Notes under the pieces: generated by a model
The model's database searches: none
Told to the model about the DNA's origin: nothing
Seen by the model: only the letters and a program-made list of their open reading frames with translations
In this document: in pieces, positions 1 to 64,000 of the stretch
How positions within the stretch are numbered: position 1 is the first letter of the stretch
How the letters are laid out: each line of letters starts with the position of its first letter
Origin: a bacterium
GTDB lineage: Bacteria > UBA8248
Assembly (NCBI GenBank): GCA_965213685.1
Contig: CBDBZY010000041.1
Span: forward strand, 448,001-512,000
Length of the DNA stretch: 64,000 bases
Direction of reading: 5' to 3'
Translations under genes and position numbers: made by a program

Positions 1-365
1 ATCAAATGATTTATAGTTATTTATATAATTACAAATGTTGGGGTATACTAACAATTATTATTAAGTCAACATACATAATAGCAGGTTGTCTATTCTTTAC
101 TACAGTATTAAGTAAAATAATATACCCCATATCATATAATCTCACATAACAGAAGGTATATACATGTAAACCACAATTAATTGTGAACATTCCACAAATT
201 TGTGATGTAATTAATTAAGCCAACACACATAAAAGATGTTGTAGGAGTGAAGTAACATGCAATGCATAGCATACACAAAGTAAAATCAAATCACTGCAAA
301 AATATTAGTGGTAGTTCACATGTACAGTTGTGCACAGTGTGGTGTTATCACAGAAGCAATCAGTG

Positions 366-3300
366 TTACTCTAATGATCCTACCCACACTTGCTGGGACC
401 ACCCCCCAACATCCTCCACATACCCTCCAGCCACAAGCAGTTCACCAGACGGGAGTACTGCACAAGAGGGAGCCCACATTCCCACAGGAAGCTCTCCACA
501 CTTGCTCCATTTCTTCCCTTCTGTCTCATATCTGTAGAGCTCCTTTCTCCTCCCCTTCCCTCCTACCAGTAGCAAATGGTTCTGCAGGGCTAAGAGTGTG
601 GGTTCACGTACTGGAGGGGATGGCAGTTCCTGCCATACTGGGCCAGTGGTGGTGTTGCGAGTTGCGTTTGATATCAGGGTGGGGAGGTGGGCGGAGAACA
701 CGTGAGGCTGACCATCTCTCCAGACATATGATGAAATGTATACGTAATCACTAATGATGACTGCTGTCATTGCCCAACCCCCCACAGGCACTGGCTGTGC
801 ACTGTACCACTGGTAAGTGGAGCAGTCCAGGACTTCTACTGTGTCCTTGAACTCAGTCCCACATGCCACAATGAGGTATTGCTGGTAGCCCACAGCAGCT
901 GAGGATGCTCTACCAGTTGGCATTCTTGGGTAGTGCTGAGTATTCCAGCGGTGACCCTCACTGTCCCATAATTGGATAGCAGTGCTGTCTCCATCACCAC
1001 CAGCTAGTAATAGCTGGTCCTTGACTGATGCCATGGCAAACCAGCGCACAGTGCTCTTTGGCAGCTGAGACCACTCACCAGTGGTAGAGTTGTATTGTAC
1101 TACGACATACTGATTGCTGATCTCCTCAGCCAACCCACCTCCAATGTGGATCTGTCCCTTCAGTAATGCAGTTTGGGCATACTGGACTCCAAAGGGCAAG
1201 TCCTTTCCTCTCTTCCATTTGAGTGGGAGGGGCCATCTCAGTGGCTGGACCTGGGGCTGTAATGAGGTGAATGATGCAGGGAGGGGAGGGAGGGAGGGAG
1301 GGGAGGGAGAGGGAGGAAGACAGAAGGAGTGGTGTACGAATAGTGGCATGGAGAGAAGGTGAAAGAGAGTAGGAGTGAGGAAAGGGGAAGGATGGAGAAA
1401 CATAATGAATGCACACATGTATATGTGCTGATGACATTCCATGTATATAAACAATTCTGTACACAGGTGTGGAATACTTGTAGCTGGCTAGTAATGCAGG
1501 AGCTATTGATTAATTAGCTACAAATTCATTCATTATTTCCTTGGCAAGAAGGTTAACCATGTACACTAGGGTAACACACTATCTCAGCTTGTGTGGCTGG
1601 CTCACAGGTGGAGGGTGTGCACTGTTTTGGTGTCTGACTATTGAGGAATAGAATGGCCACACCAGTCTCTCCTCTCACACCATATGTGCTCGTCCTCCCT
1701 CCCTTCCATCACCTCCCTCTCCTTCCCTCCCTCTCCTTCCCTCCCTCCCCCTCCCTCTCCTTCCCTCCCTCTCCTTCCCTCCCTCTCCTCCCCTCCCTCT
1801 CCCTCCCTCCCTCTCCTTCCCTCCCACCTAGTGCAGTTTTAGTTTAGAGGGATTTGCAGTTGATTACTTCTTATGTAGTTCAATTACCATTGCTGGAGCA
1901 ATTTTGTTAATTGCCCTAATTAATTTTGTTATACTTCAATCTCTTAATAGAGTTTCAACACAATTCTTTAATTATATATCCCTGATTGCTTGCTACTAAG
2001 GATGTATTTAAGTACACAACAACTTACTGTAGTTTTAGTAGCATGTAGTTATAATTAACAACAGTATATACCATTTACTAGAAGGCTGTACAGATTACCA
2101 CAGAATTCAACACAATGACTGCAGTGACTGTGTACAGACCTTACAGTACTGGGTTTAATTAACATTACTGTGGGCTGTGACAATTAGTGTTGGTTTAATG
2201 TACTTTTGTTGCGATTAACTACTACAGTGCCACCCTTCTTCCCTCCCTCCCCCCTCCCTCCCCTTCCTCTCACCCTTCCCTCACACCCTCACACTGTCAA
2301 CCCCTCCCTTCCTCCCTACCCTGCTCCCCTCTCCTGTGCCATATGATTGTGTGTATCTAACCTCTAGCTCTTCTTCCATCCCTTCCATTCCCCCCTCTCC
2401 TTCCCTTCCTACCCCCTCTCCTCCCTCCTCCTCCCCTCCCCCAGCAGCCCCTTCCCTTTCCTCTGTCCCCCTTCCCTGCTCTCCCCCTCCCCCTTCTCCC
2501 TGCCCTCCTCCCTCCCTTCCCTCCTCCCTCCCCCTCCCCTCCTCCCCCACCCCCACCTCCCTCCCGTCCTCTCTTCCTTCTTTCACCCTCCCTCACTCCC
2601 TATCTTCCCTCCATCCTTCCTTCATCTCTCCTTCATTAACTACATGTATAAACTAATGGAATACATTGTAGTGAACAGATATCCTTCGGGTATTTACATG
2701 CATGAACTGAAGTAAGAGAAACTGTAACTAATTCAAAGGTAATTTATGTTAGACAAAATCATAACTAAAACAGGTTCATTAAACTGATTGGCTGCATTCA
2801 AATTTCTTCCTTACCCCTCCCCCCCTCTCTCTCTCTTCCTTCTCCTCCCCCTCCTTCCTCCCCCTCTTTCCTTCCCTCCCTCTTCCCCCATTTTCTCAAT
2901 CCTTACATCTCCCCCACCTCCCTCCCTCCCCCCTCCCTCTCCCTCAACCTCCACCTCCCTTCCTCATTCTTCCCTCATACTTGCCTGCCTCTCTCTCTTT
3001 TCTCTTTCCCACCCTCCCCTACTCCCTCCCCTTCCCCCTCTCTCACTTCCCTCATTTCTTCTCATACTCCCCTCACCCTCCCCCTCCCTCCCTTCTTCCC
3101 TACCTCCCCCTCCCTCCCCCTACCTCCCTCCCCCCTCCCCTCCTCTCTCCCTTTACCCTCCTCCTTCCTTTCCCCCTGGACCCCCTCCCTCCTCCCTTTT
3201 CCTCCTCTCTCCCCCCTCTCCCCATCCCTCCTTCCTCTCCCTCCTCCTCTCGCGCCCTCCTCTCCCTTCCTATTCTCAACCTCCACCTCCTTTCCTTATT

Positions 3301-6300
3301 CTTCTTTCCTCATACTTCCCTGCCTCTCTCTCTTTTCTCTTGCCCCACTTCCCCCTCTTCTCTCCCCCCTACCCCCCTCCCCCTCTCCCCCCTTCCCTCT
3401 CTTCCACCTCTCCCCCCCTCCCACGTATCCCTTTCCTCTTGACCTTCTCTCTCTCCCTTGTTCACCCTCCATCCCTCTCTTGTATATACCTCCCTCCTCT
3501 TCTTGTCCCTTCATCCTTCCTTCCTCCCACTCCCTTCCACACTCTCTCTCCTCTCCCATTACACATGTTTGCACACTACTAGAGATAGTTATCACTACAT
3601 GTAAACCACCCACTGCAGTACCTGCTCATGAGCCTTGGCCTGAATAGGAGAGCTCATCTGAGAGGGAGCTTTGGGGGCAGTCTATATAAAGAAAAGGATT
3701 ATCACTGTGAAATATCTAATTGTAAGGAACACTGTAGCAAAGAGAGAATGAATGGGAGAAGAGAGGAGATCTAGAGGAATGCTAAATATTAATGTGGTAA
3801 GGTGGAATGGAGGGGAGAAGGAAGGAGGGAGACTAGGGAGGAGGAAGGGAGGTGGGAAAAGGTGGAGGAAGGGGATGAGAGGGAGGAAAAAGGGGAAGGG
3901 GAGGGAGGAAGGAGAGAGGGGAGAGAGGAGAGAAGAAGAGAGAGGGGGAGAGAGGGGAGGGGGAAGTAGGGGGAAGGGGAACAGGAGGGAGAGGGGGGAG
4001 GGGAAGAGGAACAGGAGGGAGAAGGGGGAGGGGAAAAGGAACAGGAGGGAGAGGGGGGAGGGGGGAGTGGAGGGAGAGGGAGGGAGGGGAAGGGGGAAGG
4101 GGAGGGGAGAGGGGGAGGGGGAGTGAGGGGAGGGGGAGGGAGGGGGAGGGGAGAGGGGAGGGAGAGGGAGAGAGGGGAGAGGGAGAGGGGGAGGGGAGAG
4201 AAAGGGTAGAGGGGAGGGGGAGGGTGAAGTGGGAGAAAGCAGAAAGGGAGTGGAGGAAGAGAGGGGGAGGGGGGAGGAAAGGGAAAAGAGGAGGGTGGAA
4301 TAAAGAGGAGTGGAGGGTGATAACATCCACTGAAAAGGAGGGAGAAGGGCAGGGGGAGGGAGGGGAGGGAAGGTAGGGGGGGGGGAAGAGAGGGGGAAGA
4401 GGGGAGGGGAAGGGGAAAGGAAGGGAGTTAGGGGGAGGGATGAGGGGAGGGGAAGGAGGGAGGGTGGAATCAGAGGAGGTGCATCAGGGTCAAAAGGTTC
4501 ACTATTATGATCACATACGCCATTATAATACCCAGCACTCTGCATGTTTCACCACCGCGCCCGAACAACACAGATTATATATCCCTGATCTTGCTAGTAA
4601 GGATGTAGTTGCATGAGTATACAACAACAACTTACTGTAGTTTTAGTTACATGTAATTACAACAATATCATTTATTACAATGCTGTAGAGATTACTACAG
4701 AATTCAACACAATGACTGCAGTGACTGTGTACAGACTTTGCAGTACTGGTTAAAGTACTGTGGGCTGTGAAAGTATTGGTTTAATGTAATTTGGTGCTAA
4801 CTGCTACAGTCCCACCCTCCTTCCCTTCCTTCCCCCTCCCTTCCCTTCCTCTCACTCTTTCCTCACCCCTCCCCTCCTCCCTCCCCTCTCCTCGGGCTCC
4901 TCTCCCTCCCCTCCTCCTCTCCCCACTCCCCATGCCATGTGATTGTGTGAGTGTCTACCTCTAGCCCTTCCTCCATCACTTTCATTCCCCCCTCTCCTTC
5001 CCTTCCTCCCCCTCCCTTCCTCTCCTCTCACCCTTCCCCTGCCCCTCCACCCCTCCCCTCCTCCCCTCCCCCTCCTCCCCCCTCCCTGCTCTCCCCCTCC
5101 TCTCTTCCCTCCCCCTCCCCCCTCTCCCCCTCTCCCCCTCCCCATTCCCTCCCCCATTTCCCCTCTCCCCTCTCCTCCTCCCTCCCTTCACCTCCTCCCC
5201 CTCCCCCTATAATTAGTAATGCTGCAGAAATGGAGGGAGGCAAGGAGCAAAGGGTGGAGGGAGTGAAGGCGGAATTGAGGGGGAGAGAGGGAGAGGGGGA
5301 GGGGAAATGGGGGAGGCAGAGAGAGGGAAGGGGGAAGGGGAGAGGGGGAAGGAGGATGGGGAAGGGGGAGGAGGGGAAGGGAGGGGGGAGGGGAGGGAGG
5401 GGGGAGGGGAGGGAGGAGGGAGGGGGAAGGGGAGGGAGAGGGGAAGGAGGAGGGAGGGGGGAGGGGGGAAATGGGGGAGGAAATAGGAGAGGAGGGGGAG
5501 GGAAAGAGGGGGGAGGGGGTGGGGAAGGGATGGGGGAGGAATGGGGGAGGGATGGGGGGAGGGGAGAGGGAGAGAGGGCAGTAGAGAGGGGGAAGGGGGG
5601 AGGGGACAGAGGAGGGGAGGGAAGAGGGGAGGGGGAGAGGATGGGGGAGGAGGTGAGGTGAGGGATGGGGGAATGAGGGAGAGGAGGAGGGACTCCGATT
5701 CTCCGAGGGAGGGAGGGAGGGTGGGGGGAGAGGGAGGAAGACAGAAGGAGAGATATAGGGATATTGCCATGGAGAGAAGGTGAAAGAAATAGGGGTGAGG
5801 AGGAGGCAAGAGGAAGATAATTATTACTGAACATAATTGAAGGGCTGAGAACCAAAGTGGTCTAAGCCACAATCTTGACTTTAACCCCCCCTAGAACTGG
5901 GAGTCTTTGCAAAATGCATTTCAGAATATTCTGCACAGTCAGGTTTTTAAAAACTGAAAACATTACTTCAAAGGGGTCCTGTGATTTTTAATGCATTTTT
6001 AAGCATTTCAGCTCATTCCCCACACTTTTTGTTGGGATAGCCCACTCTGGTTCTCAGCCATTCAATTTTGTACATGTGCATGTGTAGGGGATATGCTCCA
6101 AGTATGGAACATTGATGCATTTATATACTGCCACAACTTGTTATCTGTAATTATTGATAATTAATTTCATCCCAAACATTTTTCAGTATAACCTCTATAA
6201 AGATGCTAATTATATACAGTTTGTTAAATGTGCAGCAAACCTTCTCAAGTACTACTTCACAAGGGAGAGGAAAGAAAGATGGCTATGCCTAGTGTGTCCA

Positions 6301-8893
6301 GTGTGTCCAGTGTGTCTAGTGTGTCTAGTGTGTCCAGTGTGTCGAGTGTGTCTAGTGTGTCTAGTGTGTCCAGTGTGTCCAGTGTGTCCAGTGTGTCTAG
6401 TGTGTCTAGTGTGTCTAGTGTGTCTAGTGTGTCTAGTGTGTCTAGAATGTCTGGCCTGTCCAGTGTGTCTGTTTATAAGGTACCTAACATTTACATGTAT
6501 CTCAACTACAGAGTGCATTCACATCGAAAACCTGTCAGGGGAGCTTGTTATTTCACCAAACAAATGCAGTTCTTGTGCTATTTAATCATGACTATGTTCA
6601 GGGACCCATATATAACGCCACAAAAAAGAATGAATAACCTGGCATTCTTCAGGCATGCAATCATATAAGTTGTACTAAAAGAAACCATAGTGATTGGTAT
6701 ATATGTGTATGCATAAGCAAGATATTGTGAGTGCCACCTTGATCTCTCATTCAGTTTTGTTCTTTTTTTTGGTTGTTTCACACTTCCTGTTAGACATCTT
6801 TTCTATAAAATTCCATCTAAGTTTGTGTCATACAACAAACTTCATGTACTGATGGTGATGTCTTGTGTGATGTGACACAAAAGGTTAACACTTCACTACG
6901 TGATTGCTACAGTGATGCACATGAAAGCCTCCTCCACGCCCCCACAATGCATGTAGCTAGTTATATCAGTGGCACATATTCACAGTACTAAAATATGTAA
7001 GACAAAACGTGCTCTAATTACCTCTGCCTCTGTTGCATGGCCTTCTGGAGAAACATTCACAGCCACGTTCTTTCTCAGTAACATGTCCATCCTCTCCCTC
7101 TCTTCCTTTAGTCGAGAACTCATCTCATTTTTGGTTTCCTGAAGCTGCTTTGCCAGCATTGTTTTCCCTTCTAATTCCACTTTAACTTTCTGAAGGGATT
7201 CTAGTAAATGTGAGGTCTCTTTCTTCTTTGATTCGAGCTCCTCTTCCACTTTCTTCAATTTCTCTTTGTGTTCCTGAACTTGCTGTTCTCTATTAGCAAT
7301 AATCTCTTTAAGATAGTGCTCTTTCTCCTCAGATGACTTCCTAAGGAACTGTAATTCTTGGTTTCTCTGATCGAGTTTGTTCCGTAGCTCAAATTTCTCT
7401 TCTTGCAAGTGTGACACTTTCTCCCTTTCAGACTCCAATTTTTTTTCTAATGTTTCCAGTTGCATTTTGATATCTTCATACTCTTTTTCCTTCCTTGTAA
7501 TCATCTCCTTGACCTCTGCACTGTCCTTCCCAGCTGACTGCTTGAGAGACTCAATCTCTTGCTCTTTCAGCTTCAAGGTTACTTCCAGCTCTTTCTTCTC
7601 CAATGTCAGCTTATTTGTTCTTTCTTTGGCCTTCTTTTTCTTCTCCTTGATGGTTTTGAGCTCTTGTTTGAGTGACCTCTCATCCCGCTTCGCCTGTTCG
7701 AGGGCCTGTTCTTGTCTGTCGAGCTTCATGTCTTTCTCTGTAATTTCCTTTGTCAATCTGTTTATTTTATTCTTCAACTCATCATGAGCTGGTGATGTAC
7801 TCTTCTGTGGAGGAGTTTTTGAGCCATATCAGTTAGGTGATATGAAGGCATATGCATGTTAGTGTGCAAACCTCTTCTGTAGTGCCTTGTTCCATAGACT
7901 TGGGTTTGTTCACTTGTGGAACTGGCACACCTGCAAAACATGAGTTGGTACAACAAAACAAGTGGAACATATTGACTGTGCAACTTAATGCAGAGTGTGT
8001 GCAGTTTAATTGTTACCATATTTGAGTGCTATCTTGATAGCCAGAGTCCTCTGACCAATGTTGGCAAGGGCTTGGACAATTGTGAGCCACTTCTTGTCCA
8101 CAATCACCTCCATATAGCACTGGAGCATTTCTAGCAGGCACTTCTCAGGGAAACGCCAGAGGGCATTTTCAATGCTCTTCAACTTCGGCGAAGGAACTCC
8201 AATTTCCAACCCCAAACAAAACCACTCTACAACACTCTTCAGTTCATTCTCCAGCTGTGTTATGCTCTCAGGACCTGTGTATGAAGTGTAAATCATAGTT
8301 ATAAGAAGCTACTATAGTTCACACAAGGGTGGACTACCTCTGTCTTCCTTTGCTGGATTTCTGTAGAGTGCCATGAAACGGGCACCAAAATCAAGGAGCC
8401 CATTCTCTGCACACAGAGACATGCATGAGGTAATGGTTTCCTCCTTGACAGGAATGAGCTTTCCATCCATCCTACGGTAGTCAGGGATCATCACGTACAC
8501 TTCAGGACAGACTTCAACTTGGAGCGAGGGAGGAGGATCAGATGGCGGCAGTGTTTGAGCCAATTCGGCAACAACTCTTGATTCCATTTCTGCCTGAATT
8601 TTCCCTTGCAAGTTGAGGAGGCACTTGACATCTTCCTTGGAGGATGCTTTGACCTGGAACAGTGGTGCTTCTGTGCACCAATAATTACTGATTCCTTCCA
8701 TGCCATGATTCTTGAGAACTTCATCAATGTCCTGGACAAAGGAGTCAAAGGTCACTGCCACACTGGGAGAACCATTGCCGAGGGTGAGCCATCCCCTGTC
8801 ATTACACACAGCCTGTGCTGGCTTGCCATCAATGTTGACTGGTGTACGGAGCATGAGAAAGTTCCCACACAGCGGAGACTCTCTGAACGACAT
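366..8893 (-). CDS. Spliced gene, ~848 aa: N-terminal alpha/beta domain + Death domain + long coiled coil + Kelch-repeat propeller
   Basis: Hand-assembled GT-AG exons 8893-8338, 8274-8017, 7930-7872, 7804-7022 and 1256-366 are phase-compatible (2547 nt, no internal stop). Death-fold signature ELKSVVEWFCLGLEIGVPSPKLKSIE...CLLEMLQCY...WLTIVQALANIGQRTLAIKI; K/E-rich heptads at 7022-7804; Kelch repeats (GG...Y...W pattern) at 366-1256. Extra small exons in the 5.7-kb intron or an upstream exon cannot be excluded. Confidence 0.8.
1690..5820. repeat. Polypurine/polypyrimidine low-complexity tracts with strand switches, inside the large intron
   Basis: C/T-rich at 1690-1830, 2230-2630, 2805-3560 and 4810-5210; G/A-rich at 3750-4480 and 5230-5820. 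Segment ~1975-2400 is duplicated at ~4575-4990. Confidence 0.9.
6288..6470. repeat. 9-bp minisatellite (AGTGTGTCY)n
   Basis: About 18-20 direct copies of agtgtgtct/agtgtgtcc. Confidence 0.95.
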
Positions 8894-9019
8894 TGCTGAC
8901 CCTGAAAGAAGGTTATAAGGATAATTATCAACAGCAAACAAACCAAGCAAACAAAAGCATGTGCATGAATATACCATAATATTATTTGTACTGTGTGGCG
9001 TTGGTGCACTACATGGGGT

Positions 9020-12000
9020 AAGTCTAAAGTAAATCTAGAATGGAAGAGAATATAGGGATTGCACTGAAAATGTATATGGAGATAAGACATGTATGGCTGC
9101 AAAGTACATGCTATAATACTCCAAGTTTCATGGGAACAATGACGACATGCCATGTCTGATTATGTAATACAAGCCCTCTATTTTTGAGCATGCAGCCACC
9201 AAGAAAGAAGTTATAACACTAAATTTAAACAGATTTGAATAACTGTTCGTTGTTACTGCATCGACAGTCCATGCATGTATTCACATGACCAAGAGTTGGA
9301 TCATTGTAATTATGCGATGAAACAGGCCAATAATTATTTGAACTTTTGTGAGTTCTTTGAAGGTGTGAATGTAGCAACAGGCATTTTGAAATGAAACTAT
9401 TTTTTTGGTGCTGTTCATGGTCATTAGTCGTCTTTCCACACATACAGAACTGTGATTTCCTAACTGGTTCTCCTATATATACAAGTAAATTGAAAAATTG
9501 TCAATTGTGGAGGGGCATATAGGGAATGCATAAAAAGAAATGGAGACAAGACCTGAATGTAGAGTGAATGCTAAAATGTGCTGAGTTTCATGGGGACAAC
9601 ACTGACATGATGAGTACGCCATGTCTGATTATGCAACACAAGCCCTATATTGTTGAGCAGAGCTGTATGGGGGCATCACATAGTCTGTATGTGTAAAAAG
9701 ACAGCAGAGACATGTGACCAGCCAGAGTTGGGGGGGGGGAACGCCCTAACTCTCCAACTTCCCCCCCAAATTCTTCAACCATCCCTTTACAATATCCTAA
9801 TTTAGCACACCTACTTTTTGTTTGGTCATGCCCACCTTTCATCATAATAACTGAACTTCCCCCCCTGATAAAGTTTTCTAGATGAAACCCTGCCAGCTAT
9901 TGCACTTACACCCTGAAAGAACCCATTAAACTTTACGACAATCAAGTCATTGCATGTATAGAGTGCTAGTGGACGCAATACCTACATATTCTATACTGTA
10001 TTCCTTTGTATGTAGGTGGCAGCTCAACAATATAAGGCTTGTATTGCATAATCAGACATGGCGTACTCGTCATGTCATTGTTGTTCCCATGAAACTCATT
10101 TTAGCATTCACTCTACATTCAGGTCTTGTCTCAATTTCTTGTTATGCAATCCCTATATGCCCCTCCACAATTGACAATTTTTCAATTTACTTGTCTCCTG
10201 TCTTTTTTTGCCGGCTTTCAGCAAAGGTTTATACACCATTTTGGTCAGAAGTTAGGAACAATGATGGCCTACTCGGAAGAATTAAGCATGTTTACAGTTC
10301 ACCACTACTCCCCAGTTCCTTTTTTTCCATGTATATACATGCATGTGTATATATACTGACTGTGACACAATGAAACTGAGTTGATTCTCGGTTTATGGCT
10401 AGTTCAGCGTGGCATACTGACCTCTATGTCTAGCTACCCGAATCTGCTCAACCGCGGCTATTGTCGTCTCTCACGGCTTTGTAGGCGAGGCGCTGTTACT
10501 ATGCCCGGGCTCAGCCCGGACAGGATGAAAGGCTTCTCAGCCTATCAGTCGGCCCGCGGCACTTCCTAGCACACCGTCGTCTAGATAAAACACGCCCCAA
10601 ATCATGCACACTCGCGCTTCAAGGGCAAGTGTCCGTGAAACCGGCGAAGCTAGCTAGTCTCTAGAGCCAGTGAGCCAGGCTAAGCGGCGCCCAACTTGAG
10701 TACACGCTGCCTTGGTATGTGACACGGTCACGTCGTGCCCCACCCCCTAACAGCTTGGGAACGCGCTACACGGTGGACGCCTCGCCGGCTGGTACGCCAT
10801 ACTTCACCATTAGATGCCTAGGGAACGTTGCTACACTCGCTGCGCCCGTGATAACTCTGCTTAGAACTAGAACAGGACAGTCCCACACATGTAGCTACTG
10901 TAGCTAGCTAGCCGGCCGAAGGTTGTCGACGGCGCAGCGCCTAATCACGTGAGTTTGCGGCGCACGCGCACGAGAATTGGCTGTGACCACGCGACATACC
11001 CATATGACGGCAACGCTACATTTCAAAACCGTATCCAAGGACATAAGCGCACGATAAGTCAATTACGCGCCCATTTAGTCAAAGCGCGCGTAACTATTCC
11101 CTAGTATGATGTATTAACAAAAGATAATTGTTAACAATTCAAGCAGTGAAGGTAACAAACTTTTTAGAGACTCATTCCAGGCATAATCATAAACTCTTTC
11201 AATAGTAACATTTCCATGTAGATTCTTTAGCTGTATCATGTCAATTACAGCGCATTCAATTTCAGCATCATAATGTACAGGAACACTGGAAAAAACAGAT
11301 ATTCGTTAGTATTACAAGAAGTGAAAGGGTTAACGTAGAAAATGCATATCCCTAATGTGTACTGCTATGATTTCTTTCTAATGTCTCTGTTAATGGATTC
11401 ATACCTTTTTATTTACAATACCTTTTATTCTAGCATTATAATGTACAGGAAGAGAGAGATAATCATCAATATCTCGAGAAGCAAAGGGGTTAACGAAAAA
11501 ATTATATGCCTATGCACTAGCTGTCATGAAAATGTACCAGCATGTGCAGTTTCATGATCATTGGTATTATGGTTATTGAGTTTCGTTTCTTCAACCTGAA
11601 TAAGAAGAAGGAGAAGAAGAATTGCAATATTACATTTTTGCTAATATCTCATAACATATACAACATATTTTCACCAGTTTCTGAATAGATTTTCATTTTC
11701 CCTTATTCTTAACACTAATTTCCTCAAATATCACACCTACGGTATTAGGTGTATATAGGGATTGGCCAGGGTCCTCAGCATTAAACCTGTACATTTGAAA
11801 TTTGCAGGTATTGAAGTTAAGAGTATGCAAAATGTTAACTGTACCTTAAAAATTTGTGGGAAAATACTATACAAGGTGTGTTTTATATGCAAAAATGCAT
11901 TTCACAAATTGTCCATGTTCTTCTTCTCCTTCTTCTTCTTCTTGTTCTGGTTGAAGAAGCGAAACTCAATAACCATAGTACCATTAATCCTGATAATGCA

Positions 12001-14340
12001 CATGTAGGTACATAGCATTGGTGGCTAGTGCATAGGCATAATGTTTTCCATTAACCCCTTCACTTCTTGAGATATTGATGATTATCTAGCTTCTCCATGT
12101 ACTTTGTGTATTGAAGGTACATTATAAATTCAAATGAGGGTAACTACGCGCGCTTTAATGAGCGCTTAAATCACCAATTGTGCGCTTACGTCTTGGATAC
12201 GGTACATAGATACTTGAAATCCACTTACACGCATATATCGCGTGGTCACTGGCCGGCCGGCCGGCGGCTGTTGCGCGCGCCGCATGCTCACGTGCACGTG
12301 CGCAGCGCCGTTAGAACCGGCCGGCCTCTAGCGCAAAGGCAATTACCGCCAACCGTGCGTGTAGCCTCGCTGCCCCAGTAGTTCTTAGGCGATGGACGGC
12401 TTTAACTAAACGGGACTAGCGCGGCGAGTGTAGCCACGTTCTCTAGGCGTGTGATATCGCAATGTGACCCATCGGCTGGAGTGCCTTTCAACGCTTCAGC
12501 CTCCTTCCGTGTTTGGGGGAGTGGACTACTGTACGGTACTCTTTCGAACTGGGGACCATTGAAAAGGACTAGAGCAGAGACTAGTGCGGTACCGTCCCAT
12601 ACTGTACGTACATGTGTATATCCTAGGCTACATTCTCAAGTTGTTTGGAGGCCGTGTGGGGCCGCCATGGGCTGGGCCTTAGCATAGACTATACAATCTA
12701 TGGCCTTAGCAACGCATGGACCCAGGGCTTATTTTTATGCCTTGGTTACGCAGCTGCCAATTTCTGACCTGCGTTCGATGGTGATATGTGTTGAAGTTAC
12801 TATCAGGTCTGTGTTTGGTGGACTCGGAAGAGGCTAAGAAGGCGTGCTCAACACAGGCTGATACGAACCAGAGACGTCTATATGCACCGGCACTGCACTG
12901 CTACATTATACATGTACTCTGCATCACGTGCATATCACAGCCTGGTGCACTGTACTAGCACAAGTAGTTCTTCCTGCATATATCATAGCACCTGTTAAAA
13001 CTCTACACTACTGACTGCACATTAGTTGCTGCTCTTAGTATTATAGACACCATTAACTTCATTTAACACTCATAATTAATTGTATTGTGTCACACTTAGG
13101 TTCATTGCTGTTATTTATGAAACCTGTGTATTGGTTGATTATCTATTGCTGTCATTCATGAATCCACCATACTTATTGCCACAGTTTATGAGCATTCACC
13201 TATTGCAATTCATGCACAATTGAAAGAAGTTCTATAATCAATGAAGTATTGCTGTATGTTATATTTGGTTAATGACAACATCTTTGCTGAAAGCAGCAAA
13301 AAAATGTGGGGAGATTAGTAAATTAAAAAATTACATTTTAGAGGGGGATATAGGGATTGCATTAAAAGGTACGGAGACAAGGCTTGGATGCAGAGTACAC
13401 ACTATATTGTAACCAGTTGTCATGGGAACGATGATGAAATGTGGAGTACCTCATGCGTGTTTATGCAACACAAGCCCTATATTGTTGAGCTGAGTTTCAT
13501 GGAAACACAGGAATCAAATGACTTGATCAATGAAGGACCATCGATAACCATCGAGGGACCATCCCAGACCAATGCGTTACTTGTACCATTGCATGATGTC
13601 ACACGTAGAAACCATCGGACAGAATTTAAGTCTGATATCAAACTATATACTCCTTATCCCTGTTATCTGTCTCATAGCTTGGCACTCTTACACATACTCT
13701 GAAGAGCATCCCAGCACACTCACAGCAGTCACATGTACCTACTGTACTTGCCATTACACTTACACTGTGAAATAAACATTATGTTGATTGAAATATGCCA
13801 CCTGTATATCACTAAACTTTGCCCAAGCACTGAAAATGAAGACATGCATACTTGCATACTTTTGTGTAGTGATAATAGCTTATGAAGGGAAGTGGTGGTG
13901 GCTGCTCAACAATATAGGGCTTATGTTGCATAATCAGGCATGAGGTACTCCACATTTCATCATCGTTCCCATGACAACTGGTTACAATATAGCGTGTACT
14001 CTGCATCCAAGCCTTGTCTCCGTACCTTTTTATGCAATCTCTATATCCCTTTCTAAATTTTTTTTTAATTTACTAGTTATATTAAGTGTCTAGTGAAAGT
14101 GAAAACTCAAATTTTCAAATGTACAGGGTTGATGCCGAGTGACCTGGGCAATCCATATATACACAGTGCTACCGCACTGTGTGATATACATGTGGCTCTG
14201 CTCAATAGTGTAGTGCTTGTATTACATAATCAGACATGGCATACATACTCATCATGTCATCATTGTTCCCTTGAAACTTTGTGTATCTGATATCATAGCA
14301 TGTACTTTCCATCCATTACATGTCTTGTCTCCATACCATT
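9020..14340. repeat. Cluster of fragments of a dispersed non-autonomous repeat family, including inverted pairs
   Basis: The motif ...atgcaacacaagccctatattgttgagc occurs at ~9160, ~9630 and ~13460, and inverted at ~10020, ~13905 and ~14200. 13320-13490 and 13903-14070 form an inverted pair. 10580-10930 and 11510-11730 recur at 55920-56600. Confidence 0.7.
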
Positions 14341-14707
14341 TTATGCATACAGTGTTCTTTATAGTATTGTATAGTATCTATGCTGTAGTACATACAGTCC
14401 TACATCAGTACTCAGGCCACTTTTATGGGCTATGTATGAACATGAATGAAATGTTGTATTCTTGTCACATTAGGATCACCTGCTTTGACATTGAATGCCC
14501 GATGCATTCCATACATCCATTCAGTCTGTAGTGTGTAATATTAGCGTTATAGTTGTATTACAATAACTGTGTACTGACAGAGAGTGCAAACCAACAATAT
14601 TACATTGGGATGGGCTGGTCCTTATACTGTATATGGTGAAGCTCTAGTCATGCACGTGTGTAGCATGTATAGAGTGACGTGTGCTGCAGAGTTGAGTGTT
14701 GCAGAGT

Positions 14708-15534
14708 CAGGGCTGCCAAGTACATTTTTGAAAAATTCTTGAGAATTATTGGTTCAGCACAGCTATATATGTAATAGTTATATCATGGGTCCGAGTTTTG
14801 TAGCCGATTTATTGCACGGGAAAAGCGCGAGGGCGATAGCCCGAGGGCTTTTACGTGCAATAAATCGGCTACAAAACGAGGGCACGTGATATAACTATTT
14901 TATATCCCGTTAATTAACTCGATAGTAACACGACGTATCTGGCGTTATTGCTTAACAACCGACGAATACCTCTCGACGAATGTCTGTAGTCCTGTACATA
15001 AATGACATGCATGCATGTACTACATTACATAGTGCTGTAATCACTTACATTGAAAATACAAGATAACATAAAACCTACAAGATGCATGCCCAGGGGGGGG
15101 GAAATATAAGTAAAGGGTGCAATATCACATTTATTGCACCTAGGAACAACATGGCAACGGGATATAAACTACAGAACTATACTATACTACAGTGACTATT
15201 CTTTGCGGGTACTAATGTTTGTGGATTGGCACAAATTTTGTACGCGCAAACAAAAATTTATTAGCTTATAGTCTTCTCAACGTTACAGTATTTCTCTTGA
15301 CGTGCTTGTTGATCAGAAAATAATTGAATGATTGGTAATCTCACCCACACATAAATATAGAATTGATTCGCCATTCACCATGTATAATATATTTTGAAAC
15401 TGCCTCTGTGAACTGTGTCCAGCTAAACACTCAAAGTCAAATATCAGTGAGATTTCCCAATTTCATAGAGAGATCTTGAGCTTGTGCTCATTTTAGTGAG
15501 ACTCACTGAAAATCAGTGAGACTTGGCAGCCCTG
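14708..15534. mobile_element. Non-autonomous TIR element (hAT-like, 6-bp TSD) containing a nested hairpin element
   Basis: Termini CAGGGCTGCCAAGT / ACTTGGCAGCCCTG, with CAGAGT on both sides. An internal long imperfect palindrome runs aatagttatatca...tgatataactatt at ~14773-14899. Confidence 0.75.
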
Positions 15535-15589
15535 CAGAGTGCTCGCATGTTTGAGTTGAGCTAGGCCAGATTCTGAGGCCAAAGGTCAA

Positions 15590-18500
15590 TGTACTAGCAC
15601 CTTTGCCTGAGAGCTCAGTAGTATGTTGCTTGACAGCTAGCATATTCCAGGGCTCTTCCTAACAGCTAGAACTCTTCCATCCACACCGTTTTCTCTCTGA
15701 CGTCATTCTTATAAAGGCTGTGAACAGCACCTAGGAATGAGGCTATGTCATTCAGATGTTTCTATTATCTCATTTGTGCTGACACAATTTTACGGACCAT
15801 ACCACGTTATCCAAACACATAAGGTAATAATTATTACACACTTCAAGGCCGTAGGAGCTGCAGCGGCCGGGGCGGCCATGGCCGCTGCACATTTTTGCTG
15901 CTTATTAAATATTCATTACCACTTTTGGCGGCTTGGGCGTGGCCAACGAGTCTGCGAACAGTAAACTAAGCTATTGCGGTATCGGCGCTCTGGCTAATAT
16001 CTCCCACGATTGGCAATCATCCTCACCAACCACGCGAATTCAAGTTCCCCAAAAGAAAATTCGGTCGGCAAACGAAAGTGAAGCGGTCGTTCCAAGGTTC
16101 GTGGTTCAACAATGGAGTTGGCTCAAAATACACCTCAGAAGAGCTGAAACTTTTCTGGGGGGGCATGCCCCCAGACCCCCCTAGTAAGTGCGTGCGAATA
16201 TACACAATCATATTTCTATATGCTGCTAATGTAGCCTCGTTCCCACGCTCGATTTCGGTTTTTGTGCGGTCAAATGTCATGCGCGTGCCCCAGAGGGGAG
16301 CCTGGGAACGAGGCTACCGCTAATGGCCTCTCCACTTTTTACTTGCTTCCTACGGGCCTGCACTTGCAATAATGCATTCCTGATCGAGTTAACCTTTCAC
16401 CTGCTCTTGTATCAGGGCAAAGGAAGGATATACTCTAGTGGTGCTATTGCTTGGCACAGGTGTGCAAGCTAATCCCTTGAGACTCAATGTAGAAACAGCC
16501 TCCACACACCACATCACCAGAGTGGCTATATATAGTCATAGATAATAGTATAGTGGCTATATATAATAGAGTGAACGGGTCACGTAGTCTATAATATCTG
16601 TGCTATGGTTCACTTGTCGTGTTAATTGAAACAAAAACTGCCTTCATAGATGAAACTACAGCGCGTGAGGTGAATACTGTAAATTATTGTGCCTAAGAAA
16701 TTGACTGCACCCGCACTCAAGCCTCAGGGCCACGGAGACAGTATAATATAAATATAAATGAAGTTGGATTATCGTTACATGCACAACGCACTCTGAATAC
16801 CGCAAGACTTGCGGGGACACCCCTTCTCTGCCAAAGAAGGCGTGGCTTTGCCTATACGCGTGCGGGAAGGCATGGTTGCGCAAGACTGGTCTTGGTCAAT
16901 TGCACATGGCGGGTGACTATTCAGTCAGCTCTCTGTGTGGCAGCCAGGCGATTCACACACCCACCCATACGAATGTCCGCATGTGTCAGGGTTCAAAGGT
17001 TAATAGGAATGTGACCGGCAGCTAGTTAATTATCAGGGGAATAATATTTCTGCAGTATTATCTCTACCTTGTTTGCATATATATACTTGTTTGACGTCAT
17101 TCCCGTTAGGGAGTGCCCGGAAACCAGACATTCCCTCAGCATTAGTGATGCTTTCCTCACTTCTCCACTACTCCCAAGAGACTCATCTGACGCCACATTC
17201 TCCATGCTATCCAGGCAACTCCATTGGATACCTAATAAGGAAATTAATGCTAATCGTGTTGGTTTGGACACTGTTTCCTACAAATAGGCTATTTTAGGGA
17301 GTGCTATTATTACGTACGAAGAACATTGTAGTACGTATTGGGTACTCAATAAACCACCTCATCATCTCAGCTACACTCTGGAGACTCAGCCTCCCCACAC
17401 TACATGTATATCAGTACACAGCAATAGTCTGGCGGCTATGATCCATCTCATTTTAGGGCAGCGAAGTTAGTCCACATTAATTTTACAAACGTTGAGCACG
17501 TAAGATCATGCATAACACCATCAAAAGCATTCAGATAGTTATTTATATTAAACTGACAATTAAACAGTGTTGTATAATTTCAACTATGATTTAAAACTAA
17601 CAAACACAAGTTACAAGATTTCAATTGATCATAAAGACCTACATTTCCACCATCCTCACAACTTGTGCTAACAACTACCATCAACACAATAGTTATAACA
17701 TATCATATTCCAATCATGCTCATCCACTCTTTATCTTGTATGCAAAGAGAATATTTACCCTCACGTGAGTACACATTTCTGCAAAAACAATTTAAAACCA
17801 ACATGAGGGTTATGTCCTCTCCAGGAGCTTTTCCCATCATCATTCTCTGGAGACGTAATGAAAAGCCTCCACATTCCTCACTATACATTAGTCTAGTAGC
17901 CATGTTTTAACACGTTATACTAGACTTTCTATCATGAGAATTACCTTCAATTTGCTGTGCGTACTATGTTTTCATATCTGTCCTCATAAGCATAGGAATA
18001 CATGTAGTTCTAAGATTGGGGGGCTGTTACAATACAGTAGTTGCTGCAAGTACGGCGCTAAACAGCAGCGACAATAATGGAAGAGTCGATTTAGAGCGCC
18101 ACCGCTGCGACTCCGTAAGGCTAAGTTGCAACTTACACGGCAAAAGAAACGATCTAGCTCATTCTCTCACCTGCCACAATAGGCACGATTTGAAGACACG
18201 GGAAGGTGTAGAGATAAGTTGCTGTCACGTTTCTCAACTGAGGTGCGATATCTGTGACTGCGATCGCCCTTCTTGCATGCAGGAGGCGTCTGGAATCAGA
18301 CTTTGCAATACTAAGGTGCTGATGACCCCTCTTGACGTTCTTGAGGTGCTGCTAGCTAGTCTACCTGAACGCAGCTTTATAGTTAGTTATTCCCTAGTTA
18401 TGACGTCATCCAGAGCGTATATTCAAGTCATCCTCATCACGTATCGCGTTCCACGGGGCTCACCCACACGTCTTCCTCTTCCCACTCAGTCTGCCTCTCA

Positions 18501-20590
18501 TTTTCTCCTCGGACCTCCCTCGCCACTTTCTATAATAAAGGCATGAAGAGCAGAGTCACTCATCTTCTCAGTCTCCCATTCTTCCCACAAAGTATCCTCA
18601 GTTTCACAGTATAGTGTCTGTCCCCCTGCAATGCAAATGTGTGCTGTGTGTGTTTGATTACATACTGTCACACCTAGTACGGGAGTAGGTGTATGTAGAG
18701 ATTGGCCACAGCACTCACATCAAACCTGTACCGTACGAAATGCAGCTTTCACATTTAATATGAAAGCAACATGACTTGTACTAGCACCCTTCGCCTGACA
18801 GCTCAGTAGCATGTTGCTTAAGTTGACAGCTAGCATGTTCCAGGGCTCTCCCTAACAGCTAGGACTCATCCATCCTCACCGTTCTCTCCCTGACGTCATT
18901 CATATTAAGGCTGTTGACAGCACCCAGGAATGAAGCATTTTATGGACCATTCACCAGGTTATCCAAACACATAAGGTACTTATTATTACACCCTTGCAAT
19001 AATGCATTCCTGATTGAGTTAACCTTTCACCTGTTTTCGTGTTAAGGCAAGAGGAAGTATTCATCTGGTTGTACTATTACTAGGCACAGGTGTACAAGCT
19101 AATCCCTTGAGACTCAATGTAGGAACAGCCTCCACACACCACACCACCAGAGTGGCTATAGTCCACTTTTCATGTTAATTAGCTAAGTTTGAAAGGAAGG
19201 CAACCGAAATTCGTAGATGAAACTTAATATTGGTCCCAGAACCTAGGTTTCCGCGAATGCAGATGGAGATTACGTTTGCATATTATCTCCATGTTTGTGG
19301 AAAGGGTGTGAGCATGAGGCCAAGACTAGATGAAACCACAGCACATGAGGTGAAGCAGTAATTACTGTGCATAACAAATTGACCGCACCCACACAATGGC
19401 ATCAGAGCTACAATAACAGATCTACAGACAGTATAATTGCACTCTGGACACTCAGCCTCCACACACTATATCACTACACAGCAATAGTCTGGCAGATATG
19501 ATCCATCTCATTTTAGGGCAGTGAAGTGCACATTAATTAAGCATGTAAGATTGTGCATACCACCATCAATTACATTGCTGTGCATAACAAATTGACTGCA
19601 CCTACACAATGGTGTCAGGGCTACAGAGAGTGTATAGTTTGATGTCAGGTTGACTGGCAGCTAGTTAATTATCAGGGGAATAATATTTCTCCAGTATTAT
19701 CCCTACCTTATTTGCATATATATATACTTGTTTGACGTCATTATTCCCGTTAGGGAGTGCCCGGAAACCAGACATTCCCTCAGCATTGTGATGCTTTCCT
19801 CACTTCTCCACTACTCCCAAGAGACTCATCTCACGCCACATTCTCCATGCTATCCAAGCAACTCCATTGGATACCTAATAAGGAAATTAATGCTAGTCGT
19901 GTTGGTTTGCATTTGTACTGGCACTACCAAACACCAAATAGGCTATTAGTTATTGCATATGAAGAACATTGTAGTACATCTTGGGTACTCAATAAACCAC
20001 CTCATCATTTCAGCTGCACTCTGGACACTCAGACTCCACACACTATATCACTACACAGCAATAGTCTAGTGAATACGGTCTATCTCATTTTAGGGCACCG
20101 AAGTGCACATTTACAAACATTAGATTGTGCATAGCACCATCAATTACATTCAGATAGTTATCAATATTAAACTGACAGTTATTATTAAACAATGGTGCAT
20201 AATTTCAAGTATGATTTCAAAACTTAATGTAGCAAAGTATCAAACAGAAGTCACAAAATTTCAGCTGATGATAAAGACCTACGATTCCACCATTCTCACA
20301 ACATAACTATCATCAACACAATAGTTAAATTAAATGCTATAACATCATATTCCAATCATGCTCATCCACTCTTCATCGTTTATGCAAATAGCATATTTTA
20401 CATTAATAGATTACCCTCACTTGAGTGAGGGTAATCTAACATGATGCATAATATGTACACAATTTATTTATATTACACATTAAATATTTGCAATAACAAA
20501 CAGTGTGCGGGTTATGCACTTTCTAAGTGCTTTTCATTGTTTTTCAATCTCTGCAGACATAATAAAGCCTCCACATTCCTCACTCCACTC
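15590..20590. repeat. Local tandem segmental duplication (~15590-17890 vs ~18775-20590)
   Basis: Collinear similarity, e.g. gacgtcattcccgttagggagtgcccggaaaccagac at 17092 and the near-identical gacgtcattattcccgttagggagtgcccggaaaccagac at 19734. Confidence 0.85.
15844..16360. mobile_element. MITE with CA..TG termini and 5-bp TSD (hAT-like)
   Basis: CAAGGCCGTAGGA ... TCCTACGGGCCTG flanked by CACTT twice. The duplicated block at ~18985 (ttattacacccttgcaat) shows the empty site. Confidence 0.8.
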
Positions 20591-20856
20591 TCCACTGAAC
20601 ACATTATATTACTTGTTTTATGTTTTGGGGACATTCATTAGTGATATGCAGGTGGCATAGTTGAAATACACAGTGCAGTAGCTCCATCACTAATCCCGTG
20701 TGCAAAGTTCTAACCAGCCTCTCCCCCACTAATTCAGTGGGCCCTGGGCCCTGGCTCTCCCCCGTCAAATGACCAAAGATCAACCTCATTCCACCAAACG
20801 ACCAAGGTTAATGAGCAAATCTGCCCTTGGGTACTGGTATTGCTAGTATCTCAGAC

Positions 20857-20946
20857 TAGTCTCGTTCCCAGACCCTCTCACAAAAAAATGGAAGCCCATC
20901 TCCCAGACCCTCCCTCTGTTTTTTTGTGGGAGTGGGAAGGAGACTA
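20857..20946. mobile_element. Tiny AcademH-type MITE
   Basis: TAGTCTCGTTCCCA ... TGGGAAGGAGACTA with near-perfect 9-bp flanks atctcagac/gtctcagac. A shorter version sits at ~25522-25551 in the paralogous block. Confidence 0.6.
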
Positions 20947-21546
20947 GTCTCAGACTTGGTGCAGCTACATGTGAGTACAGTTGCAGTATAACTTTGACTA
21001 ATGAATATTCACCACATGAACATCCACTCAAAATTGCATAACTTCCATGAATCATGATACATAATTATGTAGATAATGACTTCATACAATATCATGACAT
21101 AGCTAGGCAATTAATCAGTTCACCACATCCACTTGAAATTGCATAACTTCCACAATTCAACAATGTGTGCATGCATAAATTGTTCGCCAGTCCAGTGGTT
21201 AAACACAAAGCTTATCCCAGACCGAGGCAGACACCAGGCAGAGGAGCGAGCAGGGTGGATAGGGAGAACACACCTGAGGGAGGGAGGGAGGGAGGGAGGG
21301 AGGGGAGGGAGGGAGGGGAGAGAAGTAGAAACAGGGAAAGGAGAGAGGGAGGAAGGCAATGAGGGAGGGAAGCAAGGAGGGGGAGAGGAGGGAAAGGAGG
21401 GAGGGAGAAGAGAGTGGGAGATAGTAAACTAGGGGGAGGTGGTATCATACGAAATGTACACAGCATGTTTGGCATGGAAACAGAGGAGGTGTTTGTGAGA
21501 ATATTATGGTATGGTGGTCATTCACCTTGCCTTCTCCAGGTTTCTA

Positions 21547-21699
<153 letters not shown>

Positions 21700-22239
21700 C
21701 TATGAAGAGATCGATGCAGAGGCAGAGTACTAAGCTACTGGACTATAACTAGCTACATGTACACCCGAACTGTACTGTTTTATGGAGGCTGGCCAGCGGC
21801 CACTGACCATGTACACATGTGCACTGCACAGTAGCTTGGCCATGATGTGGCTGCCCTGCAGGAGTCTGCCAGCCTTCAGAGAGTGGTGCTGTCTACCTCA
21901 CACTGTGCTCCATGCATGAGGTGAGCCTTCTGCATTGGGGGGAGAGAGGGAGGGAGGGAGGGAGGGAGGGAGGGGGAAAGGGAGGGAGGGAGGGAGGGAG
22001 GGGGAAAGGGAGGGAGGGAGGGAGGGAGGGGGAAAGGGAGGGAGGGAGGGAGGGAGGGAGGAAAGGAGGGAGGAAGGAGGGAGGGAGGGAGAGGGAGGAG
22101 GAAGGAAGGGAGAGACAAAGGGAAGTGGGGTAGGAGGGATTGCTAAAGTATACATGTACATATGTACACGTACATGCACATATACATTGTACATGAATGT
22201 GCAAGAAGGAAGGGAGTGGAGGACATTGTATACGTACAT

Positions 22240-22445
22240 GTACATGATGGAGAGGAGTTACTGGTCGATCCCTAATGGGGTTTTGACGGCACATACAGAG
22301 TGACATTGAGAATTGTAAGGGGTGGCTGTCACCCGGTGGCCATAGCTCAGGTGGTAGAGCACTGACAGCTTAAGTCAGAGGCCCCAGTTCAATCCCAGGT
22401 GGCTGCTGGTCTCTAAAAACATTCCTGAGCCTTTTCATCACGTAC
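22240..22445 (+). mobile_element. tRNA-core SINE-like repeat (further copies at 23440-23610, partial 22705-22800 and 63680-63780, inverted ~62215-62285)
   Basis: The core GGTGGCCATAGCTCAGGTGGTAGAGCACTGACAGC..AAGTCAGAGGCCCC.GTTCAATCC has A- and B-box-like motifs. Copies share a leader catacagagtgacattgagaatt and a tail ending gagccttttcatca. Confidence 0.75.
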
Positions 22446-23169
22446 ATGTACATGACTAGCCATTGTCATACTAGTCCCTAGCCTACCCCTAGCCTTGCCC
22501 CGTCACAAGGCCGTAGGTAAAGGGCCAATATTGAAAGTACGTGCTTGCGATTGTGTTTTAGCCGTTCCCTAGCCTGTACCTAGCCTGTACCTTGCCCCAT
22601 CACACCACTATAACCATAGTCATACTAGTCCCTAGCCTATCCCTAGCCCCTGCCCCGTCACATGACCGTAAGCAAAGAGCAACTATTGAAAGTATGTGCT
22701 TGACATGCTGATGGCTAAAGTCAGAGGCCCCCGGTTCAATCCCAAGTGGCTACCGGTTTTTCGTGGTTCTCTAAATATATTCCCAAGCCTTTCCTCATGT
22801 ATATACATGCACTCTACGTACCTTTGCCTCCTGGTGGTTACCCAGTCTGAAGTGCAGTGCTCCAATGTTGTTCAGTATCTCTGGAGGAATATCCATACCC
22901 ACACTGTCTGTGAGGATGTGCGACGCCTTCTCACCATATCTTCTCGCTTTCTCCCTCTCTCACTTACATCAACCTCTGTGTCCAGTTCTGGCAGACCCAG
23001 CAGTGTCCCTCCCTTCCCCTCCTCACCCATCACCATGGACACCGTCTGAGGCCTCTCCCTGAGAACCAGTTAGCAGCAGTCACCTACATGATCAAATCTT
23101 GTACATGTATATGCAAAGGAAGGCAAGACAAGGTAAGGCATAGTCCGAAGGCAGACAGTGAAAAAAAAA

Positions 23170-23262
23170 CACTGAGCTGCCTCGGACAGGATGTGAACCC
23201 GTGACCACTGGGTTACTAGTCCAGTGCTCTGCCAACTGAGCTACTGAGGCAGCTCAGCTGGC
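23170..23262 (-). mobile_element. Second tRNA-derived (Thr-AGT-like) SINE head
   Basis: The minus strand reads gctgcctcagtagctcagttggcagagcactggactAGTaacccagtggtcacgggttcacatcctgtccgaggcagc. The T-loop and acceptor stem are imperfect, so a SINE or pseudo-tRNA is more likely than a gene. Confidence 0.6.
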
Positions 23263-23659
23263 TGGGTTCAAATCTAATGTAGGCAAGGTAAGGCAAACAA
23301 GGAAACACATAAGGCAAACAAGGAACGTATACAGCACGTCCAGCCTGATAAACAGGCTAACCCAAACTACATGTAACTTCATACAACAACATGAAATTCA
23401 AACCACGAGTGGACTGATCCTAACACTGCTCATGGTCACATACAGAGTGATATTGAGAATTTTGAAGGCTGGCTGTCACCCGGTGGCCATAGCTCAGGTG
23501 GTAGAGCACTGACAGCCTAAGTCAGACGCCCTCAGTTCAATCCTGGGTGGCTGCCGGTTTTTCACAAATTCTTTAAAAATAGTCCTATATAAGCCTTTTC
23601 ATCATGTACATGTAGTACATGCAAACATGTCCATACGTACAGTACATGTACTACCCCCC

Positions 23660-25318
<1,659 letters not shown>

Positions 25319-27489
25319 TTTGGTTCTAATTCTGTGCGCAAAGTATTCTAACCATGCAGTCCCCCCCCCCCCCCCCCTCTCACTAATTCAGTGTGCCCTG
25401 GGCCCTGGCCCTTGCTCTGTCAAATATGACCAAACATCATGTAACCTCATATATCCCATCAAACCAGCAAGGTTAATGAGAAAATCTGCCCTCGGGTACT
25501 GGTATTGCTAGTATCTCAGACTAGTCTCGTTTCGGTCTGGGAACGAGACTAGTCTCAGACTTAATTGGTGCAGCTACATGTAAGTGAGTACAGTACGTTG
25601 CACTATAGGCAAACAATTTGACTAATGAATGTTCACCGCATGAACATCCACTTAAAACTGTGTAACTTCCACGATTCAAGATAGATAATGGCTTACATGT
25701 ATATATGTGCACCATGAAAGATCTTTGCCCCATATCTGGTTGGGCATGTGGACCATCTGCCTTTCATTCTGAGTTTTATTCTTACATGACATTGTGTAGG
25801 CTTGCTGCTTTGTTTTTTTAAATAAATTTAATATTTTTCTAAGCTGTTGAGGTAGTTACAGATGTATATTTTTATAAACCAATGAGGTTGTTACATATAC
25901 TTATTTTTCTAAGCCATTGAGACTGTTCTCCAAATATTAAACTCTATTTTTTAAGCCATTGAGGTTGTTGTTAAATTTAGTTTGTTTTATAGTGTGTGAT
26001 TCTTTCTTTCTTCTCTGTTCTCTTCTTTCTTTCATTGTAGCACACTATGCATGTGATTGTTCATGTATGACATAGCTATAAAGGCGAACAATTTGAATGA
26101 TCAACACATCCACCTGAAATTGCATGACTTCCACAAATCGAAATAACGTGCATGTACTAATTATACAAATTGTTCTCCAGTCCAGTGGTTAAACACAAAG
26201 CTTATCCCAGACAGAGGCAGATACCAGGCGGAGGAGCAGGGTGGGTAGGGAGAACATGCCTGAGGGAGGGAGGGAGGGGAGGGGAGGGAGGAAGGGGAGA
26301 GAAGTAGAAACAGGGAAAGGAGAGAGGGAGGAAGGCAATGAGGGAGGGAAGCAAGGAGGGAGGGAGGAGGGAAAGAAGGAGGGAGGGAGGAGAGAGTGGG
26401 AGGGAAGGAAGGAGGGAGAGAGGGAGGAAGGTAGGAGATGATAAACTAGGAAGAAGGGGGGTGGTATCATACACAATGTACACGGCATGTTTGGCATGGG
26501 AACAGAGGAGGTGTTTGTATGGTATGGTGGTCATTCACCTTGCCTTCTCCAGGTTTCTAAGACTCACAAAGACAGCCCCATCCCCAATCCGACAGCATCT
26601 GCAACAGATGAAAGCATAATGTATCATGTCAGGAGCCACCTGAAGAGTGGCGAAGGAGCATACAAGTGCAGTTTATCAAAACATAGCACTACAGTCATAG
26701 TTGAACTGCTGTGGGGCCTCTGGCTGGCCTCCAACAACTTCCGTATTAGGAAGCTTTTGAATCCACACAGCGGTGTGGATATTACATAAGTTATACGCTC
26801 TTTTGCTGCCCTTCGGGTGGCTCATATGTTCCTGAATGTGTAATGTGCATGTACATGTACACTGTACTTGTATATACAAACTTTGGAGTAGAGTAGAAAC
26901 TGAACGGTGTATTGTATCCCCTGGTACTCCTTTGAACCATGTGGTATCAGCATATGTACAATGTACTTACATGTACATGTACAATGTCACGTAGAATGCT
27001 ATGAACACGTTATCCCATGTATGATAATAATTATTACGACACACATGTACACTGTATGTAGGTCACCTAATGTACTTGTACTATTTTGGAAGTGTTGGAG
27101 TTTCCAGCACATGTATGGTATGGCCACAGTGTGTGTGTAGGGCAGCACAGAGTGTCCAAAGCAGTCGTCTGGTCCTCCTCACTGTCTGCATACAGTAGCA
27201 TGCATCTGAAATGAGGTGGAAAGAGGGGGAGGGGGAGGGGCACAGAGGGAGCAAGTAAAATGTAGAGAAGAGGAGGGAGGGAGAAAACCAGGTGCAGAAC
27301 AACAAGTGTGCAGCCACACAAGTGTACATGTACCTTATGCTACAGCTTCACGTGCACTGCTATGAATAAATAGAAAATTTCACTCAGTGTGGCTCCTCCC
27401 CTGATGGAGAGGAGTTACTGGTCGATCCCTAGAGGGATTCTGAAGGCATATACAGAGCCATATACAGAGCATATACAGTTGCCCCTGTC

Positions 27490-28467
27490 ACTCAAGACTC
27501 TGTAGATGGGCAAGTATGAGAGCTAAGGTCCCTAAGTGCCACTGTATAGCACTTCAAGCCCCACCTGACCCTGGATGGAGTGGAGGTACCCTTTGCAGAG
27601 AGTGCAGTGCAGTTCCTAGGTCTCAATGTACAGGTCCTCTACAGCAACACAAGCACAAAGTACCATACTCAACAAGCTACAGCAGATGATGGAGGCAGTT
27701 GATGCCACCCCTGTGACAAGAAAGCAAAAGCTCCTCATCTATAGAGCAGGAATCTTCCCCCAACTAACCTGGCTACTGCTCATCAAGGAGCTACCTTCCA
27801 TCTGGATGGAACAGGAGGTGGATGCATTGGCTATGCGATACCTGAAGAAATGGAGTGGTCTCACAAAGTCTGGAAATACAGCCCTGCTTCACTTGCCCCA
27901 ATTGAAGGGTGGCCTGAACCTCCCACTACCTTCAGCTCTGCACAAATCTCTCCAAGTATCCCGTCAGAGCCACCTGCTAATATCAAAAGACCATTGCGTA
28001 CACCACCTGGCTAGAAGAAACTGAAGCAAGAACTAGCATGCACAAGGATGAAGTTTAGACCAGCAACTATGGTGCAACAGGCTCTTATAGAAAATCCAGA
28101 TCACAAAAGGAAGTCCCTGTCAAGAGCAGCAAAAGCCACGGTCACTAATGCTGTCCATACTGCGCAGTTACAACACTGCAACCATCTGGATGTCAGGTTG
28201 AGGAGGTGCTGGCAAGAAGCTGGAGAGTTGGCTACTAGGCAGGTGTCATCGGCATACTGTAATACATTCGCCTGATGTGAGGCATTGGAAAGGTGGTACC
28301 CAAGATCTGCTCTGGACTGCAGTGTGTCCACAAGGGTGTTCATTACAGTGTTGAAAATCACCACGGACAGGGGGTCCCCTTGATATGCTCCTATCTCAAG
28401 AGGGAACATTGGGGTCTCCCATTCTGCTGTGACCACCTTAGCTTGCAGACCAGAGTAGAAAGCATTG
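27490..28467. mobile_element. RLE-type non-LTR retrotransposon RT fragment with an internal inversion
   Basis: Minus strand 28467-28176 gives FYSGLQ...GAYQGDPLSVVIFN...LQYADD...RWLQ. Plus strand ~27505-28175 gives the continuation WASMRAKVPKC...FLG...KQKLLIYRAG...YLKKWSGL...GGLNLP, with frameshifts. Confidence 0.8.
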
Positions 28468-29557
28468 ATTCTCTCTCTCTCTCTCACTCTCTCTCCCTCC
28501 CTCCCTCCCTCCCTTCATCCCTCCCTCCCTCCCTCTCTCTCTCTCTCTTTTCTAGTAATGCCACCCCTCCATACACATGACAAAGAGGCAGTAATCATGT
28601 GAGACACTCTGAGACCATTTACAGAATACATAGCAGTTACATTCTTAGCACAGACCTCTCAACCTCAGACAAACGGCCATGGGGGGCCATGGGATCTGGG
28701 CACGAGACTAAGTTAGGTATATACGATACTAGATGTACAGTAGGTACCGTAGCGCGAGCGTTAGTCTGAGAATCTGAACGGGACTACCTTAGTTTAGTCC
28801 GGCCTCGTATGCGTACCGATGCAGTACGCGGTATACCCAGGCCATGACGCTAGGCCGACCGGATACTTCTCCTTAGTCTGGCTATGCGAGACTAACTTCT
28901 CGTCACAAGCCACGCCTTCTCGGGAAGGCGTGGCTCCGAGAGGCTACGTTACGCGGTACGGCAGGGCATAGCCTCGCTCCCACGCCAAAAATACGTCTTT
29001 CGGCCTGACAACGAGGCTAGGATTGGCCTAGCGCCTAGCGCAGATAGACACTAGGCCATATCCATAATATAGGCTGAGCGCTGGCGTCTGACACACGATG
29101 AAATAACTGAGAATCTGACTTTCCATGTGAAAACAGGACCTTGACGTGAGACCGTGAGAACATACTGTTAGCAGACCGTGTCTTTGCCATCCGAAGAGCG
29201 AAGACTATGCCACGCTCTGACATCCACAGTCCAATTCTTAGTCCAGTCCAGTCCATAGTCCAGTCCAGAGTCCAGGTTTTGCACCAACCCCTATACTCGT
29301 ACCCAGGGGGGTGCGACAACGTCACGTGAGAGGGTAAGAGCGACTTTTGAATATATTAATGAGGCAAATTCTCGTACATTTCAACATTGACGGTTTTCCA
29401 ATTGCTAGTCTGTGGCCGCTGGTGTTACTTGCTGCTCGTCTGAAAAGAACCATCCTTGGTGGAGTTCTTTTCAGGTGAGCACAAACAGCGGCCACGCGTG
29501 GAGAGACTAGCAGTTGGAAAACGGTCAATGGTGAAATGTACGCGAATTTGCCTCATT

Positions 29558-30403
<846 letters not shown>

Positions 30404-31451
30404 ATATTCATCAGTCGCTCTACCTTCTCACGTGACGTTGTACTAGTACACTGGAATTCTTGGAATGTAATATCACACGAAACGGTCGTGTGACATGGCC
30501 ATAAGCGCGTACGCGTGTATGAGGTTGTCGCTCCCCCTTGACCCGTACCAGGTGCCCAGAGTCGAGGAGGTACGACAGCATCACGTGATTTCTTAATGAC
30601 TACTATAATGAGCAGGTTTTGCGTACGTTTTTACAGTGACACAAAAAATGTTCATACAGAAAAGTTTGTCTGCTGAGAACTATAAACAAACTGCGAAGAG
30701 CAAGTACCATTTTTCTTCGCACTAATCAACACTAGTGTTGATTAGTGCGAAGTTAAATTCTGGAGGCTAAAGATGTGTACCAATATTCTGTCCATCCGAT
30801 GGTAATCAGCACCAACACAGCAAAAATGACATTGTTGTTTGAACAAAGACCTTTGTCAAATACGTTATAGGGCTATGATAACGAAAGGTTGTAATTGTGT
30901 ATTAAGTGGGAGGGAGGTATGGACAGGAATACAGATGTGTAACTCACATAACAAAAGTCTTTGCTAAAGCAACAATCTATTTTTTGCAGTGAAGGTTTGG
31001 CCGCAGCAAACGAAGAAGAAAGCTTTGAAGGATGCAGACGTGTTACAATTGAGCACGGATACACAAGAACTAGGTTCTACTACCTCGGGGAAGAACTTCA
31101 GCCGCTTTCGCGAACTAAACCGTGTTCTGAAACATATACTGCAATAATAGAATTGCTCTTTTAACAAAGGCCTTTGTTATGTGAATTGCACATCTGTACT
31201 AGTGTTTACCACACGTTCTACTGTTGCTGGGGGACGATTCAGCCATGTTTCAGGGAGCTAAGGTAGTCCAGTAGGCTGTGTGTGTAATGGCGATTACACT
31301 CTGAGAATGTTAGGAACGTCATCAATGTCGTGTGACGTTCATGTAAGCGCTTACGCGCGTGTGCGCCTGTCGCACCTCCTCTGAACTATACCCAAATAGA
31401 CATCCCTGCGCGATGATATGCCTCGCGCTAAAGCTCTCGGTAATTAGCAAT

Positions 31452-31587
<136 letters not shown>

Positions 31588-33426
31588 GCTACTGCAGTAA
31601 TGTTAGCCCTGTACGCATGCGCGCCGAAATTTTCACAGGACAGGCCTTTATATAGGAAGCTAACCCCATTTAAAATAATCGCTGCCAGGTGGGAGTTTCA
31701 GATATTGGAGTCAAATTTGGGATCTATCAGTGGAAGGATGAAAAGTAAAGTGCTGCTGTCTGTCTTGTTTCTGCTGTCTGTGACGACCATCACAACTGCT
31801 CAAGGCAAAGGTACATCATGCAGTATTCGTAAAAGGTAGAGAAGCAATGTTTTTAGTAGTGCCTTTGCAGTACATAACATCTAAAAAGAGACAGTAATCG
31901 TTTTCACGTACTGTGTAGCATACGTAGGTTTCTGTAAGCCTCACGAACGTTATAAATTGTTGTTTGCTTGGAAGCAGTTTGCTAGTTTTGAGATAGTTTG
32001 CTTGTTCTGAGACGGTTTTCTTGGCAGCTTGCATTGGCTGAGATTACAGTGCCTACGTACGTACATATATACGCTCGCACAAAGTAACGACTTCATGTCT
32101 GCTTTGACAATTCGCAGCAACGTTTCGCACACTCATGTAATAGCGCTGTCTCCTAGCTCAGACGCTTTGACAAACCTTCTGCAACACTATATACACATGT
32201 CATGCACGCTTTATGCAACAGCTGCTCCCACAGACAGCAACGTCACCCACGCTTCGCTGATGCCTGCTACTTATACTGCGGATGGCTTGTTGCAAAAAGA
32301 TAGACGACTAGAGAGAGAGACTGTTTAAAATCAGTTTGCAGTCGCTTTTGAAGTGTTCTCAGAGAGTCACTTGCTACCCTTTGTAATGACAGACCTCCAA
32401 GATTCAGCATGGCAGCATATACATTCATGTCTGCTATCACAGCAAAAAGGAAGTTACTACTTCCTAAGGTTATCTCAGTTGCAGCTGAATGCCACCATGT
32501 CACTGCCACATTGCGTTTCTATACCCTTGAGACTAATAGCATGTGTGCAATGTGTAGGGTGTCCCCAGAGTGTAACCAGAGTAATGTTTGCTGTGGTAGG
32601 AACTTGACGTGACCGGTAAGCAGCCCATTGGGACGTCACTGCCATAGTCATGCTCAATGGACCAAATGATTGCAATCTATTCTATCCCTCAGTCCTCCAC
32701 ATTTCTTGATATCCTACGTATTTTGAACACTCTATATATCACTTCAGTACCCGATATTGAGAGAGCAAATGTGCAACTGAGGTAACCATATTAATGGTTA
32801 AAGTAACCATTAAATTTTTGCAGTGATATCACTGCGAGAAAGAGATAACCTCGCTAAGGTTATCTCAGTTGCAGCTGAATGACATCATGTCACCCCCACA
32901 CTGAGTTTCTATTTCTCCTATACTCTTTAGACTGAAGGCATGTGGGCAATGTGTAGGGTGTCTCCAATATAATTATGTAAGTAGTTGAGTGTTGTAAAGT
33001 AATTGTGTGCTATGACAGGAATTAGACAGGGGATGTGTAAACAGCCCATGATGGGTGGTCACTCCTCTGTCATGCTCGGTAGACTAATGGACGGTCATTT
33101 AGTAAATTCTATTGCTCAATCCCCGACGCCCTACACATTGCCCACATACTTTCAGTCTCAAGAGTATATAGGAGAATAAGAACTCAGTGTGGGGGGTGAC
33201 ATGATGTCATTCAGCAACTGAGATAACGTTAGCAAGGTCATAATAGCCATCTCTTTCTATGCAGTGATATTGTATTTAGTTATAATACCCCCTCGAGGGA
33301 TATGGCGCCGAGCCATATCCCTCGAGGGGGGTGTTTATAAGTGATTTATAACCCGGCGACAAGCGGTTCTGGGAGCTACCATGGATTCACAGCCTGCAGC
33401 TGCGTATCTGTGAAAATAGTACAAGC

Positions 33427-33724
33427 TAGTCTCGTGTGACAGACTCTTGAAAAAACAAGGGTCTGGTCAAACTCGCATAGAGGGTTGGTTTGGCTGTCAG
33501 CGGATGAGTGATAATATAAACAGTTGATTAGGTAATGTAAACTGTCCCTTATGAATATGATTAGAACCTCCCCGCGTCACGCGCTTGAGCCCTAAGGACT
33601 GTTTACATTATACCTACTATACGGGTAATTATCGGTCAAAAAAATTCCTGGACATGTAGGAACCAAACCGCTATGCGAGTTTGACCAGACCCTTGTTTTT
33701 CCAAGGGTCTGACGCGCGAGACTA
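33427..33724. mobile_element. AcademH-type MITE
   Basis: TAGTCTCGTGTGACAGAC ... GTCTGACGCGCGAGACTA with a perfect 9-bp TSD AGTACAAGC. Confidence 0.8.
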
Positions 33725-33944
33725 AGTACAAGCGGGATACAGCTAGCACTCCAGTAGTCTGATTCCCAGACCCTTCTACGTAAGCGCATGTGTAAGCGCA
33801 TGCGCGAGCGAGGAAAAGAAGAAATAGTAATTATAGAGGCCGGAATGTGAGAAAAGGTGTGCAAATGCAATCAGTGACCACGATCTGCAATAGTGCGCGT
33901 TAAAAGGGAATTGAGCCCAAGAACCAGGTTTGCACTACGGTCAT

Positions 33945-34165
33945 GGATCCTCCTCTGATTGATTCAGCTAACGAACGGTCAGTGGAAGTGATTGGGACTG
34001 AACTGATTAAAAAGCGGAGGGAAGCGCTACGTACGGTTTGTCGTAGGCAAATGTGTTCGTCCGGACTCTGCCAACCAGTCATTGTACTGCAAGGTGGAGA
34101 AAGTGGTCGACGTTCTACTGTAATTGTTGTGTCTCCACTTACATCCCTGATGATGGAGCAGAGGG
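33945..34165 (+). pseudogene. RecQ-like helicase fragment (probably from an AcademH transposon); second copy at 39300-39560
   Basis: Motif Ia VIVVSPLTSLMMEQ here. The degenerate motif I VFVRTLPTGVGQSLCY is in the 39437-39495 copy. Confidence 0.6.
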
Positions 34166-35239
34166 AGATGGAGCAGAGGGACCAGTTTACAACACATGAG
34201 GTCTGTAGACGAGCTACAACAGGATCTAGATACAATGGAAAACGTCAAGGGCGGAAAATGTGCACTGCCTAGGAGGCGGATCAGTAGCGATCTCCGTTGC
34301 TATCTGGAAGAGAGCACTGTACTGTCCTCCGCGGCTTGCACCCCTTCGTGTTGCCAGCCACGTCCTTTCCACAGCATGACCAACAGCTTTGGTTACTCTT
34401 AATTATTCAGAGACCTGTTGATAATTAACCACAGCCACTTCAGTAAAGTGAGCGCTAAACAATCATCAAAATTCCAGTATCCGCGCGAAGGCATAGTATT
34501 TCCCCAGACCCTTCCTTCCTCCCGCGCGCATGCGCTAAAACGTGGAAGACTCCAGTTGTTCACGGTGGCAAGCGGTTCTGGGAGCTATTATGGATTCGCA
34601 GCATAAGCCTACATGTAGCTGCGCGTCCCCAGAGTAGCAAAGGGCCCGCGGGCTCCGAAATGGAGTACGTAACGTCACAGGATAGAAAGGACTTAATTGG
34701 TGTGGGCGAAACGCGCACGTGTAGTAACGTTCCCTAGGCCCATGCCCAAGCTTGTCAGTGGTTACCCGACGTCGAGTTACAGGTACAATGCATACAAACG
34801 TGCCCTAGCTCTACCTCTCTCTGCGATGGACCCTTTTTTAAGTGCCACACAGTATTCTAGCTCCTCCGATACATCCCAATAGCTCATCTACGAGTCTTTG
34901 TTGTAAAGAACCACATCATTCTGCGTTCGTGTATAGAAAACAAAATCGGCACCTCACGTGAATGTGGTTTTGCCTGCCCACGTTATTTAAACGTCTTGCG
35001 TTTACGCTACTTCGGAGCCCAGGCTTTCCCCCTTCCCAATGTTACGAGTTCAAAGGTCACGCACCAACATCGCGCGCGGGGTAGAGCTAGTTGGGCGTGG
35101 CCCGCCTTCCGCGAGAAACAGGAAGTCGGGTGTCAAGCCTATACCAGGATTTGTTCCACCGCCGGAAAATCGGCGGCTCCAATCAGATTGCAGTATTTGA
35201 AGTAGACCTTCCGCACCTACTTAGCCTGACCACGTGTGA

Positions 35240-36998
35240 AAACATGATCCTTTCACAGAAAGGAACAACACAAGGCGACCCACTAGCAATGGCCATGTAT
35301 GGCCTTGCAACAATTCCTCTTATTTGAAAGTTGGATAGCCCCTGCAAACAGGTTTGGTATGCTGATGACTCAGCAGCCTTCAGCTCCCTCGAACAGCTTT
35401 ACAGCTGGTGGGACAGACTGACCACGGAAGGCCCCCGCTTTGACTATTTTGCCAATCCCTCCAAGACTTGGTTGGTAACCAAAGACCAATTCCTTCACAA
35501 TGCAGCAAACATATTTGCTGGCTCAGGGGTCAACATCACCTCACATGGCAGGCCATATCTAAGAGCACCGCTGGGTTCGCCAGAGTTCATTGAGGAATAT
35601 TTTAGCTCCAAGGTTGGGGAATGGACATCACGTATTGCCATCCTCAGTGAGATTGCAGCATCTCAGTCTCACACTGCCTAATCAGCCCTGACACATGACC
35701 TTTCAAGCACATCGTCCTACCTAAGCAGGGTAACCCCCAATATCAGTCACCTACTGAACCCCCTGGACATTGCTCTGAAAGCAAAGTTGCTGCCTGCTCT
35801 TACAGGCTGACCCACTCCCAACAACCAGGAGTGCGCCCTATTTGCCCTACCAGCGGGGCTTGGTGGTTTGGGCATAAGAATCCCTTCAAAGAATGCAGAG
35901 AGAGAACTACAATCTTCTTTACAAGGTACCTCCTCCCTCGTTGCCAAGATTCTTGAACAAAACCAGCAATATGAGTTTGACATCATTGACCATCGGTTGC
36001 AGAGCAAGGCCTCCATTAGAAGGCGGAATGAAGAAATGAGCTCAAAAGAAGCAAATGTCCTCCATAGGCAGTTGCCACCTTCACTACAGAAAGCAGTTGA
36101 TCTAGCCCAGTAGAAGAGATCATCCATCTGGCTCACAGCTGTTCCCCTCAAGGATCATGGCTTTGCACTGCATAGGGCCGCCTTCCATGATGCCGTGGCC
36201 CTGCAATATGGATAGCCCCCCTCAAACCTCCCATCCAAATGTGGCTGTGGTAACAACAACTCCATAGACCATGCACTCTCATGTGCCAAAGGAGGGTTTC
36301 CCTCCATTAGGCACAAAGAGATTCATGATCTCACTGCCAGTCTTCTTGCAGAAGTATATTGTGAGGTGTGCATCAAACCACACCTGCAGCCAACAACTCC
36401 CGACCAACTCCCTGGAGCTACCGCAACTGTTAGGATGGGGCAAGGCTCAATGTCTCTGCAAACGGAGTGTGAGGTAGGAGATTCCAGAAGACCTACTTCA
36501 ATGTATGGATCTTCAACCCCTATGCCCCCTCCAACAAGAACCAGTCACTTCCTGCCTGCTATAGAAAGCACGAAAGAGAGAAAAAAACGAGCCTATGACC
36601 ACAGAATACATGAAGTAGAGCACTCATCCTTCAGCCCACTTGTTTTCTCAGCCATCGGAGGAATGGGGAGCGAAGCAACTTGCTTCTACAAACGTCTGGC
36701 TTCCATGCTTGGGATCAGCCATACAGCACTACACTCTGGTGGCTAAGATGCCGTCTGAACTTCTCTCTCATTCGCTCAGCCATCCAAGCCCTACATGGAG
36801 CAAGATCGTCACAAGGTCATGCTGTACACTTTCCAGCATCAGTTGATCTTGTCATCACGGAGTCCCACATTGCACCTGACTCATAGTTACTTCATCTACA
36901 TCTCTTTGCTTTTATTTTTGCGTATATGTCATTATCATTTTTCTTTTCATCGGGTGTATATCTTCATTGTATAACTCAAAATAAAGAAAAAAGAAAAC
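35240..36998 (+). mobile_element. 5'-truncated CRE-like (RLE) non-LTR retrotransposon, inactivated
   Basis: GTTQGDPLAMAMY, VWYADD, FANPSKTWLV, LFALPAGLGGLGI, zinc knuckle CGCG..HALSCAKGG, and RLE region EKKRAYDHRIHEVEHSSFSPLVFS. Multiple stops and frameshifts; A-rich tail at 36978-36998. Confidence 0.85.
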
Positions 36999-37766
36999 AT
37001 GATAGTAACTGTAGCCGTAACTAGTCAAGGATAGTGCGGCATGGAGATCAAGGATAGTGCGGATAACACCCACTCAACACTGCAGCCATGCCAACTCTCA
37101 CGCATTGCGCCTGAGACTCACGCATTCGTTGTTGTTCTCACGCTGGCACGCATACGAGCTCAAATCTCAGACATCAACGACGTCGCTTCTGTGTGCAGGC
37201 GTGGCCGGTTCCACCTTCTCGCCGCGCCCCCTAATTATAAACGCCGGCACCAGAAGCCGCCCGCATATTGCAGTTACTGTATGACATGTAGTTTCATGAC
37301 AGTATATGTGTAGTGGTGATCATTGTTTTTCATGTGTTACTTATTGTGTTGTATTTTGTGACTTCAAGTTCTTTACTTTGTTGGAACCGGTAGCATGTCT
37401 CACTCATTCTAGCCCCATTCTCACTCATTTTCCAAGTACATCTCACTCTTTTCCTTTATAAATGGTTGGCATTTCTGCAGCACCCAGCGAATACTGATGA
37501 TATTCATAACTATTGCGCAAAACGCTGGAACAAATCCTGGTACAGGCTTGACATCCGACTTCCCGTTTCTCGCGGAAGGCGGGTCACGCCCAACTAGGGG
37601 AGAGTCTGGGGAAGAGGCTACAAGCGAGATACAGCTAGTACTCACCTTGTTCACCTTTGAACCCAGCGTATTATCTAGATAATGCCCTGCTGGGAGGGCT
37701 TGATTAGCTAAAGCGCGGTTAAAGGGACCACTTGGCGCCCGACTATAAATATATTTGCCACCTTAA

Positions 37767-38938
37767 CACCTTACATCAAAGGCCCGTCAGGGACATTATA
37801 TTGTATAAAGCACAGCTAGCAGAAATTTATCTGAGTGCTAGACCACTAACTTGAGAAAGTTATGATAGGTACACGTTGCTAAGAAAACCCTCACTGTTGC
37901 TGGGAAACGGTGATGCAAAATACATAAATCATGCCCAAATACGGTGCGTATGGGAGATAAAGCACTCGCCCCCGCGCGCTACGCGCCCTCGGCTGTCGCG
38001 CTCTATATCCCATACGTATCTATTGGGCATGATTAATATAATTATGTATTACATACATCATGCCCAATAGGTACGTAGGGGGATAAAGCACGAGACCCGA
38101 GGGTGAGTCCCATGCGTACCGTATTTGGGCATGATTTATGTGATTTGTGTCACCGTTTCTTAGCAACAATGAGTTTTCTTAGTAACGTGTACCTATCATA
38201 ACTTTCCCTGGCGGAATACCGAAGGGGGCGTGTTCAGCCCGTTTAGATTCAACAACCTCCTGTCGCATATAGCGTAGATCACACGTAGAGAGAAAGTCTG
38301 AGAACAACACAGCAAAATATGGAGTGTGTATCTTATACGAGTCCAAGTGCACGTGTGAGTCAAATGTGGCAAACATTTTCATCTAAATATCACCGCCTAG
38401 AAATGCCTTAGCGGAAAGAACTAGAAATCTTCCACTTTTAGCGAGGTCCTTATTTTATAAATAGCCGATCGTTCTCCAAACATTTCGGGAAAAGTACCTT
38501 CGTTTTCAGCCCCATAAAACTTGAACGACAAACGGTATTCTAAAAAGGCAACCGATCGGATCTGCTTTGCTCTTTGTACAACAAAGTGACGGGTCGACCG
38601 GCTGACTGCACACTTGATGAGAAGCGACGGTCCCCAGCACATAGTACAAAAACTATGAATCTCATTAACAAAAAACAGCCGCCTGCAGCTCGTGGCTGTG
38701 CGTACAAGCCAGAAACGACTGATGAGATCTCTAATGTTGTTATTCAGCCACTAAACGTCCTTTCTTGTTGCAGGACTTACTTTGGCAGGCTATCAGCCAA
38801 GAGTAATAAAAGGCGTTAAATTACATATCCAGCGCGTAACGGTAGCCCGCCATCTTAAGTGTCTGGCACTCGGATAAATCCCCGCGTGCAGGTACTTTCT
38901 ACAATATAAAGTCCCTGGCGGGCCTTTGATGTAAGGTG
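37767..38938. mobile_element. TTAA-specific (piggyBac-like) non-autonomous element with a nested long-TIR element at 37856-38205
   Basis: TTAA|CACCTTACATCAAAGGCCCG ... CGGGCCTTTGATGTAAGGTG|TTAA. The inner ~95-bp inverted repeats begin aaagttatgataggtacacg. Confidence 0.75.
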
Positions 38939-39723
38939 TTAAGGTGACACAAGTATATATACACTGTAAATCCAGTATTTCCATATCCATAAAGCACACT
39001 GTACATCAATCTGCCTTTTCTCTTCACACAGATCCTGATATAAAATTTGATGCATCTCTTGGATCCGGTGTACATGGTTTTGTCATCATTGGTGCTGCTG
39101 CCGTTGTAATTGGGTGCACATACAAATGCCTAAAACTTAGTTTTCAGATTGGCAAAGACAAATAGGGGCACACTACATTACCTGCAACTATAGATGACAT
39201 TACCTGCAACTATATATGACTATAGCAATAGCCATGTAGACTATTATTTGTGTAGTACTCTCATGATCTATATGCTGTGTATTGTGGGTTGGTATATTTG
39301 GATCCTCCTCTGATGGATTCAGCTAACGAACGCCGGCCGGTCAGTGAACTGATTAAAAAGCGGAGGGAAGCGCTACATACATCTGTACATTTGTCGTGGG
39401 CAAAGGTTAATCTCTGGCTCGTGAGACTAGGCAAAGGTGTGTTTGTCCGAACTCTGCCAACTGGAGTTGGCCAGTCATTGTGCTATGCCCTTATATAGTT
39501 CAATGGTGCTACAAGGTGGAGAAAGCAATCGACGTTCTATTGTAATTGTTGTGTCCGTCATTAGGAGAGTTCACTGTACTCTCTTTCCACAAATACCGGC
39601 AAAGGAGAGTGTTACAATCATTAGCTAACAATCATACAATGTATACTTGATGTGTACTGTACAACAACAGTTCAGTGAGTGTAGTGTTCAGTGAGTGTAG
39701 CAAGCACTGAGTGAGCTACAGCA

Positions 39724-39887
39724 TCATGCAGGTGACTGGTCTGGAGACTCCTCATACACACTCCTCCTGTACTGCCCTCTGTCTGGTAGTATGTACAGGG
39801 CAAGACTGTCGATGGCTATGGCAGTGAGAGTGAGGAGACCCATCCCAGACACCAGGTGGAGGAGGAGGGTGGGCAGGGAGAACAGGC
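39724..39887 (-). pseudogene. Orphan last exon of a P2X-receptor-like gene (TM2 + C-tail); another copy at 58148-58296, decayed copies at ~21200-21272 and ~26190-26260
   Basis: ccctcag|GLFSLPTLLLHLVSGMGLLTLTAIAIDSLALYILPDRGQYRRSVYEES fits the P2X TM2 pattern G.F...T.....SG..LL..A....D....Y. The upstream ectodomain exons are absent. Confidence 0.6.
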
Positions 39888-40306
39888 CTGAGGGAGGGAG
39901 GGAATGGGAGTGGTAGGTAATACATGTAAGGACAAGGACTGCAAGTGTGGCCATAACAACCTGATAGCACCAGAACAACACATCCAATACAGTGGAACCT
40001 CCCATAACGGACCCTCCCATGAGCGGACAACCTCTCTATAACGGACACTGGCTATGGCACGGATTGAAAATACAATACAACTAGTGTTAAGCCAACCTCC
40101 CATGAGCGGACGCCTCTTGATTCCGAACAGCGGACAAGCCACGTGCTCCCAGCTGATCAACTCTGTACAAAAGTGCCTCTTATAACGGACAAACAGGAAA
40201 CCACACCCATCCTTCATGCGTGAATTTCATGCTAACTACACACAATAAATTTAATAATAATTGTTCTGGATACACTACGATAAATTTACAAACTAAGACC
40301 CTACGT

Positions 40307-40708
40307 CTAGGTCAATCCTTTGGCTTTCAGTGAGGCTACTAGCTCTTTCAACTTTTCTATGTGGGGTTTAGGTCCATGAAGTGTGTAAACGCACGGTATC
40401 TCCAGGCCATATCCAGCTCCTCTATTCACCTTTTCCCCAACAACCTTGGCAAACCCACTGTTTGTGTCCCTTCCTAAAACTGCTGATATTAAAGGGGCTA
40501 GGTTGAAGGGCACATGTCCCACCAGAGCCTCTTCTTTTAGAACGGCAACTGCATTCCTGTCTCTCACTACTAGGCTCTCTCTTCAGAATGAGCTCCTCGT
40601 TCAGCACCGGTGTCAATATGTCCAGGTATGCATGGTATCTCCTGATGTACGAGTCAATTTGCAAGTCCTGTAGAAGTCCGGCGGACGAGGTAAGTCCACC
40701 TGTTGCCA
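40307..40708 (-). pseudogene. HIRAN-like domain ORF (frameshifted) carried by the pogo element
   Basis: IDSYIRRYHAY...NEELILKREPS(fs)..DRNAVAVLKEEALVGHVP...GEKVNRGAGYGLEIPCVY matches the HIRAN pattern L.REP.N..D.NAVAV....VGHVP. Confidence 0.7.
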
Positions 40709-40849
40709 TTTCTACGCGCACGCTAGACCACGAGTGTGACTACATGCAGGTACAGGTACGCGCATGCTCAACGAAAGCCACGTGTGTACCGCTGCAGCCT
40801 GTGACCACATGCAGCACAGCTGATTTTCCCACAATGTGTGCTGCCACGA

Positions 40850-41437
40850 TGTAAGCTGCACTATCGACTATATTTTTTACGTTATGTCATCTCAAAAATA
40901 GATGAATGTGACAAAGCTTCGGATGTAGTCAAGTCTGTGAATCTATTGATTGCCATTCGGTGGGTTGCTTTGGCATGGTCACAAGTTACTGCTGACACTA
41001 TCTCAAAGTGTTTCCTAAAGGCTGGTATTCTTGATGGAGAGCTTGATGTGATTTGTTGTGACACACCTGATGACGAGGCGATCGTGACTGTTCTGTAGAC
41101 GAATTTGTTGGTGGTGATGATGATCTCGCAGTGTGCGTAGAAATGGACAACTGGCAATCTGCATTTCTTGATGAACTCATAAATGATCCAGGGCAAGATG
41201 AAGATGAAGAAGACAGCGATTGTGAAATGGAGGATGATAGTGCTGGCCAGGATGTCATATATACCAAGGATAAAATCATACAAGGAAGCTATTATGGCCC
41301 TTGAAGACGTTGCACAATTTCTACAACATAAAGAAAACACTGAAGAAGCTATGAGCCTTGGCTCAACAATTGATGCTATCTGCACATGTAGAAATGCTTC
41401 AACAGTTCAAACCACACTAGACAGTTTTCTCAGTTGA
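40850..41437 (+). pseudogene. C-terminal relic of a Tigger/DDE_1 transposase
   Basis: KLHYR..FLRYVISKID...VNLLIAIRWVALAWSQVTADTISKCFLKAGI, an acidic tail, and QTTLDSF at the end. Stops and frameshifts present. Confidence 0.75.
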
Positions 41438-42262
41438 CATTGAAATATAATTGTACTCAATTGTAGTCAGACTTTTAACACAGTTGTACTCAGACCTATC
41501 AGTTAATGCTTGTGACATGTGCATGCTTGTGGCTAAAACACAGTGGAAAGTATATTGTCCCATTATACTTTATGACTTACAAAACCTTACTTGTAGAAAG
41601 ATCAACCTGGGGAACTACATGTCGAAAGGCTAGAAATTGTGGGTCCCAAGTTCAAGATAATGATATATTGAGCTTTCATAATGCGGCATGTCAAGAATTG
41701 CTTGTTTCTTTGAACCTTCATACAGTAAACACTACGCTTTTTGAGACCATCAAGGTAATAACACTTGATTTTCCACAGAATGGTTTATATAGGGGAGCAT
41801 ACATCAGTAATTTTTTGCGTGAAAAGAAGCACAACTACATGTGAGAAGTAACTTTGTTGAAGCAAAGCCTCAATGATGAGTGTTGTCAAACGTTAAAAAC
41901 AGTATTGAGGACTCAACTTCCAAACTAGGCCTGTTTGTGTGATGTTACTTAGGCCCACAGTGTGCTAATGTTGTGTTCAGGATTCCATTATGGCTGTATT
42001 TCTGAATACAGAGTTCACAAACAAGCACAGTGTGGTATGGCAGTATCATCAAAAAGAAACAGTGCAATTTTGCCTTCCCAATAATCTTGAAGTTATAATA
42101 CTATAGACTCAAAGTTACAGGAAAGATATACAATTGCACAGTAGCAATAGTGCAGGTGTAACCTTGAATCATGTAGTCTCTCTTGCACTAAGGAGGCAAT
42201 GATGACCATAGCGTGCACATACTAGCTGCAATAGAATGGAACGTTGATGTTATTGTGCACCT

Positions 42263-44720
42263 AATTGAGTCCCAGATTGAAATACCAACCAGAATGTGCA
42301 GTCAACATTGAGTCCCATATCACTTTCACCACAATATTCTCCAAACATTGAGTCTCATACGGCAGTGCCGATGATAACATGTACCCAACATCGAGTCCCC
42401 CATAGCAATACCAGCCATAGCATGGACCCAACAGTGAGTCCCACATGGCAATACCAGCCATAGCATGGACCCAACACTGCGTCCCACATGGCAATACCAG
42501 CCATAGCATGGACCCAACACTGAGTCCCACATGGCAATATCAGCCATAGCATGGACCCAACACCGAGTCCCACATGGCAATACCACCCATAGCATGGACC
42601 CAATACTGAGTCCCCCATGGCAATACCACCCATAGCATGGATCAACACTGAGTCCCACATGGCAATACCAGCCATAGCATGGACCCAACACTGAGTCCTA
42701 CATGGCAATGCCAGCTATACATGCACTCAACATTGAGTCCCATGCGACAAGGCCAACCATAGCATGGACCCAACATTGGGTCCCACATAGCAATACCAGC
42801 CATAGCATGGACCCAACAGTGAGTCCCACATGGCAATACCAGCCATAGCATGGACCCAACACTGCGTCCCACATGGCAATACCAGCCATAGCATGGACCC
42901 AACACTGAGTCCCACATGGCAATATCAGCCGTAGCATGGACCCAACACCGAGTCCCACATGGCAATACCACCCATAGCATGGACCCAATACTGAGTCCCC
43001 CATGGCAATACCACCCATAGCATGGATCAACACTGAGTCCCACATGGCAATACCAGCCATAGCATGGACCCAACACTGAGTCCTACATGGCAATGCCAGC
43101 TATACATGCACTCAACATTGAGTCCCATGCGACAAGGCCAACCATAGCATGGACCCAACATCGAGTCCCCCATAGCAATACCAGCCATAGCATGGACCCA
43201 ACAGTGAGTCCCACATGGCAATACCAGCCATAGCATGGACCCAACACTGCGTCCCACATGGCAATACCAGCCATAGCATGGACCCAACACTGAGTCCCAC
43301 ATGGCAATATCAGCCGTAGCATGGACCCAACACCGAGTCCCACATGGCAATACCACCCATAGCATGGACCCAATACTGAGTCCCCCATGGCAATACCACC
43401 CATAGCATGGATCAACACTGAGTCCCACATGGCAATACCAGCCATAGCATGGACCCAACACTGAGTCCTACATGGCAATGCCAGCTATACATGCACTCAA
43501 CATTGAGTCCCATGCGACAAGGCCAACCATAGCATGGACCCAACATCGAGTCCCCCATAGCAATACCAGCCATAGCATGGACCCAACAGTGAGTCCCACA
43601 TGGCAATACCAGCCATAGCATGGACCCAACACTGCGTCCCACATGGCAATACCCGCCATAGCATGGACCCAACACTGAGTCCCACATGGCAATATCAGCC
43701 GTAGCATGGACCCAACACCGAGTCCCACATGGCAATACCACCCATAGCATGGACCCAATACTGAGTCCCCCATGGCAATACCACCCATAGCATGGATCAA
43801 CACTGAGTCCCACATGGCAATACCAGCCATAGCATGGACCCAACACTGAGTCCTACATGGCAATGCCAGCTATACATGCACTCAACATTGAGTCCCATGC
43901 GACAAGGCCAACCATAGCATGGACCCAACATCGAGTCCCCCATAGCAATACCAGCCATAGCATGGACCCAACAGTGAGTCCCACATGGCAATACCAGCCA
44001 TAGCATGGACCCAACACTGCGTCCCACATGGCAATACCAGCCATAGCATGGACCCAACACTGAGTCCCACATGGCAATATCAGCCATAGCATGGACCCAA
44101 CACCGAGTCCCACATGGCAATACCACCCATAGCATGGACCCAATACTGAGTCCCCCATGGCAATACCACCCATAGCATGGATCAACACTGAGTCCCACAT
44201 GGCAATACCAGCCATAGCATGGACCCAACACTGAGTCCTACATGGCAATGCCAGCTATACATGCACTCAACATTGAGTCCCATGCGACAAGGCCAACCAT
44301 AGCATGGACCCAACATCGAGTCCCCCATAGCAATACCAGCCATAGCATGGACCCAACAGTGAGTCCCACATGGCAATACCAGCCATAGCATGGACCCAAC
44401 ACTGCGTCCCACATGGCAATACCAGCCATAGCATGGACCCAACACTGAGTCCCACATGGCAATATCAGCCATAGCATGGACCCAACACCGAGTCCCACAT
44501 GGCAATACCACCCATAGCATGGACCCAATACTGAGTCCCCCATGGCAATACCACCCATAGCATGGATCAACACTGAGTCCCACATGGCAATACCAGCCAT
44601 AGCATGGACCCAACACTGAGTCCTACATGGCAATGCCAGCTATACATGCACTCAACATTGAGTCCCATGCGACAAGGCCAACCATAGCATGGACCCAACA
44701 TTGGGTCCCACATGGTAATG
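42263..44720. repeat. Left array: 43-bp monomers in a 385-bp (9-mer) higher-order repeat, ~6 copies
   Basis: Monomer catggacccaacactgagtcccacatggcaataccagccatag. The ORF track repeats at 42642/43027/43412/43797/44182/44567 (period 385). Degenerate units continue to ~45210. Confidence 0.97.
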
Positions 44721-45264
44721 CAATAGAGTGTACCTAACATCAACTCTTGTGTGGCAAAGACTACCATTGCAGACATTGAACATCAAGTGCTGCTTTTTAT
44801 TGCACCAGGAACACAGCGTGTACACCCAGCACCGAGTCCATTGTTCTCTCCTGCACTGAGGATGCAATGATTACCATGACATGCACCCAATACTTATTCC
44901 CATACATTGTTTTCTGATTCCCATATATACATTATTTTCTTTCTGCACTACAAGGGAAGGTAGTTGTAACCACATTGTGCAATCACCATGAAAGGGGGTC
45001 CAGTAGTAGGGATGCACATTCAAAACTGAGTCACTGTCTCTGACCTACCTCAATGTGGACCCCTTCATACTTGCATAGGATGCTGCAACTGGTGTATATC
45101 TCACAACAGTGAGTCAAGTGCAAATATAATCATGCTCGTGCTCAAGCTTGTACATCAAAGTTAATACTCCACATTGGGCTTTTACTCGATATTGAAGTTG
45201 TGACTCAAAACTGCACTACTACAAAGGTAAGGCATAATACACATGATGGCATACAAAAGATATA

Positions 45265-48200
45265 CTAAATCTTTCTTATTTGTTCGTAGGCATTCTGTAA
45301 CTCTAACTTTAAAGCACTTGGAATCCTACTGGAGGTGGTGAGTTCAAGAGGAAACAAAACAGAGGTGATTGGTATTGTCTCTCTCCATGTTGTATATATG
45401 CCTTGTTTTCGATATTTGTATAGCACCCAAGGTTGTGAATACGTGCCAGTCATCCATTCTATTACTACACTCTTCAAATCTCTCTCCAGAGCTACAACTT
45501 TCCCAATTTGAGGCTCCTCATCGCCATAACATTGTAAGAAGCATGCCACCACCATACCCACTTCAATTGTGTCACAATTCACAACAAATTCATTGTCCTC
45601 ACTCATATCATCTTCCCCAGCAGAGGAAAAAACTGAAGTGGGAGGACGTGGTGGTGCAGCAGGAACAGTCTCTCTGGGAGAATCAGTAGTGCTCTGTATG
45701 ATATATACAAATACACATACTTTCTTATACAACTGCTATAACATCACATCATTACCACACACCTCATGTGAAGAATTGAGTGGCTGTTCCTTGTGCTTCA
45801 CTGCAATCTAGAGCACATTAAAGAGTGCTGACATGCCAATACATACGAGTCATATTTTAACATACCTTTGCTGGAATATTAGTGTCTTTAGATACCAGTC
45901 GTGTAATCTCAGCTCCAAGTGGCTCTGGCTCTTGTACCATTCTTGTCGAGCTAGAAATTATAGCAGCTGACACAAGGGTTGGAAGCATCCAGGGAACTGG
46001 GTCTAGAGTGAGATGGTCCAGCTCTGCGGTCTTAGACATAAAGCTTTCCCACGCTTCCCATGCAGGACCTGAGAGCCACTGCCGGTACTTGTGCAGATCT
46101 CGTAAAAGGTGCTCTAGATCAATTTTGCCTGATGATGGAACCACCAGTGGTGCAACATCACTTGCATCTGGGCAACCCTATATTACATATAGGGGTGAAC
46201 TGAAATCATACATATGCATGAGTTTGAACAAAAATTACCGAAAGAAGATGAATTCCAACACCTGCAGGCTGCCAGGGGTTAGTACTAAACCTCTTGTAGT
46301 GCATTTCTGCTCTATTTGAAGAGCCCAAAGTGAATCTGAACACCAAGTACTTCGAGTGATTAGCAACATCACCAAGTACAGGAGCTAACCAGGACTTGAA
46401 GTCCCAAATGAAGGATAGAAGGTGAGCACTGGGATTTGGCGTGCTGCTGCGGTGTATGACCTGAAGTAAATCTGAAATTAGTCAGAACACTATTTAACAT
46501 TTCTGTGGTACATATATATGCCAAAATTATACCTGGTATTGACTCAGCGCCAGTATGCCGAATTTCATCTCCTATTTTTGAGAAAAGCTGATCAACATCT
46601 TCGTGGGTGTGCCCCACAGGAAGGAAATTAACTTGAACCTGTCCAAAAATGCATGTACAAAATAAATACAAACTCACAACATATCCTATTAAACCAGGCT
46701 ACCTTTTGGAAGATTCTTAGCTCAACAAGAGCTGCACAGAATCCAAGAACATATCTGTTCTTGTTCTCCCTTACTGTATTGTCCATTTGCAGATAAAGGG
46801 TTGAAGGAAGAGGTCTTGCTTTCTGGAACTCATTAAGGGTGTTCATTAATACCGTTAGAGTAAGGTTGCTGTCATGTGGCCACTGGAGGAGGTCAACATA
46901 GGCAAATGCCAACTTCCCACATGGAGCTTGTGTATGAGCAAGAACACCAGTCACATGAGTTCGCAAACGCCATAGTCCAGATGTAGACTTGGCAATGATT
47001 TTGGTGTTGGGCAAATTAGTTTTTGCCTGATCCATGCCATCAATAATGATAGCAACACACTTGTTGGGCTCAGATCTAGCCTTTTGTCGATGATGGTGAT
47101 ACTTCTTCCGCTCAGACCTATAAAGTAGGCAAACACTTAAGGCCTTTTCACACTTAATGCGCATTCAAGGCGACTCGAAGTGGATCGGGGTTGAATGCGA
47201 ATTCAAGGCGCATTGATCCATTTCACACTACGCGAAGCTCAATCCACTTCCTCTAGAGGTATACGGAGATGTGTCACGTGGTCCTGCCCGTATTTTGTGC
47301 GTAGAAGTGGCTGCGTGTCAGCTTCCTCATAGCTCTAACTTTAGGCCTGCCCGGAACATGAACTAGCTAGTGTATTGAGGTATTTGCTGGTAAAAGACGA
47401 CATCAGATCAGGAGGAGACGCGTTTACACGAAAGAGACTGTGATAAGAGCGGGATTACAGCGCAGACGTTGAGCTTTGTGTGCAAAGATCGGGAAAACTT
47501 GTGAGCATAGATCGCTTGTGCTATTTGTCCCTCGTTGTGCTCCCGCTGCAGCCTTGCACATACCACAGACACTGTATGCACATGCGGATGCAATTATGAA
47601 GGCGTGGTCCCGCGTGATAATTGGTCAATGCGCATTCAATCCACTTCAAACCACCTCCCGAGGTGGTTTGGGCCAAACCGGTTTGAATGCGCATTAGGTA
47701 GCAATGCGCATCGAGTGTGAAAACGCTCAATGCGCATTCGATGCGCATTGGAGTGTAGTGTGAAAAGGCCTTTAGGTTTCTGAAGCAACATAAGGGTGTC
47801 TCAAGAGTTCTTTTCAACAAACACTTACTCTACTTTCAGTAGGTGTTCTTGTAGTGCAGCTTTGAGTTCAGCTTGCTTGCTTTTGTCAAGGCATCCACTC
47901 CTCTCCAACTTCACTTTGACACACAGATCACACTTAGCAAACCTGTTTTGCTAGAAAAGGAATCAGCATGCAATGACAATATTCAAAGAAAACGAGCCCT
48001 TATGTACTTAACTGAATGTGCTTCACATGCGTATTTCACAGCTACGTAAGAGGAGGCAGCAATCTAGTAGGCATTCACTAAAGGCTGCATTGGAAGGCTT
48101 TCATGAGAGCCTAATAGATATGAATCACGAAAATCTCAACTGACACATATTAGAAGATGTGAAGCTATAACAAGCTTGAAGCACATATATGTATATAGCA

Positions 48201-49390
48201 TAATAAGAGAGTAATTTGCATGAAACCCAAATGCACATACACTAAAACTATTGAGTCATACACAACAAATAACAAGGCTTCCATCTCATAACAAATGTTG
48301 TTTCATTTCCAAGTTGACAAAAATCCCATACACAGCAGTACCATTCACTTGCTTCTGTGTGCCAGTCACAGCTTAAAGATGCCATAAACATGCAATATAC
48401 AAGCCTAACACCTCATAAACACTCCTACTCATGAATTAGAGGCAACAAATTTGAATCATAACAAATTCACACTGAAGTACATTCATTAATATATAATTCT
48501 AAACATACCTGGGGAATTACAACATTGGAAAAACTTTCTGCCCAGATCTTGTAAAACATACTCAGCGACACAATTTCTACAGCAGGAATGCCTTGAATGG
48601 TCATATCTTCCGTATACCGCATGTACACATCCTTTTGTGTTTCCCATGATGGCAAATGAATTTGAGAATTGTGTGGCATCTTGTCCCCCACCAAATGGAA
48701 GTACTTCGTCATCCATGCTTTGGCACTATTGGACTTTGTGTTTGACCTACGTCTGCCTTTGTTTCCATGCTCTGCCACCAGGACTCCATCTGACACAGAT
48801 TTCACTAAACGAGACAATCGGCGGGATGAAACTCCATATAATCGGGACCATGATGCTTGGCATATTTCAAAGCCAGATAAGCTGAACTTGACCTGCCGCT
48901 TCCCCTTCTCTTGCTCATGGCTATTCTCAAGAATTCTGTCCATCAACCACTGACGCTGCTCGTTCACTTTCAGTGAGTAATACCTCCTTCTGGCTGCCAT
49001 CACATCAAGCGCAGTAAGGTGGAGAAGGCACTGTCGGTGGCAACACTTGGACACCAAGAGGGATCCCACTAGCTCTCGTTCACTCTCACTATCATGTGAA
49101 GCAACATCACAGAAGGACTCACTTCCTGAGCTGGCCTTCTCCAGGGCATCGCCAACTTCTTTGTTCCTGCTGCTATCGCAGTCACGTTCCTCCGATGGAT
49201 ATACAGCAGAAAGATGGGAAGACTCGTCGCTAGGAAAGCACGCTCCATCACTAGATGACTCGAGACTGCTTAGAGAACTGAACAGGGGAGGTGTTATTTC
49301 TCGACTACATCTTCGCTTGGGGGTAGGACTGAGACTGCTAACACGCTGTGCGTCCGCGAAGTCGTCTGGGTCACTCGCCATCTCGTCCAT
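45265..49390 (-). CDS. Transposase, ~847 aa, 8 exons (Sola-like DDD/E type) with a C-terminal small beta-barrel domain
   Basis: Exons 49390-48509, 47950-47829, 47117-46703, 46638-46533, 46471-46239, 46177-45866, 45807-45763 and 45693-45265, all GT-AG, 2544 nt open. Motifs CC..QC, HGNKG, GDKMP, FAKCDLC, IIIDGMDQ, LYLQMDNTVRENKN and FLPVGHTHEDVDQLFS. The superfamily label is from memory of these motifs plus the 4-bp TSD. Confidence 0.85.
47140..47771. mobile_element. PIF/Harbinger-type MITE in transposase intron 2
   Basis: TTA|AGGCCTTTTCACACT ... AGTGTGAAAAGGCCT|TTA, with internal aatgcgcatt repeats. Confidence 0.85.
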
Positions 49391-49778
49391 ATCCCGCTTT
49401 TGAAACAGGTTTCCGATACCAGTTTTAGAAACGTCCACGTGGATGGTCACGTGCCCGTACTTTGAACCGGCTTCAGAACTGGCTTCTAAAACTGGTTTCA
49501 CCAGTCTAATTCCACGTGGAGAGCCACGTGCGCGTATGGGTACGTACAACAAACCAGCTACTATCTACGGTCGCTTCAGTGTTGGTCTCCCTTCGTCGAA
49601 TCTCAGATTCCTCGGCCTCGTCTTCTCCTTCTTTCGTCGAAGTGATTGTTGTGACTAAGCTTACCTGTGCGGAGTGCTGGACTCGTGACTTGTGTGTACA
49701 CGTCCGTAGCGGAAGAGATTCAGGAGTGGTAACGTGTAGGGACTCAACGCTGAGAACAGTGCAGTTATCTGAAGCAAG
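49391..49778. promoter_or_regulatory. Putative bidirectional promoter between the two transposon genes
   Basis: 388 bp separate the divergent ATGs. The region is CpG-rich with several CACGTG E-box-like sites. Function is inferred from geometry only. Confidence 0.45.
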
Positions 49779-52700
49779 ATGACACGCCCTAAGAAGTGGT
49801 TTATGACGGAGAATGATGGTCACGGAGGTGGAATTGTGTTAAGAAATTGCGATGGTTTGTTGAAAAAGCCTAACGCCCTTCAACCACTTGGGCGTATTTC
49901 GAGTGTGACAGTTGCGGATGCGGAATCTTCCAAGTATGCTCAAAGCGTGCTGGTGAGTTTGTTCTATTGGCGACTGAAATGTTCTCCTCATAGCTCGATG
50001 GTGACCTTTCTATCTACAATACTGGCTACACCTAGTCTCGTGCCCAGCCGCCCCACCCACGGGGAGGAAGGAGCGTCTGGTAACTATTGAACGTATTCCT
50101 GGTCCTAACGCCTCGCAGTCAAAGGGTATCCGGTTACCGCAATTACGGTTGTACGGATTCGTGGACTATGCACCTGCAGTAGACATACATATAAATACCG
50201 GCCTTTGGTCGGAGCTCTAGCCTTTACAAAAGCTGATACGTCTTCCAGAGGGCTGCTTCTCCACTCTCTTCATTTCTACAATTGTTAGAGCCATACTTGT
50301 CTTTAGTATGAGCAGTAAGGACGCCATGCAGTCCACCATAGAATGGCGGCGTTCTCTCTTCGAAGTGTAGCACCGTAAATGAACGAATACTAGTTTCAGA
50401 TCGAGCGACTGAACACACATCTAGTACTGCTATGTACAAGGAGCCCGTGCTTCACTCCCGCTCAGGAACAATCCAATCATCTTCTCTTCTACGCAGACAT
50501 GGCCCAACGTCCGTAAGTGGCCCAGCACATGCAACGACGCGCAACTACGATAGCTAAGAGAGCCTAGAAATCCCTGGGGTGGCTGTGCACTGGACTTTGA
50601 ACCAACTTCATCTACATACTTTGCGGCGCACGTGCGATTTGATTGACAGTTCTGCAACCTGATTGGTGAGCCTGAATTCCGGCGCAGAAAGGTGTTAGGA
50701 CCAAGAAATGCTGCAATAGTTACCAGACCCTCTTTCAGGCGGGCGCACGTGAGGGTCTGGGCACGAGACTAGGGTACACCAGTAACGGGTGTGGTGTGAA
50801 TTTGTGATTGTGATACCTTAAGAATGCACGAGGCTCTTTGATTAGCGTTGGTGTCTAGAGTTGTGGGTGTTAGGGGCATGAGTAGTGTAGAATTTAGATT
50901 GTGTGTACAAAATTGATGTACTTGAGGTTAATTTTTGCACAGAGTAACAGTATATTTCTTTTCCAGTTTAAGTGTGAAAATGGAAGAATAGTCCTGCCTC
51001 TGAAGTGTCATGAATGGAACCAGTCTGATTTTTCAGCAAAGTTTTCCAGTGTTACCTCTGCAAAAGAATTTGAAGCTAAATGGCTTGAAGAAATGTCTGG
51101 CTCAGCACCAAATGATGCTACAGATTCTTCTACCATGCCATCTCCCATGTCAACATCAACACAGAGTGAGCAATCCAGTAGACTGGCTCATGCCAGTACA
51201 CCTACATCAAGTGGATTTGTGCCGTCTGACCGGCCTCCTAAGCGTAGGCATGGTGAAAGTAAGTCATCCCAGGGTGCAAGCCATTCATCATTCCAATCAG
51301 GCATCTTGAGTGAATCACCATCTAAAAGATGCAAGTTTATTAAGGAAGGGATTGACGAAAGGATTGAAAGATGTCGCAAAGGTAAGTATATAAAACGTTT
51401 TAGGAACACACCCCTTATTGTCAGTAGTCTGTGTTTCACATAGTTCCATTGAACTTTCTCTGTTGATTCTTGTATGCAGGATTGATGGAGTTACCTGTTT
51501 CGCAGTTATCTCAACCCCCCAGGGAATCACGTCTGCTTCGAGAAGCTGATCCAACATTTGTTCGCAACCTGAAGCTAAAGATGACGCAAGATCCATCTGC
51601 ACCAGGGGCAACACCCATGGCTGTTCTTTGCAAGGATGTAGAAGTAATTACAGAATTTCATTTGAAGCACAAAAATGTGTATAAGTATGAAGTACTTGGT
51701 GGGCTTCATACTCTTATTGCAAAGAATCAGTTAATGGAAGAGTATCCTGGAAACCCCTTTTTCAAGGCTGTCACTGCTGATGTTTATGTTGGACTCAATG
51801 ATGAGGAGGCACTCAGGCTCGCTCAGAGGCATAATCTGAACTCACATTTTGTTCATCATGTGACACATCGGGATTTGGTATGTACAGCTGTAAAGTGACA
51901 TGGCGTGTGTGCAATGGTGGGAATACATTTACGTGCATGTGCATGCACGTTGTTTGATTGAAGATATATAGCTTGTAGCTAGTATAATTATCCTATGGTT
52001 TATATGGCAGTTAAGCCGCACTGATCTGAGGTTGCTTGATGTGTTCTATTGCTTTTTTGATGGTTTTTCTATTCCTATGTATTTTTCCATTTCTATCACC
52101 AGTTTGGAGTCAGCTCTACAATGTTTGGGCAGTCGTATCTTTCTTGCTATGCATGCTCCCAACTGACATTCATGCCAGTTAGATTTACGTTGGGCTCTTT
52201 GTATGTACATTACTGGATTGTGTCACCACTGAGTCTTCCTTTTCAATGTAGGTAGAGGCCTGCCGCGCTCGACTTTACAGGATGGAGGGGAAAAGTATGG
52301 ATGCAGAAACCCCACAGCCATCTGCAGCCTGGAGGGAATCATGCAAAAAGGCAATCATTCCTGAGGTAACACCTGTACACAATCTTTGATGGATGACGGT
52401 GACCTATATGTATGTTTAATTTCCACAGGATATCTCAAATACACATCGGGATGCCATCTTTTTCCAAGCTGCCTTCACAAAGAAGGTCTGGGACCTTGCA
52501 GTGGAGGTTATGGACCTTTTTGAGCAGGCTAAGCTGAAAGGACAACGACTTAATCTATCTACATTGCTAACAAAGCCCGAGTTTAAACAACAATATTTTG
52601 CTCCAATCAGACGCCTAGATGAGAGTGAACAATGCTGCCTTCTAACTAAGGTTCGTGCGTATTCTAAGGCCATGGTTTGATATTTTGGTATTAATTTATA

Positions 52701-53869
52701 CCTCTGTGTAATTTAGTTTTCCTCTGTGTTGCTAAGTATAACTGCAGCCATTTTGTAGGTGATCAATGGAGAGTGTTCACTTGCTGATCTGAAATTGGAA
52801 GCCGCTGACATCAAGCAGATGAGGGCCTTGAAGACAGCTTTTCTTCGTTTGACCAACACTGGTACGTGGGAAGAAGCCAGTGAGAAGTACCCGGCATTTG
52901 CATCAGAACAGCATCTACGGAAGTTCATGAGAATGGACTTAAACAAATGTATTCCCCAACCTTTTGCTGATTTTTGTACTCGAGCCAAGCTTTCTGAATC
53001 AGATCCAGACAGTGAATGTACTTCCTCTAACCTCTGTGTGAAGTGCCACACCTCAGTGGCCTGCGTTATTGATGCAAAATCTACTGAGCTTAGTGGACAA
53101 ACTATCACAAAGAGGTTTGCATCTTTCAAAGGTGCAAAAATTACTTTGATCTCACTAGATGCGGTATGTTTTTCAAACAGTGTTTTAGTAATTTTGTTTT
53201 AATTGCTTTGTATTCTTTCACGCAGGATTGTACGAGGGAAACTATTGAAAGCTTAGCGTATACTATCAAGGAAATAAATGCTGTAGCTGGCTGCAGCACA
53301 TACACTGTTGGAGCACTCTCTTGCCCAGCCTCCTTTCAAGTCATACAGGAAGTGTGGACAAAGGTTTTTGTGAATGCAGATGTTCTGTTTGCAGCAGTAA
53401 AGACAACTAAACAAGGTACTTACTTGTGAAGCATAGTGTTTTTATGATATAATATCATTTTCAATTTTAACTTGCAGCTCGTACCTCCCCACGCTTGAAT
53501 TCCTGTGTTACTGTTGTTGTTTTGGGTTTTTTTTCACCGGATGACATGTTGAAGGATGAGCATTTCAATTTTAACCCTGGAGAGCCCAGAAATAACTACT
53601 TTGAGGGAACAGAGCAAGAAATGTTTATGCATATTATTCAACACTTCTCTCCTGATGGTTGCACTGTTCTGGACATGACTGGATGTTCTGGTAAGCATCT
53701 TACCATTTACTTTATGTGCCAAAATTATGCATGGATATTATTGTAATATATAGGAATGGCATCAAGAGCTGCCCTCACTAGTGGGAGAAATGCGGTATGT
53801 GTGCTAGACGGGGAGGAGCTCTGTTCAGCTGCTTTCACGTCTCTATCTGAACTGTCTTCTGATGACTAA
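49779..53869 (+). CDS. ~748-aa accessory protein, 9 exons: ParB/Srx-like domain + helical region + degenerate N6/N4 DNA-methyltransferase-like C-terminus
   Basis: Exons 49779-49952, 50967-51381, 51480-51877, 52252-52365, 52429-52650, 52759-53163, 53226-53415, 53478-53690 and 53754-53869, all GT-AG, 2247 nt open. ParB-like region ELPVSQL...LREADPTFVRNLKLKM...YEVLGGLHTLIA...YVGLNDEEALRLAQRHN. MTase-like region FMHIIQHFSPDGCTVLDMTGCSGMASRAALTSGRNAVCV. Confidence 0.8.
50033..50771. mobile_element. AcademH-type MITE in intron 1 of the ParB-like gene
   Basis: TAGTCTCGTGCCCAG ... CTGGGCACGAGACTA with 9-bp flanks ggctacacc/gggtacacc. Confidence 0.8.
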
Positions 53870-54094
53870 TTAAATGAACTGTTTATCAAGGTCACCAAAT
53901 ATGTAATATTGTGTTGCATTCACTTCGTCATGTTCTCTTCAAACAATATGTTGTGAAAGTTACCTTTGAGTGTCTTTTGCATGTGGCACAGCACCCAATT
54001 TTGAGTCCTAGCTTGACAAAGACCAAGCTCTATCCCTTAACCCTAATTTACTATATAGAGCACATGCTGCTTGAGTGCTTTCATGTAGCTGCAA

Positions 54095-54935
54095 AGAAAT
54101 GTCAAAGCTGGGACTTAATTTTGAATTCTCTTCAAGATGAGCGTGGGAGATAGAACATAATTGCAGACTTGAGTGGTTTGTCAAGAAGATGTAAGCTTAA
54201 GAGTTGGCTTTCCTGGAAGAAGGGACTCAAAATTTAATTACAACTCATTAAACTGCTCACCTTATAAGGGAGGGAGAGAAATTAGAGTTCTACAAGCTAG
54301 TCATATGAGAAAAGAGACTCAAATTTGAGTTCCATAAACTAGTTGCATGAAGAAAGGGACTCAAATTTGATAACTCGCCTAGGGGAGGGAACTCAGCCTT
54401 GAGTTCAGCAAACTGCTCACCTTGAAGTATGGACTCAAATTTGAGTTGTACAAACTGCTTGCCTCTTCAAGAGTTTTCAGCTTTGAGTTCTGTTTGTTGC
54501 TCACCTTGAAAACAGACTCACCTTTGAGTTCTATCAACTTTTCACTTTGAAAAAGGGACTCAACTGTGAGTTCTTCAAACTGCCCCCCTTGAAGAAAGGA
54601 CTCAACTTTGAGTTCTGTGAACTGCTCACCTGGAAGAAGGGACTCAACTTTGAGTTCTGTGAACTGCTCACCTTGAAGAAGGGACTCAACTTTGGGTTCT
54701 ACAGTTGGCTCATCTGAAAGAGGACACGGCTATGACTCCCACAAACTTCACATTTTGAAGTGCTCACCTTGCATCAGAGACTCAACTTTGAGTTGTACAA
54801 GCTGCTCACCTATTCAACCTTGGGTCAGGCAGTTGCCTCACCTGGAAAGAAGGTTTCAGCTTTGAGGTGTGCAAACTGCTTACCTGGAAGAGTAAAGGGA
54901 AACCTGGAGAATATGACTCAACTTTGAGTTTCTGG
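54095..54935. repeat. Right array: diverged ~42-bp monomers
   Basis: Consensus gggactcaactttgagttctgtgaactgctcacctkgaagaa, with core positions at ~54389, 54431, 54512, 54555, 54598, 54640 and 54681. Confidence 0.9.
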
Positions 54936-56401
54936 AATCACACATTTGAAAGATGCGACTTAAACGAGGGACTGGGTAACAAGCTCATGTACATGAACCT
55001 GAAGAAATTTAGTGTGTAAAGGACATTTCATATGAGACTCACTTGAGAAATGCAGTGAAAGTTTGATTAACACTCAGATATTGAGAAACTAAGGGCAAAA
55101 TGTTGAGTGTTACCTTCACATTTCACCATAGTCTTGAGTATATCTCAAGAAAGTGCCTCAAAAACCTACAGAGAGTAAGGAAAGAGGGTGGTGTCTGCTT
55201 GCTTTCTTGAGTTATTATCTCACAAAAGTTGCAATTTCTTCATTAAAAAATTGATTACAAAATGACAAAATAATTTCCACTGTGTTCTAAACTGTTCTTT
55301 ATTCATATTTTATTACCCATGCATGTGCACTTGTAGTGTTGCTATGGAAACTGACATATTTTTGTAGTTCATCATTGGTGATCCTGTCTAGAAATTGTAG
55401 TACATGGTGTAGATATGTACTTAAGAGCTTTTAGAACATGTTATCTAGGTATATTAGGTCTATAAATGACCTATTGGCTCAAACCTCCAACCAGAGGACA
55501 ACCTCCGAAAAGAGAACAAAACCTCTGCTCCCAAAGTGTCCTTTATTCGGAGGTTCCACTGTATACATGTACATGTACATGCATATAAAATTATTGTATG
55601 TGTACATGTACATTGGAGTCATGTTCAAATAGTCGTACATACTGTACATGCACATGTACAAAAGGAATTACTGGGGGAAATGCTGAAATGTAAATTTCGC
55701 CTGTTAGTGTAACTGTCTATACACAGCGCACGCAGCTAGACTTTCACAGGGCCATTTTGTGCGAAAGTAATAGGCATAAAAGTTTGCCTTGAGTAACACA
55801 AGGGCAGGTTTGGCGTTAAATTTTGCCTTTATGTACAAAGGCAATATTGGCATAAAATGTTCCCTTTGTACACAACGACAAAAATTCCTATTTTATGCCA
55901 AACTATGTACGACCCGTCTACAAAACACACCCCAAATCACGTACACTCGCGCTTCAAGGGCAAGTGTCCGTGGAGCCGGCGAAGCTAGCTAGCCTCTGGA
56001 GTCAGTGTGCCAGGCGCCCAACTTGAGTACACGCTGATATGTGACATACGGTCACGCCGTGCCCCACCCCCTAACTAGTCTCGCATAGCCAGACTCTCTC
56101 GGCAAGCGGAGAGAGTCTGGCTTCGCACTACCGCCTAACAGCTTGGGAACGCGCTACAACGGTGGACGCCTCGCCTGCCGGTACGCCATACTCCACCATT
56201 AGATACCTAGGGAACGTTGCTACACTGGCTGCGCCCTGCTTAGAACAGGTTAGAACAGGGCAGCCACACGTATGTAGCTACTGTAGTTAGCCGGCCGAAG
56301 GTTGTCGACATGCCTATGCACTAGCTGTCACGAAAATGTACCAGCATGTGCAGTTTCATGATCATTGGCATTACAGTTATTGAGTTTTGTTTCTTCAACC
56401 T

Positions 56402-56482
56402 GAAGAAGAAGAAGAAGAAGAAGAAGAAGAAGAAGAAGAAGAAGAAGAAGAAGAAGAAGAAGAAGAAGAAGAAGAAGAAGAA
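56402..56482. repeat. (GAA)n microsatellite within a dispersed repeat
   Basis: About 27 GAA units. The paralog at ~11600 has only a short interrupted run. Confidence 0.95.
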
Positions 56483-59400
56483 AAAATAATTATGAAGAAT
56501 TACAATATTGCATTTTTGCTAATATCTCATACCATATACAACATATTTTCACCAATTTCTGATTTGAGTTCCCTTTTCATCTACTCTTAACACTACTTTC
56601 TTCAAATGTGAAATGAAGTGCATAGTGAAAGTGAAAACTTAAATTTTCAAATGTACAGGGTTGATGCCGAGTGACCTGGGCAATCCCTATCAGAGAGTCG
56701 GTAGACTCTCTATGTAGGGATGGCGCCGACACGCCTATAGTGCGTGTACATAGGAAAGCCTTCTTAACTCGCGAACGCTCGCGTTCTAAGCCTTTCTGGG
56801 CCCCTAGCTATTCTATTCCAGTGGTTCTCTACCCAACAATACCCCCCAAGTAGCTAAAATGCATCCCTTGACTTACTACCAGAAAACGCTCCAAAGGTCG
56901 TTTTGTCTTTCTTCCTATTCTTCTTTTTCTTCTTCTTCTTCTTCTTAAGAGATTTCTTTGGACTAACGTATCTCAAAACTGGCTGAAGTAATCACGTAGT
57001 TCTTTCACGGATCCACTGTAATCACTACCAAGTACGATCTGTGCTAATAATGTTGTTGTCGAGTGACCTGGGCAATCCCTATATACACAGTGCTACCGCA
57101 CTGTGTGATATCGATGCCCCCACACATATAATGGTGTCTGTGCTATGCTGACCCTGGGCTATCACCTCTATACATGCAGTATGCTCATTGACCACAGAAC
57201 TTCCCTTGCTCACACCAATACTGTAATCAAAAGGAATGCAGGGAACCAGACAAGACTTCTGCACCATGATGCAATGTTCACTTCTCCCCCAAGAGACTCA
57301 CTCCTAGCACTATATTCTCCATGCTATGCACATGACTCTAATACAATGTCATTAACGCGGAAGTGTTAAGCATGTTCCCATACCATAGATATGTTCCGTG
57401 AGGTTAAATATCTATGATGATACGCACTTGAACTGAACATCTGCTCACACCTGCGATTGTTCGTGAGCTTATAGGGGGACGCTGCACGTGGAGAAAGAAC
57501 ACACACTGCAGCCGCTACTCTTTCCACACCTGAGCTGTATGGTACAGCTCACATAATTATGTGATAGCAAAATGATTATATATGTCTATAGCTACTTCAT
57601 TCTCTCACTAGACCAGACTGAAACAACTCTTAGACACGTGCAGATGTCGATAGGGGTTGAATGCTGTCACGCTGTCAACTACCTCCTTGAGTACTAGTAA
57701 TATTATGTTATACTGTATCAATGCTTACTAAGATAGTAAGAATGCGGGAGTTGTATCCCTTCCCCTTCCCCCGTATTCCTCCGCGCACGGGAAAAGTACG
57801 GCTGGCATGCGCGGCTACTCCGACCTGCATGTGGCATAACGTCACTCAGAGCACGGTGAGCAATTTGATTCTCTACCATATCTGCTAGCAATAATTGTGT
57901 AACTTCCACGATCAAGATAGCTGATGTACATGTACAGTATGTGTAAATACTAATAGTTACATGTACATGCACAGTCATACAAATTGTTCTCCAGTCCAGT
58001 GGCTACACACAGGGCAGAGGGTGAGTACAGAGAGCACCAACTAACAATGCCACACACTTTGAATGAATAACATTGTAATGATTAGCAACAGCACACATGT
58101 CAGTCCATCTCACAAAACAATTATTATGCAGTACATTTTGATAACAATCATTTTGACTCCTTATACACACTCCTCCTGTACTGTCCTCTGTCTGGTACTA
58201 TGTACAGGGCAAGACTGTCAATGACTGTGGCAGTGACAGTGAGGAGACCCATCCCAGACACCAGGTGGAGGAGGAGGGTGGGCAGGGAGAACAGGCCTGA
58301 GGGAGGGAGGGAGGGAGGGAGGGAGGGAGGGAGGGAGGGAGAGAGAGAATGGGGAGAGAGGGGAGTGGTAGGTAATACATGTAAGGACAAGGACTGCAAG
58401 TGTGGCCATAACAACCTGATGGCACCAGAACAACAACACATCCAATATACATGAACATGTACATGCATATACATGCACATATTGTATGTGTACATGTACA
58501 TTGGAGTCATGTGCAAATGTCCTACATACTGTACATGCACATGTACAAAAGGGGTTACTGGGGGACATGGTGCTGAGCCTAAAGGAGGGAGGTAGGGAGG
58601 GAGGGAGGGAGGGAGGGAGGGAGGGAGGGAGGGAGGGAGGTAGAGAGGAGGATGGAGGGAGGGGAGGAGAAGGAAGGGGTGAAACAGTGGTACTAATTGA
58701 CAAGGCACAAGGCAGGAGGAGCACAAGGCAAGAAGAAATAAGGGCAGAATGGAGGGTGAGGAATAGGCATAATTTTGAGAATAATAGGTAGTCAAAAGAA
58801 TAGGGAAATAATTGATATGAATAATCGAAGGTTGTGTGAAAGTATAAAGTAATAAAAACACTTTGGCACCACGTTTTATTGCCCCACCCACTGCATGCCA
58901 CGCACGCATAATGAGACTCACAGACTACCCAGTATTGTGGGTAGATCAATTAATTAGTGTGCATTATTAAGAGTGTGCAGTAATGGCGGACGGAGACTGG
59001 AACCAGCCAGGTTGCAGTCTAGTGGAGGCAATGGGAAGCGTGGTGACTAGAAGCTGAAAATCAGAACTGATTTGGAGCTAGAGAGTAATTATTTTCACAG
59101 AATAATCTTTTGAAACAAAGCATAATTACAGTTTTAAGGAGAATAATAGACTAAGAATAGGGGAATAGAATAATAGGTATCAAGGCCTAATAAGGTCAGT
59201 GAAAGAGTCAACGCAAGCTCTGACTGAAGCAGGGAAAATGATTGATAGAGAAAGGAGGAAGGAATGGGAGAAGGGAGTGAGGGAGGGAGGGAGTGAGGGA
59301 GGGAGGGAGGGAGCGAGGGAGGAGGGAGGGAGCGAGGGAGGAGGGAGGGAGGAGGGAGGGAGGGAGGGAGTACATGTACAAGGTTGGGCATGTGGACCAT

Positions 59401-59484
59401 CTGTTAAGCTAATTTGTTGTAGTTAGTGTGTGTGTATCTTTCTAAGTTGTATGAACAAATTTTCTAAGCTACGATGTTGAAAAG

Positions 59485-59710
59485 ATTATATTTTTCTAAG
59501 CCATAGAGGCTGTACAGATTCTATTTTTCTACGCCATAAATGATGTACAGATTCTATTTTCCTAAGCCGTGGAGGCTGTACAGATTCTATTTTTCTAAGC
59601 CGTGGAGGCTGTACAGATTCTATTTTCCTAAACCATAAATGCTGTGTACATTCTATTTTCCTAAGCCGTAGAGGCTGTACAGACTATATTTTTCTAAGCC
59701 GTTGAGGTTG
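59485..59710. repeat. ~33-bp minisatellite (ttttctaagccgtggaggctgtacagattcta)
   Basis: About 7 diverged tandem copies. Related units at 25830-25970 and 60890-60985. Confidence 0.85.
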
Positions 59711-60379
59711 TTGTAATTTTCTTTCTTTCTCTTTCTTTCCCTTCTCATTCTTTCTAAGTAGTGCTCTATATACTTGATTGTTCATGTACACTACATGAGT
59801 ACATGTGCATGATGTATGGGTACGCGTACGTACATGTACACATGTGCACTGCACAGTAGCTTGACCATGATGTGGCTGCCCTGCAGGAGTCTGCCAGCCT
59901 TCAGAGAGTGGTGCTGTCTACCTCACACTGTGCTCCGTGCATGAGGTGAGCCTTCTGCATTGGGGGAAGGAGGGAGGGAGGGAGGGAGGGAGGGAAGGAG
60001 GGAGGGGGAAGGAGGGAGGAGGAAGGAAGGGAGAGACAAAGGGAAGTGGGGTAGGAGGGATTGCATGTACACATGTACATGTGTTCAGGTAAACAAATGT
60101 ACACTGTTACCTCTATGTGTGGCAGTGCACTGTACCTGTACGTGGAAGGCCCTGATCAGTTGGTAGCAGCTTTCTGCCTGCATGGTCTCCACGTCAGTGC
60201 CATGGAATGAGTGGAGAGCTAAGTGCTGCACCTTACCATAGTCCTGGGAGGGAGGGAGGGAGGAAGGGAGGGAGGGAGGAAGGGAGGCAGGGAGGGAGGG
60301 AAGCAATATACAGTGCACATACTGTGATACATGTACATGTCCATGTACATGTGTCTTTCATTCTGAGTTCATTCTTATA

Positions 60380-60853
60380 CAGTAGGCATCATAAAAAAGT
60401 TTCTGTACCGTTTGCGTTCCGTTTTGCGTTGGGCAACCGTGCGGTTTGCGTAGGGTTTGCGTGGTGCTTCCGTTCCATGTACTGCCCGTTTACCGTTTGA
60501 CGACCGTTTGTCTAATTATACGTTATCGTAATTCCGGTACCCTACGAGTGCGAGTGCAAGGTACGTACTCTGTCAGGTGCTGTCAACGGTTTTCGACTAT
60601 TACACTAACGAGCGATGCTCTTCTGTCACTCCGACTGTCGGCAGTCCTTCGTGGTTCAGTGATTTCACGCGCGCGCACGCGTTGCTCTTCCGTGTTCAAA
60701 ATTTCATGAACCGTTTAGTTACCGTTTATTAGTTTGCGTTTTCCGTCCGTTCACCGTCCGTTCTCCGTCCATTTAGCGTTTGTTCTCCGTCCGTTTACCG
60801 TTCACCGAAAACAAAACGCAAACGGTACGGAAACTTTTTAATGACGCCTACTG
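60380..60853. mobile_element. TA-flanked MITE (Tc1/mariner-like)
   Basis: TA|CAGTAGGCATCATAAAAAAGTTTC ... GAAACTTTTTAATGACGCCTACTG|TA. Absent from the paralogous block near 25790. Confidence 0.8.
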
Positions 60854-61120
60854 TATGTGTAGGCTTGTTGCTTTGTTTTTTTAAAAATATAGATTTTTCT
60901 AAGCCATTGAGGTTGTTGCAGATGTATATTTTTCTAAGCTGATGAGGTTGTTACATATATTTATTTTTCTAAGCCGTTGAGGTTGCTGTCTATTTTATAG
61001 TGTGTGATTCTTCTTTCTTTCTTCTCTGTTCTTTTCTTTCTTTCTTTCAAGTTGTGGTGCACTATGCACATGATTGTTCATGTATCTACATTGTAGCTTA
61101 TCCTTGTGTTGTGAAGCATA

Positions 61121-61765
61121 CAGTACACGTCAAAAAAAACTTCCCATAAACGGCCCGCTCCCGTTCCGTTCCCGTTCAATGTCCGTTCGACATCCGTTCA
61201 GTGTCCGTTCGTCGTCCGTTTGATTCCCGTTCATTTTTAATTACCGTTTAGCGCCCGTTCAAACGGGTGCTCCACGTGTTGGTGTTGGCGTACTGCCGAG
61301 GCAAGCGTGCGTTTGTAATGCCACTAGAGTACATTGGGAGCATCTCCTGGTTACCTACGAGCGGAAAACTATCCAAAAAAGCTTTGGATGCCGTCTAGCA
61401 GTGCACGGACACTCCCCTTTTAACACGCGTAGCGGTACCGTGCGTGTATTCTTGAGTGTGTGGCGGTCAAACAGGTAAGCGAGCAGCTAAGAGCGGCTCA
61501 CGTTAGTCCTCACGTCTTCAGTCTTCACCCCTGTACTGTTTCCTTCTGCTTCTTGCATTCCCCAGAGTGAAAAATAACCCGCTTACGCGTACGGACATTG
61601 GACGGTTCGAAATAAACGGAACGGGCACGGAGCGGGCAATCCCCGTTCAGAGGCCGTTTGACATCCGTTCAACATCCGTTCAGTGTCTGTTCGTTCCCCG
61701 TTTTTTTCTAAACGGGCGCCCGTTGAACGGGCCGTTTATGGGAAGTTTTTTTTTGACGCATACTG
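61121..61765. mobile_element. TA-flanked MITE, related family
   Basis: TA|CAGTACACGTCAAAAAAAACTTCCCATAAACGGCCC ... GGGCCGTTTATGGGAAGTTTTTTTTTGACGCATACTG|TA, with many internal CCGTT motifs. Confidence 0.85.
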
Positions 61766-63504
61766 TACATGTAGTTGGGATGGGTGGGTGGATAGGTGTA
61801 CCATGAACACACTGTATATTATTGTAAACAATACAAAATGCTACAGGAGGGAGGGGAGGAGGTGGGGGACCTTCTTGAAGAAGAAGTGGTTGGCCAGGTG
61901 ATTGAGGACCATGGGATTGGAGGAATCGATTGTGTAGGCCTTTGAGAGAAGCTCCACACCTTTCTTGATGGAGTCATGCTGGGAGGGAGGGAGGGAGGGG
62001 TGAAATGGAGTGAGAGAGGGGGGGGGGAAGGGAAGGGAGGGAGGTGTCCACAGAGTTCCACTCACCTGTTTGCTATTCAGCTCCAGAATAGCCATGCCCA
62101 CCAGAGCACCCACACAGTGATAGTCCAGCTCCAGACACCGGTGGAACGCCATCCTGTGGGAGAGGTACAGTACATGTACACATGTACAGTACAACTCATG
62201 TGTCCCCATAAAGATTTAGATTCAGATGGGAATATTTTTAGAGAACTACATGTATGAAAAACCGGCAGCCACCCGGGATTGAACAGACAGTGGTCATGGG
62301 ACAGTTGTGATTGCATAATACTGTTCACCTCGCTTTCTCCAGATTTCCGAGCTTCACAAAACACAGTCCCATTCCCAATCTGACAGCACCTGGAATGGAA
62401 TGACAACACATTCTTATAAATACATGTACATGTACATGCACACGTGCAGTATATCCCACATCTACTGTACATGTACAGGTACAGGTACATGAACAATCAA
62501 GCACATAGAGCACTATTTATAAAGAAGGGAAAGAAAGAGAAAGAAAGAAAATCACAACATGTACATTGTACATGCAATGTATGATTACCTGGGCAGTTAG
62601 GGTTTGTACATGTATGTACAGTGTACATATACATACAATGTAGTACATGTACATGTACCTGGGCAGTTTGGGTCTGTCCTGAGAGCCTTCTTGTAGAAGA
62701 CCAGAGCTCCCTTGTAGTCCTTCTTGTTGTAAGCAATGCACGCCTTACCCAGCAGAGCTGGGATGTTCTCTGGAGACTGAGGGAGGGAGGGAGGGAGGAA
62801 GGGAGGAAGGGAGGGAGGGAGGTACGGAGGTACGGAGGTATGGAGGGAGGGAGAGAGGGAAGTGTGCAGTCCTTGTACAGTACACGTACATGTACATGTA
62901 CATGTATATGCACAGTATGGAGGTGGGTGCCTCTGGTGGTTTAATTCCCCCGGCCCACTCCTTACTACTGAGCTATGAGTTACCCCACTTATCAGGGGAG
63001 AGATACATGAACAATCACATGCATAGTGCACCACAAACAAAGAAAGCAAGCAGAGAAGAAAGAAAGAGGAACCACACACTATGAAACAAACTAAAATGCA
63101 CTGAAATGAGGGAGTGGCGAATGGAGAGAGAGGGGAGGAAGGGAGGTGAGGAGGGAGGAAGGGAGGTGAGGAGGGGGGAAGTGCAGGAGGAGAGAGAGAG
63201 AAGGTAAAGGAGAGAGAGTGGGGAGGGAGAAGCCAGGCACAAAACGTGAGTAAAATCAATTTAAGAGAGCTGTTCCCAGCACATGTGACCTCTGACCTGT
63301 GCAAAGAGCTCCTTCTTCTTCTCCCTGCTCTTCTCCCTCCTGGCCTGCTGGATGTGGTAGGCTGCCAGAGTGTCCAGGACAGTCATCTGGTCCTTCTCAC
63401 TGTCTGCATAGCTCATGTCTGCATCTGAAACAGAGATGAGGGAGGGAGGGAGGGAGGGAAGGAGGGAAGGAGGGAGGGAAGAAGGAAGGGAAGGAGGGAG
63501 AAAG

Positions 63505-63662
<158 letters not shown>

Positions 63663-64000
63663 GACATGAAAATGTACAGGTAGAGCACTGACAGCTAAAG
63701 TCAGAGGCCCCCGGTTCAATCCTGGGTGGCTGCCAGTTTTTCACGGTTCTCTAAAATAATCCTGAGCCTTTTCATCATGCACATGTACACGAGTGTGCAT
63801 GTGCCACAGCATTTGAAATAACATTTTCTTACCACTTCAAGACGCCTCCAACAGTCTGACAAATTCTTCATGTTTATTCTGCTTGTAGTAGTGGAGCTGA
63901 TGGCAGAAGGGGAGGAGGAAGAGGAGGAGGAGGAGGAGGAGGAGGAAAAGGAGGAGGAGGAGGAGGAAGAGGAGGAGGAGGAGGAGGAAAAGGATTTCCC

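What the first reader, a model, noticed from the sequence alone, without database searches (positions are those of the whole stretch)
42263..54935. Two unrelated-looking arrays share one 16-bp palindrome at four-helical-turn spacing (parS-like)
Seen: the left 43-bp monomer contains GACCCAA-CA-CTGAGTC, with perfect variants GGACCCAA-CA-TTGGGTCC (~42766) and ACTCAA-CA-TTGAGT (~42725). The right 42-bp monomer contains GACTCAA-CT-TTGAGTT. The sequence between cores differs between arrays, yet the core and the 42-43 bp period are both kept. Known: bacterial parS sites are 16-bp palindromes bound by ParB dimers, and 42 bp is about 4 B-DNA turns. Inference: these are phased binding sites for a dimeric element-encoded protein, either the ParB-like product or the transposase. 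The half-site is also a GANTC.
Basis: partly seen in the sequence, partly recalled or inferred. Interest (0 to 1): 0.85.

Follow-up and report, generated by a model that had tools for sequence, protein, structure and literature searches.

The report
Transposon-end palindrome arrays, ParB-like partner
Two repeat arrays near the ends of a 13.7-kb jumping gene in a eukaryotic contig carry the same 18-bp palindrome, most likely docking sites for a bacterial-type ParB-like protein that the element itself encodes.

Summary
The window is eukaryotic DNA mis-binned into a bacterial genome bin. Both arrays lie inside one 13,750-bp cut-and-paste transposon (41537-55286). It has 23-bp terminal inverted repeats and a 4-bp CTAA target duplication. 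A contig from another sequencing run joins the left flank directly to 55287 with a single CTAA, which shows the empty site. The element carries two divergent genes. One is a DUF7869 DDE-type transposase (minus strand). The other is a multi-exon gene (plus strand) with a ParB/sulfiredoxin-fold domain (AlphaFold pLDDT 90; Foldseek top hits Noc, ParB, PadC) and an N6_N4-methylase-like C-terminus whose catalytic motif is degenerate. Two related elements from a metagenome (ParB exon 65% identical) have the same layout. Their arrays carry GGACCCA-N4-TGGGTCC at 31-32 bp spacing. So the palindrome arms are conserved and the linkers are not, and the period changes by one helical turn (about 3 turns versus 4). 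GANTC is not conserved. Best reading: phased binding-site arrays for an element-encoded dimeric protein, probably the ParB-like accessory protein; the transposase is the main rival. Similar ParB-like accessory genes, some with adjacent inverted-repeat arrays, were reported in algal transposons in 2025. I found no report for animal-type genomes. No binding has been shown.

The parts
41533..41536 (.). Left copy of the 4-bp target-site duplication CTAA
   Evidence: Sequence. The empty-site contig of run X5 joins 41532 to 55287 with one CTAA.
41537..41559 (+). Left terminal inverted repeat AACACAGTGGAAAGTATATTGTC
   Evidence: 21 of 23 complementary to 55264-55286, E 0.002 in the 1.9 kb x 1.35 kb search. 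The terminal AACAC is shared with L002 and L003 ends.
42263..42373 (.). Three degenerate solo monomers carrying TTGAGTC at 42265, 42308 and 42348; the first two read TTGAGTCCC
42374..44719 (.). Left array: 43-bp unit x about 55, in a 385-bp higher-order repeat x6.2 at 98%. Core GGACCCAACACTGAGTCC.
45265..49564 (-). Transposase gene, multi-exon, Pfam DUF7869 (DDE-like motifs IIDGMDQ, QMDN..ENKN, GHTHEDVDQ). Its C-terminus is a conserved small domain.
   Evidence: Pfam E 1.7e-36 and 1.2e-13. Six segments are collinear with the Antedon protein P0003. 24 homologues were found, mostly from marine invertebrates.
47133..47718 (.). Nested MITE-like inverted-repeat insertion inside a transposase intron
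   Evidence: 36-nt arms, 72% complementary. It lies between exon matches 47834-47950 and 46700-47113.
49740..49757 (.). Solitary palindrome-like site GGACTCAACGCTGAGAAC, 22 bp upstream of the ORF2 ATG, in the roughly 215-bp divergent intergenic region
   Evidence: 2 mismatches to the family consensus. There is no counterpart in L002 or L003 at <=4 mismatches near their ATG.
49779..53870 (+). ORF2, the accessory gene. ATG at 49779 (MTRPKKW). Approximate exons: 49779-49955, 50976-51415, 51476-51885 (ParB/Srx domain), 52252-52368, 52468-52671, 52759-53163, 53226-53426, 53471-53700, about 53750-53870 (methylase-like C-terminus).
   Evidence: ORFs. Collinear with hemichordate proteins P0172 and P0177. 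The ATG is conserved with L002. ParB fold. Methylase-like. Exon borders are inferred, not verified by RNA.
50067..50736 (.). Nested high-copy MITE-like element in the first intron of ORF2
   Evidence: 47-nt inverted arms. Other copies lie on C64, C41 and C51. Contig depth is 180-457 against 12 for the rest of the element in run X2.
53990..54935 (.). Right array: 42-bp unit, about 14-17 diverged copies. Core GGGACTCAACTTTGAGTTC. The regular part is 54272-54723.
55264..55286 (-). Right terminal inverted repeat
   Evidence: The element ends exactly here according to the empty-site contig.
55287..55290 (.). Right copy of the target-site duplication CTAA

Best explanation
The two arrays are cis-acting, helically phased binding-site arrays in the subterminal regions of a 13.75-kb eukaryotic cut-and-paste DNA transposon. 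The element has a DUF7869 transposase and a 4-bp target duplication, and is probably of the Sola1 superfamily.

Each monomer carries one 18-bp palindrome (GGACYCA-N4-TGRGTCC) for a dimeric, element-encoded DNA-binding protein. The most likely binder is the product of the second gene. This accessory protein has a ParB/sulfiredoxin-fold N-domain, a helical region that may be a ParB-type HTH, and a degenerate N6_N4-methylase-like C-terminus.

I infer that 15-55 dimers sit on one face of the helix at each end and form a nucleoprotein block. That block would either mark or shield the element from silencing, or bring the two distant ends together for transposition.

Shown: the element, its borders and insertion polymorphism, the ParB fold, the methylase-like fold in homologues, and conservation of the palindrome arms across related elements.

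Inferred: that anything binds, which protein binds, and what binding does.
For: 1. One element. TIRs match 21 of 23. Both ends are flanked by CTAA. A contig in run X5 carries the left flank (41503-41532, 29 of 30 letters) directly before 55287.

2. Motif restricted to the element. 60 of 61 consensus hits and 14 of 14 of the 9-mer fall inside it.

3. Related elements. L002 and L003 (ParB exon 65% identical, transposase core 57%) have the same layout: array, transposase (-), ORF2 (+), array. Their arrays are built on GGACCCA-N4-TGGGTCC. 32 of 32 hits in L002 and 15 of 15 in L003 lie in or next to the arrays.

4. Arms conserved, linkers not. Arms are 11-14 of 14 identical among the four array consensi. 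Linkers are not similar in 12 tests (p 0.03-0.9). In L002 and L003, monomers anchored on the linker still show the core at about 80-99% against the linker at about 40-70%.

5. Periods near whole helical turns. They are 42.8, 41.9, 31.4-31.6 and 30.5-31.5 bp, about 4 and 3 turns of 10.5 bp.

6. ParB fold. The AF2 model has pLDDT 90.1. Foldseek gives 13 PDB matches at E<=1e-3, all Noc, ParB, PadC or sulfiredoxin. VIA-align gives Z about 10.

7. Possible HTH. The helical region after the ParB domain superposes loosely on the ParB DNA-binding domain (7o0n_A Z 9.7 over 171 residues but rmsd 9.4; 6t1f_C Z 6.7). The Atlas lists a neighbour with ParB_N+HTH_ParB at TM 0.54.

8. TIRs unlike the palindrome. 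The TIR sequences show no resemblance to it (my reading), so the protein that reads the termini need not read the arrays.

9. Literature. In red algae, ParB-like accessory genes sit in a different transposase superfamily (Plavaka) and are also accompanied by adjacent tandem arrays of inverted repeats (preprint 10.1101/2025.02.11.637652, section 8 read). This links arrays to the ParB-like gene rather than to a particular transposase.
Against: - No binding data of any kind exist.
- The ParB domain has GGxH where ParB has its arginine patch (46 and 44 of 48 sequences have G, 38 of 47 have H). The GERR motif is recalled, not from a call. ParB-type CTP clamping or spreading is therefore doubtful.
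- The HTH assignment is inconclusive: rmsd is high and both sides of the Atlas match are predicted models.
- The left array adjoins the transposase gene, not ORF2. Arrays at both ends in opposite orientation are also what transposase-binding subterminal repeats look like.
- The comparison rests on only two element families. L002 and L003 are 97-98% identical copies from one assembly outside their arrays and count as one.
- In the window's left array the core is no better conserved than the linker.
- The methylase-like domain lacks a canonical motif IV in the window, L002 and L003, so a modifying function is doubtful.
Confidence: 0.5

Rival explanations
1. The arrays are subterminal transposase-binding repeats, as in En/Spm-CACTA, Ac or P elements. 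The DUF7869 transposase would bind the palindromes through its N-terminal Cys-rich/HTH-like region as a dimer, and the arrays would help assemble the synaptic complex. The ParB-like protein would act elsewhere.
For: - Arrays sit 300-700 bp inside both termini.
- The better-conserved half-site is in opposite orientation at the two ends: 8 TTGAGTCCC on the left, 5 GGGACTCAA on the right.
- The same layout occurs in L002 and L003.
- The deletion derivative L002 keeps both arrays, as a non-autonomous element must keep its cis sites.
- The transposase family has a conserved N-terminal region with CC..C and an HTH-like segment (alignment).
Against: - The TIRs show no similarity to the palindrome (my reading).
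- L002 also keeps ORF2, so it does not discriminate.
- In red algae, inverted-repeat arrays travel with ParB-like genes in another transposase superfamily.
- No DNA-binding domain of the transposase was identified by Pfam.
Confidence: 0.3
2. The arrays are neutral internal satellites. Tandem duplication of a palindrome-containing stretch expanded inside the element with no protein-binding role.
For: The left array is a recent higher-order amplification (385 bp x6.2 at 98%). Its core is no better conserved than the linker. Tandem repeats inside DNA transposons are common (general knowledge).
Against: - The palindrome arms are kept at both ends and in a related family with only 65% protein identity, while linker sequence and length changed.
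- The core is better conserved than the linker in the older arrays.
- The periods stay near whole helical turns.
Confidence: 0.1
3. The arrays are a bacterial-type parS centromere for partition, or GANTC targets of a CcrM-like adenine methylase encoded by the element.
For: The palindromes resemble parS in size. A ParB-fold domain is fused to an N6_N4-methylase-like domain. Each window monomer holds one GANTC: 50 in the left array and 12 in the right.
Against: - The contig is eukaryotic (ORF density 0.30, GC 0.46, microsatellites, introns) and the element is chromosomal with a TSD.
- No ParA-like gene was found among the 10 ORFs scanned, and there is no arginine patch.
- GANTC is at near-background density in the L002 and L003 arrays (3-5 per about 600 bp).
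- The motif IV region reads LISLDA/DCTRE in the window and S(S/L)LPDVA in L002/L003 instead of (D/N/S)PP(Y/F/W) (the canonical motif is recalled).
Confidence: 0.03

Closest known systems
Plavaka (CACTA/EnSpm-superfamily) giant transposons of red algae with accessory gene PAG3 (Petroll et al., preprint 10.1101/2025.02.11.637652; sections 8 and 21 read)
   Same: [quoted passage not shown] The authors propose that the protein binds and modifies its own element. A PF01555 methylase-like domain also occurs in that cassette (PAG2).
   Different: A different transposase superfamily and a different host kingdom. PAG3 is fused to a 2OG-oxygenase-like domain, not a methylase-like one. Its ParB likeness was weak (HHpred E 0.29), whereas here the fold match is strong. 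No motif, period or cross-element conservation appears in the text I could read; supplements are closed.
Sola1-1_Ec32 of the brown alga Ectocarpus (PMC12477816; passages read)
   Same: A giant DNA transposon with a gene on the strand opposite to the transposase. That gene encodes a ParB-like domain plus a DNA methyltransferase domain (N4C/N6A type). This is the same two-gene architecture as here. The 4-bp TSD found here fits Sola1.
   Different: 21.5 kb with a 1104-aa protein, in a stramenopile. Arrays are not mentioned in the passages I read. Here the catalytic motif of the methylase-like domain is degenerate.
Bacterial ParB-parS (and Noc, KorB)
   Same: ParB N-domain fold, and palindromic sites of 16-18 bp suited to a dimer, often in several copies.
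   Different: No ParA. GGxH instead of the arginine patch. The sites form tens of phased tandem copies inside a eukaryotic chromosomal transposon. The HTH is not established. A partition role makes no sense for an integrated element.
Bacterial and phage ParB_N-N6_N4_Mtase fusion proteins
   Same: The same domain order. An Atlas structural neighbour of the hemichordate homologue is a cluster with 92% ParB_N and 95% N6_N4_Mtase.
   Different: Eukaryotic, intron-containing, with a long insert between the domains and an extra N-terminal domain. Motif IV is non-canonical.
VANDAL transposons and their VANC anti-silencing proteins in Arabidopsis (PMC5735166; abstract read)
   Same: An element-encoded accessory protein. 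Its target motifs form tandem repeats in the element's non-coding regions and differ between related elements.
   Different: An unrelated protein family and Mutator-type elements. Binding and hypomethylation are experimentally shown there, and nothing is shown here.
En/Spm (CACTA) subterminal repeats bound by TnpA (recalled, no paper read)
   Same: Multiple short binding motifs in both subterminal regions, bound by a second element-encoded protein that helps bring the ends together.
   Different: Those are 12-bp motifs in mixed orientation, not regular phased arrays of palindromes. The proteins are unrelated.

Membership tests
Bacterial ParABS partition system | ParB N-terminal (ParB/Srx) fold | tested here: met
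   AF2 pLDDT 90.1. Foldseek: Noc 7ol9_B E 6.8e-5, ParB 7bnr_A E 1.3e-4 with TMq 0.56. VIA-align Z about 10.
Bacterial ParABS partition system | CTP-binding arginine patch (GERR; motif recalled) | tested here: not met
   The aligned position reads GGxH: G in 46 and 44 of 48 sequences, H in 38 of 47.
Bacterial ParABS partition system | HTH DNA-binding domain after the N-domain | tested here: inconclusive
   7o0n_A Z 9.7 but rmsd 9.4 over 171 residues; 6t1f_C Z 6.7 with rmsd 5.3. Atlas neighbour ParB_N+HTH_ParB at TM 0.54, both predicted models.
Bacterial ParABS partition system | Partner ParA ATPase gene | tested here: not met
   A Pfam scan of 10 ORFs of the element found no ParA-type family. 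The two genes and two nested MITE-like insertions account for the matches found in the interior.
Sola1 superfamily of DNA transposons | 4-bp target-site duplication | tested here: met
   CTAA at both ends and once in the empty-site contig. TTAT flanks L002.
Sola1 superfamily of DNA transposons | AWWT target preference (stated in PMC3845634, citing Bao et al. 2009) | tested here: inconclusive
   Only two sites, CTAA and TTAT. Both are AT-rich but neither is AWWT.
Sola1 superfamily of DNA transposons | Transposase homologous to reference Sola1 transposases | not testable with these tools
   No Repbase references are on hand. Pfam names the domain only as DUF7869, and no paper mentions DUF7869.
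ParB_N + N6_N4 DNA methyltransferase fusion | N6_N4_Mtase (PF01555) fold at the C-terminus | tested here: met
   For the hemichordate homologue P0172: Atlas TM 0.70-0.77 to PF01555 clusters. The Pfam hit is E 0.004, 17.5 bits, below the 26.7 cut-off. The window gene is collinear with P0172. The window's own domain was not folded.
ParB_N + N6_N4 DNA methyltransferase fusion | Catalytic motif IV (D/N/S)PP(Y/F/W) (recalled) | tested here: not met
   Window: LISLDA | DCTRE across a 62-nt GT..AG intron. L002: SSLPDVA. L003: LSLPDVA. Hemichordates: DVPNDW and DVPDEW. The splice junction is inferred.
Transposon ParB-like accessory genes with adjacent inverted-repeat arrays (red-algal PAG3 type) | Tandem array of inverted repeats next to the ParB-like gene | tested here: met
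   The right array starts about 120 bp after the last ORF2 exon. The same holds in L002.
Transposon ParB-like accessory genes with adjacent inverted-repeat arrays (red-algal PAG3 type) | 2OG-oxygenase domain fused to ParB-like domain | tested here: not met
   The C-terminal domain is methylase-like instead.

The most novel reading that the evidence does not exclude
A bacterial ParB-methylase module was captured by animal-type cut-and-paste transposons and turned into a eukaryotic ParB/parS-like system. Dimers of the accessory protein would coat phased palindrome arrays at both ends of the element. They would either pair the ends for transposition of a large element or insulate it from host silencing. 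Site and protein would co-evolve: arm position 5 is C in one family and T in the other. The methylase domain would be reduced to a non-catalytic DNA-binding or SAM-sensing module.
Probability: 0.3. Interest if true: 0.8.

Novelty: new member of a known kind. Interest (0 to 1): 0.55.

Why it matters
If the ParB-like protein binds these arrays, this is a compact and experimentally tractable case of a transposon carrying its own sequence-specific chromatin or synapsis factor, of bacterial origin.

- The binding site is defined: an 18-bp palindrome.
- There is a natural specificity variant (GGACCCA versus GGACTCA).
- There is natural variation in phasing (3 versus 4 helical turns).
- There is evidence of recent mobility, because filled and empty sites occur in public runs.

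It would extend to animal-type genomes a class of accessory proteins so far only noted in algae and never tested. The protein family is present in hemichordates and a sponge. The finding also flags that this 'bacterial' genome bin is more than half eukaryotic DNA.

Tried and rejected
**GANTC / CcrM-type target: rejected.** GANTC is not enriched in the L002 and L003 arrays, and motif IV is non-canonical.

**Bacterial plasmid or partition locus: rejected.** The contig is eukaryotic.

**Other copies in the bin: none.**
- blastn of 41500-56000 against the whole bin gave 90 HSPs, 32 of them outside the locus. All 32 fall in the nested MITE (9) or right of 55330 (23).
- tblastn with 13 ORF pieces gave one weak hit on C64.

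**Sequence-level family searches of ORF2 exons.**
- Pfam found nothing significant for ORF2 exons.
- A PDB profile search gave only weak sulfiredoxin rows, E 0.4-0.8.

**Searches for related loci.**
- Genome contigs found none (both scans used).
- Viral contigs found none.
- The genome search on the records behind L002 and L003: not held.
- I could therefore not test DUF7869 elements that lack ORF2, which would separate the two main readings.

**Full-length relatives of the hemichordate protein.** Only itself and Saccoglossus were found.

**Linker homology between arrays.** Not significant in 12 tests.

**Solitary site at 49740 as an operator.** Not conserved in L002 or L003.

**Expression.** No RNA holder is listed. 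Run X7, of unknown kind, covers only exon-like pieces at 100% identity. I draw nothing from that.

**Joints not explained.** The joints 51240>51530 and 51563>51706 in X2 and X5 do not fit my exon model. They may come from another partial copy.

**Not run or not available.**
- Complex prediction was not run. It takes no DNA and would not separate the readings.
- Supplements are closed. Supplemental Fig. 13 and Table 6 of the Bostrychia preprint, and Supplementary Material 3 of the Ectocarpus paper, may describe arrays or ParB genes that I could not see.

**Literature on 'not in print for animals'.** Searches found only the two algal papers. Iyer et al. 2011 (their reference 50) was not readable here.


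Full report
**Context.** The window is G000:C41:448001-512000. G000 (7.97 Mb, 71 contigs) is a chimeric bin. Many contigs have about 62-69% GC and are almost fully covered by long ORFs, which is bacterial. C41 and others have 42-54% GC and long-ORF cover of 0.1-0.6 (C41: 588,777 bp, GC 0.46, cover 0.30). Contigs below 56% GC sum to 4.90 Mb. The window has microsatellites, satellites, no long ORFs and genes with introns. The finding therefore lies in eukaryotic DNA. Homologues of its genes come mostly from marine invertebrates.

**Observation.** Both arrays exist as described. The left array (42374-44719) has a 43-bp unit in 54.8 copies, arranged as a 385-bp nine-monomer higher-order repeat copied 6.2 times at 98%. 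54 monomers fall into 13 distinct sequences. The right array has a 42-bp unit and is much more diverged, at 72-80%. There are 17 core-like sites from 53990 to 54913. The quoted perfect palindromes are at 42766 and 42725. The consensus cores are imperfect palindromes, with arms matching 6 of 7.

The shared motif is far from chance:
- GGGACTCAA/TTGAGTCCC occurs 14 times in the window, all inside the element, and 40 times in 4.90 Mb of eukaryote-like contigs.
- ACTCAA-N2-TTGAGT at <=1 mismatch falls inside the element in 18 of 18 cases.
- The better-conserved half-site points in opposite directions at the two ends: 8 TTGAGTCCC on the left and 5 GGGACTCAA on the right.

**What the arrays sit in.** A search for inverted repeats between the two outer flanks gave one outstanding pair: 41537-41559 and 55264-55286, 21 of 23 complementary, E 0.002. 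Each is flanked by CTAA. Unrelated dispersed repeats begin at 55330.

Public runs hold this locus. When contigs of four runs were laid on 44700-56500, one contig of run X5 aligned from 55287 onward. Before that point it carried 30 letters that match the window's left flank 41503-41532 at 29 of 30. That is the empty site with a single CTAA. The element is therefore 41537-55286 (13,750 bp), makes a 4-bp target duplication, and is an insertion polymorphism. X5 contigs also cover the element's interior from 44700 to 53557, although no listed X5 piece crosses the right junction. Contig depth in run X2 is flat at about 12 over the element, against hundreds to thousands over flanking repeats, so the element is low-copy. 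No second copy exists in the bin.

**Genes.**

*Transposase (minus strand).* This is a multi-exon gene. Its core hits Pfam DUF7869 (E 1.7e-36 and 1.2e-13). Six segments are collinear with a crinoid protein, 54% identical in the core. The motifs IIDGMDQ, QMDN..ENKN and GHTHEDVDQ are kept across 15 aligned proteins. A MITE-like insertion sits in an intron.

*ORF2 (plus strand).* This gene starts at ATG 49779, about 215 bp from the transposase ORF, and runs to about 53870.
- Its 143-aa exon (51467-51898) has no Pfam hit.
- The same exon has 386 relatives at E<=1e-3 among 1.84 billion representatives. Most are exon-sized fragments.
- Named relatives come from two hemichordates and a sponge.
- With a 48-sequence alignment it folds at pLDDT 90.1.
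- The 13 PDB matches at E<=1e-3 are all Noc, ParB, PadC or sulfiredoxin. VIA-align gives Z about 10.
- The domain has GGxH where ParB has its arginine patch (the ParB motif is recalled).
- The helices that follow can be laid on the ParB DNA-binding domain only loosely (Atlas lead).
- The C-terminal domain of the 722-aa hemichordate homologue matches PF01555 N6_N4 methylases by predicted structure (TM 0.70-0.77). One neighbouring cluster is a ParB_N-methylase fusion. The Pfam hit is below threshold.
- The window gene is collinear with the hemichordate homologue, including the motif-I region VLDMTGCSG.
- The motif-IV position is non-canonical everywhere: DVPNDW and DVPDEW in hemichordates, S(S/L)LPDVA in L002/L003, and LISLDA|DCTRE in the window across an inferred 62-nt intron.

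**Related elements.** One scan of metagenome contigs with a 10-sequence alignment of the ParB exon returned two loci, L002 and L003 (65% identity). Outside their arrays they are 97-98% identical copies of one family, so they count as one comparison.
- Both show the window's layout: array, transposase pieces on the minus strand, ORF2 on the plus strand. In L002 a second array follows; L003 ends at the contig end. L002 has lost most of the transposase.
- L002 lies between direct copies of a 39-bp satellite. Its ends read AACAGG.../AACACA... and it is flanked by a TTAT duplication. L003's left end starts AACAC.
- Their arrays have periods of 31-32 bp and cores GGGACCCAACTATGGGTCC (left) and GGACCCATTCTTGGGTCC (right), with perfect 7-nt arms and a 4-nt spacer.
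- All consensus hits lie in or beside the arrays: 32 of 32 in L002 and 15 of 15 in L003.
- Across the four array consensi the 14 arm positions are 11-14 identical. The linkers differ in length (13 vs 24-25 nt) and are not significantly alike.
- With monomers anchored on the linker, which biases against the core, the core is still the best-conserved part in L002 and L003.
- Mean periods are 42.8 and 41.9 bp in the window and 30.5-31.6 bp in the relatives. That is about four and three turns of 10.5 bp. The families differ by one turn.
- The window family has T at arm position 5 in three of its four consensus half-sites, where the relatives have C.
- GANTC is frequent in the window arrays (20.4 and 16.1 per kb) only because of that T. 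It is at 4.8-8.3 per kb in the relatives.

**Mechanism.** The following point to selection on a binding site for a dimeric protein, with sites kept on one face of the helix:
- conservation of an 18-bp palindrome at both ends of two diverged families;
- loss of linker similarity;
- periods that stay near whole turns;
- restriction of the motif to the element.

Two proteins are candidates. I favour the ParB-like accessory protein (0.5) for three reasons. It has the fold of a family that binds palindromes as dimers and forms higher-order complexes. The TIRs are unlike the palindrome. In red algae, ParB-like accessory genes in a different transposon superfamily are likewise accompanied by adjacent tandem arrays of inverted repeats. 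The transposase remains a serious rival (0.3), because arrays in both subterminal regions with opposed orientation are the classic arrangement of transposase or TnpA-type sites. What binding achieves is inference. The two options are shielding or marking of the element (compare VANC proteins, whose targets form tandem repeats; abstract) or pairing of ends 13 kb apart. The degenerate motif IV argues against methylation as the output.

**Comparison with the known.** The same two-gene architecture is described for Sola1-1_Ec32 in Ectocarpus: a ParB-like plus N4C/N6A-methylase gene opposite the transposase (passages). [quoted passage not shown] The 4-bp duplication fits Sola1, whose hallmark is a 4-bp AWWT target (passages of PMC3845634). 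I could not compare the transposase with reference Sola1 sequences, and CTAA and TTAT are not AWWT. The red-algal preprint reports inverted-repeat arrays next to the ParB-like gene but gives no motif in the text I read.

I therefore class this as a new member of a recently recognised, experimentally untested kind. What is added here:
- the host range (animal-type genomes);
- a defined palindrome;
- its conservation and one-turn change of phasing between families;
- a specificity-position change;
- a filled/empty polymorphism.

Five literature searches found no report for animals.

**Caveats.**
- There are no binding, expression or modification data.
- Exon borders are inferred.
- Only two independent element families were compared.
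- The HTH is unproven.
- The host organism is unknown to me.

Noticed in passing
whole bin G000 (window = C41:448001-512000): The 'bacterial' genome bin is chimeric. About 4.9 Mb of its 7.97 Mb are contigs of 42-54% GC with low ORF density (C64 1.64 Mb, C18, C41, C16, C51, C7 and others). These look eukaryotic, next to a bacterium of about 65% GC.
   Followed up: partly
window 50067-50736: A MITE-like element with 47-nt inverted arms is nested in the first intron of ORF2. Its ends recur on C64, C41 and C51. Contig depth there is 180-457 against 12 for the host element in run X2.
   Followed up: partly
window 47133-47718: A second MITE-like inverted repeat (36-nt arms, 72% complementary) lies inside a transposase intron.
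   Followed up: no
window 49740-49757: A single palindrome-like site, GGACTCAACGCTGAGAAC, lies 22 bp upstream of the ORF2 start codon in the short divergent intergenic region. There is no counterpart in L002 or L003. It may be an operator or may be chance.
   Followed up: partly
window 45265-45735 (minus strand): The transposase C-terminus is a conserved small domain shared with the crinoid homologue (36% identity). It has a weak Pfam hit to the Cul7 CPH domain (E 0.027) and a paralogous match on C64:823000-823221. It may be a chromatin-reading module.
   Followed up: no
protein P0160 residues 1-114 (homologous to window 49779-51125): The N-terminal domain of the ORF2 family models as a PH/PTB-like fold, VIA-align Z 5-6. 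This is weak and was not pursued.
   Followed up: no
L002 6757-6832 and 14104-14264: The related element sits between direct copies of a 39-bp satellite. L003's left flank resembles the same satellite. This may reflect a target preference, or the satellite may derive from the element's end. It is unresolved.
   Followed up: partly
L002 10767-11201 and 16398-17687: There is an exact 217-bp tandem duplication inside an ORF2 intron region, and a separate 37-bp x 34.5 array downstream of the element.
   Followed up: no
window 51240-51706: Contigs of runs X2 and X5 show joints 51240>51530 and 51563>51706, and depth over 51004-52185 is slightly raised. These do not fit my exon model. They may come from a partial second copy elsewhere in that genome.
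   Followed up: no
window 55330-56500: Immediately right of the element lie high-copy dispersed repeats, with contig depth up to about 3900 in X2 and many copies on C41, C64 and C18.
   Followed up: no
window 58299-59711: GAGG, GGAG and AGGG microsatellites lie at 58299-59370, and a 33-bp tandem repeat x6.9 lies at 59483-59711.
   Followed up: no
window 45322-52648 (run X7): Run X7, of unknown kind, holds contigs that match only exon-like pieces of both genes at 100% identity. It could be a transcript library, but nothing on record says so.
   Followed up: no
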